53,596 nt of DNA from a virus (Duplodnaviria; Caudoviricetes). How positions within the stretch are numbered: position 1 is the stretch's first letter; the number at the start of each line of letters is the position of its first letter. The stretch is from positions 1 through 53,596 of the IMG/VR virus record IMGVR_UViG_3300017700_000477. The stretch is one strand, 5' to 3'. This document shows, piece by piece, positions 1-53,596 of the stretch. A program made the position numbers and the translations under genes. The notes below the pieces were generated by a model. That model saw only the letters and a program-made list of their open reading frames with translations, did no database searches and was not told where the DNA came from.

Positions 1-11
1 AACAAGCAGGC
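1..11 (+). repeat. Terminal overlap AACAAGCAGGC, identical to 53586-53596 (circular assembly junction)
   Basis: Exact 11-nt match; removing one copy restores an open minus-strand frame across the join. Confidence 0.9.
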
Positions 12-507
12 CGAGGCGTTCGGCAGTGTCTTGCACGTCCCCGCCATCGACCTCTTGCCCCCAAGCATACGTTTTGATGATGTGCCGGGCGAACTCGACC
101 AATGCTCGTGCGGTTTCCAGCGCTTCTGCGCGTCCACCGTCTCCCGGTTGGGCCTGTTGGCCGCCACAAGCTGGATAGCGGCAATGCGGATCCGATGGGT
201 GACATTGCTCACAATCCTCTCCCCCTTGTGAGGGGGATGGAGCGGCGCGCTGGCCGGCTTCAAACGCTTCCCGCAAGGGGATGTCGCGCGGGTTCCGGTG
301 GGCATTATTCATTGCCCAAGCCTCGAAAGGCGTGAACGGCACGGGCTCTCTCTCCCCTTCTGGGGACGGGGGCGAGGCCGCGTATGCGCAATCAGCACAC
401 GTAGAGGCGCGCTTGTCGCTCTCGAAGCAATCGCCGCACTTGCTGCAATAGTTCATGTACTCGCCGGGTGCCCATCCATTGAGTGGAGCGCGTTTGTCGG
501 TTTTCAC
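1..507 (-). CDS. 5' part of a junction-spanning 208-aa modular hypothetical protein (continues 53585 to 53466); CxxC motifs
   Basis: GTG at 507 overlaps the upstream TGA, with SD AGGGAGGGA; translated by hand as VKTDKRAPLNGWAPGEYMNYCSKCGDCF...LLVEVPYDPAVHGENDC...TGE*. Absent from the ORF track. Confidence 0.8.
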   Translation of the reverse strand, partial: MKTDKRAPLNGWAPGEYMNYCSKCGDCFESDKRASTCADCAYAASPPSPEGEREPVPFTPFEAWAMNNAHRNPRDIPLREAFEAGQRAAPSPSQGGEDCEQCHPSDPHCRYPACGGQQAQPGDGGRAEALETARALVEFARHIIKTYAWGQEVDGGDVQDTAERLGLLV

Positions 508-842
508 GTCTTCCCTCCCTGTCCTGATGCAGAGAGGGCGCTGCGGAGGGCGTCATACATCGAATTCAGGACATTGAAGTCGATGACCACATTCCGGGCG
601 TCGGCGGCTTTCCACATTGCCATTATTTCTGGACCGCGAACCTGCGGACACTCTGGCATTCGTGGCTCGGCTAACATCGCTTTGATGACGCGCACCTGAT
701 ACGCAAAGCCGGCCGTGGCTGTGAATTGGTTAAGCCACGCCAGTGCCGTCTGTCGGTCATGTTGGCAGGATTTGCAGGTGTTGAAGACTCCACCACAAAC
801 CTCGCACCAGTTCTCGCGGAAACGTTCCGTGCAATCGGTCAT
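504..842 (-). CDS. Hypothetical protein with N-terminal CxxC...CxxC zinc finger
   Basis: CEVC..CKSC; start/stop coupling with both neighbours. Confidence 0.75.
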   Translation of the reverse strand: MTDCTERFRENWCEVCGGVFNTCKSCQHDRQTALAWLNQFTATAGFAYQVRVIKAMLAEPRMPECPQVRGPEIMAMWKAADARNVVIDFNVLNSMYDALRSALSASGQGGKT

Positions 843-1387
843 GGTGTTTCTCCAAGTGCGCGTTGAAGGTCTATATGCAGAGCCATGGCGAGGTTTGGCC
901 TCGGCCCGCTCGGGCCGTCCACCACATCGTGCTGGTCCCGCAGGAAGTCCTTGATCGCGTCAAGAACCTCCTCCAAGTCAGCCGACAGACTTGCGACCGG
1001 AGGTCTAGGGGCCGCTACTGCGGGCGAACTATTACTCTCTCCTGAACCTCCATCCTGTGGGGGAGGGGAAAGGGCGCGGCGATTCCAGCGTTTCTCAAAT
1101 TCTCCAGACACGACCATGCCGCGCACGATGCAATCGCCATCCGTTGGGTGGCGGAAATACCTGTCGGCAATATCTACCAGTGATGCGCCGCAAAACGGGC
1201 ACGGCTGCATCGCTTCCTCTCCCCCAGAGAGGGGAGGTGTGGGCCGTCCTTCTCCTCCGCGTAGTGCAGCCTGCGCTCTATCGCGCTCCCTAATGGTCAA
1301 TTCGTCCCATCCGGCATGCAGCGTCTCGTCCAAGATTTCCTCCAGCATCGCCACGCGGGCGCGTAGGGCTGTGATCTTGTCGCTCAT
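839..1387 (-). CDS. Modular hypothetical protein containing a Lar-like (PCPFCG) zinc-binding module
   Basis: ATG 1387 with SD GGGAGGAGG; MQPCPFCG...WNRRA motif typical of Lar-like domains. Confidence 0.7.
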   Translation of the reverse strand: MSDKITALRARVAMLEEILDETLHAGWDELTIRERDRAQAALRGGEGRPTPPLSGGEEAMQPCPFCGASLVDIADRYFRHPTDGDCIVRGMVVSGEFEKRWNRRALSPPPQDGGSGESNSSPAVAAPRPPVASLSADLEEVLDAIKDFLRDQHDVVDGPSGPRPNLAMALHIDLQRALGETP

Positions 1388-1572
1388 GTCCTCCTCCCAC
1401 GGGTAGAGGAGAGAGCTGCGAACGCCATTTTTCGATACGCAGCGCGTTCCTGGGGGTCGATAATGTTCCATGCAAAGACGCCGAACCAATCAACATCGAG
1501 CGCGTGAATCGCCTTGGCTGCGACCTTGATTTCGTCGGCGGTCGGCTTGAGGTCTTCTTGTCCCTTAGTCAT
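1384..1572 (-). CDS. Small hypothetical protein (62 aa, MTKGQEDLK)
   Basis: ATGA overlaps at both ends. Confidence 0.65.
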   Translation of the reverse strand: MTKGQEDLKPTADEIKVAAKAIHALDVDWFGVFAWNIIDPQERAAYRKMAFAALSSTRGRRT

Positions 1573-1733
1573 GTGATGGAGTCCTTCTGCCGACGTGCCT
1601 GGAACGCCTCGACCTTGGCCGCTACGCGTTCCCATTCCAGCGGGTCGGTCACGGATAGCCGGTTGAAGGCGATGACGTTGGCCCGCCACCATGCCTCGAA
1701 AGCTGCGATGCTGTGCCAGGGGCCGGCGGTCAC
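1569..1733 (-). CDS. Small hypothetical protein (54 aa, VTAGPWHSIAAFEAWW)
   Basis: Hand-translated; GTGA/ATGA coupling; phage-like codon usage. Confidence 0.6.
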   Translation of the reverse strand: MTAGPWHSIAAFEAWWRANVIAFNRLSVTDPLEWERVAAKVEAFQARRQKDSIT

Positions 1734-1903
1734 GGTGACACCGGGCGGCGGGTAGCAGAGGTGAGACTGCCGGCCAGCACCAGCCGCTCAACGTCGAGCG
1801 CGCCAGGCTTGACGCGGCGGCCGATGCCCTTGGGGTCGCGCGCCGTGTACGTGGCGGCCAGCCGCAGGAGGAGGGCGGCGAGGGCGCTGCTGTCGCGGGT
1901 CAT
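1730..1903 (-). CDS. Small hypothetical protein (57 aa)
   Basis: ATG 1903 coupled to upstream stop, with GGAG upstream. Confidence 0.55.
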   Translation of the reverse strand: MTRDSSALAALLLRLAATYTARDPKGIGRRVKPGALDVERLVLAGSLTSATRRPVSP

Positions 1904-2130
1904 GCTCCGACTCCCTCTGCTACCGCCACGCGGCCGGTCTCGTATCCGTTCTCCCGGCCCCACCGCAGGGTCGAGCCGACCGGATAGACCACCTTGCTCG
2001 TGCGGGCCTTGCCGCGCTTGACGTAGGGCGGTCCGGCCGCCTGGGCGCGCCAGTTGGCCAGGGTGCCGATGTGCAGCCCCCAGCGGGCGGCGAGGCTCGC
2101 TGGGGTGAAGTCTGTGGGGCGGGCGGTCAT
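1900..2130 (-). CDS. AlpA/Xis-like HTH DNA-binding protein
   Basis: FTPASLAARWGLHIGTLANWR..GPPYVK..VVYP pattern. Confidence 0.8.
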   Translation of the reverse strand: MTARPTDFTPASLAARWGLHIGTLANWRAQAAGPPYVKRGKARTSKVVYPVGSTLRWGRENGYETGRVAVAEGVGA

Positions 2131-2143
2131 GGCTGCCGGCTCC

Positions 2144-3133
2144 CTAGATCACGTCGTCGGGGGTGGGCGGCGGCGGGTCCTGGTTGCGGCGGAGCGCGGC
2201 CGGCATACCGAGGTCGTCGTCGACCTTGCCCGTCGTGACCTCGCCCGTCTCCTGGTCGATCGTCTCGACGTCCGTCACGCCAGGCTGGGCGGCCGGCTCT
2301 GCTGCTGCGTCGATGATGGTCTGGCTGGCGCCGCGGGGACGCTGGCTGCGGGTGCGCGCGGGAGCGGGGCTGGCGTCGGGCTGGCCGGTGGTCGGCTCGC
2401 CGTCCACGTCATAGAGATCGTCGTCGCGCTCCACGAGCTCGGAGAAGCCGCCGCGATCGCTGGAGGCAGGCAGGAACTTGGATCCGCCGCGCAGCACGGT
2501 CTTGATCCACATGTCGTCTTCCCATGACTTCCACGGGCCACTGTCCTTGGACTTACTGGCCGCCTTGCGCTTCTCGATCTGGGACTTGGTCATCACGTGG
2601 CGGATGATCGTGCCGTCCTTCAGCTTGGCCACCATGTAGGCGAGCCGCAGGGCGCCGGGGTCGGAGTCGAGGCAGGGCTCGTGCGTCAGTTTCTCCTCGT
2701 CGCCAAAGACGACGTGGAACTTGTCGTTGGTATATACGCACCGGCCGACGATACTGCTGATCTCGCCGCTGTTGCGGGCCTTCTTCATCAGGCCGGCGAC
2801 CATCGGCATGTACTTGGCGGCGTCGATATATTTCTCGACGCCATCAACCTTCTTTTTGACCTTGTACTTGACCAGGGCGGCTTCGCGCCCGTCGATGATC
2901 AAGCCGTCGGCGGCGGCCTTGACGCACTCGTTGTAGATGCTCTGGGCGTCGCACTCGTTGGCGATGTCCGGGTTGAGCTGCAGCGTGGTGAGCACGGTGC
3001 GGACGAACTTCTCCGGCGGGATGTGCGCGGGAAGGGCGGCCTGGAACTTGGGGGTCATCGCCTGGATGTTCTCGCAGACGACGAGCATGCGGCTCTTGGG
3101 CTTGGCTTCGGGGACGGTGGTGGTGTCGGTCAT
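2144..3133 (-). CDS. recT: RecT-family single-strand annealing recombinase
   Basis: ALPAHIPPEKFVR, GLMKKARNSG, GPW...MWIKTVLR motifs; adjacent to RecE-like gene; ATG 3133 with AGGAG. Confidence 0.9.
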   Translation of the reverse strand: MTDTTTVPEAKPKSRMLVVCENIQAMTPKFQAALPAHIPPEKFVRTVLTTLQLNPDIANECDAQSIYNECVKAAADGLIIDGREAALVKYKVKKKVDGVEKYIDAAKYMPMVAGLMKKARNSGEISSIVGRCVYTNDKFHVVFGDEEKLTHEPCLDSDPGALRLAYMVAKLKDGTIIRHVMTKSQIEKRKAASKSKDSGPWKSWEDDMWIKTVLRGGSKFLPASSDRGGFSELVERDDDLYDVDGEPTTGQPDASPAPARTRSQRPRGASQTIIDAAAEPAAQPGVTDVETIDQETGEVTTGKVDDDLGMPAALRRNQDPPPPTPDDVI

Positions 3134-3165
3134 GTTCTTCTCCTGGTGGTGGTGGTGTGTGTGGC

Positions 3166-4077
3166 TCAGTGAACGCGGCCAGCGCCAAGCTCGGCGGCCA
3201 TCGCAACGGCCTCCTCGCCTTCGCGCATGGCCCAATCGGGGAACGCAAGCTCGACCACGCCGCTGTCGTAGGCTGGCCAGACGCCGGTCTTCTTGCACTC
3301 ATGGAACCGGTCGAGGCTGGAGCGCACGAGATCGCGGCCCAGCTTCTTGACCGGCTCTGGGAACTCGTAGACGCACGAGGCGAACGGCGCGTCCCGCTCC
3401 ACCACGATGAACAGGAAGGCGTCGACCGAGCCGCCGCCGGCGCGCTGCCAACCGGCCGTGTAGAAGGCGTCCTGCATGTGATAGCCATGCTTGATCGCGC
3501 TGTTGTGCAGCCACTCCTTGGCCCGCGCGTCGGTCGTCGACTTGAGGTCGGCCATGACGTTGATGTCGTGGTTGTAGATGTCCGGCCGCACCCGGCAGAG
3601 CTCGCCCGTCTTGGGATCGTTCCAGAATGCCGACTGCTCGATCGACGGGGTGCCGGCGGTGAGGCGGCGGACGATCTCGTTCTTCTGCAGGGCGTCGCGC
3701 AGGCGGAGCGCGTCGTCGTAGTCGTCCTCTGTCAGCGCCTCGCGGCCTGTCTGGTCGGCAAGCTCCTTGGCGGCCTTCCATGCGTTGCCGCGGCGGTTGT
3801 CGGGTCCGCGGTAGAAGCGGGTCTCGAACAGGCCGGGCTCGAGGACGGCGGTGTGCGCGGCAGAGCCGAACGTCTGGGCGTCGGTCTCCTTGCGATCGCC
3901 GTAGCGATAATGCAGGGGCGTCTTCTTGTGGATCGTCCAGAGGCCGGACTTAGAGATGGCGTCGGTCGCGTGGTAGGCGTCGGCCTCCATCTGGTAGATG
4001 CCGGGGGCCGGGCTGCGCGGGTCGAGGGCGGGCGCCAGGGCGGCGTCGGGCTCGATGTGGGTGGCTACGTCAGACAT
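3166..4077 (-). CDS. recE: RecE/exonuclease VIII-like PD-(D/E)XK nuclease (DUF3799-like)
   Basis: YH..AISKSGL, GSAAH..VLEP, E.S.FW..CRVRPD..DLKST, YHMQ.AFY. Confidence 0.88.
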   Translation of the reverse strand: MSDVATHIEPDAALAPALDPRSPAPGIYQMEADAYHATDAISKSGLWTIHKKTPLHYRYGDRKETDAQTFGSAAHTAVLEPGLFETRFYRGPDNRRGNAWKAAKELADQTGREALTEDDYDDALRLRDALQKNEIVRRLTAGTPSIEQSAFWNDPKTGELCRVRPDIYNHDINVMADLKSTTDARAKEWLHNSAIKHGYHMQDAFYTAGWQRAGGGSVDAFLFIVVERDAPFASCVYEFPEPVKKLGRDLVRSSLDRFHECKKTGVWPAYDSGVVELAFPDWAMREGEEAVAMAAELGAGRVH

Positions 4078-4133
4078 TGTCCTAATCCCTATCCGTATGA
4101 TTGCGTTGCGTTTTTCGATACCGTCCAGGCGAA

Positions 4134-4457
4134 CTAAGAGGCGCGCTCGCGGCGGGCGTCCTGCCTCGCATAGATGCTTTGGTTGCGGACCCACTCGGGG
4201 CGTGCGCGGAGATCCTCCGCGATCATGGCGCCCAGCCGGTCGATCGACGCGGGATACAGGAGGAAGCGGCCGCTGAAGGTGAGAGAGTAGGCGCCGACAA
4301 CCTCGCCCCGGAGCTCGCCCGCCTGATAGTCAGCGGCGGCGCGGACCAGGTCCTCGAGCGTGTCGTAGTCGTCCGTCGTGCGCAGAATCTCGAAGCGGTA
4401 GGCCGGGCGGCAGTCGACGATCAGGTGGTAGGTGGTGGTGGTCGGTGCGGTAGCCAT
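4134..4457 (-). CDS. Hypothetical protein, first gene of the leftward early operon
   Basis: ORF directly downstream of a strong sigma70-like promoter. Confidence 0.7.
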   Translation of the reverse strand: MATAPTTTTYHLIVDCRPAYRFEILRTTDDYDTLEDLVRAAADYQAGELRGEVVGAYSLTFSGRFLLYPASIDRLGAMIAEDLRARPEWVRNQSIYARQDARRERAS

Positions 4458-4486
4458 CTCAAATCCCCATGTGTCCGTTTCGACAA

Positions 4487-4533
4487 TTGGGAATTTAGCG
4501 ATGCTTGGGATAATGTCAATGGGTTATAATCAA
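4487..4533 (-). promoter_or_regulatory. PL-like promoter (TTGACA 4519-4514, TAAATT 4497-4492) overlapped by three 15-bp operators
   Basis: Consensus -35 with 16-nt spacer; TTGGGAATTTAGCGA, TTGGGATAATGTCAA, ATGGGTTATAATCAA. Confidence 0.75.
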
Positions 4534-4553
4534 TTATAATGATTATCCCCAGA

Positions 4554-4772
4554 TTATTTGCCGAGCTCGGTGCGTTCCTTCATCTTGGAAAGCCAACCGT
4601 CCATGATCGAAAGAAGAAACTGGCGATCGTTGAGCGCGGCGGCCAGGTCATCCGACTTGATGCCAGGAGATGCGACGCACACCGGGATGCCGCTGAGATT
4701 CTCAGGGCTGTGCTTCATTACCCGATCGTCGACGACGAAATAGAGAGGAGATGTCATTGGTATTTTCCCCAT
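4554..4772 (-). CDS. Small hypothetical protein downstream of the repressor
   Basis: 72-aa ORF in a lower-GC patch; operator-like sites at 4757 and 4789; start uncertain. Confidence 0.6.
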   Translation of the reverse strand: MGKIPMTSPLYFVVDDRVMKHSPENLSGIPVCVASPGIKSDDLAAALNDRQFLLSIMDGWLSKMKERTELGK

Positions 4773-4832
4773 GTGTCTGGGCTGACACTTGGGGTTTTAT
4801 CAATGTGTGACCTTTAGTCAATCACAATTTTG

Positions 4833-5483
4833 CTACGGCCTGATCAGCAGCACCGGGGATCCGGCGATGACGCGCTGGCCTTCCATCGTGCCTGACGGGC
4901 CGATCAGGTCATAGGTGTCGTGCTCGATCGACGGCTTGATCGTGCGCAGCAACCACGGCCCTTTCTCCAGCCGCACCAGCGACAGGCGGCCGATCGCCGA
5001 TGGCTCCAGGCGGTCGGTGATCTGGACAAAGAACGTCCCGCCGATGATCAGGTTAGAAGCGTTGTGATGCGACGAGGTTGCCGCAATCGCAACCGTGCCG
5101 GGTGGTACTCGAGCCGGCGCGTCGATCATCCTGACTGGCTGGTCGAGGTCGATGTCGGCAGTGCCGTCTTCCTCGATGTGGCCGACCAGCGGGACCGTTG
5201 TGGTACTAGCCATTGGACCGCCAGCACCTCCACCTTCCAACTTCACGCCTAGGTTTATAATCACTTCCGCATTTGTCTTGCCCAAGAACTTCGCAATAGT
5301 AGGCACTTCGTGAAGTTGCACCCGTCTCGCTCCCTGTAACAACTTGGAGACTTGTGCTGGAGTTATTCCCAATTGTCCAGAGAGGTCTGCTTGCGACCTT
5401 CCACAATCTTTGATTGCGGCTCTAAACCACTGTTCATTGATCTCTGACGTGTGCGCCGACCGGGCGCGGACTGATTTCTTCAT
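4833..5483 (-). CDS. CI-like repressor: XRE HTH plus degenerate S24-like C-terminal domain
   Basis: SQADLSGQLGITPAQVSKLLQG.RR..L.E...IAKFLG; VPLVG linker; divergent from rightward operon. Confidence 0.85.
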   Translation of the reverse strand: MKKSVRARSAHTSEINEQWFRAAIKDCGRSQADLSGQLGITPAQVSKLLQGARRVQLHEVPTIAKFLGKTNAEVIINLGVKLEGGGAGGPMASTTTVPLVGHIEEDGTADIDLDQPVRMIDAPARVPPGTVAIAATSSHHNASNLIIGGTFFVQITDRLEPSAIGRLSLVRLEKGPWLLRTIKPSIEHDTYDLIGPSGTMEGQRVIAGSPVLLIRP

Positions 5484-5532
5484 AACCCCAACCTGTTCAA
5501 TATTGACCTAGTCCGAATGCCTAGTGCCACCC

Positions 5533-5685
5533 TTGGGGCTATCTCAACAGCAAGTCAACCCGTGGAGTTGCGTTTGCCGTGACAATTAAAAGATTGATAT
5601 CATTGTGATTTTCGCTACATTCGCTTTTGTCGTATGATGGTATGTCGCGGCGCCGGAGAGGTTGGCAGGAATGCGTTTCTCGCAA
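5533..5685. promoter_or_regulatory. Divergent immunity control region with operators at 5533, 5603 and 5671 and a rightward promoter candidate (TTGCCG 5574, TATCAT 5598)
   Basis: AT-rich intergenic DNA with three 15-bp pseudo-palindromes. Confidence 0.6.
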
Positions 5686-5743
5686 TGCCGCCAAATCGTT
5701 AACCGGGTTTGCTCGCGTCATCCGTGCAGAAGGGGAGTGGACG

Positions 5744-6139
5744 ATGCCTAGAGGTTACGTCTGGAGCGAAGACCTCGCCGACGACTACATGGAGGCGGTG
5801 CTGTCGATTGACGCAGTGGCCGCCAAGTATGGGCTGGGCCGAGAGACGCTCATGCATCTGGCGCGAAGCAATGGATGGAAGCGCGCCGGCAAGCATGACC
5901 GGCATCTTCCCGAGGTCGCCGCATTCTTTCGCGCCGGCCTTGTCACCAACGGCGATCTCGCCGAAGCCTACGGCATCCCGGTCGACAGCCTGTCGAGGAT
6001 GGCGCGCGAGCAGGGGTGGCGGCGAGTGGTGCGCAGCAAGGGCGGGCGAGGCGAGCATCGTGGTGCCGCGCGGTGCGGGAGCATGATCGAGCAGAGGCTG
6101 CGGGTGGTGATGTTGCATGCGCTGGAGGTGAGGGCGTGA
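5744..6139 (+). CDS. Tandem-HTH DNA-binding protein
   Basis: Two repeats of the form S/N...A..YG.....L...AR..GW.R; SD GGGGAG. Confidence 0.7.
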   Translation: MPRGYVWSEDLADDYMEAVLSIDAVAAKYGLGRETLMHLARSNGWKRAGKHDRHLPEVAAFFRAGLVTNGDLAEAYGIPVDSLSRMAREQGWRRVVRSKGGRGEHRGAARCGSMIEQRLRVVMLHALEVRA

Positions 6140-6372
6140 GCGAGATGGTGGAGCGGGTGGCTAGGGCGCTGTATGCGGTCGAAGCCAATTGCGAAGTTGA
6201 CTGGTCCACGTTCTGGTGGACGGTGAATTCTAAGAAGCACTATTTCGGCAAGGCTCGCGCCGTCATAGAGGCAATGCGCGAGCCGACCGAGGCGATGCTA
6301 GCGGCGGGAATGGAACAACTCGGCGCCGAGGATATTTGGCCCGACATGATCGACGCGGCCCTGCTTCCGTGA
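6136..6372 (+). CDS. Hypothetical protein (MVERVARAL...AMREPTEAM...MIDAAL type)
   Basis: GTGA coupling at both ends; motif common in alphaproteobacterial phages. Confidence 0.7.
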   Translation: MSEMVERVARALYAVEANCEVDWSTFWWTVNSKKHYFGKARAVIEAMREPTEAMLAAGMEQLGAEDIWPDMIDAALLP

Positions 6373-7748
6373 CCTTCACCCTGCGCCCGTACCAGGAAGA
6401 CATCATATCCGAGACGCGGCTGGCGCTGCGCTCGCACGACTCCGTACTGATCCAGTTGCCGACCGGCGCTGGCAAGACCGCCATCGGCGCAAAGATGATC
6501 GGCAACGCAGCAGAGAAGGGGCACCGGTCGTTCTTCTCTGTCCACCGGCGCGAGCTCATCGACCAGACCATGGCGACGTTCGACAAGGTCGGCATCCCCT
6601 ACGGCGTGATCGCTCCAGGCATCGCGCCGCGCCCTCTCGAGCGGATCCAGATTGTGTCGATCGACACTCTCAAGTTTCGGATCGACAAGGTAGAGGCGCC
6701 GCGGTTCTTCATCATGGACGAGGCGCACCACGTCGCCGCGGCCGGCTGGAAGAAAGTCAAGGCGGCCTATCCCGGCGCAAAGCATGTCGGGCTTTCCGCA
6801 ACGCCCGAGCGGCTGGACGGGAAGGGGCTCGACGGCGCGTTCAGTTACATGGTGCCTGGACCGTCGACCGCCTGGCTGATCGACCAGGGGTTCCTCTGCG
6901 AGTACAAAGCCTATGCGCCGTCCGCGCCTGACCTGACCGGCGTCGGGACGTCGATGGGCGACTATGTGCGCTCGGAGTCGGCGGCTAAGATGGACAAGCC
7001 GAGCGTGACGGGCGATGCGATCGCGCACTACCAGCGGCTGGCGAGGGGTAAGACCGCCGTCGCATTTTGCGCGAGCATCGAACACAGTCAGCATGTCGCG
7101 GCATCGTTCCGCGAGGCTGGCATTGTTGCTTGGCATCTGGATGGAAAAACGCCGGCGGGGGAACGCAAGGAAGCTATCCGCGCCTTCCGCAATGGTGACA
7201 TTAGAGTGCTATGCAATGTAGACCTGATGGGCGAGGGCTTCGACCTTCCGTCGCTCGAGGTGTCGATCCTCCTGCGCCCGACCAAGTCACTGTCTCTCTA
7301 CATGCAGCAAGTTGGCCGCGCTCTCCGCCCAGCACCCGGCAAGCCACATGCCCTGATCCTCGACCATGCCGGCAACCTTCTGCGCCACGGCCTGCCCGAC
7401 GACGAGCGCGAATGGCAGCTCGCCGGCCGCGCCAAGAAAAAGAAGGGCGAGCAGTCGCCGTCGAACATCCGGCAGTGTCCGAAGTGTTATCACGTCCATC
7501 CTATCCGGCCATCGTGCCCTGAGTGCGGGCACGTCTACGACGGGGCGCCGCGCGAGGTTCGGCAGGTCGAGGGGGACCTGGTCGAGATTGATGTCGTGGC
7601 GGCAAGGAAGCAGACGAAGATGGAGCAGGCGCAGGCGCGGACGATCGAGGAGCTGATCGAGTTGGGGCGGCGGAGAAATTTCCGCAACCCTGCAGCCTGG
7701 GCTGCGCACGTCTACACTTCGAGAGTTGCACACGGGAAGGCGCGATAG
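6369..7748 (+). CDS. Superfamily 2 DEAH helicase with C-terminal zinc ribbon
   Basis: LRPYQ, PTGAGKT, DEAHH, SAT, EGFD, QQVGRALR, CPKC..CPECG. Confidence 0.95.
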   Translation: MTFTLRPYQEDIISETRLALRSHDSVLIQLPTGAGKTAIGAKMIGNAAEKGHRSFFSVHRRELIDQTMATFDKVGIPYGVIAPGIAPRPLERIQIVSIDTLKFRIDKVEAPRFFIMDEAHHVAAAGWKKVKAAYPGAKHVGLSATPERLDGKGLDGAFSYMVPGPSTAWLIDQGFLCEYKAYAPSAPDLTGVGTSMGDYVRSESAAKMDKPSVTGDAIAHYQRLARGKTAVAFCASIEHSQHVAASFREAGIVAWHLDGKTPAGERKEAIRAFRNGDIRVLCNVDLMGEGFDLPSLEVSILLRPTKSLSLYMQQVGRALRPAPGKPHALILDHAGNLLRHGLPDDEREWQLAGRAKKKKGEQSPSNIRQCPKCYHVHPIRPSCPECGHVYDGAPREVRQVEGDLVEIDVVAARKQTKMEQAQARTIEELIELGRRRNFRNPAAWAAHVYTSRVAHGKAR

Positions 7749-8096
7749 ATGCAAACTGAGACCCCGATCATGCACGGCATCATGCTGGCCGTGTCGAAAG
7801 TGAAGGCACGGGTGTTCCGCAACAATGTCGGGGCGTGGAAAACGCCTGACGGGTCTTACGTCAAGTACGGCCTTTGCAATGGATCATCGGATCTGATCGG
7901 CTGGGTGCCGACCGTGATCACGCCGGACATGGTCGGCAAGAAGGTCGCCGTGTTCCTGGCGATCGAGGTCAAGACTGCGACCGGTAAGAGGGCCGAGGAG
8001 CAAAAGCACTTCCTCGCCACCGTGGCAGCCGCCGGCGGGATTGCCGGCGTTGCGCGATCGGATGGCGAGGCGTTGGCGTTGGTGGCTAGCCGCTGA
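7749..8096 (+). CDS. VRR-NUC domain nuclease
   Basis: FRNNVG, GSSDLIG, AIEVK, Q..FL..V..AGGIAGVARS. Confidence 0.9.
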   Translation: MQTETPIMHGIMLAVSKVKARVFRNNVGAWKTPDGSYVKYGLCNGSSDLIGWVPTVITPDMVGKKVAVFLAIEVKTATGKRAEEQKHFLATVAAAGGIAGVARSDGEALALVASR

Positions 8097-8304
8097 CGTG
8101 CGGCCGCGGATGGTCGGTCGTGCCGATGACGGCCTCGTACTTGCGGCACTGGTAGCGGCTCAGTGCCAGGCCGAGGGAGACGGCCAGCGTGTGGCAGGAC
8201 GCCTCGTTGGCGATGTTGGGGACCGACACCACAAGGGGGATGGAGCTGCGCTCGGGGTAGGTCGAGCCGAATAGCAGCCAGACGGTGACGAAGATCGCGG
8301 TCAT
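8086..8304 (-). CDS. Small exported or membrane hypothetical protein
   Basis: MTAIFVTVWLLFG hydrophobic N-terminus, two Cys; ATGA coupling, SD AGGAGG. Confidence 0.6.
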   Translation of the reverse strand: MTAIFVTVWLLFGSTYPERSSIPLVVSVPNIANEASCHTLAVSLGLALSRYQCRKYEAVIGTTDHPRPHVSG

Positions 8305-8660
8305 GCTGCCTCCTGCAGTCCGACCGTGAGCGTCTCCGCAACCTCCTCGGCCAACGCAGCAGCCAGCGCCGCCTCGAGCACCGCAGCCTTCTCCGCCGCG
8401 ATGCGCTCGTAGTTTGCCACCTGCTGCCGTCGATCGGCGTAGGCCTCCATCTCCTTGGCGCACGCCAGCGCGTCGGCGATCTGGGCCATCTCCTCGGGAT
8501 CGTCCATCCCGAAGTTCGGCAATCTCCGAAACCGGAAGTCCGCCCAATCCTTGACGAGCTTGGCGGCGACGCGGTCCCGGCCGAGCAGGACGAACATGGG
8601 CTCGTCGGGCTCGGCCTTCTCGATGACGGCTGCGGTCATCGGGTGGGTTTTGCTGGGCAT
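8301..8660 (-). CDS. Conserved phage hypothetical protein (PDEPMFVLLGRD motif)
   Basis: Recurrent phage motif; starts 2 nt after the ssb stop. Confidence 0.75.
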   Translation of the reverse strand: MPSKTHPMTAAVIEKAEPDEPMFVLLGRDRVAAKLVKDWADFRFRRLPNFGMDDPEEMAQIADALACAKEMEAYADRRQQVANYERIAAEKAAVLEAALAAALAEEVAETLTVGLQEAA

Positions 8661-8662
8661 GG

Positions 8663-9085
8663 CTAGTACGGGATCTCGTCGTCGACCTTCTGGCCACCGG
8701 CCGGTGCGCCGGTGCTTCCGCCGCTCTCGCCGGGCGGCTTGTCGAGCAGCGTCAACTGCCCGCCAAACTTCGGCATGACGATCTCGGTCGAATACTTCTC
8801 GACGCCAGCCTGGTCCGTCCACTTGCGCGTCGTGAGCTGCCCCTCGATGTAGATCATGCTGCCCTTGTGGACATACTTCTCGATGATCTCGGCCAGCTTG
8901 TCGTTGAAGCAGACCACGCGATGCCACTCGGTCTTCTCCTTGCGCTCCTGGGTGTTCTTGTCGCGCCAGGTCTCCGACGTCGCGACGCTCATGTTCGCAA
9001 ACTTGAGACCCTGGTTGGTGGTCTTGATCTCGGGGTCGCGCCCGAGCCGCCCAAGAATGATCACCTTGTTCACTGTGCCAGCCAT
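8663..9085 (-). CDS. ssb: Single-stranded DNA-binding protein
   Basis: VNKVIILGRLGRDPE, TEWHRVV, IEGQL, acidic tail DDEIPY. Confidence 0.97.
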   Translation of the reverse strand: MAGTVNKVIILGRLGRDPEIKTTNQGLKFANMSVATSETWRDKNTQERKEKTEWHRVVCFNDKLAEIIEKYVHKGSMIYIEGQLTTRKWTDQAGVEKYSTEIVMPKFGGQLTLLDKPPGESGGSTGAPAGGQKVDDEIPY

Positions 9086-9100
9086 CTGTCTCTCCTTTGG

Positions 9101-11335
9101 TTAAAAAATACCGTCCGTGTTGGGCTTCACAAATACCCACGCCGACGTCTTGAGGGCGTGGTCGTACCGCTTGGTACGCGACCAGCCGCGGCGCTTGAGG
9201 TGCTTGGCGATGCGGCTGGCGGTGCTCTGGTTCCTGTGGGCGGACGGCAGTGATAGGCACGCCTCCCCCATGATGCTGGCCGTCGTGACCTGGGCGAGCC
9301 GGGCGATGTGCTCGTCGATCGTCGCCGACCAGGCGTCGTCCTCGTAGCGGTTGTCCTGCTCGACCTGGGACTCGGCGATGACCTCGTCGTCGTCCAGCCA
9401 CCACGACTCCTTGTTGCGGTAGGCGGCGACAGCCTCGGCCCATAGCTGCGGCTGGTCCTTGGCCAGGCTCTCGTGGTCGCAGGACTTGACCAGCACCGGC
9501 CAGAAGCGGCGGGCGCCCGTGCTGTCGCGCATGTAGCCGCCGCCGTCCGGGTTGTAGCTGCCGCCGAGGATGCACTGGCGCGGCGCCTCGATGAGCGCGC
9601 GGCCATAGGGCGGGCGGTAGCGGTCGGTCGTGCGGGTGAGCCACGCCTTGAGCGCGTTGACATCCTTCTCGAGACCGGACAACTCGGCGAGCTCGACGAT
9701 CACGACGCCCTGAAGTTGCATCGCGGCGTCCTTGCTGCCGATGTCGCTGATCTCGTCGGTGAAATAGGAGGCGCGGCCGAAGGTGCCGAGGATCTTGAGC
9801 GCCTTGCTCTTGCCGAGTCCCTGGTGTCCCTCGAGGATCAGCATGGTGTCCATCTTGCAGCCGGGGCTGAGAACGCGCGCCACGGCGCCGATCAACCATT
9901 TGCGTCCGACGGCGCTGACGTACGGGCTGGGGTCGGCGCCCATGTAGTGGGTGAGCCAGCCGGACAGGCGCTGGCTGCCATCCCATTTCAGGTCACACAG
10001 CCAGTCGGCTGCCGGGTTGAACGGGTTGGCGTAGGCGGCGGTCTCGCAGGCGCCGTGGATGGTCGCCGTCGGCTTGGACACGCCCTTGGTCTCAAGCCAG
10101 GCGGTGGCCCATGCCACGTCCCGGTCGGTGAGGCTGCGCTGCTCCCATTCCGTCCCGTCGTCCTCGTCCCAATGCGGGCGCCGGCAGATGACAACGCTGC
10201 GGGAGAACATGTTGAAGCCGAAGACGCCACGCAGGTCGGGGTGGTTGATCAGCAGGATGAGCGCGTTCTTGTACTTGTTGGCGATCGAGCCGCCGTCGTC
10301 CTTGCGGATGAGCTCGCGCTCCCATGCATCGTCGGCGCCATAGCCTTTGTCCGGCTGGCGGATGTCGACGATCGTCGCCGTCTCGGCCTGCTGGGTGGTG
10401 ATGGCCGCCGGCGCCGGGCGCTGCGGGCGGGCGGTGCGCGTCGGCTCGGGAGCGGAGCGGGGCGACAGCATGCCGGCCGACATCGCGCGCTCGACCTTCT
10501 CACTGATGTCGGTGACGGTCCAGTCGCGGGCGATCGCCATGGCTGCGTCGACCAGGGCCGCGCGGGCGATGCTCTCGGTGATCTCGCCGCCGCCAACCAG
10601 GCTGCCGATGACGAAGGCGGAGGTATTGAGCGTGACCTCCTGGTTGCCGGGCGTGCTGGTCGTGATCTTGTGGCACTCGTCGCGCAGTGCCGCCTCACCA
10701 TAGGCTGAGATCAACTTGCTGCCGGGCTGCACCGGCGCGCGCGGGGCGGACGGGACCACGGCCAGTTTCGGGGCCTGGGATGGCTTCCACTCCAGGATCG
10801 CGCGCAGCCACTCCGGCATGGCGGCGAAGGGCATCTTGCTCGGCCGGCGCTCGGCGTGCCAGGCATAGACGGCGCCGCTGGCGTGCTTCGACGGGGCGGC
10901 GACGATATAGCCGCCGTCGCCGCGGACGTCGATCTTGGCGCGGGGGTCGGCGCCATAGCGCGGGTGGCGGCTGGCGCTGTTGCGGATGGGCCGCTCGGGG
11001 TCGTAGGCGAAGCAGATGTGCCGACCGCGGGCTGTCGTCTGCTCGGGCGTCTCCGGCAGGGCGCCGTGCTCGGCTTCCATGGCTGCCAGGCTGGCCGCAC
11101 CCTCGGGTCCGTCGACGTCGACCACGACGAAGGTGGCAGCCGCACCGGTCGGGATGCCGACGTTGAAGTCAGGACGGCTCGACCACCAGGCGGAGATCTT
11201 GGTGAGGTCGGTCGTCGCGTCGAGCAGGCCGTGGTCGGTCGCCGGGCGCTTGAACGTGTCGGCGGCCACGATCGGGAAGACGGCGATGCCGCGCTTGGCG
11301 TAGGCTTCGGCTGCCTGGTGGGTGGGGGATTTCAT
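9101..11335 (-). CDS. Bifunctional Prim-Pol primase fused to VirE/VapE-type helicase
   Basis: KRP...G..DAT, NVGI.TG, VVDVD, GRH, IDVRGDGGYIVAAPS; C-terminal PGCK.D, G.QG.GKS, ELAEL, RRFWPV. Confidence 0.93.
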   Translation of the reverse strand: MKSPTHQAAEAYAKRGIAVFPIVAADTFKRPATDHGLLDATTDLTKISAWWSSRPDFNVGIPTGAAATFVVVDVDGPEGAASLAAMEAEHGALPETPEQTTARGRHICFAYDPERPIRNSASRHPRYGADPRAKIDVRGDGGYIVAAPSKHASGAVYAWHAERRPSKMPFAAMPEWLRAILEWKPSQAPKLAVVPSAPRAPVQPGSKLISAYGEAALRDECHKITTSTPGNQEVTLNTSAFVIGSLVGGGEITESIARAALVDAAMAIARDWTVTDISEKVERAMSAGMLSPRSAPEPTRTARPQRPAPAAITTQQAETATIVDIRQPDKGYGADDAWERELIRKDDGGSIANKYKNALILLINHPDLRGVFGFNMFSRSVVICRRPHWDEDDGTEWEQRSLTDRDVAWATAWLETKGVSKPTATIHGACETAAYANPFNPAADWLCDLKWDGSQRLSGWLTHYMGADPSPYVSAVGRKWLIGAVARVLSPGCKMDTMLILEGHQGLGKSKALKILGTFGRASYFTDEISDIGSKDAAMQLQGVVIVELAELSGLEKDVNALKAWLTRTTDRYRPPYGRALIEAPRQCILGGSYNPDGGGYMRDSTGARRFWPVLVKSCDHESLAKDQPQLWAEAVAAYRNKESWWLDDDEVIAESQVEQDNRYEDDAWSATIDEHIARLAQVTTASIMGEACLSLPSAHRNQSTASRIAKHLKRRGWSRTKRYDHALKTSAWVFVKPNTDGIF

Positions 11336-11490
11336 GGGCTGGGCTGTGCCGCCTGGGCCAGCCGGCGCTTGATCTCGCGCTTCATGGACTCCAGCCGCAT
11401 GCGGCGGAGCGTGGCCAGGTGGGCGAGTTTGCCGCGCGTGGCGGTGCGGGCGCGGCGGATCTGAGCCTCGAGGGCCGGGTAGTCCTTCAC
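11332..11490 (-). CDS. Small basic hypothetical protein
   Basis: GTGA/ATGA coupling. Confidence 0.6.
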   Translation of the reverse strand: MKDYPALEAQIRRARTATRGKLAHLATLRRMRLESMKREIKRRLAQAAQPSP

Positions 11491-12056
11491 GCTGCCACCT
11501 GCTGCTCGTCGAATTTGGTCGACTGGTTGCCCCATGACTCCCAGCCGGGGCGGGACTGGCGCGCGAACAGCTCGACATAGGGGCCGGCGACGAGGCGCTC
11601 GATCAGGCCATACTGCTCGTCCGGCTTGCGGCTGTGTTCGCGGCGGGGTGCCATGATGACTTCGCGCACGCCCTTATCGAGACGCTTCGGCTTGCCGCGT
11701 GTGAACATGAGGCAGACCTCGGCGCTCTTGCGGGTCCAGTAGCCCATGCCGATACGCGGCTGACCGTTCTTCGCCGTCTTGACCCAGACGAAGGCGATCG
11801 TCTTGAAGCCGAAGCCCCACGCCTTGGCGAGGTCAATCGCCTGGTCGACGTGGCTGTCGACGGTCCACATGAACAGGACGGCGTCCTTGGCAACGATCGT
11901 CGAGACGGGGATGGCGGCTAGGCTGGTATGGCCGACGGTGCTGTAATGGTCCTCGGCGGTGCGATGTGGCGTCCCGGTCTTGCCGCTCCAGGTCTTGAAC
12001 GACCAGGGCGGGTCCGCGAGCACGACTCCGAACGGCCCGGGTGGCAGTGGCGTCAC
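11487..12056 (-). CDS. MT-A70 family N6-adenine methyltransferase
   Basis: ADPPW, LFMW, WGF.FKT..FVWVK, GMGYWTR, HSRKP, ELFAR..RPGW..WGN. Confidence 0.93.
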   Translation of the reverse strand: MTPLPPGPFGVVLADPPWSFKTWSGKTGTPHRTAEDHYSTVGHTSLAAIPVSTIVAKDAVLFMWTVDSHVDQAIDLAKAWGFGFKTIAFVWVKTAKNGQPRIGMGYWTRKSAEVCLMFTRGKPKRLDKGVREVIMAPRREHSRKPDEQYGLIERLVAGPYVELFARQSRPGWESWGNQSTKFDEQQVAA

Positions 12057-12295
12057 GCTGCCACCGCCATCCGCGGAGCAGGCGCCGTCTCGGCCAGCCC
12101 CTTGAGCTGAACCAGCGACCGGAGGTTGCCAACCTCTGCCCATCCAGTGGTCTCCGGCAGCCACAGAACCCAGCGACCGTCGAGGCGGCGGGTGATGAAG
12201 GCGACCTCGGCTCCGTCGCGGGTGCCGATGTGGTCTGCGTGCTGCAGGCGGACAGGCGCTGCGCGCTCTTTGGTGATGCGGGTCCAGGTGATCAT
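12053..12295 (-). CDS. Hypothetical protein
   Basis: ATGA/GTGA coupling. Confidence 0.6.
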   Translation of the reverse strand: MITWTRITKERAAPVRLQHADHIGTRDGAEVAFITRRLDGRWVLWLPETTGWAEVGNLRSLVQLKGLAETAPAPRMAVAA

Positions 12296-12423
12296 TTCGC
12301 CATCCTCGTCATGCTGATGCCCACATGGGCCGCCAGTCCGATCAGCGCGAAGACGATCGCCGCGCCGAGATTGCCGCACGCCAGCGAGGCGCCGCACATG
12401 GTTCCGAAGGTGAAGGGGATCAT
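12292..12423 (-). CDS. Small hydrophobic membrane peptide (43 aa)
   Basis: MIPFTFG...AAIVFALIGLAA; coupled. Confidence 0.5.
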   Translation of the reverse strand: MIPFTFGTMCGASLACGNLGAAIVFALIGLAAHVGISMTRMAK

Positions 12424-12551
12424 GGCTGCCATCCCTGGGCCATCAGCAGGCCGGTGCAGATGACCGCCACCAGGCAGCCCCAGCGCACGAAGGCACGCAC
12501 GTAGTCGTCGGCGGACGCAGCGTAGTCGTTGTCCTGATCGCGGTCGGTCAT
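12420..12551 (-). CDS. Small membrane peptide (43 aa, MTDRDQDNDY...WGCLVAVICTGLLM)
   Basis: Hand-translated; SD AGGAGG; ATGA coupling on both sides. Confidence 0.55.
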   Translation of the reverse strand: MTDRDQDNDYAASADDYVRAFVRWGCLVAVICTGLLMAQGWQP

Positions 12552-12790
12552 GCTGAGGGCCTCCTGCCGTGGAACCTAGTGAGGACGATGCCGGCGTACC
12601 GGCTGGTGTTGAGCCGGCGGTCGTCCATCCAGACCCGGCACAGCGTCTCGCGGGGAATGCGCAGCCACGCGGCCAGCCGGCCAACGCGCTCGTCCTTGGT
12701 GGCGTCGGGCGTGTAGGTGCCGAGCTCGTCGGCGACCACGCGCGCGGCCAGGCGGCGAAGCTGGGGGCGGTAGGAATTGGAGGTGGTCAT
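12548..12790 (-). CDS. Hypothetical protein, possible HTH
   Basis: RLAAWLRIPRETLCR; coupled. Confidence 0.6.
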   Translation of the reverse strand: MTTSNSYRPQLRRLAARVVADELGTYTPDATKDERVGRLAAWLRIPRETLCRVWMDDRRLNTSRYAGIVLTRFHGRRPSA

Positions 12791-13113
12791 TGGGCGGCCT
12801 TCGCGCGAAGGGCGGCGGCGCAGAGGGCGAGAGGCAGAGACCTGCCCTCCTGAATAACCGTGCGGTTCGTGGGATGTGATCGGCCGAGCGTAACTTGTGC
12901 GTGTCGACCGTTCTCAGAGAGGCCGAGGAAAAACGACCATCCCGCCGGCACGAGCGTCACGGCAGCATCAAGGCTGGTGGTGTAGGGCTTGTACTTCCAA
13001 GGCGTTGCTGGGGGCGTGAGCGCATCCAAGATGTCGAAGTCCAGCGTCTGGCTCGGCTCCTCCCGCTCGCACCGCTCGGCCACCGCCATGAGCGTCTCTC
13101 TCACGGCGCTCAT
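12787..13113 (-). CDS. Conserved phage hypothetical protein (YTTSLDAAVTLVP.GW...PLALCAAALRA)
   Basis: Recurrent phage motif. Confidence 0.7.
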   Translation of the reverse strand: MSAVRETLMAVAERCEREEPSQTLDFDILDALTPPATPWKYKPYTTSLDAAVTLVPAGWSFFLGLSENGRHAQVTLGRSHPTNRTVIQEGRSLPLALCAAALRAKAAQ

Positions 13114-13472
13114 ATCACCGACCGCCCGCGCTGCTTGCTGGGCATCGGCCCCTCGATGACGTTGGCGACCACCGTCTCGAGGTCTGCAGCCGGCACCACG
13201 CCGACGATCGCTGCCACCCGGACGGCGTCGCGAACGACCCTGCGGCTGGCCCTGGGGCTCACGTTGACCACTAGGCTGATGGTGGCCTGCGTCGTCTCCA
13301 GGAGGTCAGCCAGGCGCGTCTGGCTCATGCCGCTGGCTAGTAGGCGGAGGCAGGCTTCCGATCCCAGCATGCGGGCTTTGGCTGCATGATCCGCTGCCGA
13401 GGCGCCGATCTTGCGCATCTCGTCGAGGGCGGCCGTTGCGATTTCCGACGGTGACGGAGGCTGTGAAGGCAT
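13110..13472 (-). CDS. Cro-like XRE HTH regulator heading the second leftward operon
   Basis: SGMSQTRLADLLETTQATIS. Confidence 0.7.
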   Translation of the reverse strand: MPSQPPSPSEIATAALDEMRKIGASAADHAAKARMLGSEACLRLLASGMSQTRLADLLETTQATISLVVNVSPRASRRVVRDAVRVAAIVGVVPAADLETVVANVIEGPMPSKQRGRSVI

Positions 13473-13511
13473 TTGGATTTCCCCATGTCGGCCTTGTCTG
13501 GCCGGCCCGTG

Positions 13512-13564
13512 TATATACTCACGGCGTTGGGAAATGCGCAAGCGCCAAATGGCGAAAATCGCAA
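13512..13564 (-). promoter_or_regulatory. Leftward promoter (TTGCGC, TATATA) with two operators (13527, 13550)
   Basis: TTGGGAAATGCGCAA overlaps the -35 exactly as at PL; TGGCGAAAATCGCAA lies upstream. Confidence 0.6.
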
Positions 13565-13565
13565 T

Positions 13566-13860
13566 CCTTCCCCTTTTTCGTAGTTATCCACAGGACAGGG
13601 GGAAGGCCTTATTTATGTCGGCGCTATTAACACATTGAAAACAAACGATACTGTCACATTCCCCCTCTTCCCCCTTTTTTGGCAAACTTTGGAGCATTCG
13701 TAATTATGTATATAACCCCAATATTCCTATATACACTCTCTATACCTCTTTAATATTCTTATAATTTAGAGGAAGAGAGTAATATATAGAGGAATACCAA
13801 AGGGTTAGAGTTCGTGACCATGCTTTTTAGCAGGGGGAAGGAAGGGGGAAGAGAGGAAGG
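13566..13860. other. Replication origin candidate
   Basis: Strongly AT-rich noncoding core flanked by inverted AGGGGGAA/TTCCCCCT repeats; DnaA box TTATCCACA at 13584. Confidence 0.6.
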
Positions 13861-13869
13861 AAATAGTCG

Positions 13870-14199
13870 TTGCGTTTTTCCAAATTTTCTATCAGGGTGC
13901 AACTTGGCGAAGACGAGGAGCACCCCTTGGAAATCGAAATCTTCTGGAACCCCATACGCCGCGAACCCTTCGGCCAGCCATACGCGCTCGGCGTCCACAA
14001 CTCGTACAGCCTCGGTCCCGACATCCAGGGCAGCTCGCAAACCAACTACTACGGCGCGGCCGGTCTCGACGCCTCGCCCGTTTCGATTTTCGATCTGATC
14101 GCCATGGCCGTGGATGCCGCGATCGCAGCCGAGCGGATCATGCTCGGTGCCACTGCCGGCCGGCTGATGCCGGACACAACCAGCCAGGCGGTGCATTGA
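13870..14199 (+). CDS. Hypothetical protein (start uncertain)
   Basis: Good codon usage in the 3' part; TGATG coupling. Confidence 0.6.
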   Translation: MRFSKFSIRVQLGEDEEHPLEIEIFWNPIRREPFGQPYALGVHNSYSLGPDIQGSSQTNYYGAAGLDASPVSIFDLIAMAVDAAIAAERIMLGATAGRLMPDTTSQAVH

Positions 14200-14372
14200 T
14201 GCGCGGGTACTACCGCCACCGCCGGCAAGCCAGCATCCGCCTGTGCTCCGACGAGCTGGACGACGACAAGGCGGTCGTCGGCGAGATGTTCGACACCCTC
14301 GGCCACGACGAGCTCGCCGCGATCGAGATCGAGGTCGGCGCCACAGCCAGCCGCTGCCAGGGAGCCGAGTGA
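14199..14372 (+). CDS. Small hypothetical protein (57 aa, MRGYYRHRR)
   Basis: Hand-translated; TGATG coupling at both ends. Confidence 0.6.
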   Translation: MRGYYRHRRQASIRLCSDELDDDKAVVGEMFDTLGHDELAAIEIEVGATASRCQGAE

Positions 14373-14701
14373 TGCGTCCCCCGATCGTCCCGCGGTCGCT
14401 CCGCCCGTTCACGGCGCTCGACAACGCCATCCTCCTGATGATCAAGCACTCCATCGGCGGGCCGTGCCCCACCATTCGCGAGATCCGCGAGTGGACCGCA
14501 ATGCCACGTCGCCGCATCTGGGATTACCTCTCGGGCATGGTCGACCGCGGTCTCATCGAGGTCGAGCTCAAGGAAACGAAAGAGGTCGGCAAGGATCCCA
14601 AGCTGCGCCGCATGCGCGCCGTCGGCGGGGAATGGACGGGCTGGACTGCGCGCGGTGGCTGTCCGGCAATAGACGCCAAATGCGAGGCGGGTGGCGCGTA
14701 G
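14372..14701 (+). CDS. Winged-HTH (LexA-N-like) regulator; candidate late activator
   Basis: PTIREI...M.RRRIWDYLSGMVDRGLIE; immediately upstream of the first late promoter. Confidence 0.7.
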   Translation: MRPPIVPRSLRPFTALDNAILLMIKHSIGGPCPTIREIREWTAMPRRRIWDYLSGMVDRGLIEVELKETKEVGKDPKLRRMRAVGGEWTGWTARGGCPAIDAKCEAGGA

Positions 14702-14711
14702 GGATTATCCT
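14666..14711 (+). promoter_or_regulatory. Late promoter copy 1 (GCAATAGACGCCAAA-N25-TATCCT)
   Basis: Variant of a motif found at 23109, 41291 and 44037. Confidence 0.65.
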
Positions 14712-14720
14712 CGCGCGCAC

Positions 14721-15254
14721 ATGGCAACAGCCCCGAAACTTCCTCACGGCCGCCCGTCGGTCTACACCGACGAGATCGCGGCAACGATCTGCGAACGCCT
14801 GGCGGCGGGCGAGTCGTTGCGTGCCATTTGCCGTGACCCAGGCTTGCCGGTGGCTGCCACGGTGCTGACCTGGGCGAAGACCAATCCGACATTTTCTGAA
14901 CAATATGGTTCTGCCAGGCAGATTGGCTACCAGCACCTCGCCGACGACCTGCTCGAGATTGCCGACGACACCGTCAACGACTCGCTGGCCAACGAGGACG
15001 GTTCGCCCCGCCAGAACGGCGAGTGGATCGCCCGCTCACGCCTCCGCGTCGACACGCGCAAGTGGCTCCTGAGCAAGATGCTGCCCAAGCTCTACGGCGA
15101 CAAACTCGAGACCACGACCAAGATGGTCGACGAAAACGACGTCCCCGTCTCCCCGATCGAGATGGCGCGTCGCATCGCGTTCGCCTTCGCACAAAGCGGG
15201 GCAACACCGGAGCAACCCGCTCCCTCTCCGACAAAGCAACCCAAGCAACCCTAG
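14721..15254 (+). CDS. terS: Terminase small subunit (Sf6 gp1-like)
   Basis: GRPSVYT.EIA..ICERLA.GESLRAIC, EIADD, RSRLRVDTRKWLLSK..PK.YGDK. Confidence 0.93.
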   Translation: MATAPKLPHGRPSVYTDEIAATICERLAAGESLRAICRDPGLPVAATVLTWAKTNPTFSEQYGSARQIGYQHLADDLLEIADDTVNDSLANEDGSPRQNGEWIARSRLRVDTRKWLLSKMLPKLYGDKLETTTKMVDENDVPVSPIEMARRIAFAFAQSGATPEQPAPSPTKQPKQP

Positions 15255-15269
15255 CAACTGGAGATACCA

Positions 15270-15854
15270 ATGGCTTTCGCTAAGAAAATCCTCACGTCCC
15301 TCTACGGCCGCCGCCTGGGCCTCGACGACGATGGCAATCTCGTCAACGGCAAGTGGGACGGCAACCATCCCGTCCTGGTGGCCAACGCTGCTGCAGCCTC
15401 CAGCGCCATCTCGGCCACCATCGTCGAGACCGCCTTCAGCAACGCCAGCTTCTCGATCCCGGCCGGCTACCTCCGCGCCGGCTCGCTGATCAAGTTCGGC
15501 TGGCAGGGCATCGCCACGTCGACCAACTCGACCGACACGCTGCTGATCAAGGCATACGTGAACGCCGCCGCGGTTGCGACCGGCGTGGCGACCGACGTGG
15601 CCAACAACGCCATGTTCTCCGGTGAGGCGAGTGTCGCCATCCGCACGATCGGCGCGGCCGGCACGTTCGTCGCCAACTCCAGCCACACCAAGGTCCCTGC
15701 GGCCTCGGCGACGGCTTCCTGCGTCGAGGAGCTGACGGCTTCGACCGCGATCGACACGACCGCTGCGGTGGTTATTTCGGTTAAGGCGACGTGGTCGGTG
15801 TCCTCGGGCAGCAACAGCGTCCGCAACGACCTGTTCTGGCTGACGGTCGGCTAA
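15270..15854 (+). CDS. Probable beta-rich virion accessory protein
   Basis: Ala/Thr/Ser-rich beta-sandwich-like composition; SD GGAG. Confidence 0.6.
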   Translation: MAFAKKILTSLYGRRLGLDDDGNLVNGKWDGNHPVLVANAAAASSAISATIVETAFSNASFSIPAGYLRAGSLIKFGWQGIATSTNSTDTLLIKAYVNAAAVATGVATDVANNAMFSGEASVAIRTIGAAGTFVANSSHTKVPAASATASCVEELTASTAIDTTAAVVISVKATWSVSSGSNSVRNDLFWLTVG

Positions 15855-15858
15855 GGGC

Positions 15859-16143
15859 ATGTCTGGGACCCGTGAAGTCGAGCTCCCGGCCGACGTGGCA
15901 TCGCTTCATGCGATGGTGCGTGGCCTGCAGTCGGAGCTTGTGGCCGTGAAGGATGGCGTCTTGGCCGTGACGGCCCAGGCGAACGCCACGATCGGCGTTC
16001 TCGAGGCGGCACTCGTCGAGGCTGACGAGGCGCTGGCTGTGTCGGCGTCCGCGCTGGCCGAGACAGAGCACGAGCTGGCCAATGCAGAAGCCGCGCTGGC
16101 CGATGCAACTGCCAAGCCCAAATCCACCAAGAAGGCCAGCTAG
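15859..16143 (+). CDS. Coiled-coil hypothetical protein
   Basis: Heptad Ala/Glu/Leu pattern. Confidence 0.65.
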   Translation: MSGTREVELPADVASLHAMVRGLQSELVAVKDGVLAVTAQANATIGVLEAALVEADEALAVSASALAETEHELANAEAALADATAKPKSTKKAS

Positions 16144-16149
16144 CCACCC

Positions 16150-17772
16150 ATGACGACCGCCACCGCTCCCAACCTGCTCGACGGCATCATCGCGCGCTTC
16201 CTCGCGATGCCTGCTGCCGAGCAGGCGGCGGTGGCTGACATGGCCAAGCAGGCCACCAAGGGCATGCAGTTCGTGCCCAACACCGGCCCGCAGACGGATG
16301 CCTACCTGTCCGCTGCGGACGTGCTGCTCTACGGTGGCCAGGCTGGCGGCGGCAAGACCATGCTCGAGCTGGGCTGGGCCATCAACCGTGCCGATAGCGC
16401 CATCATCTTCCGCCGGGAGCGCACGCAGACCGACGGCCTCGAGAAAGAGGGCAAGAAGCTGATCGGTTCGGCCGGGCGCTTCAATGGCCAGGATCTCGAG
16501 TGGACGTGGCCGGACGGTAAGACGCTGAAACTGGCCGGCATGAAGGACGCAGACGACTGGATGGGCCACGCTGGCCGCGAGCGCGACTACATGGCGTTCG
16601 ACGAGGCTGGCGAGTTCCTCGAGTCGCAGGTGGCATCGCTGGCCGCATGGCTGCGCGCCCCTCCAGGCAAGCGCACGCGCGTCATCCTGGGCAGCAATCC
16701 GCCGCGATCGAGCGATGGCCAGTGGCTGCTCAAGTGGTTCGCGCCTTGGCTGGACGAGACGTTCGGCAACAAGGCATCCCCCGGCGAGCTCCGCTGGGCG
16801 GTCTACGTGACCGAGAGCGGGCAGAGCAAGCTGGTGTGGGTCGACGGGCCGGGCGAGTACGAGATCACCGGCGAGACCTACACGGCCAAGTCCTACACGT
16901 TCATCCCGGCCAGCCTGTCGGACAATCCCTTCCGCGACACGCCCGAGTACCGCGCGCAGCTTCAGTCGCTGCCCGAGCCCACGCGGTCGCAATTGCTCTA
17001 TGGCGACTTCGGCGCCGGCCTGCAGGACGCGGTCGACCAGGTCATCCCCACGGCCTGGATCCGCGAGGCGCAGAAGCGTTGGACCCCGCGGCCTCCCGCC
17101 GGCGTGCCGATGTGCGCCATGGGTGTCGACGCCTCCGGTGGCGGCAACGATCCCATGGTCATCGCACCGCGGCACGATGGCTGGTTCGCGCCCATGATCG
17201 AGACGCCGGGCAACACCATCCCTGTCGATCGGCTGGGCACCTATCAGGCTGGCATCGTGGTCAGCCATCGTCGCGACAACGCGCGGGTCATCGTCGACCT
17301 GGGCGGTGGCTACGGTGGCGGCATCCTCGAGCACCTGTCGAGCAACAACTGCGAGGTCGAGGGCCACAAGGGCGCCGGCGGCTCGTCTGGGCGCACCAAG
17401 GACAGGCAGCTCACGTTCTTCAACAAGCGGAGCGAGGTCATCTGGCGCTTCCGTGAGGCGCTCGACCCCGACCAGCCTGGCGGCTCGCCCATCATGCTGC
17501 CGCCCGACCCCGAGCTCATGGCCGACCTGGCCGCTCCCATCAAGCAGACGGTGTCCTACAAGGGCGGCCTCTGCATCAAGCTGGAGTCCAAGGAGGACGT
17601 CTGCGCCAAGCTCGGCCGGTCCCCCAACAAGGGCGACGCGGTCGTCATGGCGTGGTCTGGCGGCATCAAGACGGCCAACCTTCAGGGCGGGTTCGCCGCC
17701 ATGTCTCGCAAGCGGCCAGAGGTGATCCTCGGCCATCAGGCAGCACGTCGCAGCAGCGGAAGCAGGAGATAG
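16150..17772 (+). CDS. terL: Terminase large subunit
   Basis: GPQ, YGGQAGGGKT, FDEA, SNP, GVDASGGG.D, SPNKGDAVVMA. Confidence 0.95.
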   Translation: MTTATAPNLLDGIIARFLAMPAAEQAAVADMAKQATKGMQFVPNTGPQTDAYLSAADVLLYGGQAGGGKTMLELGWAINRADSAIIFRRERTQTDGLEKEGKKLIGSAGRFNGQDLEWTWPDGKTLKLAGMKDADDWMGHAGRERDYMAFDEAGEFLESQVASLAAWLRAPPGKRTRVILGSNPPRSSDGQWLLKWFAPWLDETFGNKASPGELRWAVYVTESGQSKLVWVDGPGEYEITGETYTAKSYTFIPASLSDNPFRDTPEYRAQLQSLPEPTRSQLLYGDFGAGLQDAVDQVIPTAWIREAQKRWTPRPPAGVPMCAMGVDASGGGNDPMVIAPRHDGWFAPMIETPGNTIPVDRLGTYQAGIVVSHRRDNARVIVDLGGGYGGGILEHLSSNNCEVEGHKGAGGSSGRTKDRQLTFFNKRSEVIWRFREALDPDQPGGSPIMLPPDPELMADLAAPIKQTVSYKGGLCIKLESKEDVCAKLGRSPNKGDAVVMAWSGGIKTANLQGGFAAMSRKRPEVILGHQAARRSSGSRR

Positions 17773-17775
17773 ACA

Positions 17776-18099
17776 ATGGGTAGCATGCTAGGCGGCGGCG
17801 GTGGTGGTGGCAGCAACAAGCCATGGGTGAACCGTCCGCCCGATCCGGCTCCTCCGCCTCCGCTCAGCGAGACGCCGCCTCCCGCGCCCCCGTCGCTGTC
17901 GGACTACCTGCTGAGTTTTCGGCCGGCCCAGATTGAGACGCCCAAGCTGCCGGACCCAGCGCCTGAGCCCGTGGTCATGCCGGTGCCTGATCCCATGGCG
18001 CAGCGCAAGGCGGCCATCCGGCAGGTGGCGCAGCAGCGGTCGCGGCAGACGACGCGCGCCAGCACGATCATTGGCGACGACACGCTGGGGAGTGGGTGA
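17776..18099 (+). CDS. Pro-rich small virion protein preceding the portal
   Basis: MG...PxP...RASTI..D.TLG pattern typical of pre-portal podovirus genes. Confidence 0.65.
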   Translation: MGSMLGGGGGGGSNKPWVNRPPDPAPPPPLSETPPPAPPSLSDYLLSFRPAQIETPKLPDPAPEPVVMPVPDPMAQRKAAIRQVAQQRSRQTTRASTIIGDDTLGSG

Positions 18100-18389
18100 T
18101 GATCAGGCGCGCAGATACACCGTATGGCCGAGAGTGGGTCATGGCGGTTCCGCCGTCGTATGACAGCGTGAGCGTGAGCGCATATCTGGCTGGCCGTGAC
18201 CATCGCGAGATGACGCTGGCCGACCTTGGCGTCGGTCTGGCCGACGTGCCCTACGCCTTCTGGCTCGGCAAGGACGGCGAGGCCGAGGGCAACGTGTGGT
18301 GGCGCGCGGTCGTGGATTACACCAGGCGCGACGTCGACATCAACTCATTTTGGCGTACTCCCGCCGTTCGATTTGGCGAGGGCGAATGA
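18096..18389 (+). CDS. Hypothetical protein
   Basis: Coupled ORF. Confidence 0.6.
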   Translation: MMIRRADTPYGREWVMAVPPSYDSVSVSAYLAGRDHREMTLADLGVGLADVPYAFWLGKDGEAEGNVWWRAVVDYTRRDVDINSFWRTPAVRFGEGE

Positions 18390-18628
18390 TGCCCATCTTC
18401 CGCCGCAAGTCCGTCGTGACCGAAGCCCGCCAGTGGACCGGCGCCAACCTGGCCGAGATGCGCGTCTGGCTGGGCTATGCCTTCGTCGAAGGCGCAGACT
18501 ATTTCCGCATCCTGATCGAGAACCGCGACGGCCGTGTGGTCGCTCGGCCTGGCGACTGGATCGTCAAGGACGAGGGCTTTTATCCCATGGAGCAGACGAC
18601 GTTCTCTGCTGAATACGAGGCTGTGTGA
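18386..18628 (+). CDS. Conserved phage hypothetical protein (FRRKSVVTEARQW...PGDWIVK...FYP)
   Basis: Well-known recurrent phage motif. Confidence 0.75.
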   Translation: MMPIFRRKSVVTEARQWTGANLAEMRVWLGYAFVEGADYFRILIENRDGRVVARPGDWIVKDEGFYPMEQTTFSAEYEAV

Positions 18629-18798
18629 TGGCTGCTGATAAGCCGACGCCCCCGACCTGGGGGCAGTTTCATTTCCTCCGCAAGAACCACAGCTTGATCA
18701 GCCCGTGGGCCTACAATCCGTTCGTATGTGCGCCGCGGCTGGCCGCGATCGTAATTCTGTCGGCGCTCATGCCCGAGCACCGCAAGGCTGGTGACTGA
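18628..18798 (+). CDS. Small hypothetical protein (56 aa, MAADKPTPPTWGQF)
   Basis: Hand-translated; fills the gap exactly up to the portal ATG. Confidence 0.55.
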   Translation: MAADKPTPPTWGQFHFLRKNHSLISPWAYNPFVCAPRLAAIVILSALMPEHRKAGD

Positions 18799-18799
18799 T

Positions 18800-20485
18800 A
18801 TGGCTGATCCCTCCGCAACGCAGGGCAGCCCCCTGATCGACATGCTCAAGAAGCAGGGCAACAAGCTGTTCGACCGCGGCAACCTGATGGCCTACTTCGA
18901 GGAGCTGCGCCGCAACTTCTATCCCGAGCGTGACTCGTTTACGGGCGCCACCCCGCTGTCCGGTGACTTCGCCGAAGACCTGATGACGTCGTTCCCGCTC
19001 GTGGCGCGGCGTGACCTGGGCAACGCCTTCTCGGCCATGCTGCGGCCGTCGGCCAAGCCCTGGTTCAAGATGAAGACCAGCCAGCCGCAGAACGAGGACA
19101 CGCAGGCCAAGCAGTATCTGGAGCAGTCCACGCTCCTGATGCGTAACGCCATGTATGACCCGGATGCGTCCTTCGTGCGCGCCTGCCGCGAGGCGGACCA
19201 CGACTACGTCACGTTCGGCCAGGCCTGCATCCAGGTCGAGCTGCACCGCCCGCGCAATGGCGGCACGCCGCACATGCTGTACCGCACGCGCCACCTGCGC
19301 GACGTGGCATGGTGCGAGGGCGTCACGGGCAAGATCGACACCGTCTATCGGCGCGACAAGCTGACCGCGATCGACCTGTCCCGGCTGTTCCCCAAGACCT
19401 GCCACCCCAAGGTGACGGAGAAGCTCAAGGAAACGCCCTACGACCTGATCAACGTGTGGCACTGCGTGCTGCCGTCGGATCTCTACGAGCAGATGCCAGG
19501 CGGTCGCAAGATGCGGCAGCCGTGGGTGTCGATCATGTTCGACGTCGACAACAACTGCGAGCTCGAGGTGAGCGGCCAGTGGATCCGTGGCTACGCGATC
19601 CCGCGGTGGCAGACGGTATCCGGCAGCCAGTACGCGCATTCGGCCGCCCTGGTCGCCGCGCTGCCTGACGCGCGCCTGCTGCAGTCCGTGACGCTAGTGC
19701 TGCTCGAGGCGGGCGAGAAGGCGGTCAACCCGCCGGTCATCGCCACCGAGAACGTCATCCGCTCCGACATCGCGCTCTACGCCGGCGGCCGGACGTGGGT
19801 CTCCGAGGAGTACGACGAGAAGCTGGGCGAGGCTCTGCGCCCGATCACGCAGGACAAGACCGGCCTGGGCTTCGCGCTCGACCTGGTGCGGGACATCCGC
19901 CTCGGCCTGCGCGACGCCATGTTCCTCAACAAGCTCGACCTGCCGCCCGTCGGCGGTCCCGACATGACGGCCTACGAGGTCGGCCAGCGCGTCCAGGAGT
20001 ATATCCGCAACGCCCTGCCGCTCTTTGAGCCGGTCGAGGTCGACTACAATGGCTGGCTCTGTGAGGACACGCACGAGCTGCTGTTCCGCAACAGCCCCGA
20101 GATGCAGGGTGCCATGCCCGAGTCGCTGCGAGGCACGCAATGGTCCTTCGAGTTCGAGGGGCCGCTGCGCGACGCTGCCGACAAGGCCAAGGCCGGCATG
20201 TACATCGAAGCCGGCAACATCATCGCAGCCGCCATGCAGCGCGATCCGAGCGCGGCACTGATCATCGACGACATGAAGGCGACCCGCGACGTGCTGGGCG
20301 CCGTGATGCCGGCGAAGTGGATGCGGCCGGAAGACGAGGTCAACCGGTCGATCGCCAACGCGCGCGCCAAGCAGGACCAGGAGCGCATGCTGGCGCTCAT
20401 GCAGTCTGGCGCTGAGACGGCAGAGAAGGTCAGCAACACGGCGGTCAACCTGTCCGCCGCGTCGCCTGGCTTCCAGATGGCCTGA
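18800..20485 (+). CDS. Portal / head-tail connector (T7 gp8/Bbp21-like)
   Basis: PWF, FGQA, PRW...G..Y..S, NPP, MTAYEV..R..E motifs; size and position. Confidence 0.92.
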   Translation: MADPSATQGSPLIDMLKKQGNKLFDRGNLMAYFEELRRNFYPERDSFTGATPLSGDFAEDLMTSFPLVARRDLGNAFSAMLRPSAKPWFKMKTSQPQNEDTQAKQYLEQSTLLMRNAMYDPDASFVRACREADHDYVTFGQACIQVELHRPRNGGTPHMLYRTRHLRDVAWCEGVTGKIDTVYRRDKLTAIDLSRLFPKTCHPKVTEKLKETPYDLINVWHCVLPSDLYEQMPGGRKMRQPWVSIMFDVDNNCELEVSGQWIRGYAIPRWQTVSGSQYAHSAALVAALPDARLLQSVTLVLLEAGEKAVNPPVIATENVIRSDIALYAGGRTWVSEEYDEKLGEALRPITQDKTGLGFALDLVRDIRLGLRDAMFLNKLDLPPVGGPDMTAYEVGQRVQEYIRNALPLFEPVEVDYNGWLCEDTHELLFRNSPEMQGAMPESLRGTQWSFEFEGPLRDAADKAKAGMYIEAGNIIAAAMQRDPSAALIIDDMKATRDVLGAVMPAKWMRPEDEVNRSIANARAKQDQERMLALMQSGAETAEKVSNTAVNLSAASPGFQMA

Positions 20486-20677
20486 GCATGGCCGCCTCCA
20501 TCATCCTCGCCGTGTTGAGCGGCCTTAGCTTCCTCGCATCTATCTGCGCTGTCGGGATGTACTTTCTTCTGACTTGGCAGGGTGCCGAGACGTGGGTGCT
20601 GCGCGTGTGGGCCGGTACGATGTTCGGCTGTCTCGGCCTCGGCTGGCTGTTTGGCTGGGCCGCCTGAGCATGGCCGC
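20480..20677 (+). repeat. 16-bp direct repeat GCCTGAGCATGGCCGC at 20480-20495 and 20662-20677
   Basis: Exact match; brackets one small gene. Confidence 0.85.
20488..20667 (+). CDS. 59-aa two-transmembrane protein
   Basis: Hand-translated MAASIILAVLSGLSFLASICAVGMYFLLTW...WAGTMFGCLGLGWLFGWAA. Confidence 0.65.
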   Translation: MAASIILAVLSGLSFLASICAVGMYFLLTWQGAETWVLRVWAGTMFGCLGLGWLFGWAA

Positions 20678-20984
20678 AGTCCCTCCCTACTTCCGGTGCG
20701 ACCACGACGTCCCGGACCTGTCCGCGCTGCAGGCCCTGGCGGCAGGCGCTGCGTCACCCGAGCAACAGCGTCGCGCCCTGGATTGGATCATTAAGCAGGG
20801 CGCGGCGACCTATGACCAGACGTTCGTGCCGGGCGATGCGTCCGCGTCTGCATTCTTCGAGGGCCGGCGCTTTGTCGGCCTGACCATCGTGACCCTACTT
20901 TCCACCAGCCTGTCCGATTACATGGCCAAGAACGCACTCAAGGCCGCAACCCCCAAGGAGACCTATGGCACCCGCAGACGATAA
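20670..20984 (+). CDS. Bbp19-like protein
   Basis: QQRRALDWII...F.PG...SAFFEGRRFVGL, between portal and scaffold. Confidence 0.8.
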   Translation: MAAVPPYFRCDHDVPDLSALQALAAGAASPEQQRRALDWIIKQGAATYDQTFVPGDASASAFFEGRRFVGLTIVTLLSTSLSDYMAKNALKAATPKETYGTRRR

Positions 20985-22005
20985 TGCTTCCCCGGTCGTA
21001 GCACCGGTCGTAGTCGCCCCCGCCGCTGTGGTCGCGCCCGCAGTGGTCGAGACGCCGGTCGTAGCGCCTGTCGTCACGCCTCCGGCAGCAGTCGTAGCGC
21101 CCGCGGCTGTCGTCACCCCGCCGGCCGATGGCCACGCCGCCACGCCGCCAGCCACGCCAGACACGCCCGTCGTCGCCGGCGACTGGCCGGAAGACTGGCG
21201 CGAGAAGTACGCCGGCACCGACGAGAAGGTGCTCAACCAGCTCAAGCGATACTCCTCGCCCAAGGCTGCGCTCGACAGCCTGTTCGAGGCGCGCAAGAAG
21301 ATCTCCACCGGCGCCGCGGCCAAGCCGGCTGCGCTCGCCGACGACGCCACGCCCGAGCAGATCAAGGCATACCGCGAGGAGCTCGGCATCCCGGACGCGC
21401 CCGAGGGATATGACACGGTCATCGCCGACGGCCACGTCTGGGGCGACGACGCCAAGCCGGTCGTCGACAGCTTCACCAAGTTCGCGCACACCAAGAACAC
21501 GCCTCCGGGTGTCGTCAAGGACATGCTGACCTGGTGGGCCAATGAGCGGCAGGGCCAGGCTGACGCCTACGCCAAGCTGGATGCTGACTATCGCAAGGCC
21601 AACCTCGACAAACTGTCGGCCGAGTGGGGCGCCAACCTGAGCCGCGAAAGCCGCATTGCCACCGAGTTCTGGCAGTCGCAGATGCCGCCCGAGGTCTATG
21701 CCCGCCTGCAGACGGCGCGCGACGACAAGGGCATGCTCCTGTTCAACGATGCGGAGTTCATCCGCGCGGCGAACCGGATGCAGCGTGAGGTCAATCCGTC
21801 GGCCACGGTCATCCCTGGCTCGGGCATCAACAGCGAGCAGGCGATCGGCACCGAGCTGGAGTCCATTGTCAAAATGATGGGCGATCAGAATTCCCCGTAC
21901 TTCAAGGGCGAGAAAGTTACAATTGACGGGCGCAGCGATACGAAGATGGCGCACCGGTTCATCGAGCTTACCCGCGCGCAGGAGCGCAGCGCGGGCCGGC
22001 GTTAA
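20965..22005 (+). CDS. Capsid scaffolding protein
   Basis: Low-complexity PAAVV N-terminus, WPEDWRE, G.PD.PEGY, L..EWG; position. Confidence 0.8.
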   Translation: MAPADDNASPVVAPVVVAPAAVVAPAVVETPVVAPVVTPPAAVVAPAAVVTPPADGHAATPPATPDTPVVAGDWPEDWREKYAGTDEKVLNQLKRYSSPKAALDSLFEARKKISTGAAAKPAALADDATPEQIKAYREELGIPDAPEGYDTVIADGHVWGDDAKPVVDSFTKFAHTKNTPPGVVKDMLTWWANERQGQADAYAKLDADYRKANLDKLSAEWGANLSRESRIATEFWQSQMPPEVYARLQTARDDKGMLLFNDAEFIRAANRMQREVNPSATVIPGSGINSEQAIGTELESIVKMMGDQNSPYFKGEKVTIDGRSDTKMAHRFIELTRAQERSAGRR

Positions 22006-22011
22006 ACCCCA

Positions 22012-22037
22012 GACGGGCGGGCTTCGGCTCGCCTGTC
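22012..22037 (+). terminator. Stable hairpin with UUCG loop (weak terminator or processing/stability element)
   Basis: GACGGGCGGGC-TTCG-GCTCGCCTGTC; no clear U-tract. Confidence 0.5.
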
Positions 22038-22060
22038 ACACCATTTCAATGGAGAACGCA

Positions 22061-22408
22061 ATGAGTCATATGGAAGAAGTCGAGCGGCGCAGCGCCGCGC
22101 TCTACAAGGCCCCGCGGGTATCGCTGGATGACATCAAGGCGGCGATCGCTTGCCGCTACGATCTGCGCGCCGACGAGGCTGTGTCCGGCATGTCGCCGCC
22201 GGCGCCGGTGGTCGATCCGCTCAAGGTGCTTTCGATCTGCATCCTGGTGATGAAGAACGGCTTTACGGTCATCGGCAAGTCCGCGCCGGCCTCGCCGGAC
22301 AACTTCGACGCCGAGTATGGCAAGACCCTGGCCTACGAGGACGCGATCAGGCAGGTGTGGCCGCTCATGGGCTTCTCTCTGCGCGACCGGCTGGCTGCCG
22401 CCGCCTAG
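22061..22408 (+). CDS. Phage gp49/gp66-like protein
   Basis: APRVSL..I, ICILVMKNGFTVIGKSAPASPDNFDAE.G...A..DA...WPL.G. Confidence 0.85.
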   Translation: MSHMEEVERRSAALYKAPRVSLDDIKAAIACRYDLRADEAVSGMSPPAPVVDPLKVLSICILVMKNGFTVIGKSAPASPDNFDAEYGKTLAYEDAIRQVWPLMGFSLRDRLAAAA

Positions 22409-22464
22409 ACACAGCCACAATCCCATGCGATGCGCAATCGTCGCATGGGACTCAGGAGGCCGTT

Positions 22465-22800
22465 ATGAAAACCGCAATCGCCGCCGCGCTGGCCATCTGC
22501 CTCGCGCTGCCCGCCCACGCAGGCCAGGAGACGCGCCCATGGTGGGACTGCACCATGGGCTACCTATCCAAGCGCGACCTCGTGAACGGCAAGCCCCTGG
22601 ACATCGTCGCATACGACGCGACATGGGCGTGCTCCGAGCAGTCGATCGGCGATCTCAGCCACGACTACGATGTGATCCTGGCGCTGATCACGCGGTATCG
22701 CAGCTATCACAATGAGCCCGCGCCGGCGGCCAGCAAGTACGATCGGCACGCCGACGAGATGGTGCGCGAGGGACTTGCGCGGCCGGGCGGGTTGCGATAA
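22465..22800 (+). CDS. Secreted hypothetical protein (moron-like)
   Basis: Signal peptide MKTAIAAALAICLALPAHA; SD AGGAGG; preceded by a 10-bp inverted repeat at 22421-22450. Confidence 0.75.
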   Translation: MKTAIAAALAICLALPAHAGQETRPWWDCTMGYLSKRDLVNGKPLDIVAYDATWACSEQSIGDLSHDYDVILALITRYRSYHNEPAPAASKYDRHADEMVREGLARPGGLR

Positions 22801-22809
22801 TCTCCATGC

Positions 22810-22886
22810 CGCAGGATAGAGCAGTCAGTTAGCTCGCTAGGTTCATACCCTGGAGGTCGTGGGTTAAAATCCCACTCCTGCTACCA
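22810..22886 (+). tRNA. tRNA-Met(CAT), initiator (fMet) type, with encoded CCA
   Basis: Cloverleaf folded by hand: C1:U72 mismatch, A11-U24, anticodon CAT at 22844-22846, 77 nt; extended -10 TGCGATAAT upstream. Confidence 0.9.
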
Positions 22887-22897
22887 ATTCTCCGTCA

Positions 22898-23075
22898 ACG
22901 GCACGCCGCAATGCCTGCCCGCGACCTCCGGCCCTCATTGCGGGGCCGGACCGCTAAAGCATCTACAGGGGCACCTGATCTACCGCCCCAGCGGCGCCGA
23001 GCTCAGGGTAGGCCACCGCTCCATCAACAGCCCAGCAACGGCCCTCGCGGTCCATCAATGGCGCGTCGCGGGCAC
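22898..23075 (+). ncRNA. Candidate structured ncRNA downstream of the tRNA
   Basis: 10-bp closing stem 22916-25/23065-74, several internal stems, two possible loop-loop pairings. Confidence 0.45.
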
Positions 23076-23108
23076 GTCCCGCGCTGTCCTGAAGTGACCA
23101 CCACCACA

Positions 23109-23153
23109 CCAATAGAGACCAAAGTTTGCGGCCGCGCGCGTTGGGATTATCCT
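23109..23153 (+). promoter_or_regulatory. Late promoter copy 2 (CCAATAGAGACCAAA-N24-TATCCT) for the capsid gene
   Basis: Exact 15-mer shared with 41291 and 44037. Confidence 0.75.
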
Positions 23154-23282
23154 AACCGCACTTTCGACGCTATGGCCCCGATCGAACGGTGCCGGCGCCC
23201 ATTCTAGGGCAACCCCGGCCACGAGCACGAGCGGACACCCCGATGCGGAGAGGTTCCCAACCCCTTCATCGAGGATCAACCC

Positions 23283-24122
23283 ATGGCCGACACGGCTTTC
23301 CAGACACAGTACCGGCAGGAATTCATCGCCGGCTTCGAACAGCGCGAGTCCCTGCTCCGCAAGACGGTAACGACCGAGGCCGTCATCAAGGGCAATTCGG
23401 CAGTCTTCCTCGTCGCTGACAGCGGCGGCGCAGAAGCCACCACCCGCGGCGTCAACGGCCTCATCCCGGCCCGCGCCGACAACCTGACCCAGCTCACGGC
23501 CACCCTGGCCGAGTGGCACGATCTCGCCCGCAAGACCAACTTCAACGTCTTCGCGTCGCAGGGCGATCAGCGCCGCATCATGCAGATGACGACGATGGCC
23601 GTGATCAATCGCAAGATCGACAGCGACATCATCGCCCAGCTCGAGACCGGCACGAACGACACTGGCGCGGCGCAGACCATGTCCCTGGACCTGGCCATGT
23701 ACGCCAAGGTCATCCTCGGCAACAACAACGTCCCGGCGGACGGCAACCTGTTCGGCGTGATCTCGCCGGCCGCGGAAGCCTACCTGATGCAGACCCGCGA
23801 GTTTGCCTCGGCCGACTACGTGAGCCGCAAGCCGTTCGACGGCGCCGGCGGCATCCTGACCATGTTCCAGTGGGCAGGCGTGTGCTGGATCGTTCATCCC
23901 GGCCTGACTGGCAAGGGCACGAACGCCGAGAAGTGCTTCATGTACCACAAGTCCTCGGTCGGCCACGCGCTCGACAAGGACCAGATCTCGGCTCCCGTCG
24001 GCTACGACGACGAGCAGGACTATTCGTGGGCTCGTTGCACGGGCTTCTTCGGTTCCAAGGTGCTGCAGAACAGCGGCATCGTGGTGATCAACCATGACGG
24101 GTCGGCCTACGCCGCTCAGTAA
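23283..24122 (+). CDS. Major capsid protein
   Basis: AF..QY..EF...FEQ..S.LR, R..D..II, F.W.G..WI.H; strongly biased codon usage; position after scaffold. Confidence 0.88.
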   Translation: MADTAFQTQYRQEFIAGFEQRESLLRKTVTTEAVIKGNSAVFLVADSGGAEATTRGVNGLIPARADNLTQLTATLAEWHDLARKTNFNVFASQGDQRRIMQMTTMAVINRKIDSDIIAQLETGTNDTGAAQTMSLDLAMYAKVILGNNNVPADGNLFGVISPAAEAYLMQTREFASADYVSRKPFDGAGGILTMFQWAGVCWIVHPGLTGKGTNAEKCFMYHKSSVGHALDKDQISAPVGYDDEQDYSWARCTGFFGSKVLQNSGIVVINHDGSAYAAQ

Positions 24123-24185
24123 CGGCAACTAGGGGAGGGGCGTCGCCTCTCCCCGACGGCCTCCCCAACATAGAAAGATCTGACC

Positions 24186-24479
24186 ATGTCCTACTCCGTT
24201 CTTCTCCCGCCCGCCCTGACGGCCTTTGGCCCGCTCACGAGCGCGGCCGGCTCCAACTTCTGGGTCTACAAGGAAGCCGCGACGTTCGACGTCATTCGTG
24301 CGGCTGGCTACATCTCGAACGCCCGCGCGCTCGGCATGAAGGTTGGCGACAGCGTCCTGCATTGGGACGTGACCAGCGCCTCCGCTCCGATCCTGACGTT
24401 CGGTCGCGTGACCGCGATTGCTACCGCCGCCGCCGGCGGCGGCGCCACCATCGCAGCGACCGGCACGCCGATCGTCTAA
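24186..24479 (+). CDS. Probable capsid decoration/cement protein
   Basis: Small beta-rich ORF directly after the capsid gene. Confidence 0.6.
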   Translation: MSYSVLLPPALTAFGPLTSAAGSNFWVYKEAATFDVIRAAGYISNARALGMKVGDSVLHWDVTSASAPILTFGRVTAIATAAAGGGATIAATGTPIV

Positions 24480-24601
24480 ACGACCGCTCCCTCATGGATC
24501 GGTCAAAGGCCCGGCGGCATCCGTCGCCGGGAAACTAGGGTGCCGCCGCCGCCGCGTAGCGTTCCGCGTCGGCGGCATTTCCGCACCATGGAGGCCGTTT
24601 C

Positions 24602-25033
24602 TTGAAGCTCACGCCACACAATTTCAAGGATGCCGAGTACAAGCGGCGATCCTACCTGGTCGACGCCGATCGCGGCACGACCATTGCCGACCTGACCACC
24701 CCCGAATATTGGGTGCATGTCGCAGCCAAGCTCAAGCCGCGCGACCGCGTCGAAGTCCACGCGCACGATGGATCCTGGATGGCCGAGCTCCTGGTTGTGG
24801 CGGCGTCTCGCCTCCTGGCCACGCTGGTCCTTCTCAGCGAGTACGACCTCACCGCTTCTGCCACCACGCCCGCGCTGTCCGGCGACGACGTCGAGGTCAA
24901 GTACCGCGGCCCGATCGGCAAGTGGTCGGCCGTTCGCCTGTCCGACAAGTCCATCCTGGTCGAGGGATTGGGTACGCGGGACGAGGTCAACGCCTTCCTG
25001 AAGAACCCCACGCAGCAGTCGCTGGCGGCCTAG
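24602..25033 (+). CDS. Conserved hypothetical protein of the head-tail region
   Basis: TTG start with SD GGAGG. Confidence 0.7.
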   Translation: MKLTPHNFKDAEYKRRSYLVDADRGTTIADLTTPEYWVHVAAKLKPRDRVEVHAHDGSWMAELLVVAASRLLATLVLLSEYDLTASATTPALSGDDVEVKYRGPIGKWSAVRLSDKSILVEGLGTRDEVNAFLKNPTQQSLAA

Positions 25034-25037
25034 AGCC

Positions 25038-25691
25038 GTGACCGACCGGCTCTCGCTCTACAATGGTGCGCTCCGCGAATGTCAGGAGCGCAAACTCGCC
25101 AGCCTGAGCGAGAACCGCGAGCCGCGGCGCCTGCTCGACGACGTGTGGAATGCCGGCGACGGTATCCTGCGCTACGTCCTGCAGGCCAAGCAGTGGAATT
25201 TCGGCCGTCGCACGATCGAGCTTGCGGCGGACACTGCGGTCGAGCCGGCTTTCGGCTATACCTACGCCTTCGCGCAGCCGGACGACTTCCTCCGCACCTG
25301 CAAGCTCTGCGACGACGAGCGCATGAAGTCGCCGCTGCTCGACTACCAGGTCGAGAATGGCTACTGGTACGCCGACATCGACCCGATCTATCTGACCTAC
25401 ACCAGCAACGACGCCGACTATGGCGCCGACTACAGCAAGTGGCCGCCCAACTTCACTCTCTGGGTCGAGACGCACATGGCCAGCCTGGTCGTGGGCTCGA
25501 TCACCGGCGCGAAGACCGACCGCAACGACCTCCTCAAGCTGGCCAAGATGCGCCTGCAGACGGCGGCAAGCACCGACGCCATGGAAGGGCCGACCGAATT
25601 TCCGCCGACTGGTAGCTGGGTGCGCTCTCGCCGTGGCCGGTTCAATAGCCGGCGCGACGATCGTGGCTCGCGCTCTCGCCTGATCGGCTAG
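25038..25691 (+). CDS. Tail tubular protein A / adaptor (T7 gp11-like)
   Basis: N.AL, WNF..R..EL, FGY.YAF..PDDFLR motifs. Confidence 0.85.
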   Translation: MTDRLSLYNGALRECQERKLASLSENREPRRLLDDVWNAGDGILRYVLQAKQWNFGRRTIELAADTAVEPAFGYTYAFAQPDDFLRTCKLCDDERMKSPLLDYQVENGYWYADIDPIYLTYTSNDADYGADYSKWPPNFTLWVETHMASLVVGSITGAKTDRNDLLKLAKMRLQTAASTDAMEGPTEFPPTGSWVRSRRGRFNSRRDDRGSRSRLIG

Positions 25692-25694
25692 CCC

Positions 25695-28448
25695 GTGAAG
25701 GCTACGCACGCTCTCCTGGCGTTCAACAGGGGCCTAGTCTCGCGCCTGTCGCTGGCCAGGATCGACCTCAAGCGCATGGCGCTGTCCGCCGCGGTCCAGC
25801 TCAACTGGATCCCGCGCGTGCTCGGCTCCATGATGCTGCGGCCTGGCCTCGGGTTCCTGTCGGCCATCCGCAACGACGCCAAGCCCAAGCATATCCCGTT
25901 CGTGTTCGGCGCCTCCGACACGGCGTTGATCGAGCTCACCGACGGCATGATGCGGGTCCGCATCGACGATGTCGTCGTGACCCGTCCGGCTGTGACCCCG
26001 ACCTTCAACCGGTGGAACGGTGCGGCCTTCGTCGCCAGCGTCGACACCGGCAGCACGTTCGTCGATGCGACGGATGTCGGCTACTGGCGCGACAACGACG
26101 AGTCCGGTGGCACGTCCGCCTGGGCGACCGGCGGCTACCTCTCCCTGCTCGGCAACGACAGTGCTTCGGCCATCCGCGACCGGTCGGTGGCGGTGCTGCA
26201 GCCCAACGTCGAGCATTCGATCGAGATCATCGTCAACCGCGGCATCGTGGTCCTGCGCGTCGGGACGACTGAGGGCACCGACGACCTGCTGACCGACCGC
26301 TCCCTGCGCGCCGGCCGGCACTCGATCAGCGTCACGCCTACGGGCTCGGCGTTCTTCATCCGCCTGTCCAACAGCCGCGACACCATCGCGCTGGTCGACA
26401 GCGTGGCGCTTGGCCAGGGCGGCGTGGCCATGGAGATCGTCACGCCATGGGCCGAGGCCGACCTCAAGTACGTCCGCACGGCGCAGTCGAGTGACGTGAT
26501 CTTCGTGGCCTGCAAGGGCCAGGCGCAGAAGCGTATCGAGCGGCAGGGTGCCACCAGCCCGCGCTCGTGGTCGCTCGTCGACTATGCCCCCGAGGACGGC
26601 CCCTTCCGCGAGATCAATACCGGGCCGGTACGGCTGAAGGTGTCCAACCTGTTCGGCGACATCACGATCACGGCAGAGCGGCCCTACTTCAAGGCGACCA
26701 ACGTGGGTTCGCTGTTCTCCCTCGACTCGGTCGGGCAGCTTGTGGCAGCCAACGTCAATGCCGACAACGAATTCACGGATCCCATCCGCGTGACCGGTGT
26801 GGGCGAAAGCCGCCAGTTCCTCGCGACGATGGTCGGTGGGCCGTGGGTATCGTCGACCGTCTTCCTGCAGTCCTCGCCCGGTGAGCCTGGCGACTGGACC
26901 AACGTCAATGCCTACCTCGTGGACGCAACCGTTGCCATCAACGACGGCCTCGACAACCAGATAATGTACTACCGCATCGGCATCCCGACGGGCAGCCACA
27001 ACCCCGGCGACGCCATCGACGTCTCCCTGATCTACAGCGGCGGCTCGATCACCGGCATCGCTCGCGTCACCGGCTACACCTCCGAGACGGTCGTGTCCGC
27101 CGCTGTCCTGCGCGACTTCGGCAAATACGACCAGTACACCCGCGACTGGCGCGAGGGCGACTGGTCTCCGCGTCGTGGCTATCCCTCGGCTGTCGAGATG
27201 GATGGCGGGCGCCTATGGTGGGCCGGCAAGGGCTATGAGTGGGGCTCGGTATCCGACGCGCTCGACTCGTTCGATGACGAGATCGTGAGCGACGACGGGC
27301 CGATCCGCCGCACCCTGGGCAAGGGGCCGATCGACAACGTCAACTGGCTGCTGGCCAGCAACAACCTCATGTTCGGCATGGAAAGCGGCGTCCAGGTCGC
27401 GCGCACATCGTCGTTCGATGAGCCGCTGACTCAGGCCAAGTTCAGCCTCAAGGGTATCAGCAACCGCGGCACCGCAGCCATCCAGGCCGTGCTGATGGAC
27501 ACGTCGATCGCCTACGTCGGCAACGACGACCAGCGGGTCTTCGAGATCGCCTTCGATGGCGTCAACTATGCGCCGCCGCTCGACATGACGGCCCTGATCC
27601 CTGAAATCGGCGCGCCTGGCTTCGCCGGCATGGCGGTGCAAAACTCCCCCGACCGCCGTGTCCACATGTGGCGCACGGATGGCACGGTGGCCATCTCGAT
27701 CTTCGACAAGGTCGAGAACGTCACCTGCTGGGTCGAGGTCGAGACCGACGGCGTGGTCGAGGACATCGTCGTCCTGCCGCGCGACCCCAACGGTGGGCCG
27801 GAGGATCGCGTCTATTACTCGGTCGCTCGCACCATTGGCGGCGTGACCAAGCGGTATCTCGAGCGGTGGGCGGAGGAGACAGAGGCCATGGGCGCGGCCG
27901 ATACGCGGCTGGCCGACAGCTTCGTCACCACCACGACTCCGGGCCTGGTGATGACCGGCCTGTCGCATCTCGAGGGCAAGGACGTGATCGTCTGGCAGGA
28001 TGGCGTCTGCCCTGTCGATGCCGACAACGAGCCCAAGACCTACGCCGTGACCGGCGGCGCCATCACGCTCGACACGGCGATCGTCGCCTTCGCCTGCGCC
28101 GGCCTGCCTTACACGGCCCTGTACCAGTCGGCCAAGGGCGCCGTCCGCGACGCGCAGCAGATGATGCTCAACCAGCGCCAGAAGGTCGACATGATGGGCG
28201 TGGTCCTGGCCGACGCGCACCCGCTCTCGCTCAAGTACGGGCAGGATTTCGACAACATGGACAACCTGCCGATGATCGAGGAGGGCGCACCTGTCGACCT
28301 CGATGCGGTCTGGCTGGCCTACGACTACGACGCCTTCAGTGTCAGCGGCACCTGGACCACCGACGCCCGCGTGTGCCTCAAGGCAGGCCCTGGCCGTCCC
28401 TGCACCGTGCTCGGCCTGTCGATCGGGGAGCAGGGCAATGCACGCTGA
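25695..28448 (+). CDS. Tail tubular protein B / nozzle (T7 gp12, P22 gp10-like)
   Basis: FN.G.VS..RPG, Q..DVIF, GYPS.V...GRLW, GL.HLEGK.V, GLPY. Confidence 0.88.
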   Translation: MKATHALLAFNRGLVSRLSLARIDLKRMALSAAVQLNWIPRVLGSMMLRPGLGFLSAIRNDAKPKHIPFVFGASDTALIELTDGMMRVRIDDVVVTRPAVTPTFNRWNGAAFVASVDTGSTFVDATDVGYWRDNDESGGTSAWATGGYLSLLGNDSASAIRDRSVAVLQPNVEHSIEIIVNRGIVVLRVGTTEGTDDLLTDRSLRAGRHSISVTPTGSAFFIRLSNSRDTIALVDSVALGQGGVAMEIVTPWAEADLKYVRTAQSSDVIFVACKGQAQKRIERQGATSPRSWSLVDYAPEDGPFREINTGPVRLKVSNLFGDITITAERPYFKATNVGSLFSLDSVGQLVAANVNADNEFTDPIRVTGVGESRQFLATMVGGPWVSSTVFLQSSPGEPGDWTNVNAYLVDATVAINDGLDNQIMYYRIGIPTGSHNPGDAIDVSLIYSGGSITGIARVTGYTSETVVSAAVLRDFGKYDQYTRDWREGDWSPRRGYPSAVEMDGGRLWWAGKGYEWGSVSDALDSFDDEIVSDDGPIRRTLGKGPIDNVNWLLASNNLMFGMESGVQVARTSSFDEPLTQAKFSLKGISNRGTAAIQAVLMDTSIAYVGNDDQRVFEIAFDGVNYAPPLDMTALIPEIGAPGFAGMAVQNSPDRRVHMWRTDGTVAISIFDKVENVTCWVEVETDGVVEDIVVLPRDPNGGPEDRVYYSVARTIGGVTKRYLERWAEETEAMGAADTRLADSFVTTTTPGLVMTGLSHLEGKDVIVWQDGVCPVDADNEPKTYAVTGGAITLDTAIVAFACAGLPYTALYQSAKGAVRDAQQMMLNQRQKVDMMGVVLADAHPLSLKYGQDFDNMDNLPMIEEGAPVDLDAVWLAYDYDAFSVSGTWTTDARVCLKAGPGRPCTVLGLSIGEQGNAR

Positions 28449-28794
28449 GATCACGATCGTCCCTGCCACGCCTGCTCTCGCGTGTGCATGGTTTGGCGGC
28501 CCGCCGCCCTTCACACTGAGGGGCTGCGTGGCCGTGCGCGACGAGCGGCCGGTCGCCATCTTCGGCGTCTACTGGCTGGACGGCGTCGCCATCGCCTTCT
28601 CCGAGTGGCAGCCGGGGCTCGACCGCCGCACCATCGCGCGCTGCTTCCGCCGGGGCGAGCGGCTGCTCAAGGACGTGCCGGGCACCATGTATGCAGAGCC
28701 GCATCCTGGGCAGCAGGCGACGCTGCTTGCCCGGCTGGGCTTCGTGGCTGTCGAGGATGAGGTCGACGGCGGGCCGTTGCTGGTGCGGGCATGA
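28438..28794 (+). CDS. Small acetyltransferase-fold-like protein (T7 gp13 position)
   Basis: C-terminal LARLGF; position after nozzle. Confidence 0.55.
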   Translation: MHAEITIVPATPALACAWFGGPPPFTLRGCVAVRDERPVAIFGVYWLDGVAIAFSEWQPGLDRRTIARCFRRGERLLKDVPGTMYAEPHPGQQATLLARLGFVAVEDEVDGGPLLVRA

Positions 28795-29243
28795 TCGAAC
28801 AGGTGACGTTTGCCGAGATCGAGGCGGACCCCGCCTTCGCCGGCCTGCTGGTCGAGTACGCTGCGGAAAGCGGAAACAGGGGGCTGCCTGAGCCCAAGAT
28901 CGAGCCTGAGACCTATCGCCGGCTGGATGCCGCCGGCGTGCTGACCATATTCGCTGCTCGCGTCGATGGCCGCCTCGTGGGCTTCATCTTCATCCTGGTG
29001 AGCGTCAATCCCCACTACAGCGTCCCGCTGGGCACGAGCGAGAGTTTCTTCGTGGCCAAGGCCCACCGGATGACCGGCCTTCCCCTGCGCCTGCTGCGCG
29101 CGGCCGAAGACCTGGCGCGCGAGAAGGGCGCCAAGGGCATCTATGTCAACACGCCGTTCGGCAGTTCGCTTTGCGAGACCCTCCCGCGGCTGGAATACGT
29201 CGAGACCAACCGGGTGTTCTTCAGGAGCCTGAGCGATGCGTGA
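28791..29243 (+). CDS. GNAT-family acetyltransferase
   Basis: ARVDGRLVGF, FFV..AHR..G...LL..AE..AREKGA. Confidence 0.8.
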   Translation: MIEQVTFAEIEADPAFAGLLVEYAAESGNRGLPEPKIEPETYRRLDAAGVLTIFAARVDGRLVGFIFILVSVNPHYSVPLGTSESFFVAKAHRMTGLPLRLLRAAEDLAREKGAKGIYVNTPFGSSLCETLPRLEYVETNRVFFRSLSDA

Positions 29244-29706
29244 CGTCACTCTCCCGGCCCGCGGCATCCCGCCCATGCTGCCGGAGGCGATCGACATCGT
29301 GCGCGCGCTGGAGACCGACCGCATGAAGCAGCCGCAGGTCACGATCGAGATCGATCAGTACGTCCATGCCGGCATCTATTACCGCACCATGTTCGTCCCC
29401 CATATCGGGCGCGGAACGCTGATCACTGGCGTCGAGGTGAAGTTGGCCACCGGCCTGATCATCTCCGGCGACGTCACGGTCTTCGTCGGGCCGCCTGTCG
29501 GCGAGATCCGCGTGACGGGAACTAATAGGCTTGTCCAGGCGGGGGCAGGGCGCAAGCAGGCGTTCGCCACACATGCCGACACCTACGTCACAATGACCTT
29601 CCCGACGCGGGCAACGACGACCGAGCAAGCCGAGCGGGAATTCACCGATGAGGTCGATCTGCTGACCACGCGCCGCGAGAATAGGGGATTGAAATGTCTG
29701 GCGTAA
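29236..29706 (+). CDS. Cupin-like conserved phage protein
   Basis: HAGIY.RT, ITG, SGDVTV, AGRKQA..HADT. Confidence 0.65.
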   Translation: MRDVTLPARGIPPMLPEAIDIVRALETDRMKQPQVTIEIDQYVHAGIYYRTMFVPHIGRGTLITGVEVKLATGLIISGDVTVFVGPPVGEIRVTGTNRLVQAGAGRKQAFATHADTYVTMTFPTRATTTEQAEREFTDEVDLLTTRRENRGLKCLA

Positions 29707-30632
29707 CCACTGCTACCGTAATTGCCGGCGTAGGCGCCGCGGCCAGCGTCGCGAGCACCGTCGGCGGCATGATGGGCGGCAGCTCCAAGGCCAGCGCCCA
29801 GCGCGAGTCGGCCGACGACACCTATGAGGCCGCCGTCCGGCGCAACCAGCAGCTCGAGATGCAGGCCGACGAGATCAAGAACCAGGCCCTGCAGCGGGAT
29901 AACCAGGCATTGGTGCAGGACGCGCAGGCGCACCTGCAGCAGGGCCAGGTCGGCATGATGCGCCAGGAAGCGGCGCTTGCGGACAACTCGGCGATCCTGA
30001 CACACCGGCAGGCTGACGCCACGCGCGACCGGGCGACGCTATCCGAGGCGCTTGCCCAGCGCACGGCGATCGAAAGCACGCGCAAGTCTGCCATGGCGGC
30101 CGGCCGTGCCAAGGCGGTCATGGGCGCGTCGGGAGCCGGAGTCGACACGACGGTCATCGCGGACATCCTGGGCGAGGGCAACTATGCCGCCGAGGTGGCG
30201 CTCTACGACGGCAAGGCGCGCGCGCAGGATCTCAAGACCGAGGCGTCGCTACTCGACTATGAAGGGGACCTCACGACCTACGGCGCCAACGTCACGCGCT
30301 ACAATGCCGAGGTCGCGGACTATGGCGTGGCGCTGTCGAAGTGGGGCGCTGAAAACACGCGCTACCAGGCGACGCTCGACCGGCGCACGGCGGACAGCCT
30401 CAAGTGGTCCGGTGGCACGATCCTGCAGGAAGGGGCGGCCGGCGCACAGGCTCTGCGCCGCGGGGCCGACAGCACGGAAAGCACGGGCTACCTGAAGGCT
30501 GGCCTGAGCGGGCTGTCGATCGCGGCCAAGTACGCGCCGCAGTTCATGGACTCGGGCAGCGGCAAGAACGATCCCAGCGTGCCTGATTACTACAACACCA
30601 GCACATTCAGCGGCGGCGGAGAACTAGCATAA
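29694..30632 (+). CDS. Internal virion (ejection) protein, T7 gp14-like
   Basis: Hydrophobic Gly/Ala N-terminus, helical Q/A-rich body, GASG.GV. Confidence 0.75.
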   Translation: MSGVTTATVIAGVGAAASVASTVGGMMGGSSKASAQRESADDTYEAAVRRNQQLEMQADEIKNQALQRDNQALVQDAQAHLQQGQVGMMRQEAALADNSAILTHRQADATRDRATLSEALAQRTAIESTRKSAMAAGRAKAVMGASGAGVDTTVIADILGEGNYAAEVALYDGKARAQDLKTEASLLDYEGDLTTYGANVTRYNAEVADYGVALSKWGAENTRYQATLDRRTADSLKWSGGTILQEGAAGAQALRRGADSTESTGYLKAGLSGLSIAAKYAPQFMDSGSGKNDPSVPDYYNTSTFSGGGELA

Positions 30633-33007
30633 TGCCCACGTTCGCAACCGGCGCAGACTTCAACGTCCCGACTCCTCAAGGCAGCGGCGGCATCCCTCGC
30701 GGCGGCGGAGGCCGGGCATCCGTGCCGGCCGCGCGCATCCCCGGCGACCCCAGCCGCATCGCCACGTCCGGCGCCATACCGGGAGCAGCATCTCCGTCTG
30801 GCATCCCAGCGCAGGTCATGCTCGACGAGTCTCGGCAGACCGCCGATCTCGGCACCGCGCTCGATCGGTTCGGCGCCACGGTCGACAAGTTCGCCGAGAC
30901 CCTCGACCAGACGGCGGCGCAGGAGGCGCTCAACACCCTGCGCGCCAAGCGCCAGGAGATGACCTATGACCCGGAGAAGGGTTATCAGAAGTACCGCGGC
31001 GGCGCGGCGACCAAGAACGGCCCTGGCGGCATGCCGCTGCTCGACGAGCTCCCTGCTGGCCTGCAGTCGGCGGCTGACGAGATCGGTGGCGGACTGAGCA
31101 GCCGCTCGCGCAAGCTGTTCTCCGAGGCCGCATCGCGTGAGGTGCTGGGCTACAAGAAAGACCTCTCGGTCCATGTGGCCAACGAGTCGGAGAAGTATGA
31201 GGCGGCGGTCTACAAGGACACGCAGCTCGGCGCTCTGTCGGAAGCGGTCACGGTCGCCGACGACCCGCTGAAACTGAAAGAGGTTGCCGATCGCGCGGCG
31301 CGCGCGGCGGACATCCGTGCGTCGCAGACCGGGCTGCCCAGCCAAGCGAAGGAAGCGCGGTCGAACGTGCTGCGCTCGGCGATCGAGGGGCAGATTGCGA
31401 GCGGCAATGGGTCGCGCGCTCTGTCCATGTACCAGGCTCTGCTGCCGGACCTTGACGGGCGCGACCGCGTTGCGCTGGGGCCGACCATGCGCACGGTCGG
31501 TATCGGCGAGACGGCCAAGTACCAGGCCGGCGCGCTCACGGCGACGATGCCGGCGCCAGGGCAGGCGGAGGAGGGGACCAAGACCAGCATGGCGTTCTGG
31601 ACTGCCGACGGCTACAGCTCCAAGGCGGCTGCCGGCCTGACCGCTGGCTTCCTCGGTGAGTCGCAGTTCTTCCCAGGCGCTCGCAACAAAGGCGACGGCC
31701 GGGACGGTTCCGACAGCATCAATATCGGCCAGTGGAACAGCGGCCGCGCCAAGGCCCTGCTCGAGTTCGCCCAAAAGAAGGGCCTCGATCCCAACAAGGT
31801 CGAGACCGGGCTGCTCTACGCCAAGGCGGAGATCGACGGCGAGATCCCGCGCGCCATCAGCGGCGTGTCCCCTGACCTGAAGGCCAAACTGCAGAACGCA
31901 AAGACCGAGCAGGAAGCGGCCGACATCATGGTGCGCGGCTACTTTAAGCCGCTCGACCAGGATGGCCAGTCCCATGTGCGCGGCAAGACAGCATCGGGTG
32001 TGCTGGCCAAGTATGGCACGCAGACACCCGACGACCCGCTCAAGAAGTCCGTCGACACGGCCACCGGCGCGACACCCGACGGCGGCAAGCCCAAGGACGG
32101 CCCCAAGTACCTGGACACCCGGCAGATGCTGCTGGATGCGGAGAAGACCTACGACGTCGCCACCCGGCGCAATGCGGAGATCAACGGTGGGAACGACGAC
32201 CAGCGCCGCGCGACACAGTCTCAGCTCGACCTGAACCTGGCCGCGACCAAGCGGTCGATCGACATCGCCAAGCTGCAGCTCGAGGTGAGCGTCGACAAGT
32301 GGATGACGACGGGCGGGCCGCCCGATGCGCAGGGCAATCCCACGTCTGCCCTGCAGCGTCCGCCGCCGGAGATCTGGAACCAGTTGCCGTACCAGAAGCA
32401 GCAGTCCATCGACGCGACGATCGCGCACAATGCGAAGGGCACGGTCGCCGTGACCAATGACCGGGTGTGGGGCGAAATCCACCGCGGCATCACCAACGAG
32501 GACCCGGCCGTCCGCGCTGAATGGGCGCAGAAGTCCTTGTGGGAATACAAGAAAGACCTGTCGAGCAGCGATTACCAGGAGCTGTCGAAGCTCCAAGCGG
32601 CCGGCCGCACGGGCGATCCCAACAAGGATCTGACGCACGTCCGCTCGATCTCGACCATGGTCACTGACGCGTTGCAAAAGCTGAAGGCGGACAAAGACCC
32701 CGAGAAGGTCGACAAGTTCAACCGCATCGTGCAGGGCCAGGTCAACGAGCTGGAGCGCCAGCAGAAGCGCAAGGCCACGCCGGAGGAGCAGCAGAAGATT
32801 ATCGACCGGACGGCGATGGACGTGTTCGTCGGCAAGGGCACGCTCTGGGGCGAGAAGACCAAGCCGCGCTATGAGATGACGATTGCCGACGTGCCCGCCG
32901 CAGAAAAGACAGAGATTACTGCTTCACTCAATCGGCGCAAAATCCCGGTCACAGACGAAAATATTATCGAGCTTTATGCTCGAGGAAATGCCAGGCCGAA
33001 GAAATGA
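30632..33007 (+). CDS. Internal virion protein with phage-tail-lysozyme-like domain
   Basis: AAAGL....GES..F...GD...S..IGQW...R...L..FA in the middle of a helical protein. Confidence 0.8.
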   Translation: MPTFATGADFNVPTPQGSGGIPRGGGGRASVPAARIPGDPSRIATSGAIPGAASPSGIPAQVMLDESRQTADLGTALDRFGATVDKFAETLDQTAAQEALNTLRAKRQEMTYDPEKGYQKYRGGAATKNGPGGMPLLDELPAGLQSAADEIGGGLSSRSRKLFSEAASREVLGYKKDLSVHVANESEKYEAAVYKDTQLGALSEAVTVADDPLKLKEVADRAARAADIRASQTGLPSQAKEARSNVLRSAIEGQIASGNGSRALSMYQALLPDLDGRDRVALGPTMRTVGIGETAKYQAGALTATMPAPGQAEEGTKTSMAFWTADGYSSKAAAGLTAGFLGESQFFPGARNKGDGRDGSDSINIGQWNSGRAKALLEFAQKKGLDPNKVETGLLYAKAEIDGEIPRAISGVSPDLKAKLQNAKTEQEAADIMVRGYFKPLDQDGQSHVRGKTASGVLAKYGTQTPDDPLKKSVDTATGATPDGGKPKDGPKYLDTRQMLLDAEKTYDVATRRNAEINGGNDDQRRATQSQLDLNLAATKRSIDIAKLQLEVSVDKWMTTGGPPDAQGNPTSALQRPPPEIWNQLPYQKQQSIDATIAHNAKGTVAVTNDRVWGEIHRGITNEDPAVRAEWAQKSLWEYKKDLSSSDYQELSKLQAAGRTGDPNKDLTHVRSISTMVTDALQKLKADKDPEKVDKFNRIVQGQVNELERQQKRKATPEEQQKIIDRTAMDVFVGKGTLWGEKTKPRYEMTIADVPAAEKTEITASLNRRKIPVTDENIIELYARGNARPKK

Positions 33008-36000
33008 GCGACATCTCCGACGCCGCGATCGAGCCGACAGTTGAACAGCCGGCCGTCGCGGTCGACGCGCCTGTGCCTGACGTCCAGTTGGCGGAAGCGC
33101 CACCGGTCAACAAGTACGACGCGGCCGCCGCTGAGATGGTGGAAGCGCCGGCGGCAGTGTCCGTTCCTCCGGTCAACAAGTACGACGCCGCGGCCGACTC
33201 GCTGGTCAGCGACCGCAACACGAAGGTCCGCGCCTCGGTCCTGACATCGACTGGCACGGCGGACACCGCCGGCAAGGCTGTGGCCCTGTCGCGCAAGACG
33301 GGGCTGCCGGCCGACATGGTCGAGCGCAATCTCCCGGAGGTCGAGAAGACCGACAAGCTGAACCGGTACGACGAGATACTGAAGAACGCGCCGAAAATGG
33401 CCGACTGGCTGGCGCAGGATCCGATGAACGTCAAGGTCGCCGATGGCGAGGGCGACGTCGAAAAGCTGGGCTTCCTGGAGTGGACGGTCAACGAGCTGTA
33501 CCGCCCGTACCTGCAGCAGCAGGCGTCGTCCGGCCTGGCGGGCATGAAGGTAGCCGCCGGCAAGATCACGCAGCTTGACGCCGCGGAAGCCAAGGCCGCG
33601 CGCGGTGACTACCTGACGCCATTCGAGAAGGCGATGCTGCCGCAGGCCGAGCAAATCCGCAAAGAGATGCAGGGCTTCATGGCCCAATACAGCACCCAGC
33701 GGCTGGAGCGGTCTGCCCAGGCTGCGGCGCTGCCGGAGTTGCCCGCGGTCAAGGAGATGCAGGCCGCCGGCGAGGCTGGCGATTGGGGCGGCGTCTTCTC
33801 CGCTCTGATGAAGGACCCCGTCCGCGCGGCCTACGCGATCTCCCTGCAGGGCGCCGCGATGCTGCCGCTCCAGATTGGTGGCGCTGTCGTCGCCGGCCCG
33901 GTCGGCGTGTTCGGCGTGTCGTTCGGGCTCGAGTACATGGGCGCCGTCGAGGAGGCCATCAAGGCGTCCGGCGTCGACACCCAGGATCCGGCCGCGCTGA
34001 TGAAGGCGCTGTCCAATCCCGAGCTCATGGCCAAGGTCGAGAAGCAGGCGGCGACCAAGGCGTCGGTCATTGGCGCGTTCGATACGGCGTCGATGGGCGT
34101 GGCCGGAAAGACCATTGGCGTCGGCCGGAAGGCGCTCACTCGCCACGCGACGAACATCGTGGCCCAGATTGGCGTGCAGGGCGCGCTCGGCGGGGCCGGT
34201 GAGGCGCTGGGCTCACTGGCGGCTGATCTGCCTGTAGACCCCTTCGCAGTCGTTTCTGAGGTGCTGGGCGAAATGGGCGGCGCTCCGATGGAGGTCGCGG
34301 GCGTGCGCGGGTGGAAGAATGCCGTCCGCCAGGATGCGACGGCCGAGCAGTGGGCGAAGTTCCAGGCCCTGCCGCCGGCGGAGCAGCAGGCTACCGGGCA
34401 GGCTATGCTGCTCGACAAGCTAGTCGCGCAGGCCAACGACACCAAGCTGGCGAAGACCTCGCCGGAGAAGCTGCAGGAGTTCATGGCCAGCGTGTCCGGC
34501 CAGGACGCCACGGTGTTCGTGCCGGCCGAGGCGGTGAACAGCTACATGCAGGACATGACCGGGCTGCAGTCGGAAGCGTTCCTGAGCAGCCTGGGCGTGA
34601 CAGCCGACCAGATTGCCCGCATCCGCCAGACGGACGAAGACTTCGCCATTCCGCTCGCCATGTACATCACGGGCGCGAGCGAGGCGCACGCGGCTTGGCG
34701 CGACCAGGTCCGCACCGAGGTTGATGGCTTTTCCGTGAGGCAGGCTCAGGAATGGGCCAAGGCCAAGGACGAGCAAATCAAGGCGCTGCAGGACAAGTTC
34801 GAGGAGCACGTCGCCGCGGGCCTGCCGCCCGATCCGCAGACCGTCGTCTACCAGCAGGTGCTGGAGATGGCCAAGGCCAACGGCTACACCAACGACGTCG
34901 CCAGCCAGCACGCCGCGCTATACGCCTCGCGGTACGCGGCGCGTGCCGCCCGCAACCCTGGCCAGTATGCCGACGCGCTCGACGCCTTCGAGAAGGCTGG
35001 CACCGGCAAGGGCCTGCAGATCCAGACCATGCTGGCCGACGGCACGCGCGCCGCTGGCCCCGGCGTGCTCGACACGATGCTCGACAGCCTCCGGTCGGGC
35101 AAAGACCCCGTCAGGGTGCCCAGGGCTGCCCGTGTGGCCAAGGATGCCGGCCCCGCGGCCGACGCCACCATCCTGAAGGCAGCGTCGCGCCTGGCGCGCG
35201 GCTGGACGCCTGAGAAGGCCATCCCGGCGCCGCAGTCCCTGACCGACTTCGTGCGCAAGAACGGCGGCCTGCGTCTCGGCACGTCGGAAGCGGGCGATCT
35301 CCGCGCGGCGGACCTGACCAAGATCCCCGGCCTCCTGCAGTTGAAGGGCAAGGGCAAGGGCCGCCAGGCCGACGACATGGCGCAGGCCGCCATGGATGCC
35401 GGCTTCCGGTTCGGCCCTGACACGGCGACCGGCAGTGGCGTCGATGTGGCGGCGTTCCTCAAGGCGCTCGAGGGCGATGCCACCGGCCGCTCCAAGGCGT
35501 ACCCGGACGATGCCGACACCACCGCGTTCCAGGAGCAGCAGGACTATTTCAACGAGTTCTTCCGCTGGCTGAAGGACGACCTGGGCTGGGAGCCCAAGGG
35601 CCGGACGCCGGAGGAGGTCGCCAAGTTCCTGGCGCAGGACGACACCACGCAGCGCCTGATGGTGCTGGCCGAGCGTGTCGAGGCCCTGGGACCGGACAGC
35701 GACGAGGCGCGGCATCTCGATCGTGAGCTCGCCCGCATCGCCGACGAGTCCCTTGAGCGGCTGGCCGACGAGTTCGCCGATCGCGACGCGGCGATGGCCG
35801 TTGACGATACCGGCGCCGCCGTCGACACTGACGGGTTAACAACCGAGGAATGGGAAGCACTCCATGACGAAATCGCAGCAACTGTCGAAGATGACGCAGC
35901 GACTGACGGGCGTCCTGCAGACGGACAAGCTGCCGGGCAGCGCGCGCAAGGAGCTGGCCGCGATAAGGCTGGCGACGTCGCTGCGGGTAAAACTCCGAAA

Positions 36001-39000
36001 GAAGCAGCCGCAGCTCGACGGGAAGCTGCCCTAGGCAAGTTCCAGTCCGACCGCCGGCAGCTGGCGGACGTGCTCGACAGCCTGGGGCTCGACATAGGGA
36101 AGATGTCGAATGCGCAGGTGCGGGCGGTGCTGGAGAAGGAAGTGGCTGGGCGCAAGTTCGACCAAGGCGTGCCAGTGGACCTGACGCCGGGCGGTGGCAG
36201 CAAGACGATCACGGTGGGCGACACCACGATCGACTATGGCGTCGCATCTGATGGCAAGTCGGCCGAGGTCATCCTGATCAAGACGCCAGCGGCAAAGCGT
36301 GGCGAAGGCAGCGGACGTGCCGCGCTAGAGCAGTTCCTGCGCTCGACCGATGCGGCCGGCATAACGGTGTTCCTCACGGCCGAGCCAATGGACAAGGGCA
36401 CCAGCAAGGCCAAGCTGGAGGCGTTCTATAAGTCGGTCGGCTTCAAGGCCAACAAGGGCAAGAACAAGGATTTCAGCAGCCGCGCGGGAATGGTGCGTGC
36501 TCCGTCCAAGACCTACAACCAGCCCGTCTACCACGGCGGCCCGCACATCTTCGACCGCTTCAGCCTGGATCACATCGGCTCGGGCGAGGGCGCGCAAGCC
36601 TACGGCTGGGGGCTGTACTTCGCGGGGAAGAAGGAGATTGCGGAGTTCTACAAGACTTCAATCGGCCGCAATGAGGACGAGCTGATCAAGATCGGCGAGC
36701 GGTATGGATTGTCTGGAGACGCTGCAGTCATGCTTGCGCAGCAGTTCCAGCGCAAGTTTGGCGGAAAGACTTTTGACGGCTGGCTGGATAGTGTGGCGAC
36801 GGCTGTGGATGACCCGTTGCTGGCCGCTCGGTCGCGAGATGCAATGACGCAGCTACTGGAAAAGAGGGTCGAGGCTGCTGACGCATTTGCGGATATGAAG
36901 GCTCCCGGCCGCCTCTACCACGTCGAGATCCCCGAGGATGGCGCCTATCTGCTGTGGGACAAGCCGCTCAGTGAGCAGCCGGAGGGGGTGAAGGCTGCGC
37001 TCGAGAAGTTGGGTGTCGCCGCGCCGGCCAGGCCGACGCCGCCCGCTGATCGAGTAATCGCCGAGATCGTTCGCCGGGCCATCAAGATGAACGATGGCGA
37101 TTTCCGAGACCTGTCTCTCACGATCGACAATGACAGCGCGCTCTACAATCTCGCGGCGCAGCACGCGAAGCGCGCGGGCGCGGATATGGACGAAGGCCCC
37201 GGCGCTTACGTCGAGGAGCAGGCTGCGGCCTACCTCAAGGAATTGACGGACCAAGATGCCAACACTGGCGAACGCATCTATAAGGCGCTCGCTGACAAGG
37301 CTGGCGCGGAGATCGATACTGCTGGCCAAGACTTCGCGGACGGCAAGCCAATGGGCCGGGCGATTACCGAGTGGAACGCCAACCCCTTCAAGGGCGCATC
37401 GGCGCTGCTCCGCGAGGCCGGCATCCCCGGCATCAAGTATCTCGACGGTAGCAGCCGCCACGACGGCGACGGCACCCACAACTACGTCCTGTTCGACGAC
37501 AGCCTCGCCAAGATCACGCAGTACGAGCAAGCCGCTCGCGGCTCCATCACCTTCGGCGACAACGCCACGATCATCCAGCTTTTCCAGTCCCGCGACCTGT
37601 CGACCCTGGCGCACGAGTCCGGCCATCTCTGGCTGGAGGAGCTTTCCTTCGACGCCAAGAACGCCACCGCCTCTGACGCCATCAAGGCCGACTGGCAGGC
37701 GGTGCTGGAGTTCGTCGGCTCGACCGACGGCTACATCACCCGCGATCAGCACGAGCTATTCGCCCGCGGCTTCGAGACCTACCTCATGGAAGGCAAGGCG
37801 CCGAGCGAGGGCCTGCGGTCGGTGTTCCGCCAGTTCAAAAACTGGCTCGTCTCCATCTACCGGAACCTGACCAAACTGCAGGCGCCGCTGTCGCCGGAGA
37901 TGCGGCAGGTGTTCGATCGCCTGATCGCGACCGACGAGGAGATCGCCAACGCGCAGAACGTCCAGGCGCTCAACCCGGTATTCACCGACGCCAAGTCGGC
38001 CGGCATGACCGAGGCTGAGTTCGCGGCGTACACGCGGCGCGCGACGCAGGTGGTCGACGTGGCAGAGCAGGCCGTCCTCGAGAAGGTCATGGCCAGCATC
38101 CGCCGCGAGCGGACGAAAGAAGTGGCTGCCGAGAAGGCCAAGATCCGTGGCGAGGTCACTGACGAGCTGATGGCCGAGCCGGGCCAGGCCGCGCTGCACC
38201 TGCTGCGCACGGGCAAGCTGTTCGCCGGCGAGACCCCCGAGGTGCTGGTCGACGCGAAGCTGGACCGCAATAGCCTGGTCGAGATCTTGGGCGAGGCTGG
38301 GCTGGCGAACCTGCCGGCCGGCTCCTACGTGGCCGAGGGCGGTGTCGACGTCGACATGCTGGCGACGGTGGTCGGCTTGGCCAATGGCGTCGAGCTCGTC
38401 GAGCGGATGATGCAGATTCAGGCAGAGCAGGCGGCGATGCGCGCCAAGGGCGACAACCGGTCGGTGGCCGGCGCCCGCATTGCCGAGGAGACGCAGCGCA
38501 GGCTGACGGAAGCCCTGGGCGATCCGCTCAACGACGGCACGATCGAGGCCGAGGCGATGGCCGCGATCCATTCCGACAAGCAGGGCGCGCTGATGTCGAC
38601 CGAGCTCAAGGTGCTCGCGCGCAAGGCGGGCCAGACGGGCGCCATCACGCTGGACGATATCCAGTCGTGGGCGGAAAGCACGATCGCCGAAATGTCGGTC
38701 TACCAGGGCACGCAGGCTGCCAAGTACCAGCGGGCCGAGCGGATGGCTGGCCAGAAGGTCCAGCGCGCGCTGATCAAGGGCGACTTCGTGGCGGCGTTCA
38801 AGGCCAAGCAGGACCAGCTCGTCAACTTCGCGCTCTATCAGGAGGCCAAGAAGGCGGCCGAGGACGTCGAGGGCATCCGCAAACTGGCCGACCGCTACGC
38901 CTCGGCGGCCACGATCAAGAGCATGGAGCAGTCGTCGCTCGAGCAGATCCACCAGTTGCTCGAGGACTACGACTTCAAGAAGCGCGGTGGCAAGCTGCTG

Positions 39001-41286
39001 GCCGAGCGGACCACGTTCTCTGCCTGGGCTGCGGAGCAGGCTGCGGCCGGCTTCGAGGTGATCGAGCCGCCCCGCCTGAAGGGTGCGACCAGCAAGCACT
39101 TCTCGCAGATGACGGTCGAGGAGATCCGGGGTGTCGGCGACACGATCAAGCAGATTGCGCATATCGGCCGCTGGAAGCAGGAGATGCTCGACGACGGCAA
39201 GAAGCGCGCCTTCGAGGCTCTGGTCGACGAGGCCGTGACCACTGCCGGCAAGATAGACCAGCGCGGCGTGAGCCAGTTGCGGCGCGGCACGACCAACCTG
39301 CAGGACGCCCTGGGCGACACCGGCTCGTGGTTCCGGTCGGTCGACTCGGCGCTGCTCAAGATGGAGACGATGTTCGAGTGGCTGGACAACGACAAGACCG
39401 GCCGCGGCGTCTTCAGCCGGGTGGTGTTCCGTCGCATCGCGGACGCGCAGGTCGTCGAGCGCGACATGCAGAAAGACCTGGCCGACAGACAGAAGGCCAT
39501 CTTCGACAAGGTGCCGCGCGAGCAGAGCCGCCTGTGGTCGCAGCAGCATACGGTCGACCTGCCGGGCACCAAGCAGTTGAACAAGAGCCAGATGCTGGCC
39601 GTGGCCCTGAACATGGGCAACGAGTCGAACAAGACGAAGCTGCTCGAAGGCGAGAAGTGGGCCGAGGCCGACGTCAAGGCCATGCTCGACAAGAACCTCA
39701 CGGCCGAGGAATGGCGGTTCGTGCAGGATACGTGGGACCTGATCGACTCCAAGTGGCCGGAGACCGAGGCGCTCGAGAAGCGCGTCAACGGTGTCGCGCC
39801 GCCCAAGGTCGAGGCTGTGGCCGTGGTCACACCGCACGGCACCCTGCGCGGCGGGTACTATCCCATGAGCTACGACAAGGCCGGCGACGTGAAGGCCGAC
39901 CGGGTATCGTCCAAGTCGGGCGAGGGGCTGTTCGATCCCGAGTATCGCCGGGCGTCGACGCGCGCCGGCTCGACGCATGAGCGCGTCGCGGGCTTCAACG
40001 CCAAGGTGCTGCTATCGCTCAACGTCATCGGCTCGCATCTCAATGAGGTCGCGCACGATCTCGCGTTCCGCGAGGCCGTCATGGACATCAACAAGTTCCT
40101 GTCCAACGACAAGGTCCGCGATGCCATCCGTGGCGCCGTCGGGCCGGAGTATGAGAAGCAGACCCTGGTCTGGCTCAAGGCCGTGGCCAACGAGTGGGCG
40201 ATCGACCGTCGCGGGCTGGAAGGTATCGACAAGTTCCTGCAGACGGCGCGGGCGAATACCGCGATCGTCGGAATGGGCTTCCGGGTGTCGACCATGTTCT
40301 CGCAGGTGGCCGGCTTCGGCAACTCGGTCCAGCGCCTGGGATCGGCCAACATGATGCGCGGCATGCGGGACTTCTACCGCAACCCTTTCGCCATGGCCGA
40401 GGCCGTGCGCGGCAAGTCGGGCGAGATGCGTCACCGTGCCAACGATCTCGAGCGGGACATCCGCCTGGCGCTGAAGCGGATGGAGGGCAAAGACTCCAGC
40501 CTCGACAGCGTGCGCCGGTTCGCTTTCCGCGGTATCGCCCTGTTCGACGCTGCCGTGTCCCTGCCGACATGGATGGGCGCCTACAACGACGGTCTGCGCC
40601 AGGGCATGAGCGAGGCGGACGCGGTCCACTACGGCGACAAGATGGTGCGCGACACACAGGGAGCTGGCTCGGTCAAGGATCTGTCGGCATTCCAGCGCGG
40701 CAGCGAGCCTCTGAAGCTGCTGGGCATGTTCTATTCGTACTTCAACGTCTACTACAATCGGCAGCGGAGCATCGCGCGCGACTTCCGCTCGGCCGACTCC
40801 TTCTCGGATTACATGAACGTCGTCGGCCAGGGCCTGTGGCTCATGGTCATCCCGACGCTTCTGGCCGGCTTGCTGTCGGGACAGGGGCCGGATGATGACG
40901 AGGAGTGGCTGACGTGGGCCATGCGCAACGTCGGCTTCGGCGTGTTCTCCGGTATCCCCTGGGCGCGCGACGTGTCTGGTGCTGCCAGCAACCTCGTCGG
41001 CGGCAAGAATTTCGGCGGCGCCAAGCTCTCCCCGATCGAGGGCATCGGCGAGGGCGTGATTAAGCTGGGCAAGGATGCGGTCGCACTGGTCCAGGGCAAG
41101 GAGACGTCCAAGACCTCGATCAAAAATGCCTTCAACGTGACGGGACTGTTCACGGCCCTGCCGCTCGGCCAGGTTGGCGCCTCCTCGCAATTCGTGTGGG
41201 ATGCGCTGGTCGAGGGAACGCAGGACCCCGAGGGTCTGCTCGACTGGATGAAGGGCCTGGCCTACGGGCCGAAGCATAAGAAGTAG
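33004..41286 (+). CDS. Giant (2760 aa) polyvalent internal virion protein with GNAT, ART-like and HExxH metallopeptidase domains
   Basis: KRGEGSGR..FYKSVGF (about 36170-36500); YHG..FD.F...GEG.QAYGWGLYF...NYVLFD (36526-37510); STLAHESGH (37612). Confidence 0.85.
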   Translation: MSDISDAAIEPTVEQPAVAVDAPVPDVQLAEAPPVNKYDAAAAEMVEAPAAVSVPPVNKYDAAADSLVSDRNTKVRASVLTSTGTADTAGKAVALSRKTGLPADMVERNLPEVEKTDKLNRYDEILKNAPKMADWLAQDPMNVKVADGEGDVEKLGFLEWTVNELYRPYLQQQASSGLAGMKVAAGKITQLDAAEAKAARGDYLTPFEKAMLPQAEQIRKEMQGFMAQYSTQRLERSAQAAALPELPAVKEMQAAGEAGDWGGVFSALMKDPVRAAYAISLQGAAMLPLQIGGAVVAGPVGVFGVSFGLEYMGAVEEAIKASGVDTQDPAALMKALSNPELMAKVEKQAATKASVIGAFDTASMGVAGKTIGVGRKALTRHATNIVAQIGVQGALGGAGEALGSLAADLPVDPFAVVSEVLGEMGGAPMEVAGVRGWKNAVRQDATAEQWAKFQALPPAEQQATGQAMLLDKLVAQANDTKLAKTSPEKLQEFMASVSGQDATVFVPAEAVNSYMQDMTGLQSEAFLSSLGVTADQIARIRQTDEDFAIPLAMYITGASEAHAAWRDQVRTEVDGFSVRQAQEWAKAKDEQIKALQDKFEEHVAAGLPPDPQTVVYQQVLEMAKANGYTNDVASQHAALYASRYAARAARNPGQYADALDAFEKAGTGKGLQIQTMLADGTRAAGPGVLDTMLDSLRSGKDPVRVPRAARVAKDAGPAADATILKAASRLARGWTPEKAIPAPQSLTDFVRKNGGLRLGTSEAGDLRAADLTKIPGLLQLKGKGKGRQADDMAQAAMDAGFRFGPDTATGSGVDVAAFLKALEGDATGRSKAYPDDADTTAFQEQQDYFNEFFRWLKDDLGWEPKGRTPEEVAKFLAQDDTTQRLMVLAERVEALGPDSDEARHLDRELARIADESLERLADEFADRDAAMAVDDTGAAVDTDGLTTEEWEALHDEIAATVEDDAATDGRPADGQAAGQRAQGAGRDKAGDVAAGKTPKEAAAARREAALGKFQSDRRQLADVLDSLGLDIGKMSNAQVRAVLEKEVAGRKFDQGVPVDLTPGGGSKTITVGDTTIDYGVASDGKSAEVILIKTPAAKRGEGSGRAALEQFLRSTDAAGITVFLTAEPMDKGTSKAKLEAFYKSVGFKANKGKNKDFSSRAGMVRAPSKTYNQPVYHGGPHIFDRFSLDHIGSGEGAQAYGWGLYFAGKKEIAEFYKTSIGRNEDELIKIGERYGLSGDAAVMLAQQFQRKFGGKTFDGWLDSVATAVDDPLLAARSRDAMTQLLEKRVEAADAFADMKAPGRLYHVEIPEDGAYLLWDKPLSEQPEGVKAALEKLGVAAPARPTPPADRVIAEIVRRAIKMNDGDFRDLSLTIDNDSALYNLAAQHAKRAGADMDEGPGAYVEEQAAAYLKELTDQDANTGERIYKALADKAGAEIDTAGQDFADGKPMGRAITEWNANPFKGASALLREAGIPGIKYLDGSSRHDGDGTHNYVLFDDSLAKITQYEQAARGSITFGDNATIIQLFQSRDLSTLAHESGHLWLEELSFDAKNATASDAIKADWQAVLEFVGSTDGYITRDQHELFARGFETYLMEGKAPSEGLRSVFRQFKNWLVSIYRNLTKLQAPLSPEMRQVFDRLIATDEEIANAQNVQALNPVFTDAKSAGMTEAEFAAYTRRATQVVDVAEQAVLEKVMASIRRERTKEVAAEKAKIRGEVTDELMAEPGQAALHLLRTGKLFAGETPEVLVDAKLDRNSLVEILGEAGLANLPAGSYVAEGGVDVDMLATVVGLANGVELVERMMQIQAEQAAMRAKGDNRSVAGARIAEETQRRLTEALGDPLNDGTIEAEAMAAIHSDKQGALMSTELKVLARKAGQTGAITLDDIQSWAESTIAEMSVYQGTQAAKYQRAERMAGQKVQRALIKGDFVAAFKAKQDQLVNFALYQEAKKAAEDVEGIRKLADRYASAATIKSMEQSSLEQIHQLLEDYDFKKRGGKLLAERTTFSAWAAEQAAAGFEVIEPPRLKGATSKHFSQMTVEEIRGVGDTIKQIAHIGRWKQEMLDDGKKRAFEALVDEAVTTAGKIDQRGVSQLRRGTTNLQDALGDTGSWFRSVDSALLKMETMFEWLDNDKTGRGVFSRVVFRRIADAQVVERDMQKDLADRQKAIFDKVPREQSRLWSQQHTVDLPGTKQLNKSQMLAVALNMGNESNKTKLLEGEKWAEADVKAMLDKNLTAEEWRFVQDTWDLIDSKWPETEALEKRVNGVAPPKVEAVAVVTPHGTLRGGYYPMSYDKAGDVKADRVSSKSGEGLFDPEYRRASTRAGSTHERVAGFNAKVLLSLNVIGSHLNEVAHDLAFREAVMDINKFLSNDKVRDAIRGAVGPEYEKQTLVWLKAVANEWAIDRRGLEGIDKFLQTARANTAIVGMGFRVSTMFSQVAGFGNSVQRLGSANMMRGMRDFYRNPFAMAEAVRGKSGEMRHRANDLERDIRLALKRMEGKDSSLDSVRRFAFRGIALFDAAVSLPTWMGAYNDGLRQGMSEADAVHYGDKMVRDTQGAGSVKDLSAFQRGSEPLKLLGMFYSYFNVYYNRQRSIARDFRSADSFSDYMNVVGQGLWLMVIPTLLAGLLSGQGPDDDEEWLTWAMRNVGFGVFSGIPWARDVSGAASNLVGGKNFGGAKLSPIEGIGEGVIKLGKDAVALVQGKETSKTSIKNAFNVTGLFTALPLGQVGASSQFVWDALVEGTQDPEGLLDWMKGLAYGPKHKK
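35864..36034 (+). CDS. Putative nested +1-frame gene (56 aa, basic) inside the giant gene
   Basis: MTKSQQLSKMTQRLTGVLQTDKLPGSARKELAAIRLATSLRVKLRKKQPQLDGKLP; GC3 bias shifts to this frame; upstream TTGACG-N17-GACACT. Confidence 0.55.
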   Translation: MTKSQQLSKMTQRLTGVLQTDKLPGSARKELAAIRLATSLRVKLRKKQPQLDGKLP

Positions 41287-41290
41287 CCGG

Positions 41291-41336
41291 CCAATAGAGA
41301 CCAAAAGCAAGGTCGGTCGGTCGGTGGGCGTATAGT
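41291..41336 (+). promoter_or_regulatory. Late promoter copy 3 (CCAATAGAGACCAAA-N25-TATAGT)
   Basis: Exact motif upstream of the tail fibre gene. Confidence 0.8.
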
Positions 41337-41370
41337 CCAAAATCCCGCTTAAAGTCTGGGAGTTTGGAAT

Positions 41371-42705
41371 TTGAGTGCCATCGACCGCCGCAGTGGGGCC
41401 TATCTTCAAGCCGCGATAAAGCTGCCCTGCCGGGTGGTCTCTGTCGCCAACATCACGCTGTCTGGTTTGCAGACCATCGACGGTGTGGCGCTGGCCGAGT
41501 CCGACCGGGTGCTCGTGACGGCGCAGACCGTTCCTTCCGAGAACGGCATCTATGTGGCGGACACCGGCGGCTGGGCGCGCTCGGCGGACTGCAATGGGCC
41601 GCGGGATTTAGTGTTCGGCACGATCGTCGTTGTGACGTCCGGCACGCTCAACGCCCGTTCGGTCTGGGAAGTAACGACGATCCTGCCGGCCATCGGGTCG
41701 GCTTTGACGTGGGCTGTGATGGGCGCTGGAGCTCTAGCCCTGGCGTCGGCGTTCATGCTGACGGTGCTCGACGACACGACCGCCGGCGCGGCGCGCACCA
41801 CGCTGGGCGCGGTCGGACTGACCGGCAACGAGACGGTCGCTGGCATCAAGGCGTTCACTGGCGCGAACACGCACGCGGGCAACGAGGTCTTCACTGGCGC
41901 GGTCGACATGACGGCAGGAACGCCTACCGTCCCGACGGCTGCGGTTGGCACCAGCACCACCGCCGCGGCTTCCACGGCTTGGGTCAACCGGTCGCTGGGT
42001 GGCGCCGCCATCCGCTCTTACCTGGCGGGCCTGCAACTCACCGGCCGCACCAACACGACCATCTCCTACGGTGCCGGCGTCTGTGCCGACAGCACCAACG
42101 CGGCGATGCTCGTCCTGGCGGCCGGCACGATCAACTGCGCGACTGTCGGTGCGAACGGCCTCGACGCCGGCGCGTTGGCCAATACGACCTGGTATCACGT
42201 CTACGCCATCAGCACAGCGGCGGGCGCCACGGCGTTCCTGGCTTCGACCAACGTGTCGACCCCGACGATGCCGAGCGGCTACACGCTCAAGCGCCGCATC
42301 GGCAGCTTCAAGACCAACGGCGCGGCGCAGATTCTGGACATGATCCAGTCCGGCGACACGTTCTCGTGGGTCGTGGCGACGACGGATTTCAGCGCCAACC
42401 CGCTGACGACGCCGGTCACGCTCAACGTTCCGACCGGTCTCAGCGTGACGTGGATCGGTGATGTGGGCTGCATCAACAGCGGCGGTCTGAGCTACTTCAT
42501 CACCCTGTACGACTTCGGTGTGACCACGTCAGCCAAGAGCGTGACGGCTTTTGTCACGCCCACCGCCAACGTATCAATCAACACTCCTATGCAAATCCGC
42601 ACCAACACGACGGCGCAGATCGTCACCAGCGTCTCCGGCTCGCCGGGCGGCGCGACTGTGCTCAAGACGTGCGGCTGGATCGATCGCCGCGGCAGGGACG
42701 ATTAA
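41371..42705 (+). CDS. Tail fibre protein
   Basis: NITLSGLQTIDGV.L...DRVLV..Q....NGIY, LDD..A.AARTTLG, P.GYT.KRRIGS; TTG start. Confidence 0.85.
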   Translation: MSAIDRRSGAYLQAAIKLPCRVVSVANITLSGLQTIDGVALAESDRVLVTAQTVPSENGIYVADTGGWARSADCNGPRDLVFGTIVVVTSGTLNARSVWEVTTILPAIGSALTWAVMGAGALALASAFMLTVLDDTTAGAARTTLGAVGLTGNETVAGIKAFTGANTHAGNEVFTGAVDMTAGTPTVPTAAVGTSTTAAASTAWVNRSLGGAAIRSYLAGLQLTGRTNTTISYGAGVCADSTNAAMLVLAAGTINCATVGANGLDAGALANTTWYHVYAISTAAGATAFLASTNVSTPTMPSGYTLKRRIGSFKTNGAAQILDMIQSGDTFSWVVATTDFSANPLTTPVTLNVPTGLSVTWIGDVGCINSGGLSYFITLYDFGVTTSAKSVTAFVTPTANVSINTPMQIRTNTTAQIVTSVSGSPGGATVLKTCGWIDRRGRDD

Positions 42706-42908
42706 TGTCCCCGCGCGCGCCTGATCCGCTCGGCCGGCTCGGACGACAGCAGCGCATTGAGTGTGCGCAGCAACGCGCGCTCGCCGTCGGTGAGCGGCAA
42801 GTTGTCGAGGTGGCGCATCATCAGATCGTCGCGGGTCTTGACGAGCGTCAGGCCGCGGAGGTCTCCGGTGCGGATGTATCGGTCCATGTCGTCTGCAAGC
42901 TGGGTCAT
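42702..42908 (-). CDS. Small opposite-strand gene, probably leaderless (moron-like)
   Basis: Fills the gap exactly; extended -10 TG-C-TAGGCT 6 nt before the ATG. Confidence 0.6.
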   Translation of the reverse strand: MTQLADDMDRYIRTGDLRGLTLVKTRDDLMMRHLDNLPLTDGERALLRTLNALLSSEPAERIRRARGH

Positions 42909-42937
42909 CTCGCGAGCCTAGCACGGGCATCCGCCTG

Positions 42938-44032
42938 ATGGCCAAGGCCATTCTCTGCATCGGCCAGTCGCTCATGGAGCGCATGTTCTCGGTGAGCAGC
43001 GGGACCTGCACGCCGCACGCCGACACGCATATGTGGGACGGCTCCGGCTGGGTGGCGCCCACAGGCGACGGGGCGATCACCTACGCCAACTGCCTGCGGA
43101 CAGCCCTGCAGGAGCACATTTACCTCATACCGGCCGCCGTCGGGAACACGCCGCTGCTGCCCTACACCGGCATGACGTGCTGGTCGAACGCCGCCGGCTC
43201 CCTGGTCTGCAACGCCATCGCGCAAACGCAGGCGGCCCTCGGCTCCGTCTCCGGGCTCTGCCTCGACCGGGTCGAATGGTGGCAGGGCCAGCACGAGTGC
43301 TACACGGGCGGCTACTCCAACATGTACGGCGACTACCTGGCGGGCCTCGGCACGCTGCTGGCCACGCTGCGCTCGGCGCTGGGCACCGACTTCCGGTTCT
43401 GCATCTGGCCCGTGAACCGCGTCCACACCGGCACGATCGCCAACGTCCTGCGGGCGCAGATGGAGATGGCCAACGCCCCCGGAGCGCCGGCCCTCGGGAT
43501 CGAGCCAGGCCCCTCCAGCTACGACCGAGGCTATAGCGACGGCGTCCACCTCGGCAGCGGCGCCGAATACCTCTGGATGGGCATACGGGGCGCGCGGAAC
43601 GCCTGCAGCTACTTCGATGCCAAGGCGCACGCGGCCGACACGATCCCGCACTACGGCGCCGGCCCGGTCATCGAGAGCCTGCTGCGCCACCCCAACGGCA
43701 CGACGCCTGTCCTGTTCGCCATCATCCGGGCGAAGAACGGCTTTTCCCTCCTGCCGACGAATCCCTGGGGCAGCAGCGATCTCGAGATGAACGCCTTTCA
43801 GGCAGCGTGGGCCAGCGGCTCGCACTCTGGCCTGCCGCTCACCGGGTCGCAGCTCATGGGCAACTACGTCCGTATGCCGTGCTCCTGGAACATCAGCTAT
43901 CCGGCGTGGGTGAGCTATTGGGGCGAGTACAATTGCTCGGCCGCGAATGTCGTATACGACACCAACGCTCAGTTCGGTGGCGCCGGCCAGCCGCTGCTCG
44001 CGCTCCCTCTCGGCGCCCTGACCAGCAACTGA
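42938..44032 (+). CDS. SGNH / sialate O-acetylesterase-like protein (probable receptor-modifying spike)
   Basis: GQS, WWQG..E, DGVH catalytic motifs. Confidence 0.8.
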   Translation: MAKAILCIGQSLMERMFSVSSGTCTPHADTHMWDGSGWVAPTGDGAITYANCLRTALQEHIYLIPAAVGNTPLLPYTGMTCWSNAAGSLVCNAIAQTQAALGSVSGLCLDRVEWWQGQHECYTGGYSNMYGDYLAGLGTLLATLRSALGTDFRFCIWPVNRVHTGTIANVLRAQMEMANAPGAPALGIEPGPSSYDRGYSDGVHLGSGAEYLWMGIRGARNACSYFDAKAHAADTIPHYGAGPVIESLLRHPNGTTPVLFAIIRAKNGFSLLPTNPWGSSDLEMNAFQAAWASGSHSGLPLTGSQLMGNYVRMPCSWNISYPAWVSYWGEYNCSAANVVYDTNAQFGGAGQPLLALPLGALTSN

Positions 44033-44036
44033 GCGG

Positions 44037-44082
44037 CCAATAGAGACCAAATGCAGGGGTCGGCGAGACCACCGCCTATAGT
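44037..44082 (+). promoter_or_regulatory. Late promoter copy 4 (CCAATAGAGACCAAA-N25-TATAGT)
   Basis: Exact motif. Confidence 0.8.
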
Positions 44083-44113
44083 TATCTCCTGACCTTGTAG
44101 GTGGGAGACGACG

Positions 44114-44614
44114 ATGATCACGCTGTACGAAAAGGCCGCAACCTTCACGCGCCCCAACGATACGACCGCCTACGCATCGGGCGATCTGGTCGCGAATAGC
44201 ACCACCGCCGGTTCCGTCGTCGCCCTGTCCTGGGGTATCCCCAGCAACGCGCCAGGCTGCATCCCGGCCATCCGCCTGTCGATCAACACGGCGCTCCTGG
44301 CCAACGCCACCTTCCGCCTGCACCTGTTCTCCGCGACACCGACCTTCGTCACCGGCGGCGACAACAGCGCGTTCGGCATCGTGGTTGCCACGGGCTACGA
44401 TCAGTTCCTGGCCGCCTACGAAGGTACGCTGTCGACCGTGACCGCCAATGGCGCGGCCGGCCTGCTGGTGCCTCTGGACGGTGTCATCCTGCCCTACCTG
44501 CGCAAGCCTGTCGCTACCATCCAGACGCTCATGTACGGACTCCTCGAGGCGCGGGCAGCCTACGTGCCGGCCGCTCAGAGCGTGTTCACGGCAACCATCA
44601 TCCTCGAGAAGTAG
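44114..44614 (+). CDS. Beta-rich virion accessory protein (TRPNDTTAYASGD motif)
   Basis: Recurrent phage structural motif; own late promoter. Confidence 0.7.
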   Translation: MITLYEKAATFTRPNDTTAYASGDLVANSTTAGSVVALSWGIPSNAPGCIPAIRLSINTALLANATFRLHLFSATPTFVTGGDNSAFGIVVATGYDQFLAAYEGTLSTVTANGAAGLLVPLDGVILPYLRKPVATIQTLMYGLLEARAAYVPAAQSVFTATIILEK

Positions 44615-44615
44615 G

Positions 44616-45068
44616 ATGGCGCGCTACGTCGGCCAGACGGTCGCCTCTCTCAACCGGATGCTGGGCAGCGCCACTGCGTTCCCTGGCGCCGGCAGCGCCA
44701 CGACGTTCCTGACGGGCGACGTAGCTGGCGGCGCGATCAACACCTTCGTCAACGGGCCGACCACGGGATCGCTTGCCGCTGGCACATATCTGATCATCGC
44801 CGGCGGCGTCTACACGATGGCGACGGCCGGGCAGGCGACCCTACGCATTCACAACGGATCGGCTGGCGTCAAGGACAGCAACGCGAACGTCGCGGCCAAC
44901 GGCAGCTTCATTCCGATGGAGATTTCCCTTGTCGTCACTATCGCCGCGCCTGCGACCTTCACGCTGCAGGTCGCCGATAACGTAGGCGCCACGGGCACAT
45001 TGAAGGCCACGGCGACCAACGGCACGACGAACAAGGCCACCTCCATCTCGGCAGTGAGGCTGGCGTAA
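44616..45068 (+). CDS. Small beta-sandwich fibre/spike protein, paralog 1
   Basis: MARYVG...GPTTGSL..GTYL...TFTLQ...I.A.RL. Confidence 0.7.
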   Translation: MARYVGQTVASLNRMLGSATAFPGAGSATTFLTGDVAGGAINTFVNGPTTGSLAAGTYLIIAGGVYTMATAGQATLRIHNGSAGVKDSNANVAANGSFIPMEISLVVTIAAPATFTLQVADNVGATGTLKATATNGTTNKATSISAVRLA

Positions 45069-45069
45069 C

Positions 45070-45540
45070 ATGGCCCGGTTTGTAGGAACGACGCAGAGCA
45101 TACTGACCCGGCTGCTGGGCGGCTCTGGCGGCGGCGTGGTGTTCCCGGTCGGCAGTGCGGCCACGACGTACATGGGCGCCGATCGTGCGCTCAACAACGT
45201 CTCCACGTTCTTCGATGGCCCGACCACCGGGTCCCTGCCGCCTGGCACCTATCTGCTGCTGGCCACCGCCCTGGTCACCGACTCGGCGGCCGGCGTCAAT
45301 ATCGTCGCGCAGATTTCCGACGGCACGGTCGCGCTTGCGTCCAGCCGCGGGTCGATAGCCGCGGCCAACCAGTTCGTCACTATCGGGCTCCAGGTCGTCG
45401 TGACCACCACCGCGCCGGCCACCACCTTCACGCTTCAGGCCAAGGACGTGTCCGCCACCAGCGGCGTGCTGCTGCGTTCCGCGGCCGCCGCCACGACAGC
45501 CAACGTCGCAACGAACATCACGGCCATCCGGCTGCCATAA
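45070..45540 (+). CDS. Small beta-sandwich fibre/spike protein, paralog 2
   Basis: MARFVG...GPTTGSL..GTYL...TFTLQ...I.A.RL. Confidence 0.7.
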   Translation: MARFVGTTQSILTRLLGGSGGGVVFPVGSAATTYMGADRALNNVSTFFDGPTTGSLPPGTYLLLATALVTDSAAGVNIVAQISDGTVALASSRGSIAAANQFVTIGLQVVVTTTAPATTFTLQAKDVSATSGVLLRSAAAATTANVATNITAIRLP

Positions 45541-45574
45541 AAAAGACCCCGCTGGCATGGGGTCCAGCGGGGTC
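45539..45574 (-). terminator. Rho-independent terminator (U-tract on the minus strand)
   Basis: 11-bp stem GACCCCGCTGG/CCAGCGGGGTC with A6 on its left. Confidence 0.85.
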
Positions 45575-45608
45575 AAGGCCTCGGGAGGGAGGAGTCGCTT
45601 GAGGCGAC
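45539..45608 (-). ncRNA. ~70-nt sRNA with anti-Shine-Dalgarno tract CUCCUCCCUCCC
   Basis: TTGCGA-N18-TATAAT promoter, 5' hairpin GUCGC/GCGAC, terminator, no ORF. Confidence 0.65.
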
Positions 45609-45688
45609 AGAGAGATTATAGGCACGGGATTTGGTTTATCGCAAGTCTTTTGTCTGGTACATTGTGATTATCGCAACATAGGTCGGCC

Positions 45689-45970
45689 GTGACACCAGTA
45701 GACACCTCCTCCCTGACCACCGCCGTCATCGCCCAATGGGGCGCATATGGCGTGATCCTGATCGTGATGGTGCTGGTCGTCGTCTACCTGGTGCGGCGCA
45801 TCGACTCGCTCGGCGGCGATATCAAGGAGCTCCAGCTCGGCCGCCTGAACGACGCCAAGGAATACGGCACGCAGCTCGCCGGCATCCTGGTCAAAAACTC
45901 AGAGACCAACAACCGCCTCGCCGACGGCATGGAAGCCTTCGGCCGGGTCGTCGAAATGGTGAAGCGATGA
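45689..45970 (+). CDS. Holin-like membrane protein
   Basis: One N-terminal TM segment plus coiled tail; first gene of the lysis cluster. Confidence 0.65.
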   Translation: MTPVDTSSLTTAVIAQWGAYGVILIVMVLVVVYLVRRIDSLGGDIKELQLGRLNDAKEYGTQLAGILVKNSETNNRLADGMEAFGRVVEMVKR

Positions 45971-46161
45971 TCCCTTTGAAGCCAGGGGAATTCGTCCCCG
46001 ATCCAATCTGGCGGGCCAATGCGCAGGCCGATCGCCGCGTCGAGAACGCGCTCCAGTGCATCGAGAAATCCCTCAACCCGCCCCTGACCTATCGCGAGAT
46101 GCACGCCTTCGAGTGCCTGCTGAACAGGGACGAGACTATGGACCGGGCGGGCCGCAAGTGA
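45967..46161 (+). CDS. Small hypothetical protein
   Basis: ATGA/GTGA coupling. Confidence 0.6.
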   Translation: MIPLKPGEFVPDPIWRANAQADRRVENALQCIEKSLNPPLTYREMHAFECLLNRDETMDRAGRK

Positions 46162-46625
46162 GCGTCCGCCTTCGCCCCGCATCCGGCATCGACGCTGAAC
46201 GCTGGATCCGGTGGATGGACGGCGAGGTGTTCCCTGACGACAAGCCGGTGACGTTCGTTGGCAGCCGGTGGGTCATCGGCTGGTCCGGCAGCAAGCCGGT
46301 CTGCTACGCCGCGTGGCGCCCGCATTATCCCATGGCGACCGTCGGCGAGCTCCACTGGACCGAGCAGGCAGGGTTCCTCTACCGCGCCGGCGTGCTGCCG
46401 GGAGCGAGAGGGAAGGGGCTACAGCGCAGCCTGATCGCCTGGCGCGAGAAGGACATGGCCGCGGCCGGCTTCAAGGTCGCCGTCTCCTACACCGACCCGA
46501 CCAGCGCGGCGTCGATGCGGTCGCTGATCGCCTGCGGGTATCGCCCCTATGCCGCGGACTTCAAGTCGAACCTGGCCGGCGTCGGGCGAGGGGATGGGTT
46601 CGTTCATTGGCGGAAGGATCTGTGA
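46158..46625 (+). CDS. GNAT-family acetyltransferase
   Basis: RAGVLP.ARGKGLQRSLI..RE, S.RSLIACGY. Confidence 0.85.
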   Translation: MSVRLRPASGIDAERWIRWMDGEVFPDDKPVTFVGSRWVIGWSGSKPVCYAAWRPHYPMATVGELHWTEQAGFLYRAGVLPGARGKGLQRSLIAWREKDMAAAGFKVAVSYTDPTSAASMRSLIACGYRPYAADFKSNLAGVGRGDGFVHWRKDL

Positions 46626-47269
46626 TGACCATCTCCGAGAAGCAATTCCGAGCGATGATGCCGAACGCTGGCACGCGGCTCGACGCTCACTGGCCATTCA
46701 TCAACTCGGCACTGGAGGAGGGGGCGATCAACACCCCCAAGCGGCAGGCCGCGTTCCTGGCGCAGCTTGCGCATGAGTCGGCCGAGTATCGCTACATGGA
46801 GGAGATCGCCGACGGCCGGGCCTACGAGTTCCGCACGGACCTGGGCAACACGCCGGTCGACGACGGGGATGGCCCCAAGTTCAAGGGCCATGGGCCGATC
46901 CAGATTACCGGTCACGACAACCACCTGGCCTGCGGTCGTGCGCTGGGGATCGACCTGATTGCCAACCCGCGGCTCCTCTGCCTGCCGCAGTACGGCACGC
47001 GCTCGGCGGTGTGGTTCTGGAATAGCCGCAAGCTGTCGCTGCTGGCCGACCATAGCTGGTTCAAGACGATCACGCGCCGCGTCAACGGTGGGCTGAACGG
47101 CTGGGCCGATCGGCTGTCCTATTACAATCGCAACCGCGACATCCTCGGTCTGCCGGCGCTCGTGTGGCAGGTCGACGAGGACGCCGACATCCGCGCGTTC
47201 CAGGCCAGCAAGGGGCTGGTGCCGGACGGTGCCGTTGGTCCCGCGACTCTGCGGGCGCTGGCGGCATGA
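46625..47269 (+). CDS. GH19 endolysin with C-terminal peptidoglycan-binding domain
   Basis: AAFLAQLAHES, GDG.KFKG.GPIQITG..N, TRRVNGG.NG..DR; AFQ..KGL.PDG.VGP.T. Confidence 0.92.
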   Translation: MTISEKQFRAMMPNAGTRLDAHWPFINSALEEGAINTPKRQAAFLAQLAHESAEYRYMEEIADGRAYEFRTDLGNTPVDDGDGPKFKGHGPIQITGHDNHLACGRALGIDLIANPRLLCLPQYGTRSAVWFWNSRKLSLLADHSWFKTITRRVNGGLNGWADRLSYYNRNRDILGLPALVWQVDEDADIRAFQASKGLVPDGAVGPATLRALAA

Positions 47270-47385
47270 ATTTCTCCCACATGCCGATCGGCCGTGTCCT
47301 GCGCCTGCTCCTGATGGCCGTCGCCGGCCTGACCTTCACGCTCGGCGCCCTGTTCGCCGTGGTCCTCGTGGTGGTGCTGCGATGA
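47266..47385 (+). CDS. Small membrane peptide (39 aa)
   Basis: Hydrophobic; ATGA coupling. Confidence 0.55.
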   Translation: MNFSHMPIGRVLRLLLMAVAGLTFTLGALFAVVLVVVLR

Positions 47386-47756
47386 CACTCGCGGGCGTCT
47401 GGGCACTGGCGCGCTCCGCCGCCGCTTCCTGGCAGTACATCGTCATCGGCCTGCTCGTGGTCGCCCTTGGCGCGCAGACTCTGCGTCTGTCGTGGGCGAA
47501 GAACGCCCTGATAGCCGATCGGGCAGCCCAAGCCGAGGCCGTGCGACTGCAGGCTGCCAAGGCCGAGTCCCTCTCGAACGAATTGATCATCGCCCAGGCC
47601 GCCGCCATGGCCATCACGGAAAGGACATCGGTGGAATATGTCGACCGCATCAAGACCGTTCGCGTGCCTACGGAATGTCCTGCTGATGAGCGCGATCGCC
47701 TTGGCAGCCGGGGCGTGCTCGAGCTCCTACATCGCAACAAGCCCGCGGCCAAGTGA
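47382..47756 (+). CDS. Inner-membrane spanin (Rz-like)
   Basis: N-terminal TM, coiled coil, C-terminal Cys; overlaps a lipoprotein gene. Confidence 0.75.
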   Translation: MTLAGVWALARSAAASWQYIVIGLLVVALGAQTLRLSWAKNALIADRAAQAEAVRLQAAKAESLSNELIIAQAAAMAITERTSVEYVDRIKTVRVPTECPADERDRLGSRGVLELLHRNKPAAK

Positions 47757-47919
47757 GGCTCTGATGGTCGACTGTCCCGAGCCGCAGTTGGTGCCAGACC
47801 CGGAGACGGCCGGCCGCACCGAGATCAACGTCGAGCGGATCGAGGTCGCCAAGTATGCGGTCTGCAACCGGGGCCGCTTCGAGGGCCTGCGGGACTGGAT
47901 CCGGGGGATGGCGAAGTGA
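47638..47919 (+). CDS. Outer-membrane spanin lipoprotein (Rz1-like)
   Basis: Lipobox LAAGAC, Pro-rich, P..LM..CP.P; overlapping frame. Confidence 0.8.
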   Translation: MSTASRPFACLRNVLLMSAIALAAGACSSSYIATSPRPSEALMVDCPEPQLVPDPETAGRTEINVERIEVAKYAVCNRGRFEGLRDWIRGMAK

Positions 47920-48182
47920 CCGCGCTCGAGCGCCTGGCCCTCGCTGTCGTGTTCGTCTTCATCGCCATGACCGGCGCCACGCGAGCCGACGAGGACCCGC
48001 GCAAGGAGTTCCCGCGCCTCCAGGCCACCGAGTTCTGCGCCGCTGTGAAGCTGCCGCCGCCCATCCTGGTCGAGGCCATCAACCACGCCATGTCGAAAGA
48101 CCCGGCGGCGTGGGGGCCGGTCGTCGAGTGGTTCAACCGTATTGGCGAACGATACATGGCACTCAAGTGTGGGGATTCCTGA
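47916..48182 (+). CDS. Secreted hypothetical protein
   Basis: Signal peptide ending TRA; two Cys. Confidence 0.65.
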   Translation: MTALERLALAVVFVFIAMTGATRADEDPRKEFPRLQATEFCAAVKLPPPILVEAINHAMSKDPAAWGPVVEWFNRIGERYMALKCGDS

Positions 48183-48562
48183 TGCGCAACTATCCTGCCG
48201 ACAGGTTCGTGATCGGGCTGCTGGTGGTGGCCGGCATCATCGCCGCCGTGGCCTGCGCCGCGCGCGCCGAGGATGGCCACGCCCTGCACCACGACAAGTA
48301 TATGCACTGGAAGCAGCCGGGGACGAACATCTCCTGCTGCAACGAGCGCAAGGTCGAGAATGGTGTCGTGACTGGCGACTGCTCGCCGGCCGAGGCGCGG
48401 GTCGTCAACGGCTCCTGGATCGCACGCAAGCCGGACGGGGAATGGGTAGACATCCCTGACGATCGCATCATCCGGGAGCGCAACCCGTCAAGCGAGGACG
48501 GGCACCTCTGCTACAACTACGGCAAGGTTCTCTGCTTCGTCCCGCCGTTCGGTGGTGGCTGA
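48182..48562 (+). CDS. Secreted Cys-rich hypothetical protein
   Basis: Signal peptide; SCC..DC...NP..GHLC...LCFVP. Confidence 0.7.
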   Translation: MRNYPADRFVIGLLVVAGIIAAVACAARAEDGHALHHDKYMHWKQPGTNISCCNERKVENGVVTGDCSPAEARVVNGSWIARKPDGEWVDIPDDRIIRERNPSSEDGHLCYNYGKVLCFVPPFGGG

Positions 48563-49815
48563 TGGCCGCCGCTCCTCTCTCGGACGCCCTGTGCCAGGAG
48601 GCGGTCGACGCCGTCGTCCAGCACGGCTCGATCTCGGCAGCCGCACGCGCGCTCGACATCTCCCGCGGCACGTTCGACGCCCGCCAGCGTGAGGCTCGCC
48701 GACGGGGCTTCGTCTCGACCCTGCCGCCCCGTCTGGTTCTGAAGGGCCAGTCCATCCTGCGCGATCGGGACGGCAACGAGACCGCGCGCTGGGACAAGAC
48801 CAAGCAGGAGGGCAGGGAGGTCGAGGACACTTTCCAGCTTCCCGACCCCAAGAAGGTCGTCAAGACCGCCACGCTCTACGACGCGCAGGGCAAGGTCACG
48901 TCGCAGTGGATCTCCGAGAAGCCGGAGGACGCCGAGCGCGAGGCCCTGTGGCAGGCGTTCGCGGACAAGCTGGCGGCAGACCTGCCGGCCCGCAAGCCCG
49001 TCACACGTGCCAAGGCAGCCTCCAATGCTGACCTCCTGGCCGTCTATCCGGTCGGCGACCATCACACGGGCATGATGGCCTGGGCCAAGGAGAGCGGCAA
49101 GGATTGGGACCTCAAGATCGCAGAGGGGACCCTGCAGCAGGCGGCTGCGCACCTGATCTCGCAGTGTCCGCCCAGCGACACCTGCCTGATCCCGTTCCTG
49201 GGCGACTTCTTCCACTACGACAGCTATTCGAGCGTCACGCCGGCCAGCAAGCACCTCGTCGACTCGGACGGGCGCATGCCCAAGATGGTCGACGTGGGCT
49301 GGATGCTGATCGAGTACGTGATCATGGCCGCGCTCGAGCGGCACAAGCACGTCAGGGTCATTTTCGAGAAGGGCAACCACGACGAGGCCACCGCAGCGGT
49401 CACGACCATGTTCCTCAAGCGGCTCTATCGCAACGAGCCGCGCGTCTCGGTCGATGACTCGCCGGCCTTCTGGCACTACTTCGAGTTCGGCAAGTGCCTG
49501 CTCGGGACCAACCACGGCGACAAGACCAAGTTCGAGAAGCAGCTTTCGGTCATGGCGCACGACCAGTCGGAAGCCTGGGGCCGGACGACCTACCGGATGA
49601 TGATGACCGGGCACGTCCACCACGAGCACCGCAAGGAATACCCAGGCGGCTGGGTCGAGAGCTTCGGTGTCCTGCCGCCTGGCGACGCCTACGCCCACCG
49701 CGGCGGCTACCGCAGCATCCAGCAGATGCACGCCCTGGTCTTCCACCGGGACGGCTACCTGGCCAGCCGGCACATGTTCTATCCGGGCATGTTCGATCAG
49801 AAGGTGGCGGCATGA
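48562..49815 (+). CDS. HTH-fused calcineurin-like metallophosphoesterase
   Basis: HGSISAAARAL HTH; GDHH, GDFFH, GNHD, HGD, GHVHH. Confidence 0.88.
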   Translation: MAAAPLSDALCQEAVDAVVQHGSISAAARALDISRGTFDARQREARRRGFVSTLPPRLVLKGQSILRDRDGNETARWDKTKQEGREVEDTFQLPDPKKVVKTATLYDAQGKVTSQWISEKPEDAEREALWQAFADKLAADLPARKPVTRAKAASNADLLAVYPVGDHHTGMMAWAKESGKDWDLKIAEGTLQQAAAHLISQCPPSDTCLIPFLGDFFHYDSYSSVTPASKHLVDSDGRMPKMVDVGWMLIEYVIMAALERHKHVRVIFEKGNHDEATAAVTTMFLKRLYRNEPRVSVDDSPAFWHYFEFGKCLLGTNHGDKTKFEKQLSVMAHDQSEAWGRTTYRMMMTGHVHHEHRKEYPGGWVESFGVLPPGDAYAHRGGYRSIQQMHALVFHRDGYLASRHMFYPGMFDQKVAA

Positions 49816-50939
49816 CCTACGTCCCATGGTGGCCAACGGCCTCGCTCAGTGGTGACTCGGCCAATAGCGGCACGGTCAACCCTTTGGATTATGGCGCCAA
49901 GTTCGACGGCGTGACCAACGACACAGCAGCAATCCAGTCCGCTATCAACGAGGCAAAAGGGCGGGGCCACAAAGGGCGCGCGCTCGGCAAGGTCGTCCTC
50001 CCGCCGGGTGTGGCGCTTATCACTGGCCTACTTCTCGATCGCTCCGTCGTCATCGAGGGCGCAGGCAACCACGCCTCGTTTCTAAAGACCGTGGCGGGCA
50101 CCACCGGCGCGGCGCTCACGATTGCAGTCGCCCACGACGGCAACAACTACGTGGCCGAGGGCGACCCGCAGGCGCACGTCTGCCTGTCCAATTTCACGCT
50201 CATGTCGAGCAAGTCCGACGTTCCAGGCCAGACCAACGGTCACGGCCTGCAGATATCGACGGCAGACGTCAACCAGGCCACGACCATCGTGTTGCTGGAC
50301 CGCATCAATATCGCGGGCTTCCCGGCGCACGGCATCAAGTCGGAAGGCTTCGCCGGCACCGTCCAAGCTCGCGACTGCCTGTTCCACAACAACCGCCTCA
50401 ACGGCGCGGATATCGCGTTCACCAACGACTGGTGGTTCACGAATTGTGCATTTGCCGTGAATGGCCAGGATGGCGTGAGCCTCTATGGCTGCAGCCAGAT
50501 GATCTTCACGACCTGCAACATGTACTCGTCGACCCGCTACAACGTGAACCTGTTCAACACCGTGGCCACGACGGGCAACGCCTGCAACAACCGCTTCTTC
50601 GGCTGTTCCTTCGACCGCGCTGGCCAGCACGGCGTCAACTACGACGTCCGGCAAAACCTCGATACCGAGTTCCATGGCTGCTACTGGCAGCTCAACAGCC
50701 TGCTCGGCTACCAGAATTATTATGATTTCTGCGTGCGCGACAACGTACTCGGCGGCTGCAAGATCATAGGCGGCTGGTTCCGAACGCCGACCGATGCGGT
50801 CTATAATATCGGCATCGCGACGCCCACGAACCAGGTCGTTGACCTGACCAGCGTGGCCTTCGCCGGCGGCCTAAACGCCGCGACCACTTGCAATGCACCG
50901 CAGCGCCTGACCGTCGAAAACAGGGCGGCCGTAGCATGA
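49812..50939 (+). CDS. Pectate-lyase-3-like right-handed beta-helix protein (depolymerase-like)
   Basis: VNPLDYGAKFDGVTNDTAAIQSAI, V.LPPG, IEGAG; Asn/Cys/Phe ladder repeats. Confidence 0.85.
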   Translation: MTYVPWWPTASLSGDSANSGTVNPLDYGAKFDGVTNDTAAIQSAINEAKGRGHKGRALGKVVLPPGVALITGLLLDRSVVIEGAGNHASFLKTVAGTTGAALTIAVAHDGNNYVAEGDPQAHVCLSNFTLMSSKSDVPGQTNGHGLQISTADVNQATTIVLLDRINIAGFPAHGIKSEGFAGTVQARDCLFHNNRLNGADIAFTNDWWFTNCAFAVNGQDGVSLYGCSQMIFTTCNMYSSTRYNVNLFNTVATTGNACNNRFFGCSFDRAGQHGVNYDVRQNLDTEFHGCYWQLNSLLGYQNYYDFCVRDNVLGGCKIIGGWFRTPTDAVYNIGIATPTNQVVDLTSVAFAGGLNAATTCNAPQRLTVENRAAVA

Positions 50940-51289
50940 CCATCCCACCCTGGAACCGCCGCTTTGAGGCATCCTGCCGCGACTGGCAAGTCCGCCTCGG
51001 GCTGATGGACTGGACGCTCACGTTCCGCGTCGAGCCGCCCAGCGGCAACTACGAGGCGACGATCTGCTACGACTGCGCCAGCCGGCAGGCGACGCTGACC
51101 TCGTTCGGCGCCGGGACACCGGGCCGGACGAAGGCCGACCGCATCGCCCTGCACGAGATGCTGCACCTGCTGTTCGCCGACACGCTGGTCATGGCCGCCA
51201 CGCGCGCCAGCGACATGCACCCGGACGTCGGCCGGGAGGAACATCGTGTCATCGAGCGGCTGCTCAACGCCCTGGAGGGACGGCCATGA
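50936..51289 (+). CDS. Small zincin metallopeptidase-like protein
   Basis: WQ.RLGL.DW, ALHEMLHL, EH..IE. Confidence 0.8.
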   Translation: MTIPPWNRRFEASCRDWQVRLGLMDWTLTFRVEPPSGNYEATICYDCASRQATLTSFGAGTPGRTKADRIALHEMLHLLFADTLVMAATRASDMHPDVGREEHRVIERLLNALEGRP

Positions 51290-51459
51290 CCGGCGCTCGC
51301 TACCCGCGGTTCGTCATGGAGTCCGACCGGTGCGTGCTGAAACTGTGGGACCCCGACGGCAAGCAGGACATCGTCGTGTGCGAGGTGTCGGCCAACCTGG
51401 CGCTGGTGCTGATCCGGGATCTCGCGGCGATCGTCGGGCGGATGGTGGCTAGGGGTTAG
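51286..51459 (+). CDS. Small hypothetical protein (57 aa)
   Basis: Hand-translated; SD GGAGG; ATGA coupling. Confidence 0.6.
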   Translation: MTGARYPRFVMESDRCVLKLWDPDGKQDIVVCEVSANLALVLIRDLAAIVGRMVARG

Positions 51460-51461
51460 GG

Positions 51462-51682
51462 CTGCGCGCAATTTGCGCGCGCTTCACGGTTCGTTCCGGT
51501 GTTTTCACAGGTTATCCACCGCTCAAAATCGTTATTAATCAATGGACTAGCGTAAGACTTAGCCCTTGACATGGCAGGGGTCACAGGTTCAATCCCTGTC
51601 GCGCCCACCAAGATAAATCAACGTTTTATGCCACTTCGGCCCCTTCTGTGAGGGGGTCGATTTGCGCGCGATTTGCGCGCAA
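51462..51682. other. attP: core 51564-51610 matching the 3' half of a tRNA-Val(GAC), arm-type repeats TTGCGCGC and IHF-like sites
   Basis: CC-TTGACAT-GGCAG-GGGTC-ACAGG-TTCAATC-CCTGT-CGCGCCC-ACCA; IHF consensus AATCAACGTTTTA at 51616; repeats at about 51462, 51472, 51661, 51672. Confidence 0.9.
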
Positions 51683-52207
51683 TCCATGCTGAGATACGAC
51701 AGCTTGCGCTAGTCTTATTAGTACGCCCGCGCCCCAATCCGACATGGCGGTGTTTGCTGCAACGCAGACTATGCGAACGTTTCCCATGCGATAAGATTTG
51801 CCAGAGTCGATGCGATCGACCGATGGCGCCCAAGGATTCCGAGGGCAGCCCGACGAGTTTATGAAGGACAGCGGCACACCGGAGATGGCGCACTTTCCTT
51901 GGCTATCCCTGAGCAGTTTCGCTAATTGTTTTTCGGTGAGGCGGACTTGCCTGCGGTCATGACCGCACTTGGCAACGCGCTGCAATCTAGCAAGAAGCGA
52001 TCGCGCAAATTTTGCAGAAGCCATCTTGCGGAAATGGCTTTCATCCGTGTCCGATTCTTCAATCATGGAAAAGCGCAGCGCCGCGGCCCTAGCTTCCGCA
52101 ACTCGCCTGTCGTTCGTTTTCATGGACTGTCGGAATGAACGCCCACTGACGGCCCAGGTGGCGTACCACCTATCGCTTGCGGCTATCTTTGCGAGTTTTA
52201 CTTTCAT
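51626..52207 (-). CDS. Chimeric protein: integrase-type arm-binding N-terminus plus HNH-like (DRID-type) C-terminus
   Basis: RWYATW.VSGRSFRQSMKT.DRR.AE; CAISG...PSVDRIDS.KSY..GNVRIVC..AN. Confidence 0.75.
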   Translation of the reverse strand: MKVKLAKIAASDRWYATWAVSGRSFRQSMKTNDRRVAEARAAALRFSMIEESDTDESHFRKMASAKFARSLLARLQRVAKCGHDRRQVRLTEKQLAKLLRDSQGKCAISGVPLSFINSSGCPRNPWAPSVDRIDSGKSYRMGNVRIVCVAANTAMSDWGAGVLIRLAQAVVSQHGLRANRAQIDPLTEGAEVA

Positions 52208-53291
52208 TTCTCTTTGATACCACAACGCGCGCAACTTTACTAGTTTTGCGCGCGGCCGTCGGGCGAGCGACCGCTTCTGCTGCCTCTCTCAAGTCTTCAA
52301 CCATGTGCTTGCCGTAGACCGATTGCAGGGTCCGCATGCTGGTCGCGGTCATGCCGGACACGATCCAGGGAGAGGCTACGCGCAGTGCCCATGTGACGGC
52401 GGTGTGCTTCAGGATATGTGGCGTGGCATGCGGCAGGCCGGCGGCTTTTGCGACCAGCCGGAAGGCGCGCCGGATACTCTTGAGCGGCTGGTCCTTAAAC
52501 TTCTCTGGCCGACTCATGGGCTGGATGACGTACGCGCTACTGCTGGTCTGGCGCTGTCGGCGCAGAAGCGCAACGACGTGCGCCGGCAGCGCGGTCAGAG
52601 CTCGCCGCTTCCGGTTGTGATCGACACCCGGCAGGCGGAAATCGACTGTCCCCGCCTTGAGGTCGACGCGGTCCCACGTGAGTTGCAGAATCGCCCCGCG
52701 CCTGGCGCCGGTCGCTATGGCCAGATGAATGAACAGCGCGACGTGCCTATGGTCTTCCGTCTCCTCGGCCGCGCGCGTCATGGCGTCGACCTGGGGCCGC
52801 GTCAGAAACTCGGGGCGGGGTGGCGGCTCCCGATCGCTGGGAACGAATGGCGCGGTGGCCAGGTCGCCGAACCGCACGGCCTGCCGCAGGGCAGCGCGCA
52901 AGACGGTGCGGTGCAGGTTGATGGTCCCGATCGCCATGCCGTCGGCGATGCACTTTGCCTTGTACCGCTCCATGCTCCTGGCATTGACACTGTCGACCGC
53001 GGCCAGACCGAAGAACTTGTTGAGGTGCCTGGTCCTGATGCCGATCGCCTCCGCGCTGGCGAGTTTGTGGGCGTGGCGAGTCCAGTAATTTTCGAGAACA
53101 GTGGCAATCGAGATCTGGTCCGGCTTTGCCTCGGCCGGCCGGTCTAGCTCGAGGATGAAGTTTGCGAGGAATTTTTCAGCCGGGCCAACGTCTTTAAAAC
53201 CCGTTGACGCACGGCGTGATCTTCTCCGCTCAGTCCAGACGACATAGTAGCGCCCGTTGTCGGGGTGCTTCCAGAGTTTATGATTGGGCAT
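52170..53291 (-). CDS. int: Tyrosine integrase
   Basis: N-terminal arm-binding domain; TGAR..IL.LTWDRVD, PHILKHT, VYGKH; next to attP. Confidence 0.93.
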   Translation of the reverse strand: MPNHKLWKHPDNGRYYVVWTERRRSRRASTGFKDVGPAEKFLANFILELDRPAEAKPDQISIATVLENYWTRHAHKLASAEAIGIRTRHLNKFFGLAAVDSVNARSMERYKAKCIADGMAIGTINLHRTVLRAALRQAVRFGDLATAPFVPSDREPPPRPEFLTRPQVDAMTRAAEETEDHRHVALFIHLAIATGARRGAILQLTWDRVDLKAGTVDFRLPGVDHNRKRRALTALPAHVVALLRRQRQTSSSAYVIQPMSRPEKFKDQPLKSIRRAFRLVAKAAGLPHATPHILKHTAVTWALRVASPWIVSGMTATSMRTLQSVYGKHMVEDLREAAEAVARPTAARKTSKVARVVVSKRNESKTRKDSRKR

Positions 53292-53461
53292 CGGATGCTT
53301 GCCTTATAGGCGGTAATGTCGGACATGGGATAGAAGATACGGCGACGCAGTTGGGCGAAAGCCAGCCGACCCGCTATGCGCTCTGCCTTCACGACGGATG
53401 GGGAGACTCGCAGTTCGGTTGCCGCCTCCCGTTCGGTCAGCCAGGGGTCGCGCTCGATCAT
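53144..53461 (-). CDS. xis: Excisionase-like HTH protein overlapping the int start
   Basis: LTEREAA.ELRVS...V...R..GRL......RRIFY..SDI..Y. Confidence 0.8.
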   Translation of the reverse strand: MIERDPWLTEREAATELRVSPSVVKAERIAGRLAFAQLRRRIFYPMSDITAYKASIRCPIINSGSTPTTGATMSSGLSGEDHAVRQRVLKTLARLKNSSQTSSSS

Positions 53462-53465
53462 GGTG

Positions 53466-53596
53466 CTATTCCCCCGTCCTTTGTTCTGTCTGGAGATTGA
53501 GGGCATCGGCAAACACGAACCACGGATCGCCCGGCAGGGCGTCGCAGTCGTTCTCCCCATGCACGGCGGGATCGTAGGGCACCTCAACAAGCAGGC
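53466..53596 (-). CDS. 3' part of the junction-spanning ORF starting at 507
   Basis: In frame after removing the 11-bp overlap; TAG at 53468-53466. Confidence 0.8.
   Translation of the reverse strand, partial: LLVEVPYDPAVHGENDCDALPGDPWFVFADALNLQTEQRTGE

Follow-up and report, generated by a model that had tools for sequence, protein, structure and literature searches.

A probable same-strand gene nested in the inter-domain linker of a giant polyvalent protein gene of a temperate podovirus-like phage

The host gene and the frame nested in it

The window, that is, the whole stretch of 53,596 nucleotides of phage DNA analysed here, carries a giant gene whose limits are those of the open reading frame list. 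Upstream of it lie the tail tubular genes and the gene of a 791-aa lysin-like internal protein. The features considered in this work, of which the nested gene and its signals are predictions from the DNA, are the following:

33004-41286, + strand: host gene, encoding a 2760-aa giant virion/ejection "polyvalent" protein
35686-35895, + strand: acidic host stretch (aa 895-964, net charge -19), ending at the start of the nested gene
35801-35829, + strand: candidate promoter TTGACG-N17-GACACT (TTGACG at 35801-35806, GACACT at 35824-35829)
35851-35856, + strand: Shine-Dalgarno-like TGGGAA, whose weak GGGA lies 8 nt 5' of the ATG; putative role
35863-35866, + strand: nested start site CATG, in which the His codon CAT and the G of the next codon provide the ATG
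35863-36033, + strand: host-frame linker (aa 954-1010), A/G/D-rich and of low conservation, overprinted by the nested gene
35864-36034, + strand: probable nested gene in the +1 frame, 56 codons plus TAG, with an ATG start, encoding a basic orphan protein
36031-36034, + strand: nested stop site, in which the Leu codon CTA and the following A or G provide TAG or TAA

In the host protein, LPD22 is recognised at aa 78-165 (57 bits against a Pfam cut-off of 28.6), and aa 1503-2759 are matched by phrog_9880. An earlier note on this DNA had placed GNAT and ART-like domains downstream of the nested frame; Pfam matches to both exist, although both are sub-threshold (Acetyltransf_7, E=0.13; ART-PolyVal, 22.8 bits against a cut-off of 31.2). 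The modules of the host protein are swapped among relatives.

The 56-aa frame described in that note, running from ATG to TAG, basic and with mostly G/C-ending codons, is present, its ATG starting one base 3' of main-frame codon position 35863, and so are the rare codons of the main frame over it. In the 57 overlapped codons the main frame has GC1/2/3 values of 0.88/0.61/0.42, compared with 0.67/0.44/0.87 in the whole gene, and the 57-codon window starting at 35848 has the lowest GC3 of all such windows in this 8.3-kb gene (mean 0.872, sd 0.085). A or T ends 33 of the 57 main-frame codons, among them GCA (6 in the overlap; 3% of its codon family in the rest of the gene), GCT (6; 11%), ACT (3; 6%), GGA (2; 6%), CAA (2; 7%) and CCT (1; 9%). 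The nested frame, with 0.62/0.43/0.88, is composed like an ordinary gene of this genome.

The encoded peptide has a pI of 11.5 and a net charge of about +10 (13 K+R, 3 D+E). It contains an L-P-G turn that is invariant, and at its C-terminus Leu/Ile alternate with Arg/Lys. As a qualification of the helical appearance attributed to it earlier, residues 35-45 show an amphipathic periodicity that is strand-like, not helix-like, in all five copies compared below. Searches with the peptide gave no match to a known family.

Conservation and selection by frame

The comparison set comprises five DNA sequences, the window and four distinct homologous loci (L081=L086, L082=L087=L001, L083=L085, and L084), representing about three lineages, all of them metagenomic. 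The four loci are 66-71% identical to the window in the main frame, and L081, L083 and L084 are mutually 89-94% identical over the nested ORF. The ATG, the stop position and the 56-codon length are shared by all five sequences, and the nested peptides of the homologues are 57-61% identical to that of the window. CAT, which accounts for 29% of His codons elsewhere in the gene, is kept at the nested start in 5/5 sequences, as is CTA at the nested stop (3% of Leu codons). The host and +1 frames are the only ones free of stops in all five; +1 stops in homologous linkers, which the earlier note regarded as evidence against a nested gene, occur in none of the four loci. In all five copies the +1 frame keeps GC1/2/3 values of.61-.68/.43-.48/.82-.88, close to those of the whole gene (.67/.44/.87).

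The distribution of changes among host codon positions is inverted over the nested frame. Mean pairwise differences at positions 1/2/3 are.106/.100/.415 upstream and.188/.168/.404 downstream, against.242/.232/.151 in the overlap. The per-frame scan suggested earlier was run over 1395 ungapped codons (33004-38365) in 91 windows of 30 codons, and position 3 changes less than positions 1 and 2 in only three of them, all within 35869-36046 (d3 0.09-0.18). The dip coincides with the ORF, as does the lowest main-frame GC3 of the gene (0.42). Only 18 of the 57 host residues in the linker are invariant, versus 120/187 in the flanks. At invariant residues, the codon is identical in the five sequences in 15/18 cases in the overlap versus 33/117 in the flanks (Fisher p=1.2e-5), and at variable residues position 3 is invariant in 25/39 versus 17/67 (p=1.7e-4). 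For the pair formed by the window and L084 alone, the position-3 deficit is not significant (p=0.27).

NG86 omega over the overlap is 0.37-0.65 in the +1 frame, which indicates moderate, not strong, constraint, and 1.3-3.4 in the host frame, an apparent value due to the suppression of dS. There are 17, 17 and 14 differences that are synonymous in the +1 frame and nonsynonymous in the host frame, against 8, 10 and 4 in the reverse class, the mutational opportunity for the two classes being about equal (120 vs 128). By these measures, selection in the linker acts mainly on the +1 frame, and the host frame would need only to stay open and to encode a tolerant A/G/D-rich linker.

A null model was also used, in which the host protein of each homologue was kept and its codons were redrawn in 5000 trials each. 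The +1 frame stays open in 22-88% of these trials, and the identity of the +1 peptide averages.31-.34 with a maximum of.48-.52, compared with the observed.57-.61. What lies beyond chance is the conservation pattern, not the open +1 frame by itself.

Annotated relatives of the nested peptide exist. Searched exhaustively with HMMER, 1.84 billion proteins gave two matches, one of 56 aa and one of 101 aa in which the last 53 residues are homologous. A word-indexed search gave five homologous proteins of 56-68 aa, among them a "hypothetical protein [Reyranella sp.]" that bears WP_/HQ accessions. These short annotated homologues show that gene callers pick the +1 frame, calling not being equal to expression. 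In two more distant homologues of the host protein, P0006 and P0007 (44-52% identical), the best-case +1 reading peaks at the homologous site, where the scores are 125 and 135 and the 99.9th percentile is about 100, in a test of compatibility made from the proteins, without their DNA.

Taken together, the shared ATG, stop and length, the dip at position 3, the omega values and the peptide identity argue strongly for the conserved same-strand nested gene that had been postulated, with purifying selection on the +1 frame and host synonymous change suppressed only over the ORF. We give a probability of roughly 0.82 to the reading that, in this temperate podovirus-like phage, 35864-36034 is a genuine +1 gene nested where the giant polyvalent (ejection) protein gene encodes an inter-domain linker. 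Since the nested frame is retained in related phages, this DNA very probably codes for two proteins at once.

Alternative explanations, expression and possible function

The same data have to be weighed against readings in which no free small protein is made or needed. A chance open frame of GC-rich DNA, functionless and conserved only by shared descent, is the least credible of them. Long spurious ORFs are abundant in GC-rich genomes, and an antisense 227-aa ORF (35544-36227, frame "-1") overlaps this very stretch; however, that frame gains one or two stops in each of the four homologues and the +1 frame none, shared descent cannot lower change at position 3 while raising it at positions 1 and 2, and the dip is unique among the 91 windows and fits the ORF borders. 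It is quite unlikely, too, that a non-coding element has left the +1 frame open as a by-product, be it a structure in the RNA, a site in the DNA or a conserved rare-codon cluster that makes ribosomes pause at a domain boundary. Such an element would agree with the low host synonymous change, the retained rare codons and the frequency with which the null model leaves the +1 frame open. Against it, the constraint depends on codon position, with position 3 of the host frame held and its positions 1 and 2 relaxed; the +1 peptide is better conserved than in any of the 5000 null draws; and ATG, stop and length are all preserved. For a pause cluster any rare codon would do, whereas position 3 is kept in 25 of the 39 columns with a changed residue. 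As for RNA structure, the covariation term of RNAalifold is unfavourable (+3.04), with many broken pairs, and Rfam gives no match at E<=1.

Programmed frameshifting into +1 would give a giant protein cut short at about 950 aa and extended by an alternative tail of 56 aa, and no free small protein. Phage structural genes are known to give frameshift products, such as the tail chaperone G/GT, and in the four homologues the +1 frame is open for 24-78 codons 5' of the ATG. Nevertheless, this reading is very improbable: in the window that frame is closed 8 codons 5' of the ATG, its upstream reading is W/C-rich junk, and the d3 dip starts only in windows overlapping the ORF start. Furthermore, no slippery motif was seen by eye in 35840-35863, the rare CAT that forms the nested ATG is retained in 5/5 sequences, and among the matches of the exhaustive HMMER search no long protein ends in the nested peptide.

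Concerning expression of the nested gene, the upstream elements listed in the earlier note (TTGACG, a 17-nt spacer, GACACT and the purine-rich GAGGAATGGGAAG) were all found. Its claim of an own promoter is supported in part. The 12 hexamer positions, fixed before the count, are all invariant in the five sequences, versus 7/39 of the other sites in 35797-35847, and the rare codons GTT (3% of Val codons) and ACT (6% of Thr codons) are kept there in 5/5. On the other side, the match to consensus is weak (5/6 + 3/6, that is, 8/12), and the generic sigma-70 scan does not list the element. In P0006 the protein segment matching the -35 element is deleted, and P0007 does not retain V-D...D-T; if the nested ORF is kept in these lineages, they would not use this promoter. 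The odds of a dedicated promoter appear to be about even. TGGGAA also encodes the W-E of a host EWE motif and is invariant in 5/5, and some other starts in the window, too, are preceded by similar motifs of the GGGA type.

It is proposed that ribosomes initiate at the conserved nested ATG, aided by the weak GGGA, on a message that would be the long late mRNA or else a short one transcribed from TTGACG-N17-GACACT. In the latter case, the nested gene could also be expressed from the prophage, and the integrase gene of the phage makes such expression in a lysogen conceivable.

The earlier note suggested that the product may be an antidote to the injected enzymatic domains or a superinfection-exclusion factor of the lysogen. 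On this reading it would be made in the lysogen from its own promoter and would neutralise the GNAT/ART-like domains injected by superinfecting kin. The conserved promoter-like element, the integrase together with a weak repressor match, a homologous giant protein on a 1.7-Mb contig (a bacterial chromosome) and ART-like segments 3' of the ORF, in the window and, judged by eye, likewise in the homologues, would agree with this role. We consider it rather unlikely. The nested ORF is retained in L081, L082 and L084, yet the GNAT-like module is missing there, which argues against a GNAT-specific antidote; the enzymatic domains are sub-threshold matches only; and the peptide has no similarity to known immunity, antitoxin or defence families.

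Our tentative best guess, held at somewhat less than even odds, is that the nested protein works with its own giant host protein, either by neutralising it or by serving as its partner in assembly/packaging. It might bind the segment encoded directly upstream, aa 895-964; no other 70-aa stretch of the host protein is as acidic. The rationale is one of charge pairing (about +10 against -19), and the purely electrostatic version is weakened by the L083 copy, which is near neutral (pI 8.2). Binding of nucleic acid comes next, as a distinctly less probable function.

Relation to known systems

Small genes in the +1 frame of a larger gene are familiar from tailed dsDNA phages, in lambda Rz/Rz1 and P2 lysB/lysC, where the paired products function together. 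As in those pairs, the small gene here is read from the same strand, in the +1 frame, and lies entirely within a larger phage gene. Lipoproteins of the Rz1 type, located in the outer membrane, carry a signal sequence and a lipobox Cys, whereas the nested peptide has neither Cys nor a hydrophobic N-terminus, and its host gene is a virion ejection/polyvalent gene, not a lysis gene, the Rz-like spanin of the window being a separate locus at 47638-47919. The possible sigma-70-type promoter before a small gene in the late region of a temperate phage resembles the layout of prophage morons, promoter-gene units of late operons that are expressed from the lysogen. Morons are located between genes and usually have a terminator at their end; in contrast, the unit described here lies inside a coding sequence, and the scan found no terminator-like site on the + strand of the host gene.

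In hepatitis B virus (HBV), the "spacer" of the polymerase is overprinted by the surface (S) gene over 1200 nt, and it has been proposed that a short gene once lay between two genes now fused as the polymerase (PMC8227390). Here, too, a tolerant linker of a large multidomain protein would be overprinted by a second gene, although HBV infects animals and its genome is tiny, and the overlap here is 171 nt in a 53.6-kb phage window. According to the same source, genome-like codon usage marks the older frame of an overlapping pair. By this criterion, usage would point to the +1 frame as the older one; GC pressure on weakly constrained sites could be an alternative source of the same usage.

A precedent for an overprinted product that partners the protein of its enclosing gene is offered by XL-alpha-s/ALEX (PMC1186735), where one transcript yields, from overlapping frames, two unrelated proteins that bind to one another. 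That is a mammalian locus; here, partner binding is a proposal. Finally, polyvalent proteins of phages and conjugative elements were presented by Iyer et al. 2017 (PMC5512222), in whose main text "overlapping", "frameshift" and "internal promoter" have 0 occurrences and a nested gene inside a polyvalent protein is not described. With those proteins the host gene shares its giant size, its multidomain build with LPD22 above the cut-off, an ART-PolyVal-like segment and swapped modules.

The giant gene and its relatives

The window DNA comes from a virus record, has a G+C content of 65%, and includes RecT/exonuclease, primase-helicase, terminase, portal, major head and tail tubular genes. Taking into account this gene set, together with an integrase and a weak match to a repressor, it looks like a temperate podovirus-like phage. 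The relevant features are the following:

4833-5483 (-), transcriptional repressor, weak match (E=5.6e-5)
28791-29243 (+), separate acetyltransferase-like ORF of 150 aa among the tail genes (phrog_1249, E=2.6e-12)
30632-33007 (+), 791-aa protein with endolysin-like and tape-measure-like PHROG matches
33004-41286 (+), giant gene, referred to here as the host gene
35864-36034 (+), nested ORF in the +1 frame of the host gene, 56 aa, ATG to TAG
47638-47919 (+), Rz-like spanin (phrog_456, E=1.9e-5)
47916-48182 (+), ORF after the Rz-like spanin, with a 4-nt overlap with the spanin gene
52170-53291 (-), integrase (phrog_1, E=1.5e-44)

The host gene lies at the place in the genome where podoviruses keep their ejection proteins. 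The 791-aa protein encoded before it is probably an internal virion lysin; the last four bases of its gene, 33004-33007, are shared with the start of the giant gene. On the basis of its domain matches, the 2760-aa host product is a giant multidomain 'polyvalent' protein, a label that follows from an LPD22 match above the Pfam cut-off (57 bits against 28.6) and from a sub-threshold ART-PolyVal match. The earlier note had placed GNAT and ART-like domains just after the nested gene, and matches of this sort do appear there, but only as weak ones: ART-PolyVal reaches 22.8 bits, under its cut-off of 31.2, while Acetyltransf_7 and RES are found at E=0.13 and E=0.028, respectively. Relatives of the host protein contain PF18834, PF18760, PF18796 and PF18814, as well as GNAT families, in an order that varies.

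A protein search with residues 780-1180 of the host product retrieved 18 relatives, seven of which (P0001-P0007) have the EWExLH motif and the linker in common with it; P0001 is encoded on a 1.7-Mb contig. At the DNA level, four distinct homologous loci were obtained from viral and metagenome contigs (L081=L086, L082=L087=L001, L083=L085, and L084), with 66-71% host-frame identity to the window. These loci and the window, the five sequences compared below, amount to about three lineages. Scans of GTDB genome contigs gave no relative. Among GenBank phages, blastn with 35300-36700 returned a single, unrelated match of 132 nt, and tblastn returned no match for either the 300-aa module or the nested peptide; peptide-based scans of viral and metagenome contigs gave nothing beyond the same four loci.

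Downstream of the nested ORF, the window, L083/L085 and the protein P0006 alone have a GNAT-like module (36181-36528, host aa about 1060-1175), and in L081, L082 and L084 a conserved SNAQ(V/I)R helix runs straight into ART-like sequence. This pattern of presence and absence points to a module-swap boundary some 100 nt past the nested stop.

Composition and constraint in the nested frame

In the stretch covered by the nested ORF, the 57 overlapped host codons show a G+C content of 0.88/0.61/0.42 at positions 1/2/3, compared with 0.67/0.44/0.87 gene-wide, and 33 of them end in A or T. The lowest GC3 among all the 57-codon windows of the 8.3-kb gene is that of the window starting at 35848. Read in the +1 frame, the same nucleotides give 0.62/0.43/0.88, which is the profile of a normal gene in this genome. 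The codons that the earlier note had listed as rare elsewhere in the host gene are indeed rare there. An open +1 frame means little by itself, since the linker has few codons able to generate a +1 stop and, under a null model, 22-88% of the codon redraws leave the frame without a stop. Host-frame GC3 also falls mildly a second time, to 0.63, at 36634-36960, in the ART-like region; no notable alternative-frame ORF was found there, and the homologues are not alignable across it.

All five sequences share the 56-codon length of the nested ORF, its ATG and the position of its stop. In every copy the ATG is formed by a His codon, CAT, and the following G, and the stop by a Leu codon, CTA, and a following A or G; in the rest of the gene, CAT represents 29% of His codons and CTA 3% of Leu codons. 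The +1 frame extends for 8 to 78 codons upstream of the ATG before it meets a stop, and this part translates as junk rich in W and C. Stops in the +1 frame of homologous linkers, which by the earlier note would count against a gene, are absent, and the host and +1 frames are the only ones free of stops in all five sequences.

The scan for synonymous constraint that had been suggested indicates that synonymous change in the host frame is suppressed, and over the overlap only. Mean pairwise differences at host positions 1/2/3 are.242/.232/.151 in the overlap, against.106/.100/.415 upstream and.188/.168/.404 downstream, the flanks showing the normal behaviour of a coding frame. Along 1395 ungapped codons aligned over 33004-38365, position 3 changes less than positions 1 and 2 in three of 91 sliding windows, all of them inside 35869-36046. 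At columns with an invariant host residue, all five sequences use one and the same codon in 15 of 18 cases in the overlap, as opposed to 33 of the 117 flanking ones (p=1.2e-5); at columns where the residue varies, position 3 is nonetheless invariant in 25 of 39 cases, as opposed to 17 of 67 (p=1.7e-4). The host protein itself keeps 18 of 57 residues in the linker versus 120 of 187 in the flanks, and the +1 peptide keeps 26 of 56.

Nei-Gojobori omega is moderate in the +1 frame (0.37-0.65), and its apparent value in the host frame is 1.3-3.4. For three pairs, differences silent only in the +1 frame number 17, 17 and 14, versus 8, 10 and 4 silent only in the host frame, the mutational opportunity being about equal for the two classes; in the window/L084 pair, the position-3 deficit is not significant by itself. 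A null model was then built in which the host protein of each homologue was fixed and its codons redrawn at the codon-retention rate of the flanks (5000 draws for each of the four homologues). The observed identity of the +1 peptide (.57-.61) was never reached, the null means being.31-.34 and the null maxima.48-.52. Purifying selection on the +1 frame thus exceeds what the host frame imposes. Taking these data together, the proposal of a real nested gene is well supported by the conserved ATG, stop and length, the dip at position 3, the omega values and the null model, and we put at roughly four in five the probability that 35864-36034 is a protein-coding gene nested in the +1 frame, whose expression is predicted.

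Conservation of this kind could also be attributed to an RNA or DNA element, or to a cluster of rare codons acting as a pause. Either would leave unexplained the position-specific constraint and the conserved peptide, as well as the conserved ATG and stop; moreover, RNAalifold applied to the five sequences gave no covariation support, and Rfam no match at E<=1. The constrained frame might otherwise be read as the product of a programmed +1 frameshift instead of as a free small protein, which is unlikely given that the +1 frame of the window is closed eight codons before the ATG, that no slippery motif was noticed by eye in 35840-35863, and that the ATG is where the constraint sets in. The greater divergence of positions 1 and 2 over the ORF excludes a patch of recent recombination.

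A 227-aa antisense ORF (35544-36227, minus strand) spans the whole region and has its third positions in common with the host frame. Since one or two stops break it in each of the four homologues, it was rejected as a shadow frame of GC-rich DNA.

Occurrence of the peptide and candidate signals for its expression

An exhaustive HMMER search with a profile of the peptide against 1.84 billion representative proteins gave two matches, one a 56-aa protein and the other a protein of 101 aa that ends in a diverged copy of 53 residues; no long protein containing the peptide was found in this search. A word-indexed search gave five proteins of 56-68 aa. One cluster of peptide homologues, on contigs that reach 464 kb, has NCBI accessions under the name 'hypothetical protein [Reyranella sp.]'. 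The deposited 56-aa hypothetical proteins in this set (among P0019 and P0022-P0031) are homologues of the nested peptide. Judging from these entries, the gene callers of other annotators have picked the nested frame, which has no bearing on its expression.

For the distant relatives P0006 and P0007, only protein sequences were at hand, so a dynamic programme was used to obtain the best +1 peptide that each could encode. In both, the highest-scoring reading along the entire protein lies at the homologous site and resembles the family (scores of 125 and 135, with the 99.9th percentile near 100). The same programme gives 199-222 for P0001-P0005 and background values for P0008-P0018. For P0006 and P0007, this best-case reading indicates compatibility only.

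It had also been proposed that the nested gene has its own promoter. All the motifs described are there, namely TTGACG (35801), a 17-nt spacer, GACACT (35824) and GAGGAATGGGAAG. Both hexamers had been specified from one sequence, before the homologues were seen, and their 12 positions are all invariant in the five sequences, compared with 7 of the 39 other positions in 35797-35847. Two of the codons involved, GTT (3% of those for Val) and ACT (6% of those for Thr), are rare and yet kept in all five. On the other side, the pair matches the sigma-70 consensus at 8 of 12 positions (5/6 and 3/6, with the 17-nt spacer) and is absent from a generic scan with a threshold of 9/12; the second hexamer does have the A at position 2 and the T at position 6. 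In P0006, the host segment corresponding to this promoter-like element is deleted. The exact pair occurs once in the window, and with up to two mismatches three matches are found against 3.35 expected, so it is no repeated promoter motif of the phage. Thus, the conservation of the hexamers stands and their resemblance to a consensus promoter is limited, and we consider that there are about even odds that this candidate element is a dedicated promoter. Without it, translation of the peptide would use the late mRNA, through internal initiation at the ATG, behind a weak GGGA motif located 8 nt upstream; this motif is invariant, and the same bases form host W-E codons.

Possible roles of the product and known parallels

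The peptide is basic in four of the five copies (pI 10.0-11.5), the fifth having a pI of 8.2. L-P-G is invariant at residues 23-25, and the C-terminal run alternates Leu/Ile with Arg/Lys, its hydrophobic moment being strand-like (0.90-1.04 at 170 degrees versus 0.28-0.37 at 100 degrees). Searches against Pfam, NCBIfam and PADLOC gave nothing credible, and neither did PHROGs (best E 0.098) or PDB sequences (best E 0.15); the ESM Atlas, queried with the homologue P0019, gave a best score of 0.76, under the noise level of the tool itself. An Rz1-type o-spanin is excluded because none of the five copies contains Cys; in addition, the N-terminus is polar and has no lipobox.

The most acidic 70 residues of the 2760-aa protein are host aa 895-964 (35686-35895), with a net charge of -19 (the next most acidic stretches have -11 and -9), and this stretch ends exactly at the start of the nested gene. 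An acidic segment abutting a gene for a basic product is a weak hint, and the sole one, that the peptide may bind its own giant protein. A role as partner of the giant protein is thus a tentative suggestion, somewhat short of even odds, and nucleic-acid binding seems less likely. We regard as improbable the idea of the earlier note that the product is an antidote or a superinfection-exclusion factor. Since the nested ORF is kept with or without the GNAT-like module downstream, an antidote specific to GNAT is unlikely. A version in which effector and neutraliser occupy the same nucleotides, with the peptide binding the surrounding ejected protein and transcribed in the lysogen from its own promoter, is equally doubtful. 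If it were so, a prophage would use the peptide to disarm the effector brought in by superinfecting relatives, and at late stages of infection the peptide would hold the effector quiet until packaging.

Of all phage proteins, polyvalent and ejection proteins are the first to encounter the defences of the host. A conserved small partner encoded inside such a protein, if true, would offer a new handle on the ways in which these giants are kept under control, packaged or countered. In this case, moreover, the linker sequence in a multidomain protein is probably dictated mainly by another gene, which bears on the evolutionary assembly of modular giants. In addition, what a single sequence had signalled, namely that GC3 collapses locally where the +1 frame has the composition typical of the genome, was borne out by comparison with homologues as an independent test, and such a signal may therefore serve as a screen for hidden genes in GC-rich phages. 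Annotations of nested genes in tailed phages are rare, since such genes are suppressed by gene callers and spurious frames abound in GC-rich DNA.

In the literature searched, which included the main text of Iyer 2017 (PMC5512222), no report of a nested gene in a polyvalent or ejection protein was found, and in that main text the terms 'overlapping', 'frameshift' and 'internal promoter' have 0 occurrences. With regard to origin, the genome-typical composition of the +1 frame would make it the older one under the codon-usage criterion given in PMC8227390. The same composition could also arise from GC pressure at sites under weak constraint. It may be that the small gene is older, and that the polyvalent protein grew by read-through of a once free-standing gene that is now its linker.

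Among known systems, Rz/Rz1 of phage lambda is a same-strand nested gene. Its anatomy is like that found here, although the nested peptide is devoid of the lipoprotein features of Rz1. Closest in logic to the overprinting of a linker of the giant protein is the case of hepatitis B virus, in which, according to the review PMC8227390, a tolerant spacer of a large protein is overprinted by another gene.

Follow-up and report, generated by a model that had tools for sequence, protein, structure and literature searches.

A putative PacI-type nuclease gene with an integrase-like arm-binding domain in the attP region of a tailed phage

Why would a phage carry a gene for a nuclease-like protein inside its own attachment site, among the arm repeats, and what could the product do there? 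The question is raised by a short gene (P0001) located between the tyrosine integrase gene (int) and the core of attP in the window, by which we mean the whole stretch of 53,596 nucleotides of viral DNA that was analysed. A sequence-only reading of this DNA had suggested three functions for the gene: homing into attP sites that do not carry it, attack on competing phages, or modulation of integration and excision.

The gene within the attachment site

P0001 occupies an open reading frame at 51626..52234 on the minus strand, and translation from the ATG at 52207 gives a protein of 193 amino acids. The same methionine start is found in its three close homologues, and the homologues P0003-P0005 are 64-66% identical to it. 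The gene is read in the same direction as int and is placed in the attP arm nearer to int, with int on one side and the first arm-site doublet on the other, and it shares positions 52170-52207 with the int gene. The GC content is 0.50-0.585 over 51500-52299, as against 0.64-0.72 in int and 0.68-0.715 on the left. Reading frame, coordinates and GC values accord with the initial description of a low-GC gene of 193 codons between int and the attP core with a 38-nt int overlap, and the proposal that its 3' end runs over arm-like sites into an IHF site also held, the stop codon being inside the IHF-like match. The features of the region are as follows.

51463..51480, no strand: inverted arm-type motif pair GCGCGCAAATTGCGCGC, located beyond the core as seen from int, with identical copies in the related loci L082 and L083
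~51563..51612, plus strand: attP core, the 3' part of a tRNA from anticodon loop to CCA, conserved in L082 and L083
51616..51628, plus strand: IHF-consensus-like site AATCAACGTTTTA, overlapping the nuclease stop codon
51626..52207, minus strand: putative two-domain nuclease gene P0001, 193 aa, with a 38-nt overlap with the int 3' end
51660..51682, no strand: arm-type direct doublet, ATTTGCGCGC twice in an 11-bp register, inside the last nuclease codons (LRANRAQI)
51671..52045, minus strand: predicted PacI-type His-Me (beta-beta-alpha-metal) nuclease domain, codons 55-179, with D131, R132, Y139, N143, R145 and N152
52002..52011, minus strand: single arm-like site AATTTGCGCG, within the nuclease gene
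52055..52207, minus strand: putative arm-type DNA-binding domain, codons 1-51, paralogue of the integrase N-terminus
52170..53291, minus strand: tyrosine integrase P0002, 373 aa (Pfam Phage_integrase, 1e-10)
52226..52254, no strand: inverted arm-type pair CGCGCGCAA, 11 nt, TTGCGCGCG, within the 3' tail of int and 19-47 nt ahead of the nuclease ATG
53147..53461, minus strand: HTH_17 gene (excisionase-type helix-turn-helix), upstream of int, a separate candidate directionality factor

The arm repeats are strongly concentrated around the gene. The motif TTGCGCGC has 12 exact matches in the window, seven of which fall in 51464-52253 (binomial P 1.3e-10), at 51464/51473, 51662/51673, 52002, 52227 and 52246, and all four window matches of ATTTGCGCG lie in the same interval; these positions agree with the roughly seven TTGCGCG(C)-type repeats reported earlier around the gene. 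The pair at 51463..51480 belongs to a 30-nt repeat with a second copy at 51651-51680, at a spacing of 200 bp, and the doublet at 51660..51682 is also present at the int 3' end of L082 and L083, which are nuclease-free. It is possible that the inverted pair at 52226..52254 is an operator or the remnant of an insertion target; the hairpin that it could form is not unusual for its composition (z -0.84). The IHF-like motif WATCAANNNNTTR has two matches only in the window, one of them at 51616-51628.

The fragment at ~51563-51612 reads, from its sequence, as the 3' part of a tRNA-Val with anticodon GAC, and positions 51564-51611 match att-type sequences of other phages; no whole tRNA was found at the core region. 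A promoter and terminator scan gave nothing above expectation on the strand of the nuclease gene. An Rfam search of 51300-52400 returned a single sub-threshold row, HPnc0260 (30 bits; gathering score 59), and we regard it as a chance match.

A protein of two domains

The N-terminus of the protein was said to parallel that of the phage's integrase. The pairwise similarity is weak, with 13 of 35 residues identical between nuclease residues 4-38 and integrase residues 5-39 (BLASTP E 0.07), and the profiles agree strongly (hhalign 98.6%, E 1.1e-15), whereas the control comparison of the nuclease C-domain with the integrase N-terminus gave 0.2%. The AlphaFold2 (AF2) model of the N-domain consists of three strands (4-7, 14-20 and 23-28) and a helix (34-49), and the first ~50 residues of the integrase model show the same order of three strands and a helix, so that the fold expected of an integrase-homologous arm-binding or AP2 domain is indeed predicted. 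Structural comparison gave Z 5.2 with HPI Int, 4.7-4.8 with lambda Int and 5.5 with AP2, values not separated from those of PH-like matches (Z 5-5.7); the N-terminus of the phage's own integrase reached 4.5-4.9 against the same lambda and HPI arm domains, with comparable PH-like matches. The nuclease-family HMM matches the N-termini of 22 of the 59 relatives of the window's integrase, and among 43 members of the nuclease family Pfam recognised DUF6538 in eight, Arm-DNA-bind_2 in two and AP2 in one. Judged by sequence comparison, residues 1-51 are homologous to the arm-type DNA-binding domain of the protein's own integrase clade.

The C-terminal part had been described as beta-beta-alpha-Me-like with DR in place of the usual DH. 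The AF2 model (pLDDT 88.4) agrees, with strands at 128-132 and 144-148, a helix at 149-158 and the DR at residues 131-132, and the best structural match is PacI (3m7k_A, Z 8.1, rmsd 3.7, 115 residues aligned). The family profile likewise matches PacI (3ldy_A, E 1.1e-4), aligning D131, R132, Y139, N143, R145 and N152 with PacI D92, R93, Y100, N104, R106 and N113. These residues are nearly invariant: among 154 family proteins D131, N143 and N152 are found in all 154, Y139 in 153, R145 in 152 and R132 in 149. The DR therefore stands, but not the HNH reading attached to it, since the site is of the PacI type, with Tyr for His, throughout the family. A decayed HNH was rejected because DR is the PacI active-site signature and R132 is so widely kept, and a canonical HNH or HNH_3 homing endonuclease because R132 occupies the His position and a Pfam HNH match is absent, both for P0001 (E up to 1) and for the 43 members (E up to 0.01). 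An excisionase or recombination directionality factor was also discarded: there is no HTH family match, the fold is different and a separate HTH_17 gene is located upstream of int.

By profile and predicted fold, then, the C-domain is a PacI-type His-Me nuclease domain, which would cleave DNA. Neither of the two Cys4 zinc sites of PacI is retained in the 154 proteins, which conserve C106 (154/154) and C148 (145/154) only, CxxS/T and CxxV/A replacing CxxC, and no conserved counterpart of PacI His42 was found in the family-profile alignment. Since these elements are missing, catalysis by P0001 could differ from that of PacI or be lost.

The homodimer model scored 0.80, against 0.00 for the best of three controls, which may be an echo of the solved PacI dimer; of the proteins with solved structures, 20 of 30 one-chain pairs and 1 of 23 single chains came up to this mark. 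At least 96% of contacts were common to the runs, with a partner pLDDT of at least 81, and the C-terminal helix is the predicted dimer interface.

Database searches of other kinds gave little. A single-sequence PDB search with P0001 found nothing below E 0.5, and Foldseek against the PDB had no match at E <=0.001, its meaningful rows being PacI, other HNH nucleases and AP2. The nuclease part is unmatched by Pfam in P0001 and the 43 members, for none of which NCBIfam holds a family, and the PHROG matches are labelled 'endonuclease', 'endonuclease VII' (1.1e-12) and 'HNH endonuclease'.

Distribution of the gene and its partner integrases

Is this protein peculiar to one phage? The sequence-only reading had called it a chimera, and its build of two modules is borne out, but it is no one-off: it belongs to a very large phage family, with 5,968 representatives. 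The viral contig scan with P0001 alone found no relative, and the relatives came from an alignment-based scan, of which we studied the best 80 of 396 matches, not a random sample. Among the 68 unique viral family ORFs from these best 80 matches, 32 have a tyrosine integrase directly upstream on the same strand, as counted with an integrase profile that covered the core and catalytic part only and excluded nuclease-family ORFs as seeds. All ten integrase neighbours sampled matched Pfam Phage_integrase (E 2e-5 or better), nine of them above the gathering cut-off. In genome contigs int lies directly upstream in 5 of 18 cases. Overall, the homologues show a strong association with integrases and att sites. 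The genome contig scan contained no close relative (best 36-50% identity), and the host and integrated form of the phage were not seen there. At one locus (L142) the order is int, nuclease, 66 bp and a convergent tRNA-Pro. The gap between int and the nuclease is -4 to +3 (start-stop overlaps) in many loci, which would also fit a stable operon partner.

The N-termini of nuclease and integrase tend to match as pairs. The protein's own integrase ranks first for the nuclease N-terminus in 15 of 24 non-redundant pairs, in 12 of the 24 no N-terminus of any other nuclease or integrase matches as well, and none of 20,000 permutations reached the observed mean. The window's own pair is among the weaker ones (score 42, rank 2 of 32), and about 9 of 32 pairs (L010, L016, L021, L023, L034, L048, L051, L052 and L053) have no cognate N-terminal similarity, with scores of 15-31 and ranks of 1-18, the first rank of L010 being on a 10-residue alignment only. 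A tree of the C-domain (89 columns) implies 12 label changes on the best topology, of which well-supported branches force only 2; it is too poorly resolved for counting gains or independent captures.

Among close relatives the gene is optional, as comparison of the loci indicates. Both forms of the int-attP module, with and without the gene, were found in related phages (the L013 clade and L082/L083). Of 59 loci whose integrase is related to that of the window, none has the nuclease domain; the two closest integrase relatives (58% and 52% identity) are nuclease-free, and in both of them the arm doublet, the inverted pair and the tRNA-Val core are conserved. Within the clade of the L013 integrase, the nuclease is present in 3 of 9 loci at >=95% integrase identity (six are without it) and in 0 of 10, 0 of 6 and 2 of 38 in the lower identity bins. 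Loci L160 and L166 have 644 bp and 92 bp, respectively, between flanks that are 92% and 86% identical. This pattern is compatible with gain by homing and with simple loss alike.

Possible roles and known systems

Which of the three functions is then the most plausible? Homing fits best, because the gene is present in some related int-attP modules and missing from others, and we favour, with moderate confidence, the view that the gene is optional and mobile and that its product is an arm-site-directed, homing-type endonuclease. P0001 would probably be a dimeric DNA endonuclease of two modules. Module 1 (residues 1-51), as a copy of the integrase arm-binding domain, should recognise the same GCGCGCAAAT arm repeats, which flank the tRNA-Val core. 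In module 2 (~55-179), by analogy with PacI, D131 and N152 would hold the metal, Y139 would replace the usual His and R132 would assist. The protein would bind to arm sites where a related attP or prophage junction has no nuclease gene and cut near them, and recombinational repair would copy the gene into the int-attP interval. Arm-site binding, cleavage, homing and self-protection are properties that we infer for P0001; its own arm doublet at 51660-51682 is intact in the phage, which, in view of the self-cutting to be expected, counts against homing. More tentatively, and with rather less confidence than we place in homing itself, we suggest that phages have a widespread class of homing endonucleases that time and again take up the arm-binding domain of the neighbouring integrase, or go on being converted to it, so that attP arm repeats become the homing address.

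Could the protein serve to exclude competitors instead? Its integrase-type arm-binding domain would find the attP of rival phages or satellites sharing the integrase type and the tRNA-Val site, and the nuclease would destroy that attP and protect the prophage site, with no gene conversion. The architecture and arm-site logic are identical to those of homing, the catalytic residues are conserved, and in prophages the gene lies at the edge next to the tRNA, a position that could allow its expression together with int. We nevertheless consider exclusion unlikely: where integrase modules are nearly identical, the gene is cleanly there or missing between flanks that are conserved, which marks a mobile gene and not a defence island, and the resident attL and attR have these arm sites too, so that some further protection from self-damage would be required. 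Somewhat less likely again is an accessory or regulatory recombination factor, which would share or contest arm sites with Int, bias integration versus excision or repress the int operon, its nuclease-like domain mainly dimerising and distorting DNA. A gene inside the attP arm with a paralogue of the Int arm-binding domain, a pair of inverted arm sites a short way ahead of its start and a predicted dimer suited to paired sites would all agree with such a role, and passages of a study of Cluster J mycobacteriophages (PMC3706429) propose that arm-type-like inverted sites at a gene start are autoregulatory. Yet recombination does without the gene, which is absent beside 96-98% identical integrases and in the two closest relatives, whose arm sites are the same. 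If the protein were not catalytic, the near-invariance of its PacI-type active-site residues would be difficult to account for; there is a separate excisionase-type gene (HTH_17), and C-domain relatives annotated 'endonuclease' occur in lytic phages that have no integrase.

The PHROG labels and those relatives that adjoin terminase genes in T7-like Ralstonia phages might suggest a generic HNH-type endonuclease with a housekeeping function in packaging or recombination, for which the adjacency to int and the N-terminal likeness would be functionally meaningless. This we regard as highly improbable, since both the adjacency in 32 of 68 ORFs from the best 80 of 396 matches and the permutation result are far beyond chance, and the gene is optional among close relatives.

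To our knowledge, the arms of att sites have so far been viewed only as scaffolds for integrase, Xis and IHF. If the homing-type reading is true, they would be attacked as well by a selfish or competitive nuclease, a new player in the evolution of integration modules and in the rivalry between elements sharing a tRNA site. If the capture reading is also true, such nucleases would be retargetable by nature and parasites of integration modules, with a possible influence on the competition for tRNA integration sites, and the cognate matching would represent natural retargeting of nucleases by domain capture, possibly useful for engineering. The literature searched yielded no published description of an integrase-adjacent PacI-like nuclease.

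How does P0001 compare with known systems? Passages of PMC5714182 and PMC4081073 describe PacI as having no catalytic His and using Tyr instead, and PMC4081073 describes it as a homodimer; an excerpt of PMC13139853 names Arg93, Tyr100 and His42 as catalytic. P0001 has in common with PacI (3ldy/3m7k) the His-less set of Asp-Arg, a loop Tyr and an Asn metal ligand, and it may, as modelled, also be a homodimer, but it is without both Cys4 zinc sites and a conserved His42 counterpart, and it has an N-terminal integrase-type DNA-binding domain. PacI is a stand-alone restriction enzyme, whereas P0001 is encoded in attP beside an integrase. In the part of PMC5714182 that treats it, His-Me group 20 (PacI) is small, with 78 viral (giant viruses), 4 bacterial, 0 archaeal and 6 eukaryotic sequences, as against 5,968 representatives in the P0001 family; if our assignment is true, a His-less site described there for a small, mostly giant-virus group would be common to thousands of phage proteins without a Pfam model.

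The F-CphI/T4 endonuclease VII-motif family, which according to passages of PMC6083498 comprises free-standing phage nucleases with a C-terminal Endo VII-like catalytic core, is characterised there by DHDH and CX2-4C/CX2C zinc ligands. R145 and N152 of P0001 correspond to R54 and N62 of Endo VII, but membership was rejected, since P0001 has DRID, a conserved Tyr and one Cys per pair. The arm-binding domains of integrases (lambda Int 2wcc/1z1b; HPI Int 3jtz) resemble its N-domain in their three-stranded sheet and helix, but in P0001 the domain is joined to a nuclease in place of a recombinase core. Homing endonucleases that combine an AP2/integrase DNA-binding domain with HNH (Pfam AP2 with HNH_3) were reportedly described by Magnani et al. 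in 2004. They too join an integrase/AP2-fold domain to a His-Me nuclease, and one of the 43 members is the one recognised by Pfam AP2; the nuclease of P0001, however, is PacI-type and not an HNH_3 with catalytic His, its DNA-binding domain matches the neighbouring integrase and its gene lies inside attP. Lastly, I-TevI and the T4 seg and mob genes are modular, free-standing phage homing endonucleases. As with these, the P0001 gene is optional between conserved flanks and joins a nuclease to a tethered DNA-binding module, but its presumed target is the arm repeats of a recombination site, and its binding module has apparently been taken from the adjacent gene.

Layout of the integration module

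At the right end of this 53,596-bp record, which is rated a complete virus, the minus strand carries an HTH_17 gene, the tyrosine integrase gene (int) and the gene for the 193-aa protein, which shares 38 nt with the 3' end of int and has a GC content of 0.50-0.585, against 0.64-0.72 on both sides. The HTH_17 product is likely to be a directionality factor. To the left of the nuclease gene lies a tRNA-Val fragment that resembles att-like tRNA pieces of other phages, and ARAGORN found no whole tRNA at this position. Phage genes go on beyond it, including one for a beta-helix tail protein, and since the fragment thus has phage genes on both sides we read it as the core of an intact attP, with the nuclease gene between int and core.

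Features around attP
49812-50936, plus strand: pectate-lyase-like right-handed beta-helix protein (Pect-lyase_RHGA_epim, 1e-13)
51463-51480: inverted pair of arm-type motifs
~51563-51612, plus strand: tRNA fragment, anticodon loop (GAC, Val) to CCA, read from sequence
51616-51628: IHF-consensus match between core and doublet, overlapping the nuclease stop codon
51626-52207, minus strand: 193-aa nuclease gene (ORF call)
51660-51682: direct doublet of arm-type motifs, 11-bp register
52002-52011: single arm-type site
52170-53291, minus strand: tyrosine integrase gene, int (ORF call, Pfam)
52226-52254: inverted pair of arm-type motifs
53147-53461, minus strand: HTH_17 (excisionase-type helix-turn-helix) gene, 105 aa, just upstream of int and overlapping its start

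The beta-helix gene stands to the left of attP at a distance of about 0.5 kb, with two small ORFs between, and probably encodes a tail spike or depolymerase. The phage also has a complete tRNA-Met (CAT) gene at 22810-22886 (plus strand).

The sequence-only reading had described clustered repeats here, and the counts agree: of the 12 copies of TTGCGCGC in the window, seven lie within 51464-52253 (P 1.3e-10). The clusters at 51463-51480 and 51660-51682 each belong to one copy of a 30-nt repeat whose two copies are 200 bp apart and have the core between them, and the IHF-consensus match is one of only two in the window. The last nuclease codons (LRANRAQI) are written over the 51660-51682 doublet; the gene has its place between int and this doublet, and the phage's own arm doublet is intact. 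Because the repeats are common to the integrase clade, including members whose loci have no nuclease gene, they are best read as putative arm-type sites of that clade.

A PacI-type nuclease with an integrase-like N-terminus

The protein combines a PacI-type nuclease with a second module, paralogous to the arm-binding domain of the integrase, and its gene lies in the int-proximal attP arm. Its AF2 model is confident (pLDDT 88.4). No Pfam model was found for residues ~55-179, in this protein or the family members searched; in PHROGs this region matches endonuclease (8e-19) and endonuclease VII (1e-12), a profile from 43 full-length relatives reaches PacI at E 1.1e-4, and PacI ranks top in the structural search (Z 8.1, rmsd 3.7, 115 residues aligned). 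The second-best structural match is the C-terminal domain of yeast Tcd (ct6A dehydratase; PDB 9hmp/9hmo; model residues 60-171, Z 6.9 and 5.8); its authors, too, point out a resemblance to PacI, with the catalytic residues absent.

The DR noticed earlier in place of the usual DH is present, but it marks a conserved type of active site and not decay, since D131, R132, Y139, N143, R145 and N152 align with D92, R93, Y100, N104, R106 and N113 of PacI and each is conserved in 149-154 of 154 family proteins. PacI is described as a His-Me nuclease without the catalytic histidine, for which a loop tyrosine substitutes (PMC5714182, PMC4081073), and Arg93, Tyr100 and His42 are named as its catalytic residues (PMC13139853). 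His42, however, has no conserved partner in the present family, which also retains only one cysteine of each of the CxxC pairs of PacI. A homodimer modelled through the C-terminal helix scored 0.80 against 0.00 for the best control, a mark attained by 20 of 30 solved homodimers and 1 of 23 solved single chains, although resemblance to the PacI dimer may account for this result; the runs had at least 96% of contacts in common and pLDDT of at least 81.

Residues 1-51 are modelled as three strands and a helix, as are the first 50 residues of the integrase with the register shifted by one residue. Taken as a pair the two N-termini are only weakly alike (13/35 identical, E 0.07), but their profiles align at 98.6% in hhalign (E 1.1e-15, 46 columns), against 0.2% for the control of nuclease C-domain and integrase N-terminus. 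The two are thus clearly homologous at the profile level, which bears out the parallel drawn by the sequence-only reading. The N-terminal part of the family HMM matches 22 of 59 related integrases at their N-termini, and Pfam assigned DUF6538 to eight, Arm-DNA-bind_2 to two and AP2 to one of 43 family members. Structure searches returned, at Z 4.5-5.5, AP2 as well as the arm domains of the HPI and lambda integrases, but this fold search alone is indecisive because unrelated PH-like entries score equally.

When every nuclease N-terminal region was compared with the first 90 residues of all integrases, the cognate integrase took first place in 15 of 32 pairs and one of the top three places in 20; after integrases more than 50% identical were collapsed it was first in 15 of 24, and the observed mean was not equalled in any of 20,000 permutations. 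Cognate pairs typically had 40-60% identity over 26-67 residues, and in 12 of 24 cases no other nuclease or integrase N-terminus matched as well as that of the own integrase; in about 9 of the 32 pairs cognate similarity was absent. That cognate pairs are closer than non-cognate ones would not be expected from one ancient duplication, and it implies repeated capture or ongoing conversion of the N-domain. The C-domain tree is too weak for counting capture events.

Genomic company and optional presence

The nuclease belongs to a large family that keeps integrase company. A representative search gave 5,968 proteins at E <=0.001 and 1,090 at <=1e-10, with only three close homologues (64-66% identity). 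Profile searching of viral contigs gave 396 relatives; retaining only the best 80 loci left a biased sample with 68 unique ORFs (window included), of which 32 lie directly downstream of a same-strand tyrosine integrase (gaps -250 to +389). In five the locus has an integrase at another position, three times just downstream of the nuclease gene, and for 31 the profile scan found none in the locus, except that in two the contig edge holds a truncated integrase-like ORF, picked up by the first, less clean profile alone. All ten sampled neighbours matched Pfam Phage_integrase at E <=2e-5, nine above the gathering cut-off, with differing arm-domain families. On bacterial genome contigs int was directly upstream in 5 of 18; one of these loci (L142) runs int, nuclease, 66 bp, convergent tRNA-Pro. 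In three proviral loci, L006, L031 and L036, a convergent tRNA (Thr, Leu, Thr) comes 42-59 bp after the nuclease gene at the provirus edge, and the ~4.7 kb upstream yielded no integrase. Lytic phages, for example PaMx28, crAss-like phages and T7-like Ralstonia phages, also have relatives of the C-domain, there joined to different N-termini.

Some loci are arranged differently. In L017, L030 and L057, a well-supported clade of the C-domain tree, the order is reversed, with the nuclease gene ~145 bp upstream of a same-strand integrase. Tandem nuclease regions occur within single proteins, namely the 426-aa ORF of L153:16-1296 (matches at residues 125-270 and 294-409) and the representatives P0008, P0009, P0011 and P0012, each with two stretches. 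The 5'-open 453-aa ORF of L143:2-1363, in which residues 271-448 cover the complete family region, may represent either a larger fusion or read-through from a gene upstream.

The nuclease gene is present in some and absent from other near-identical integration modules. Among loci with L013-type integrases and at least 700 bp downstream, it was found in 3 of 9 at >=95% identity, 0 of 10 at 85-95%, 0 of 6 at 70-85% and 2 of 38 at 60-70%. Between flanks 92% and 86% identical, L160 with the gene has 644 bp and L166 without it 92 bp; two copies of GTATTAGACAG form an arm-like doublet directly after int in L166, and in L160 the 3' end of the nuclease gene overlies such a doublet, as in the window. 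In other loci region-confined repeats start at or just past the nuclease 3' end, and in L002, L054 and L073 one copy also stands just upstream of its start, again as in the window. Of the 59 loci whose integrase is related to the one in the window, none has the nuclease domain. In the closest two, L083 (58% identity) and L082 (52%), the 3' end of int bears a direct GCGCGCAAA(T) doublet; the next elements are a tRNA-Val fragment 30-75 bp past the doublet and an inverted pair GCGCGCAAATTGCGCG(C) 70-75 bp past the fragment. Beyond the far arm sites the DNA (L082:5260-5560, L083:5250-5470) encodes unrelated small ORFs, so the genes bordering attP on the far side differ among relatives.

Function and known systems

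What could such a protein do in attP? We somewhat favour a homing endonuclease: a dimer would dock on paired arm sites through the borrowed integrase-type domain, cut close to the arm sites of relatives that lack the gene, and be copied into them by repair, much like a free-standing homing endonuclease. A nuclease that excludes rival phages without conversion seems to us unlikely. More doubtful still is a modulator of recombination or expression, against which stand the optional presence of the gene, its conserved catalytic residue set and the existence of a separate HTH_17 gene, while a generic nuclease is the least probable of all.

Fusions of AP2/integrase-fold domains to HNH nucleases are already known, and so is the PacI active site. 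Our literature search, run over article texts, found no published PacI-type nuclease in attP that mirrors its neighbour's arm-binding domain. In Cluster J mycobacteriophages, arm-like sites have been noted at gene starts (PMC3706429).
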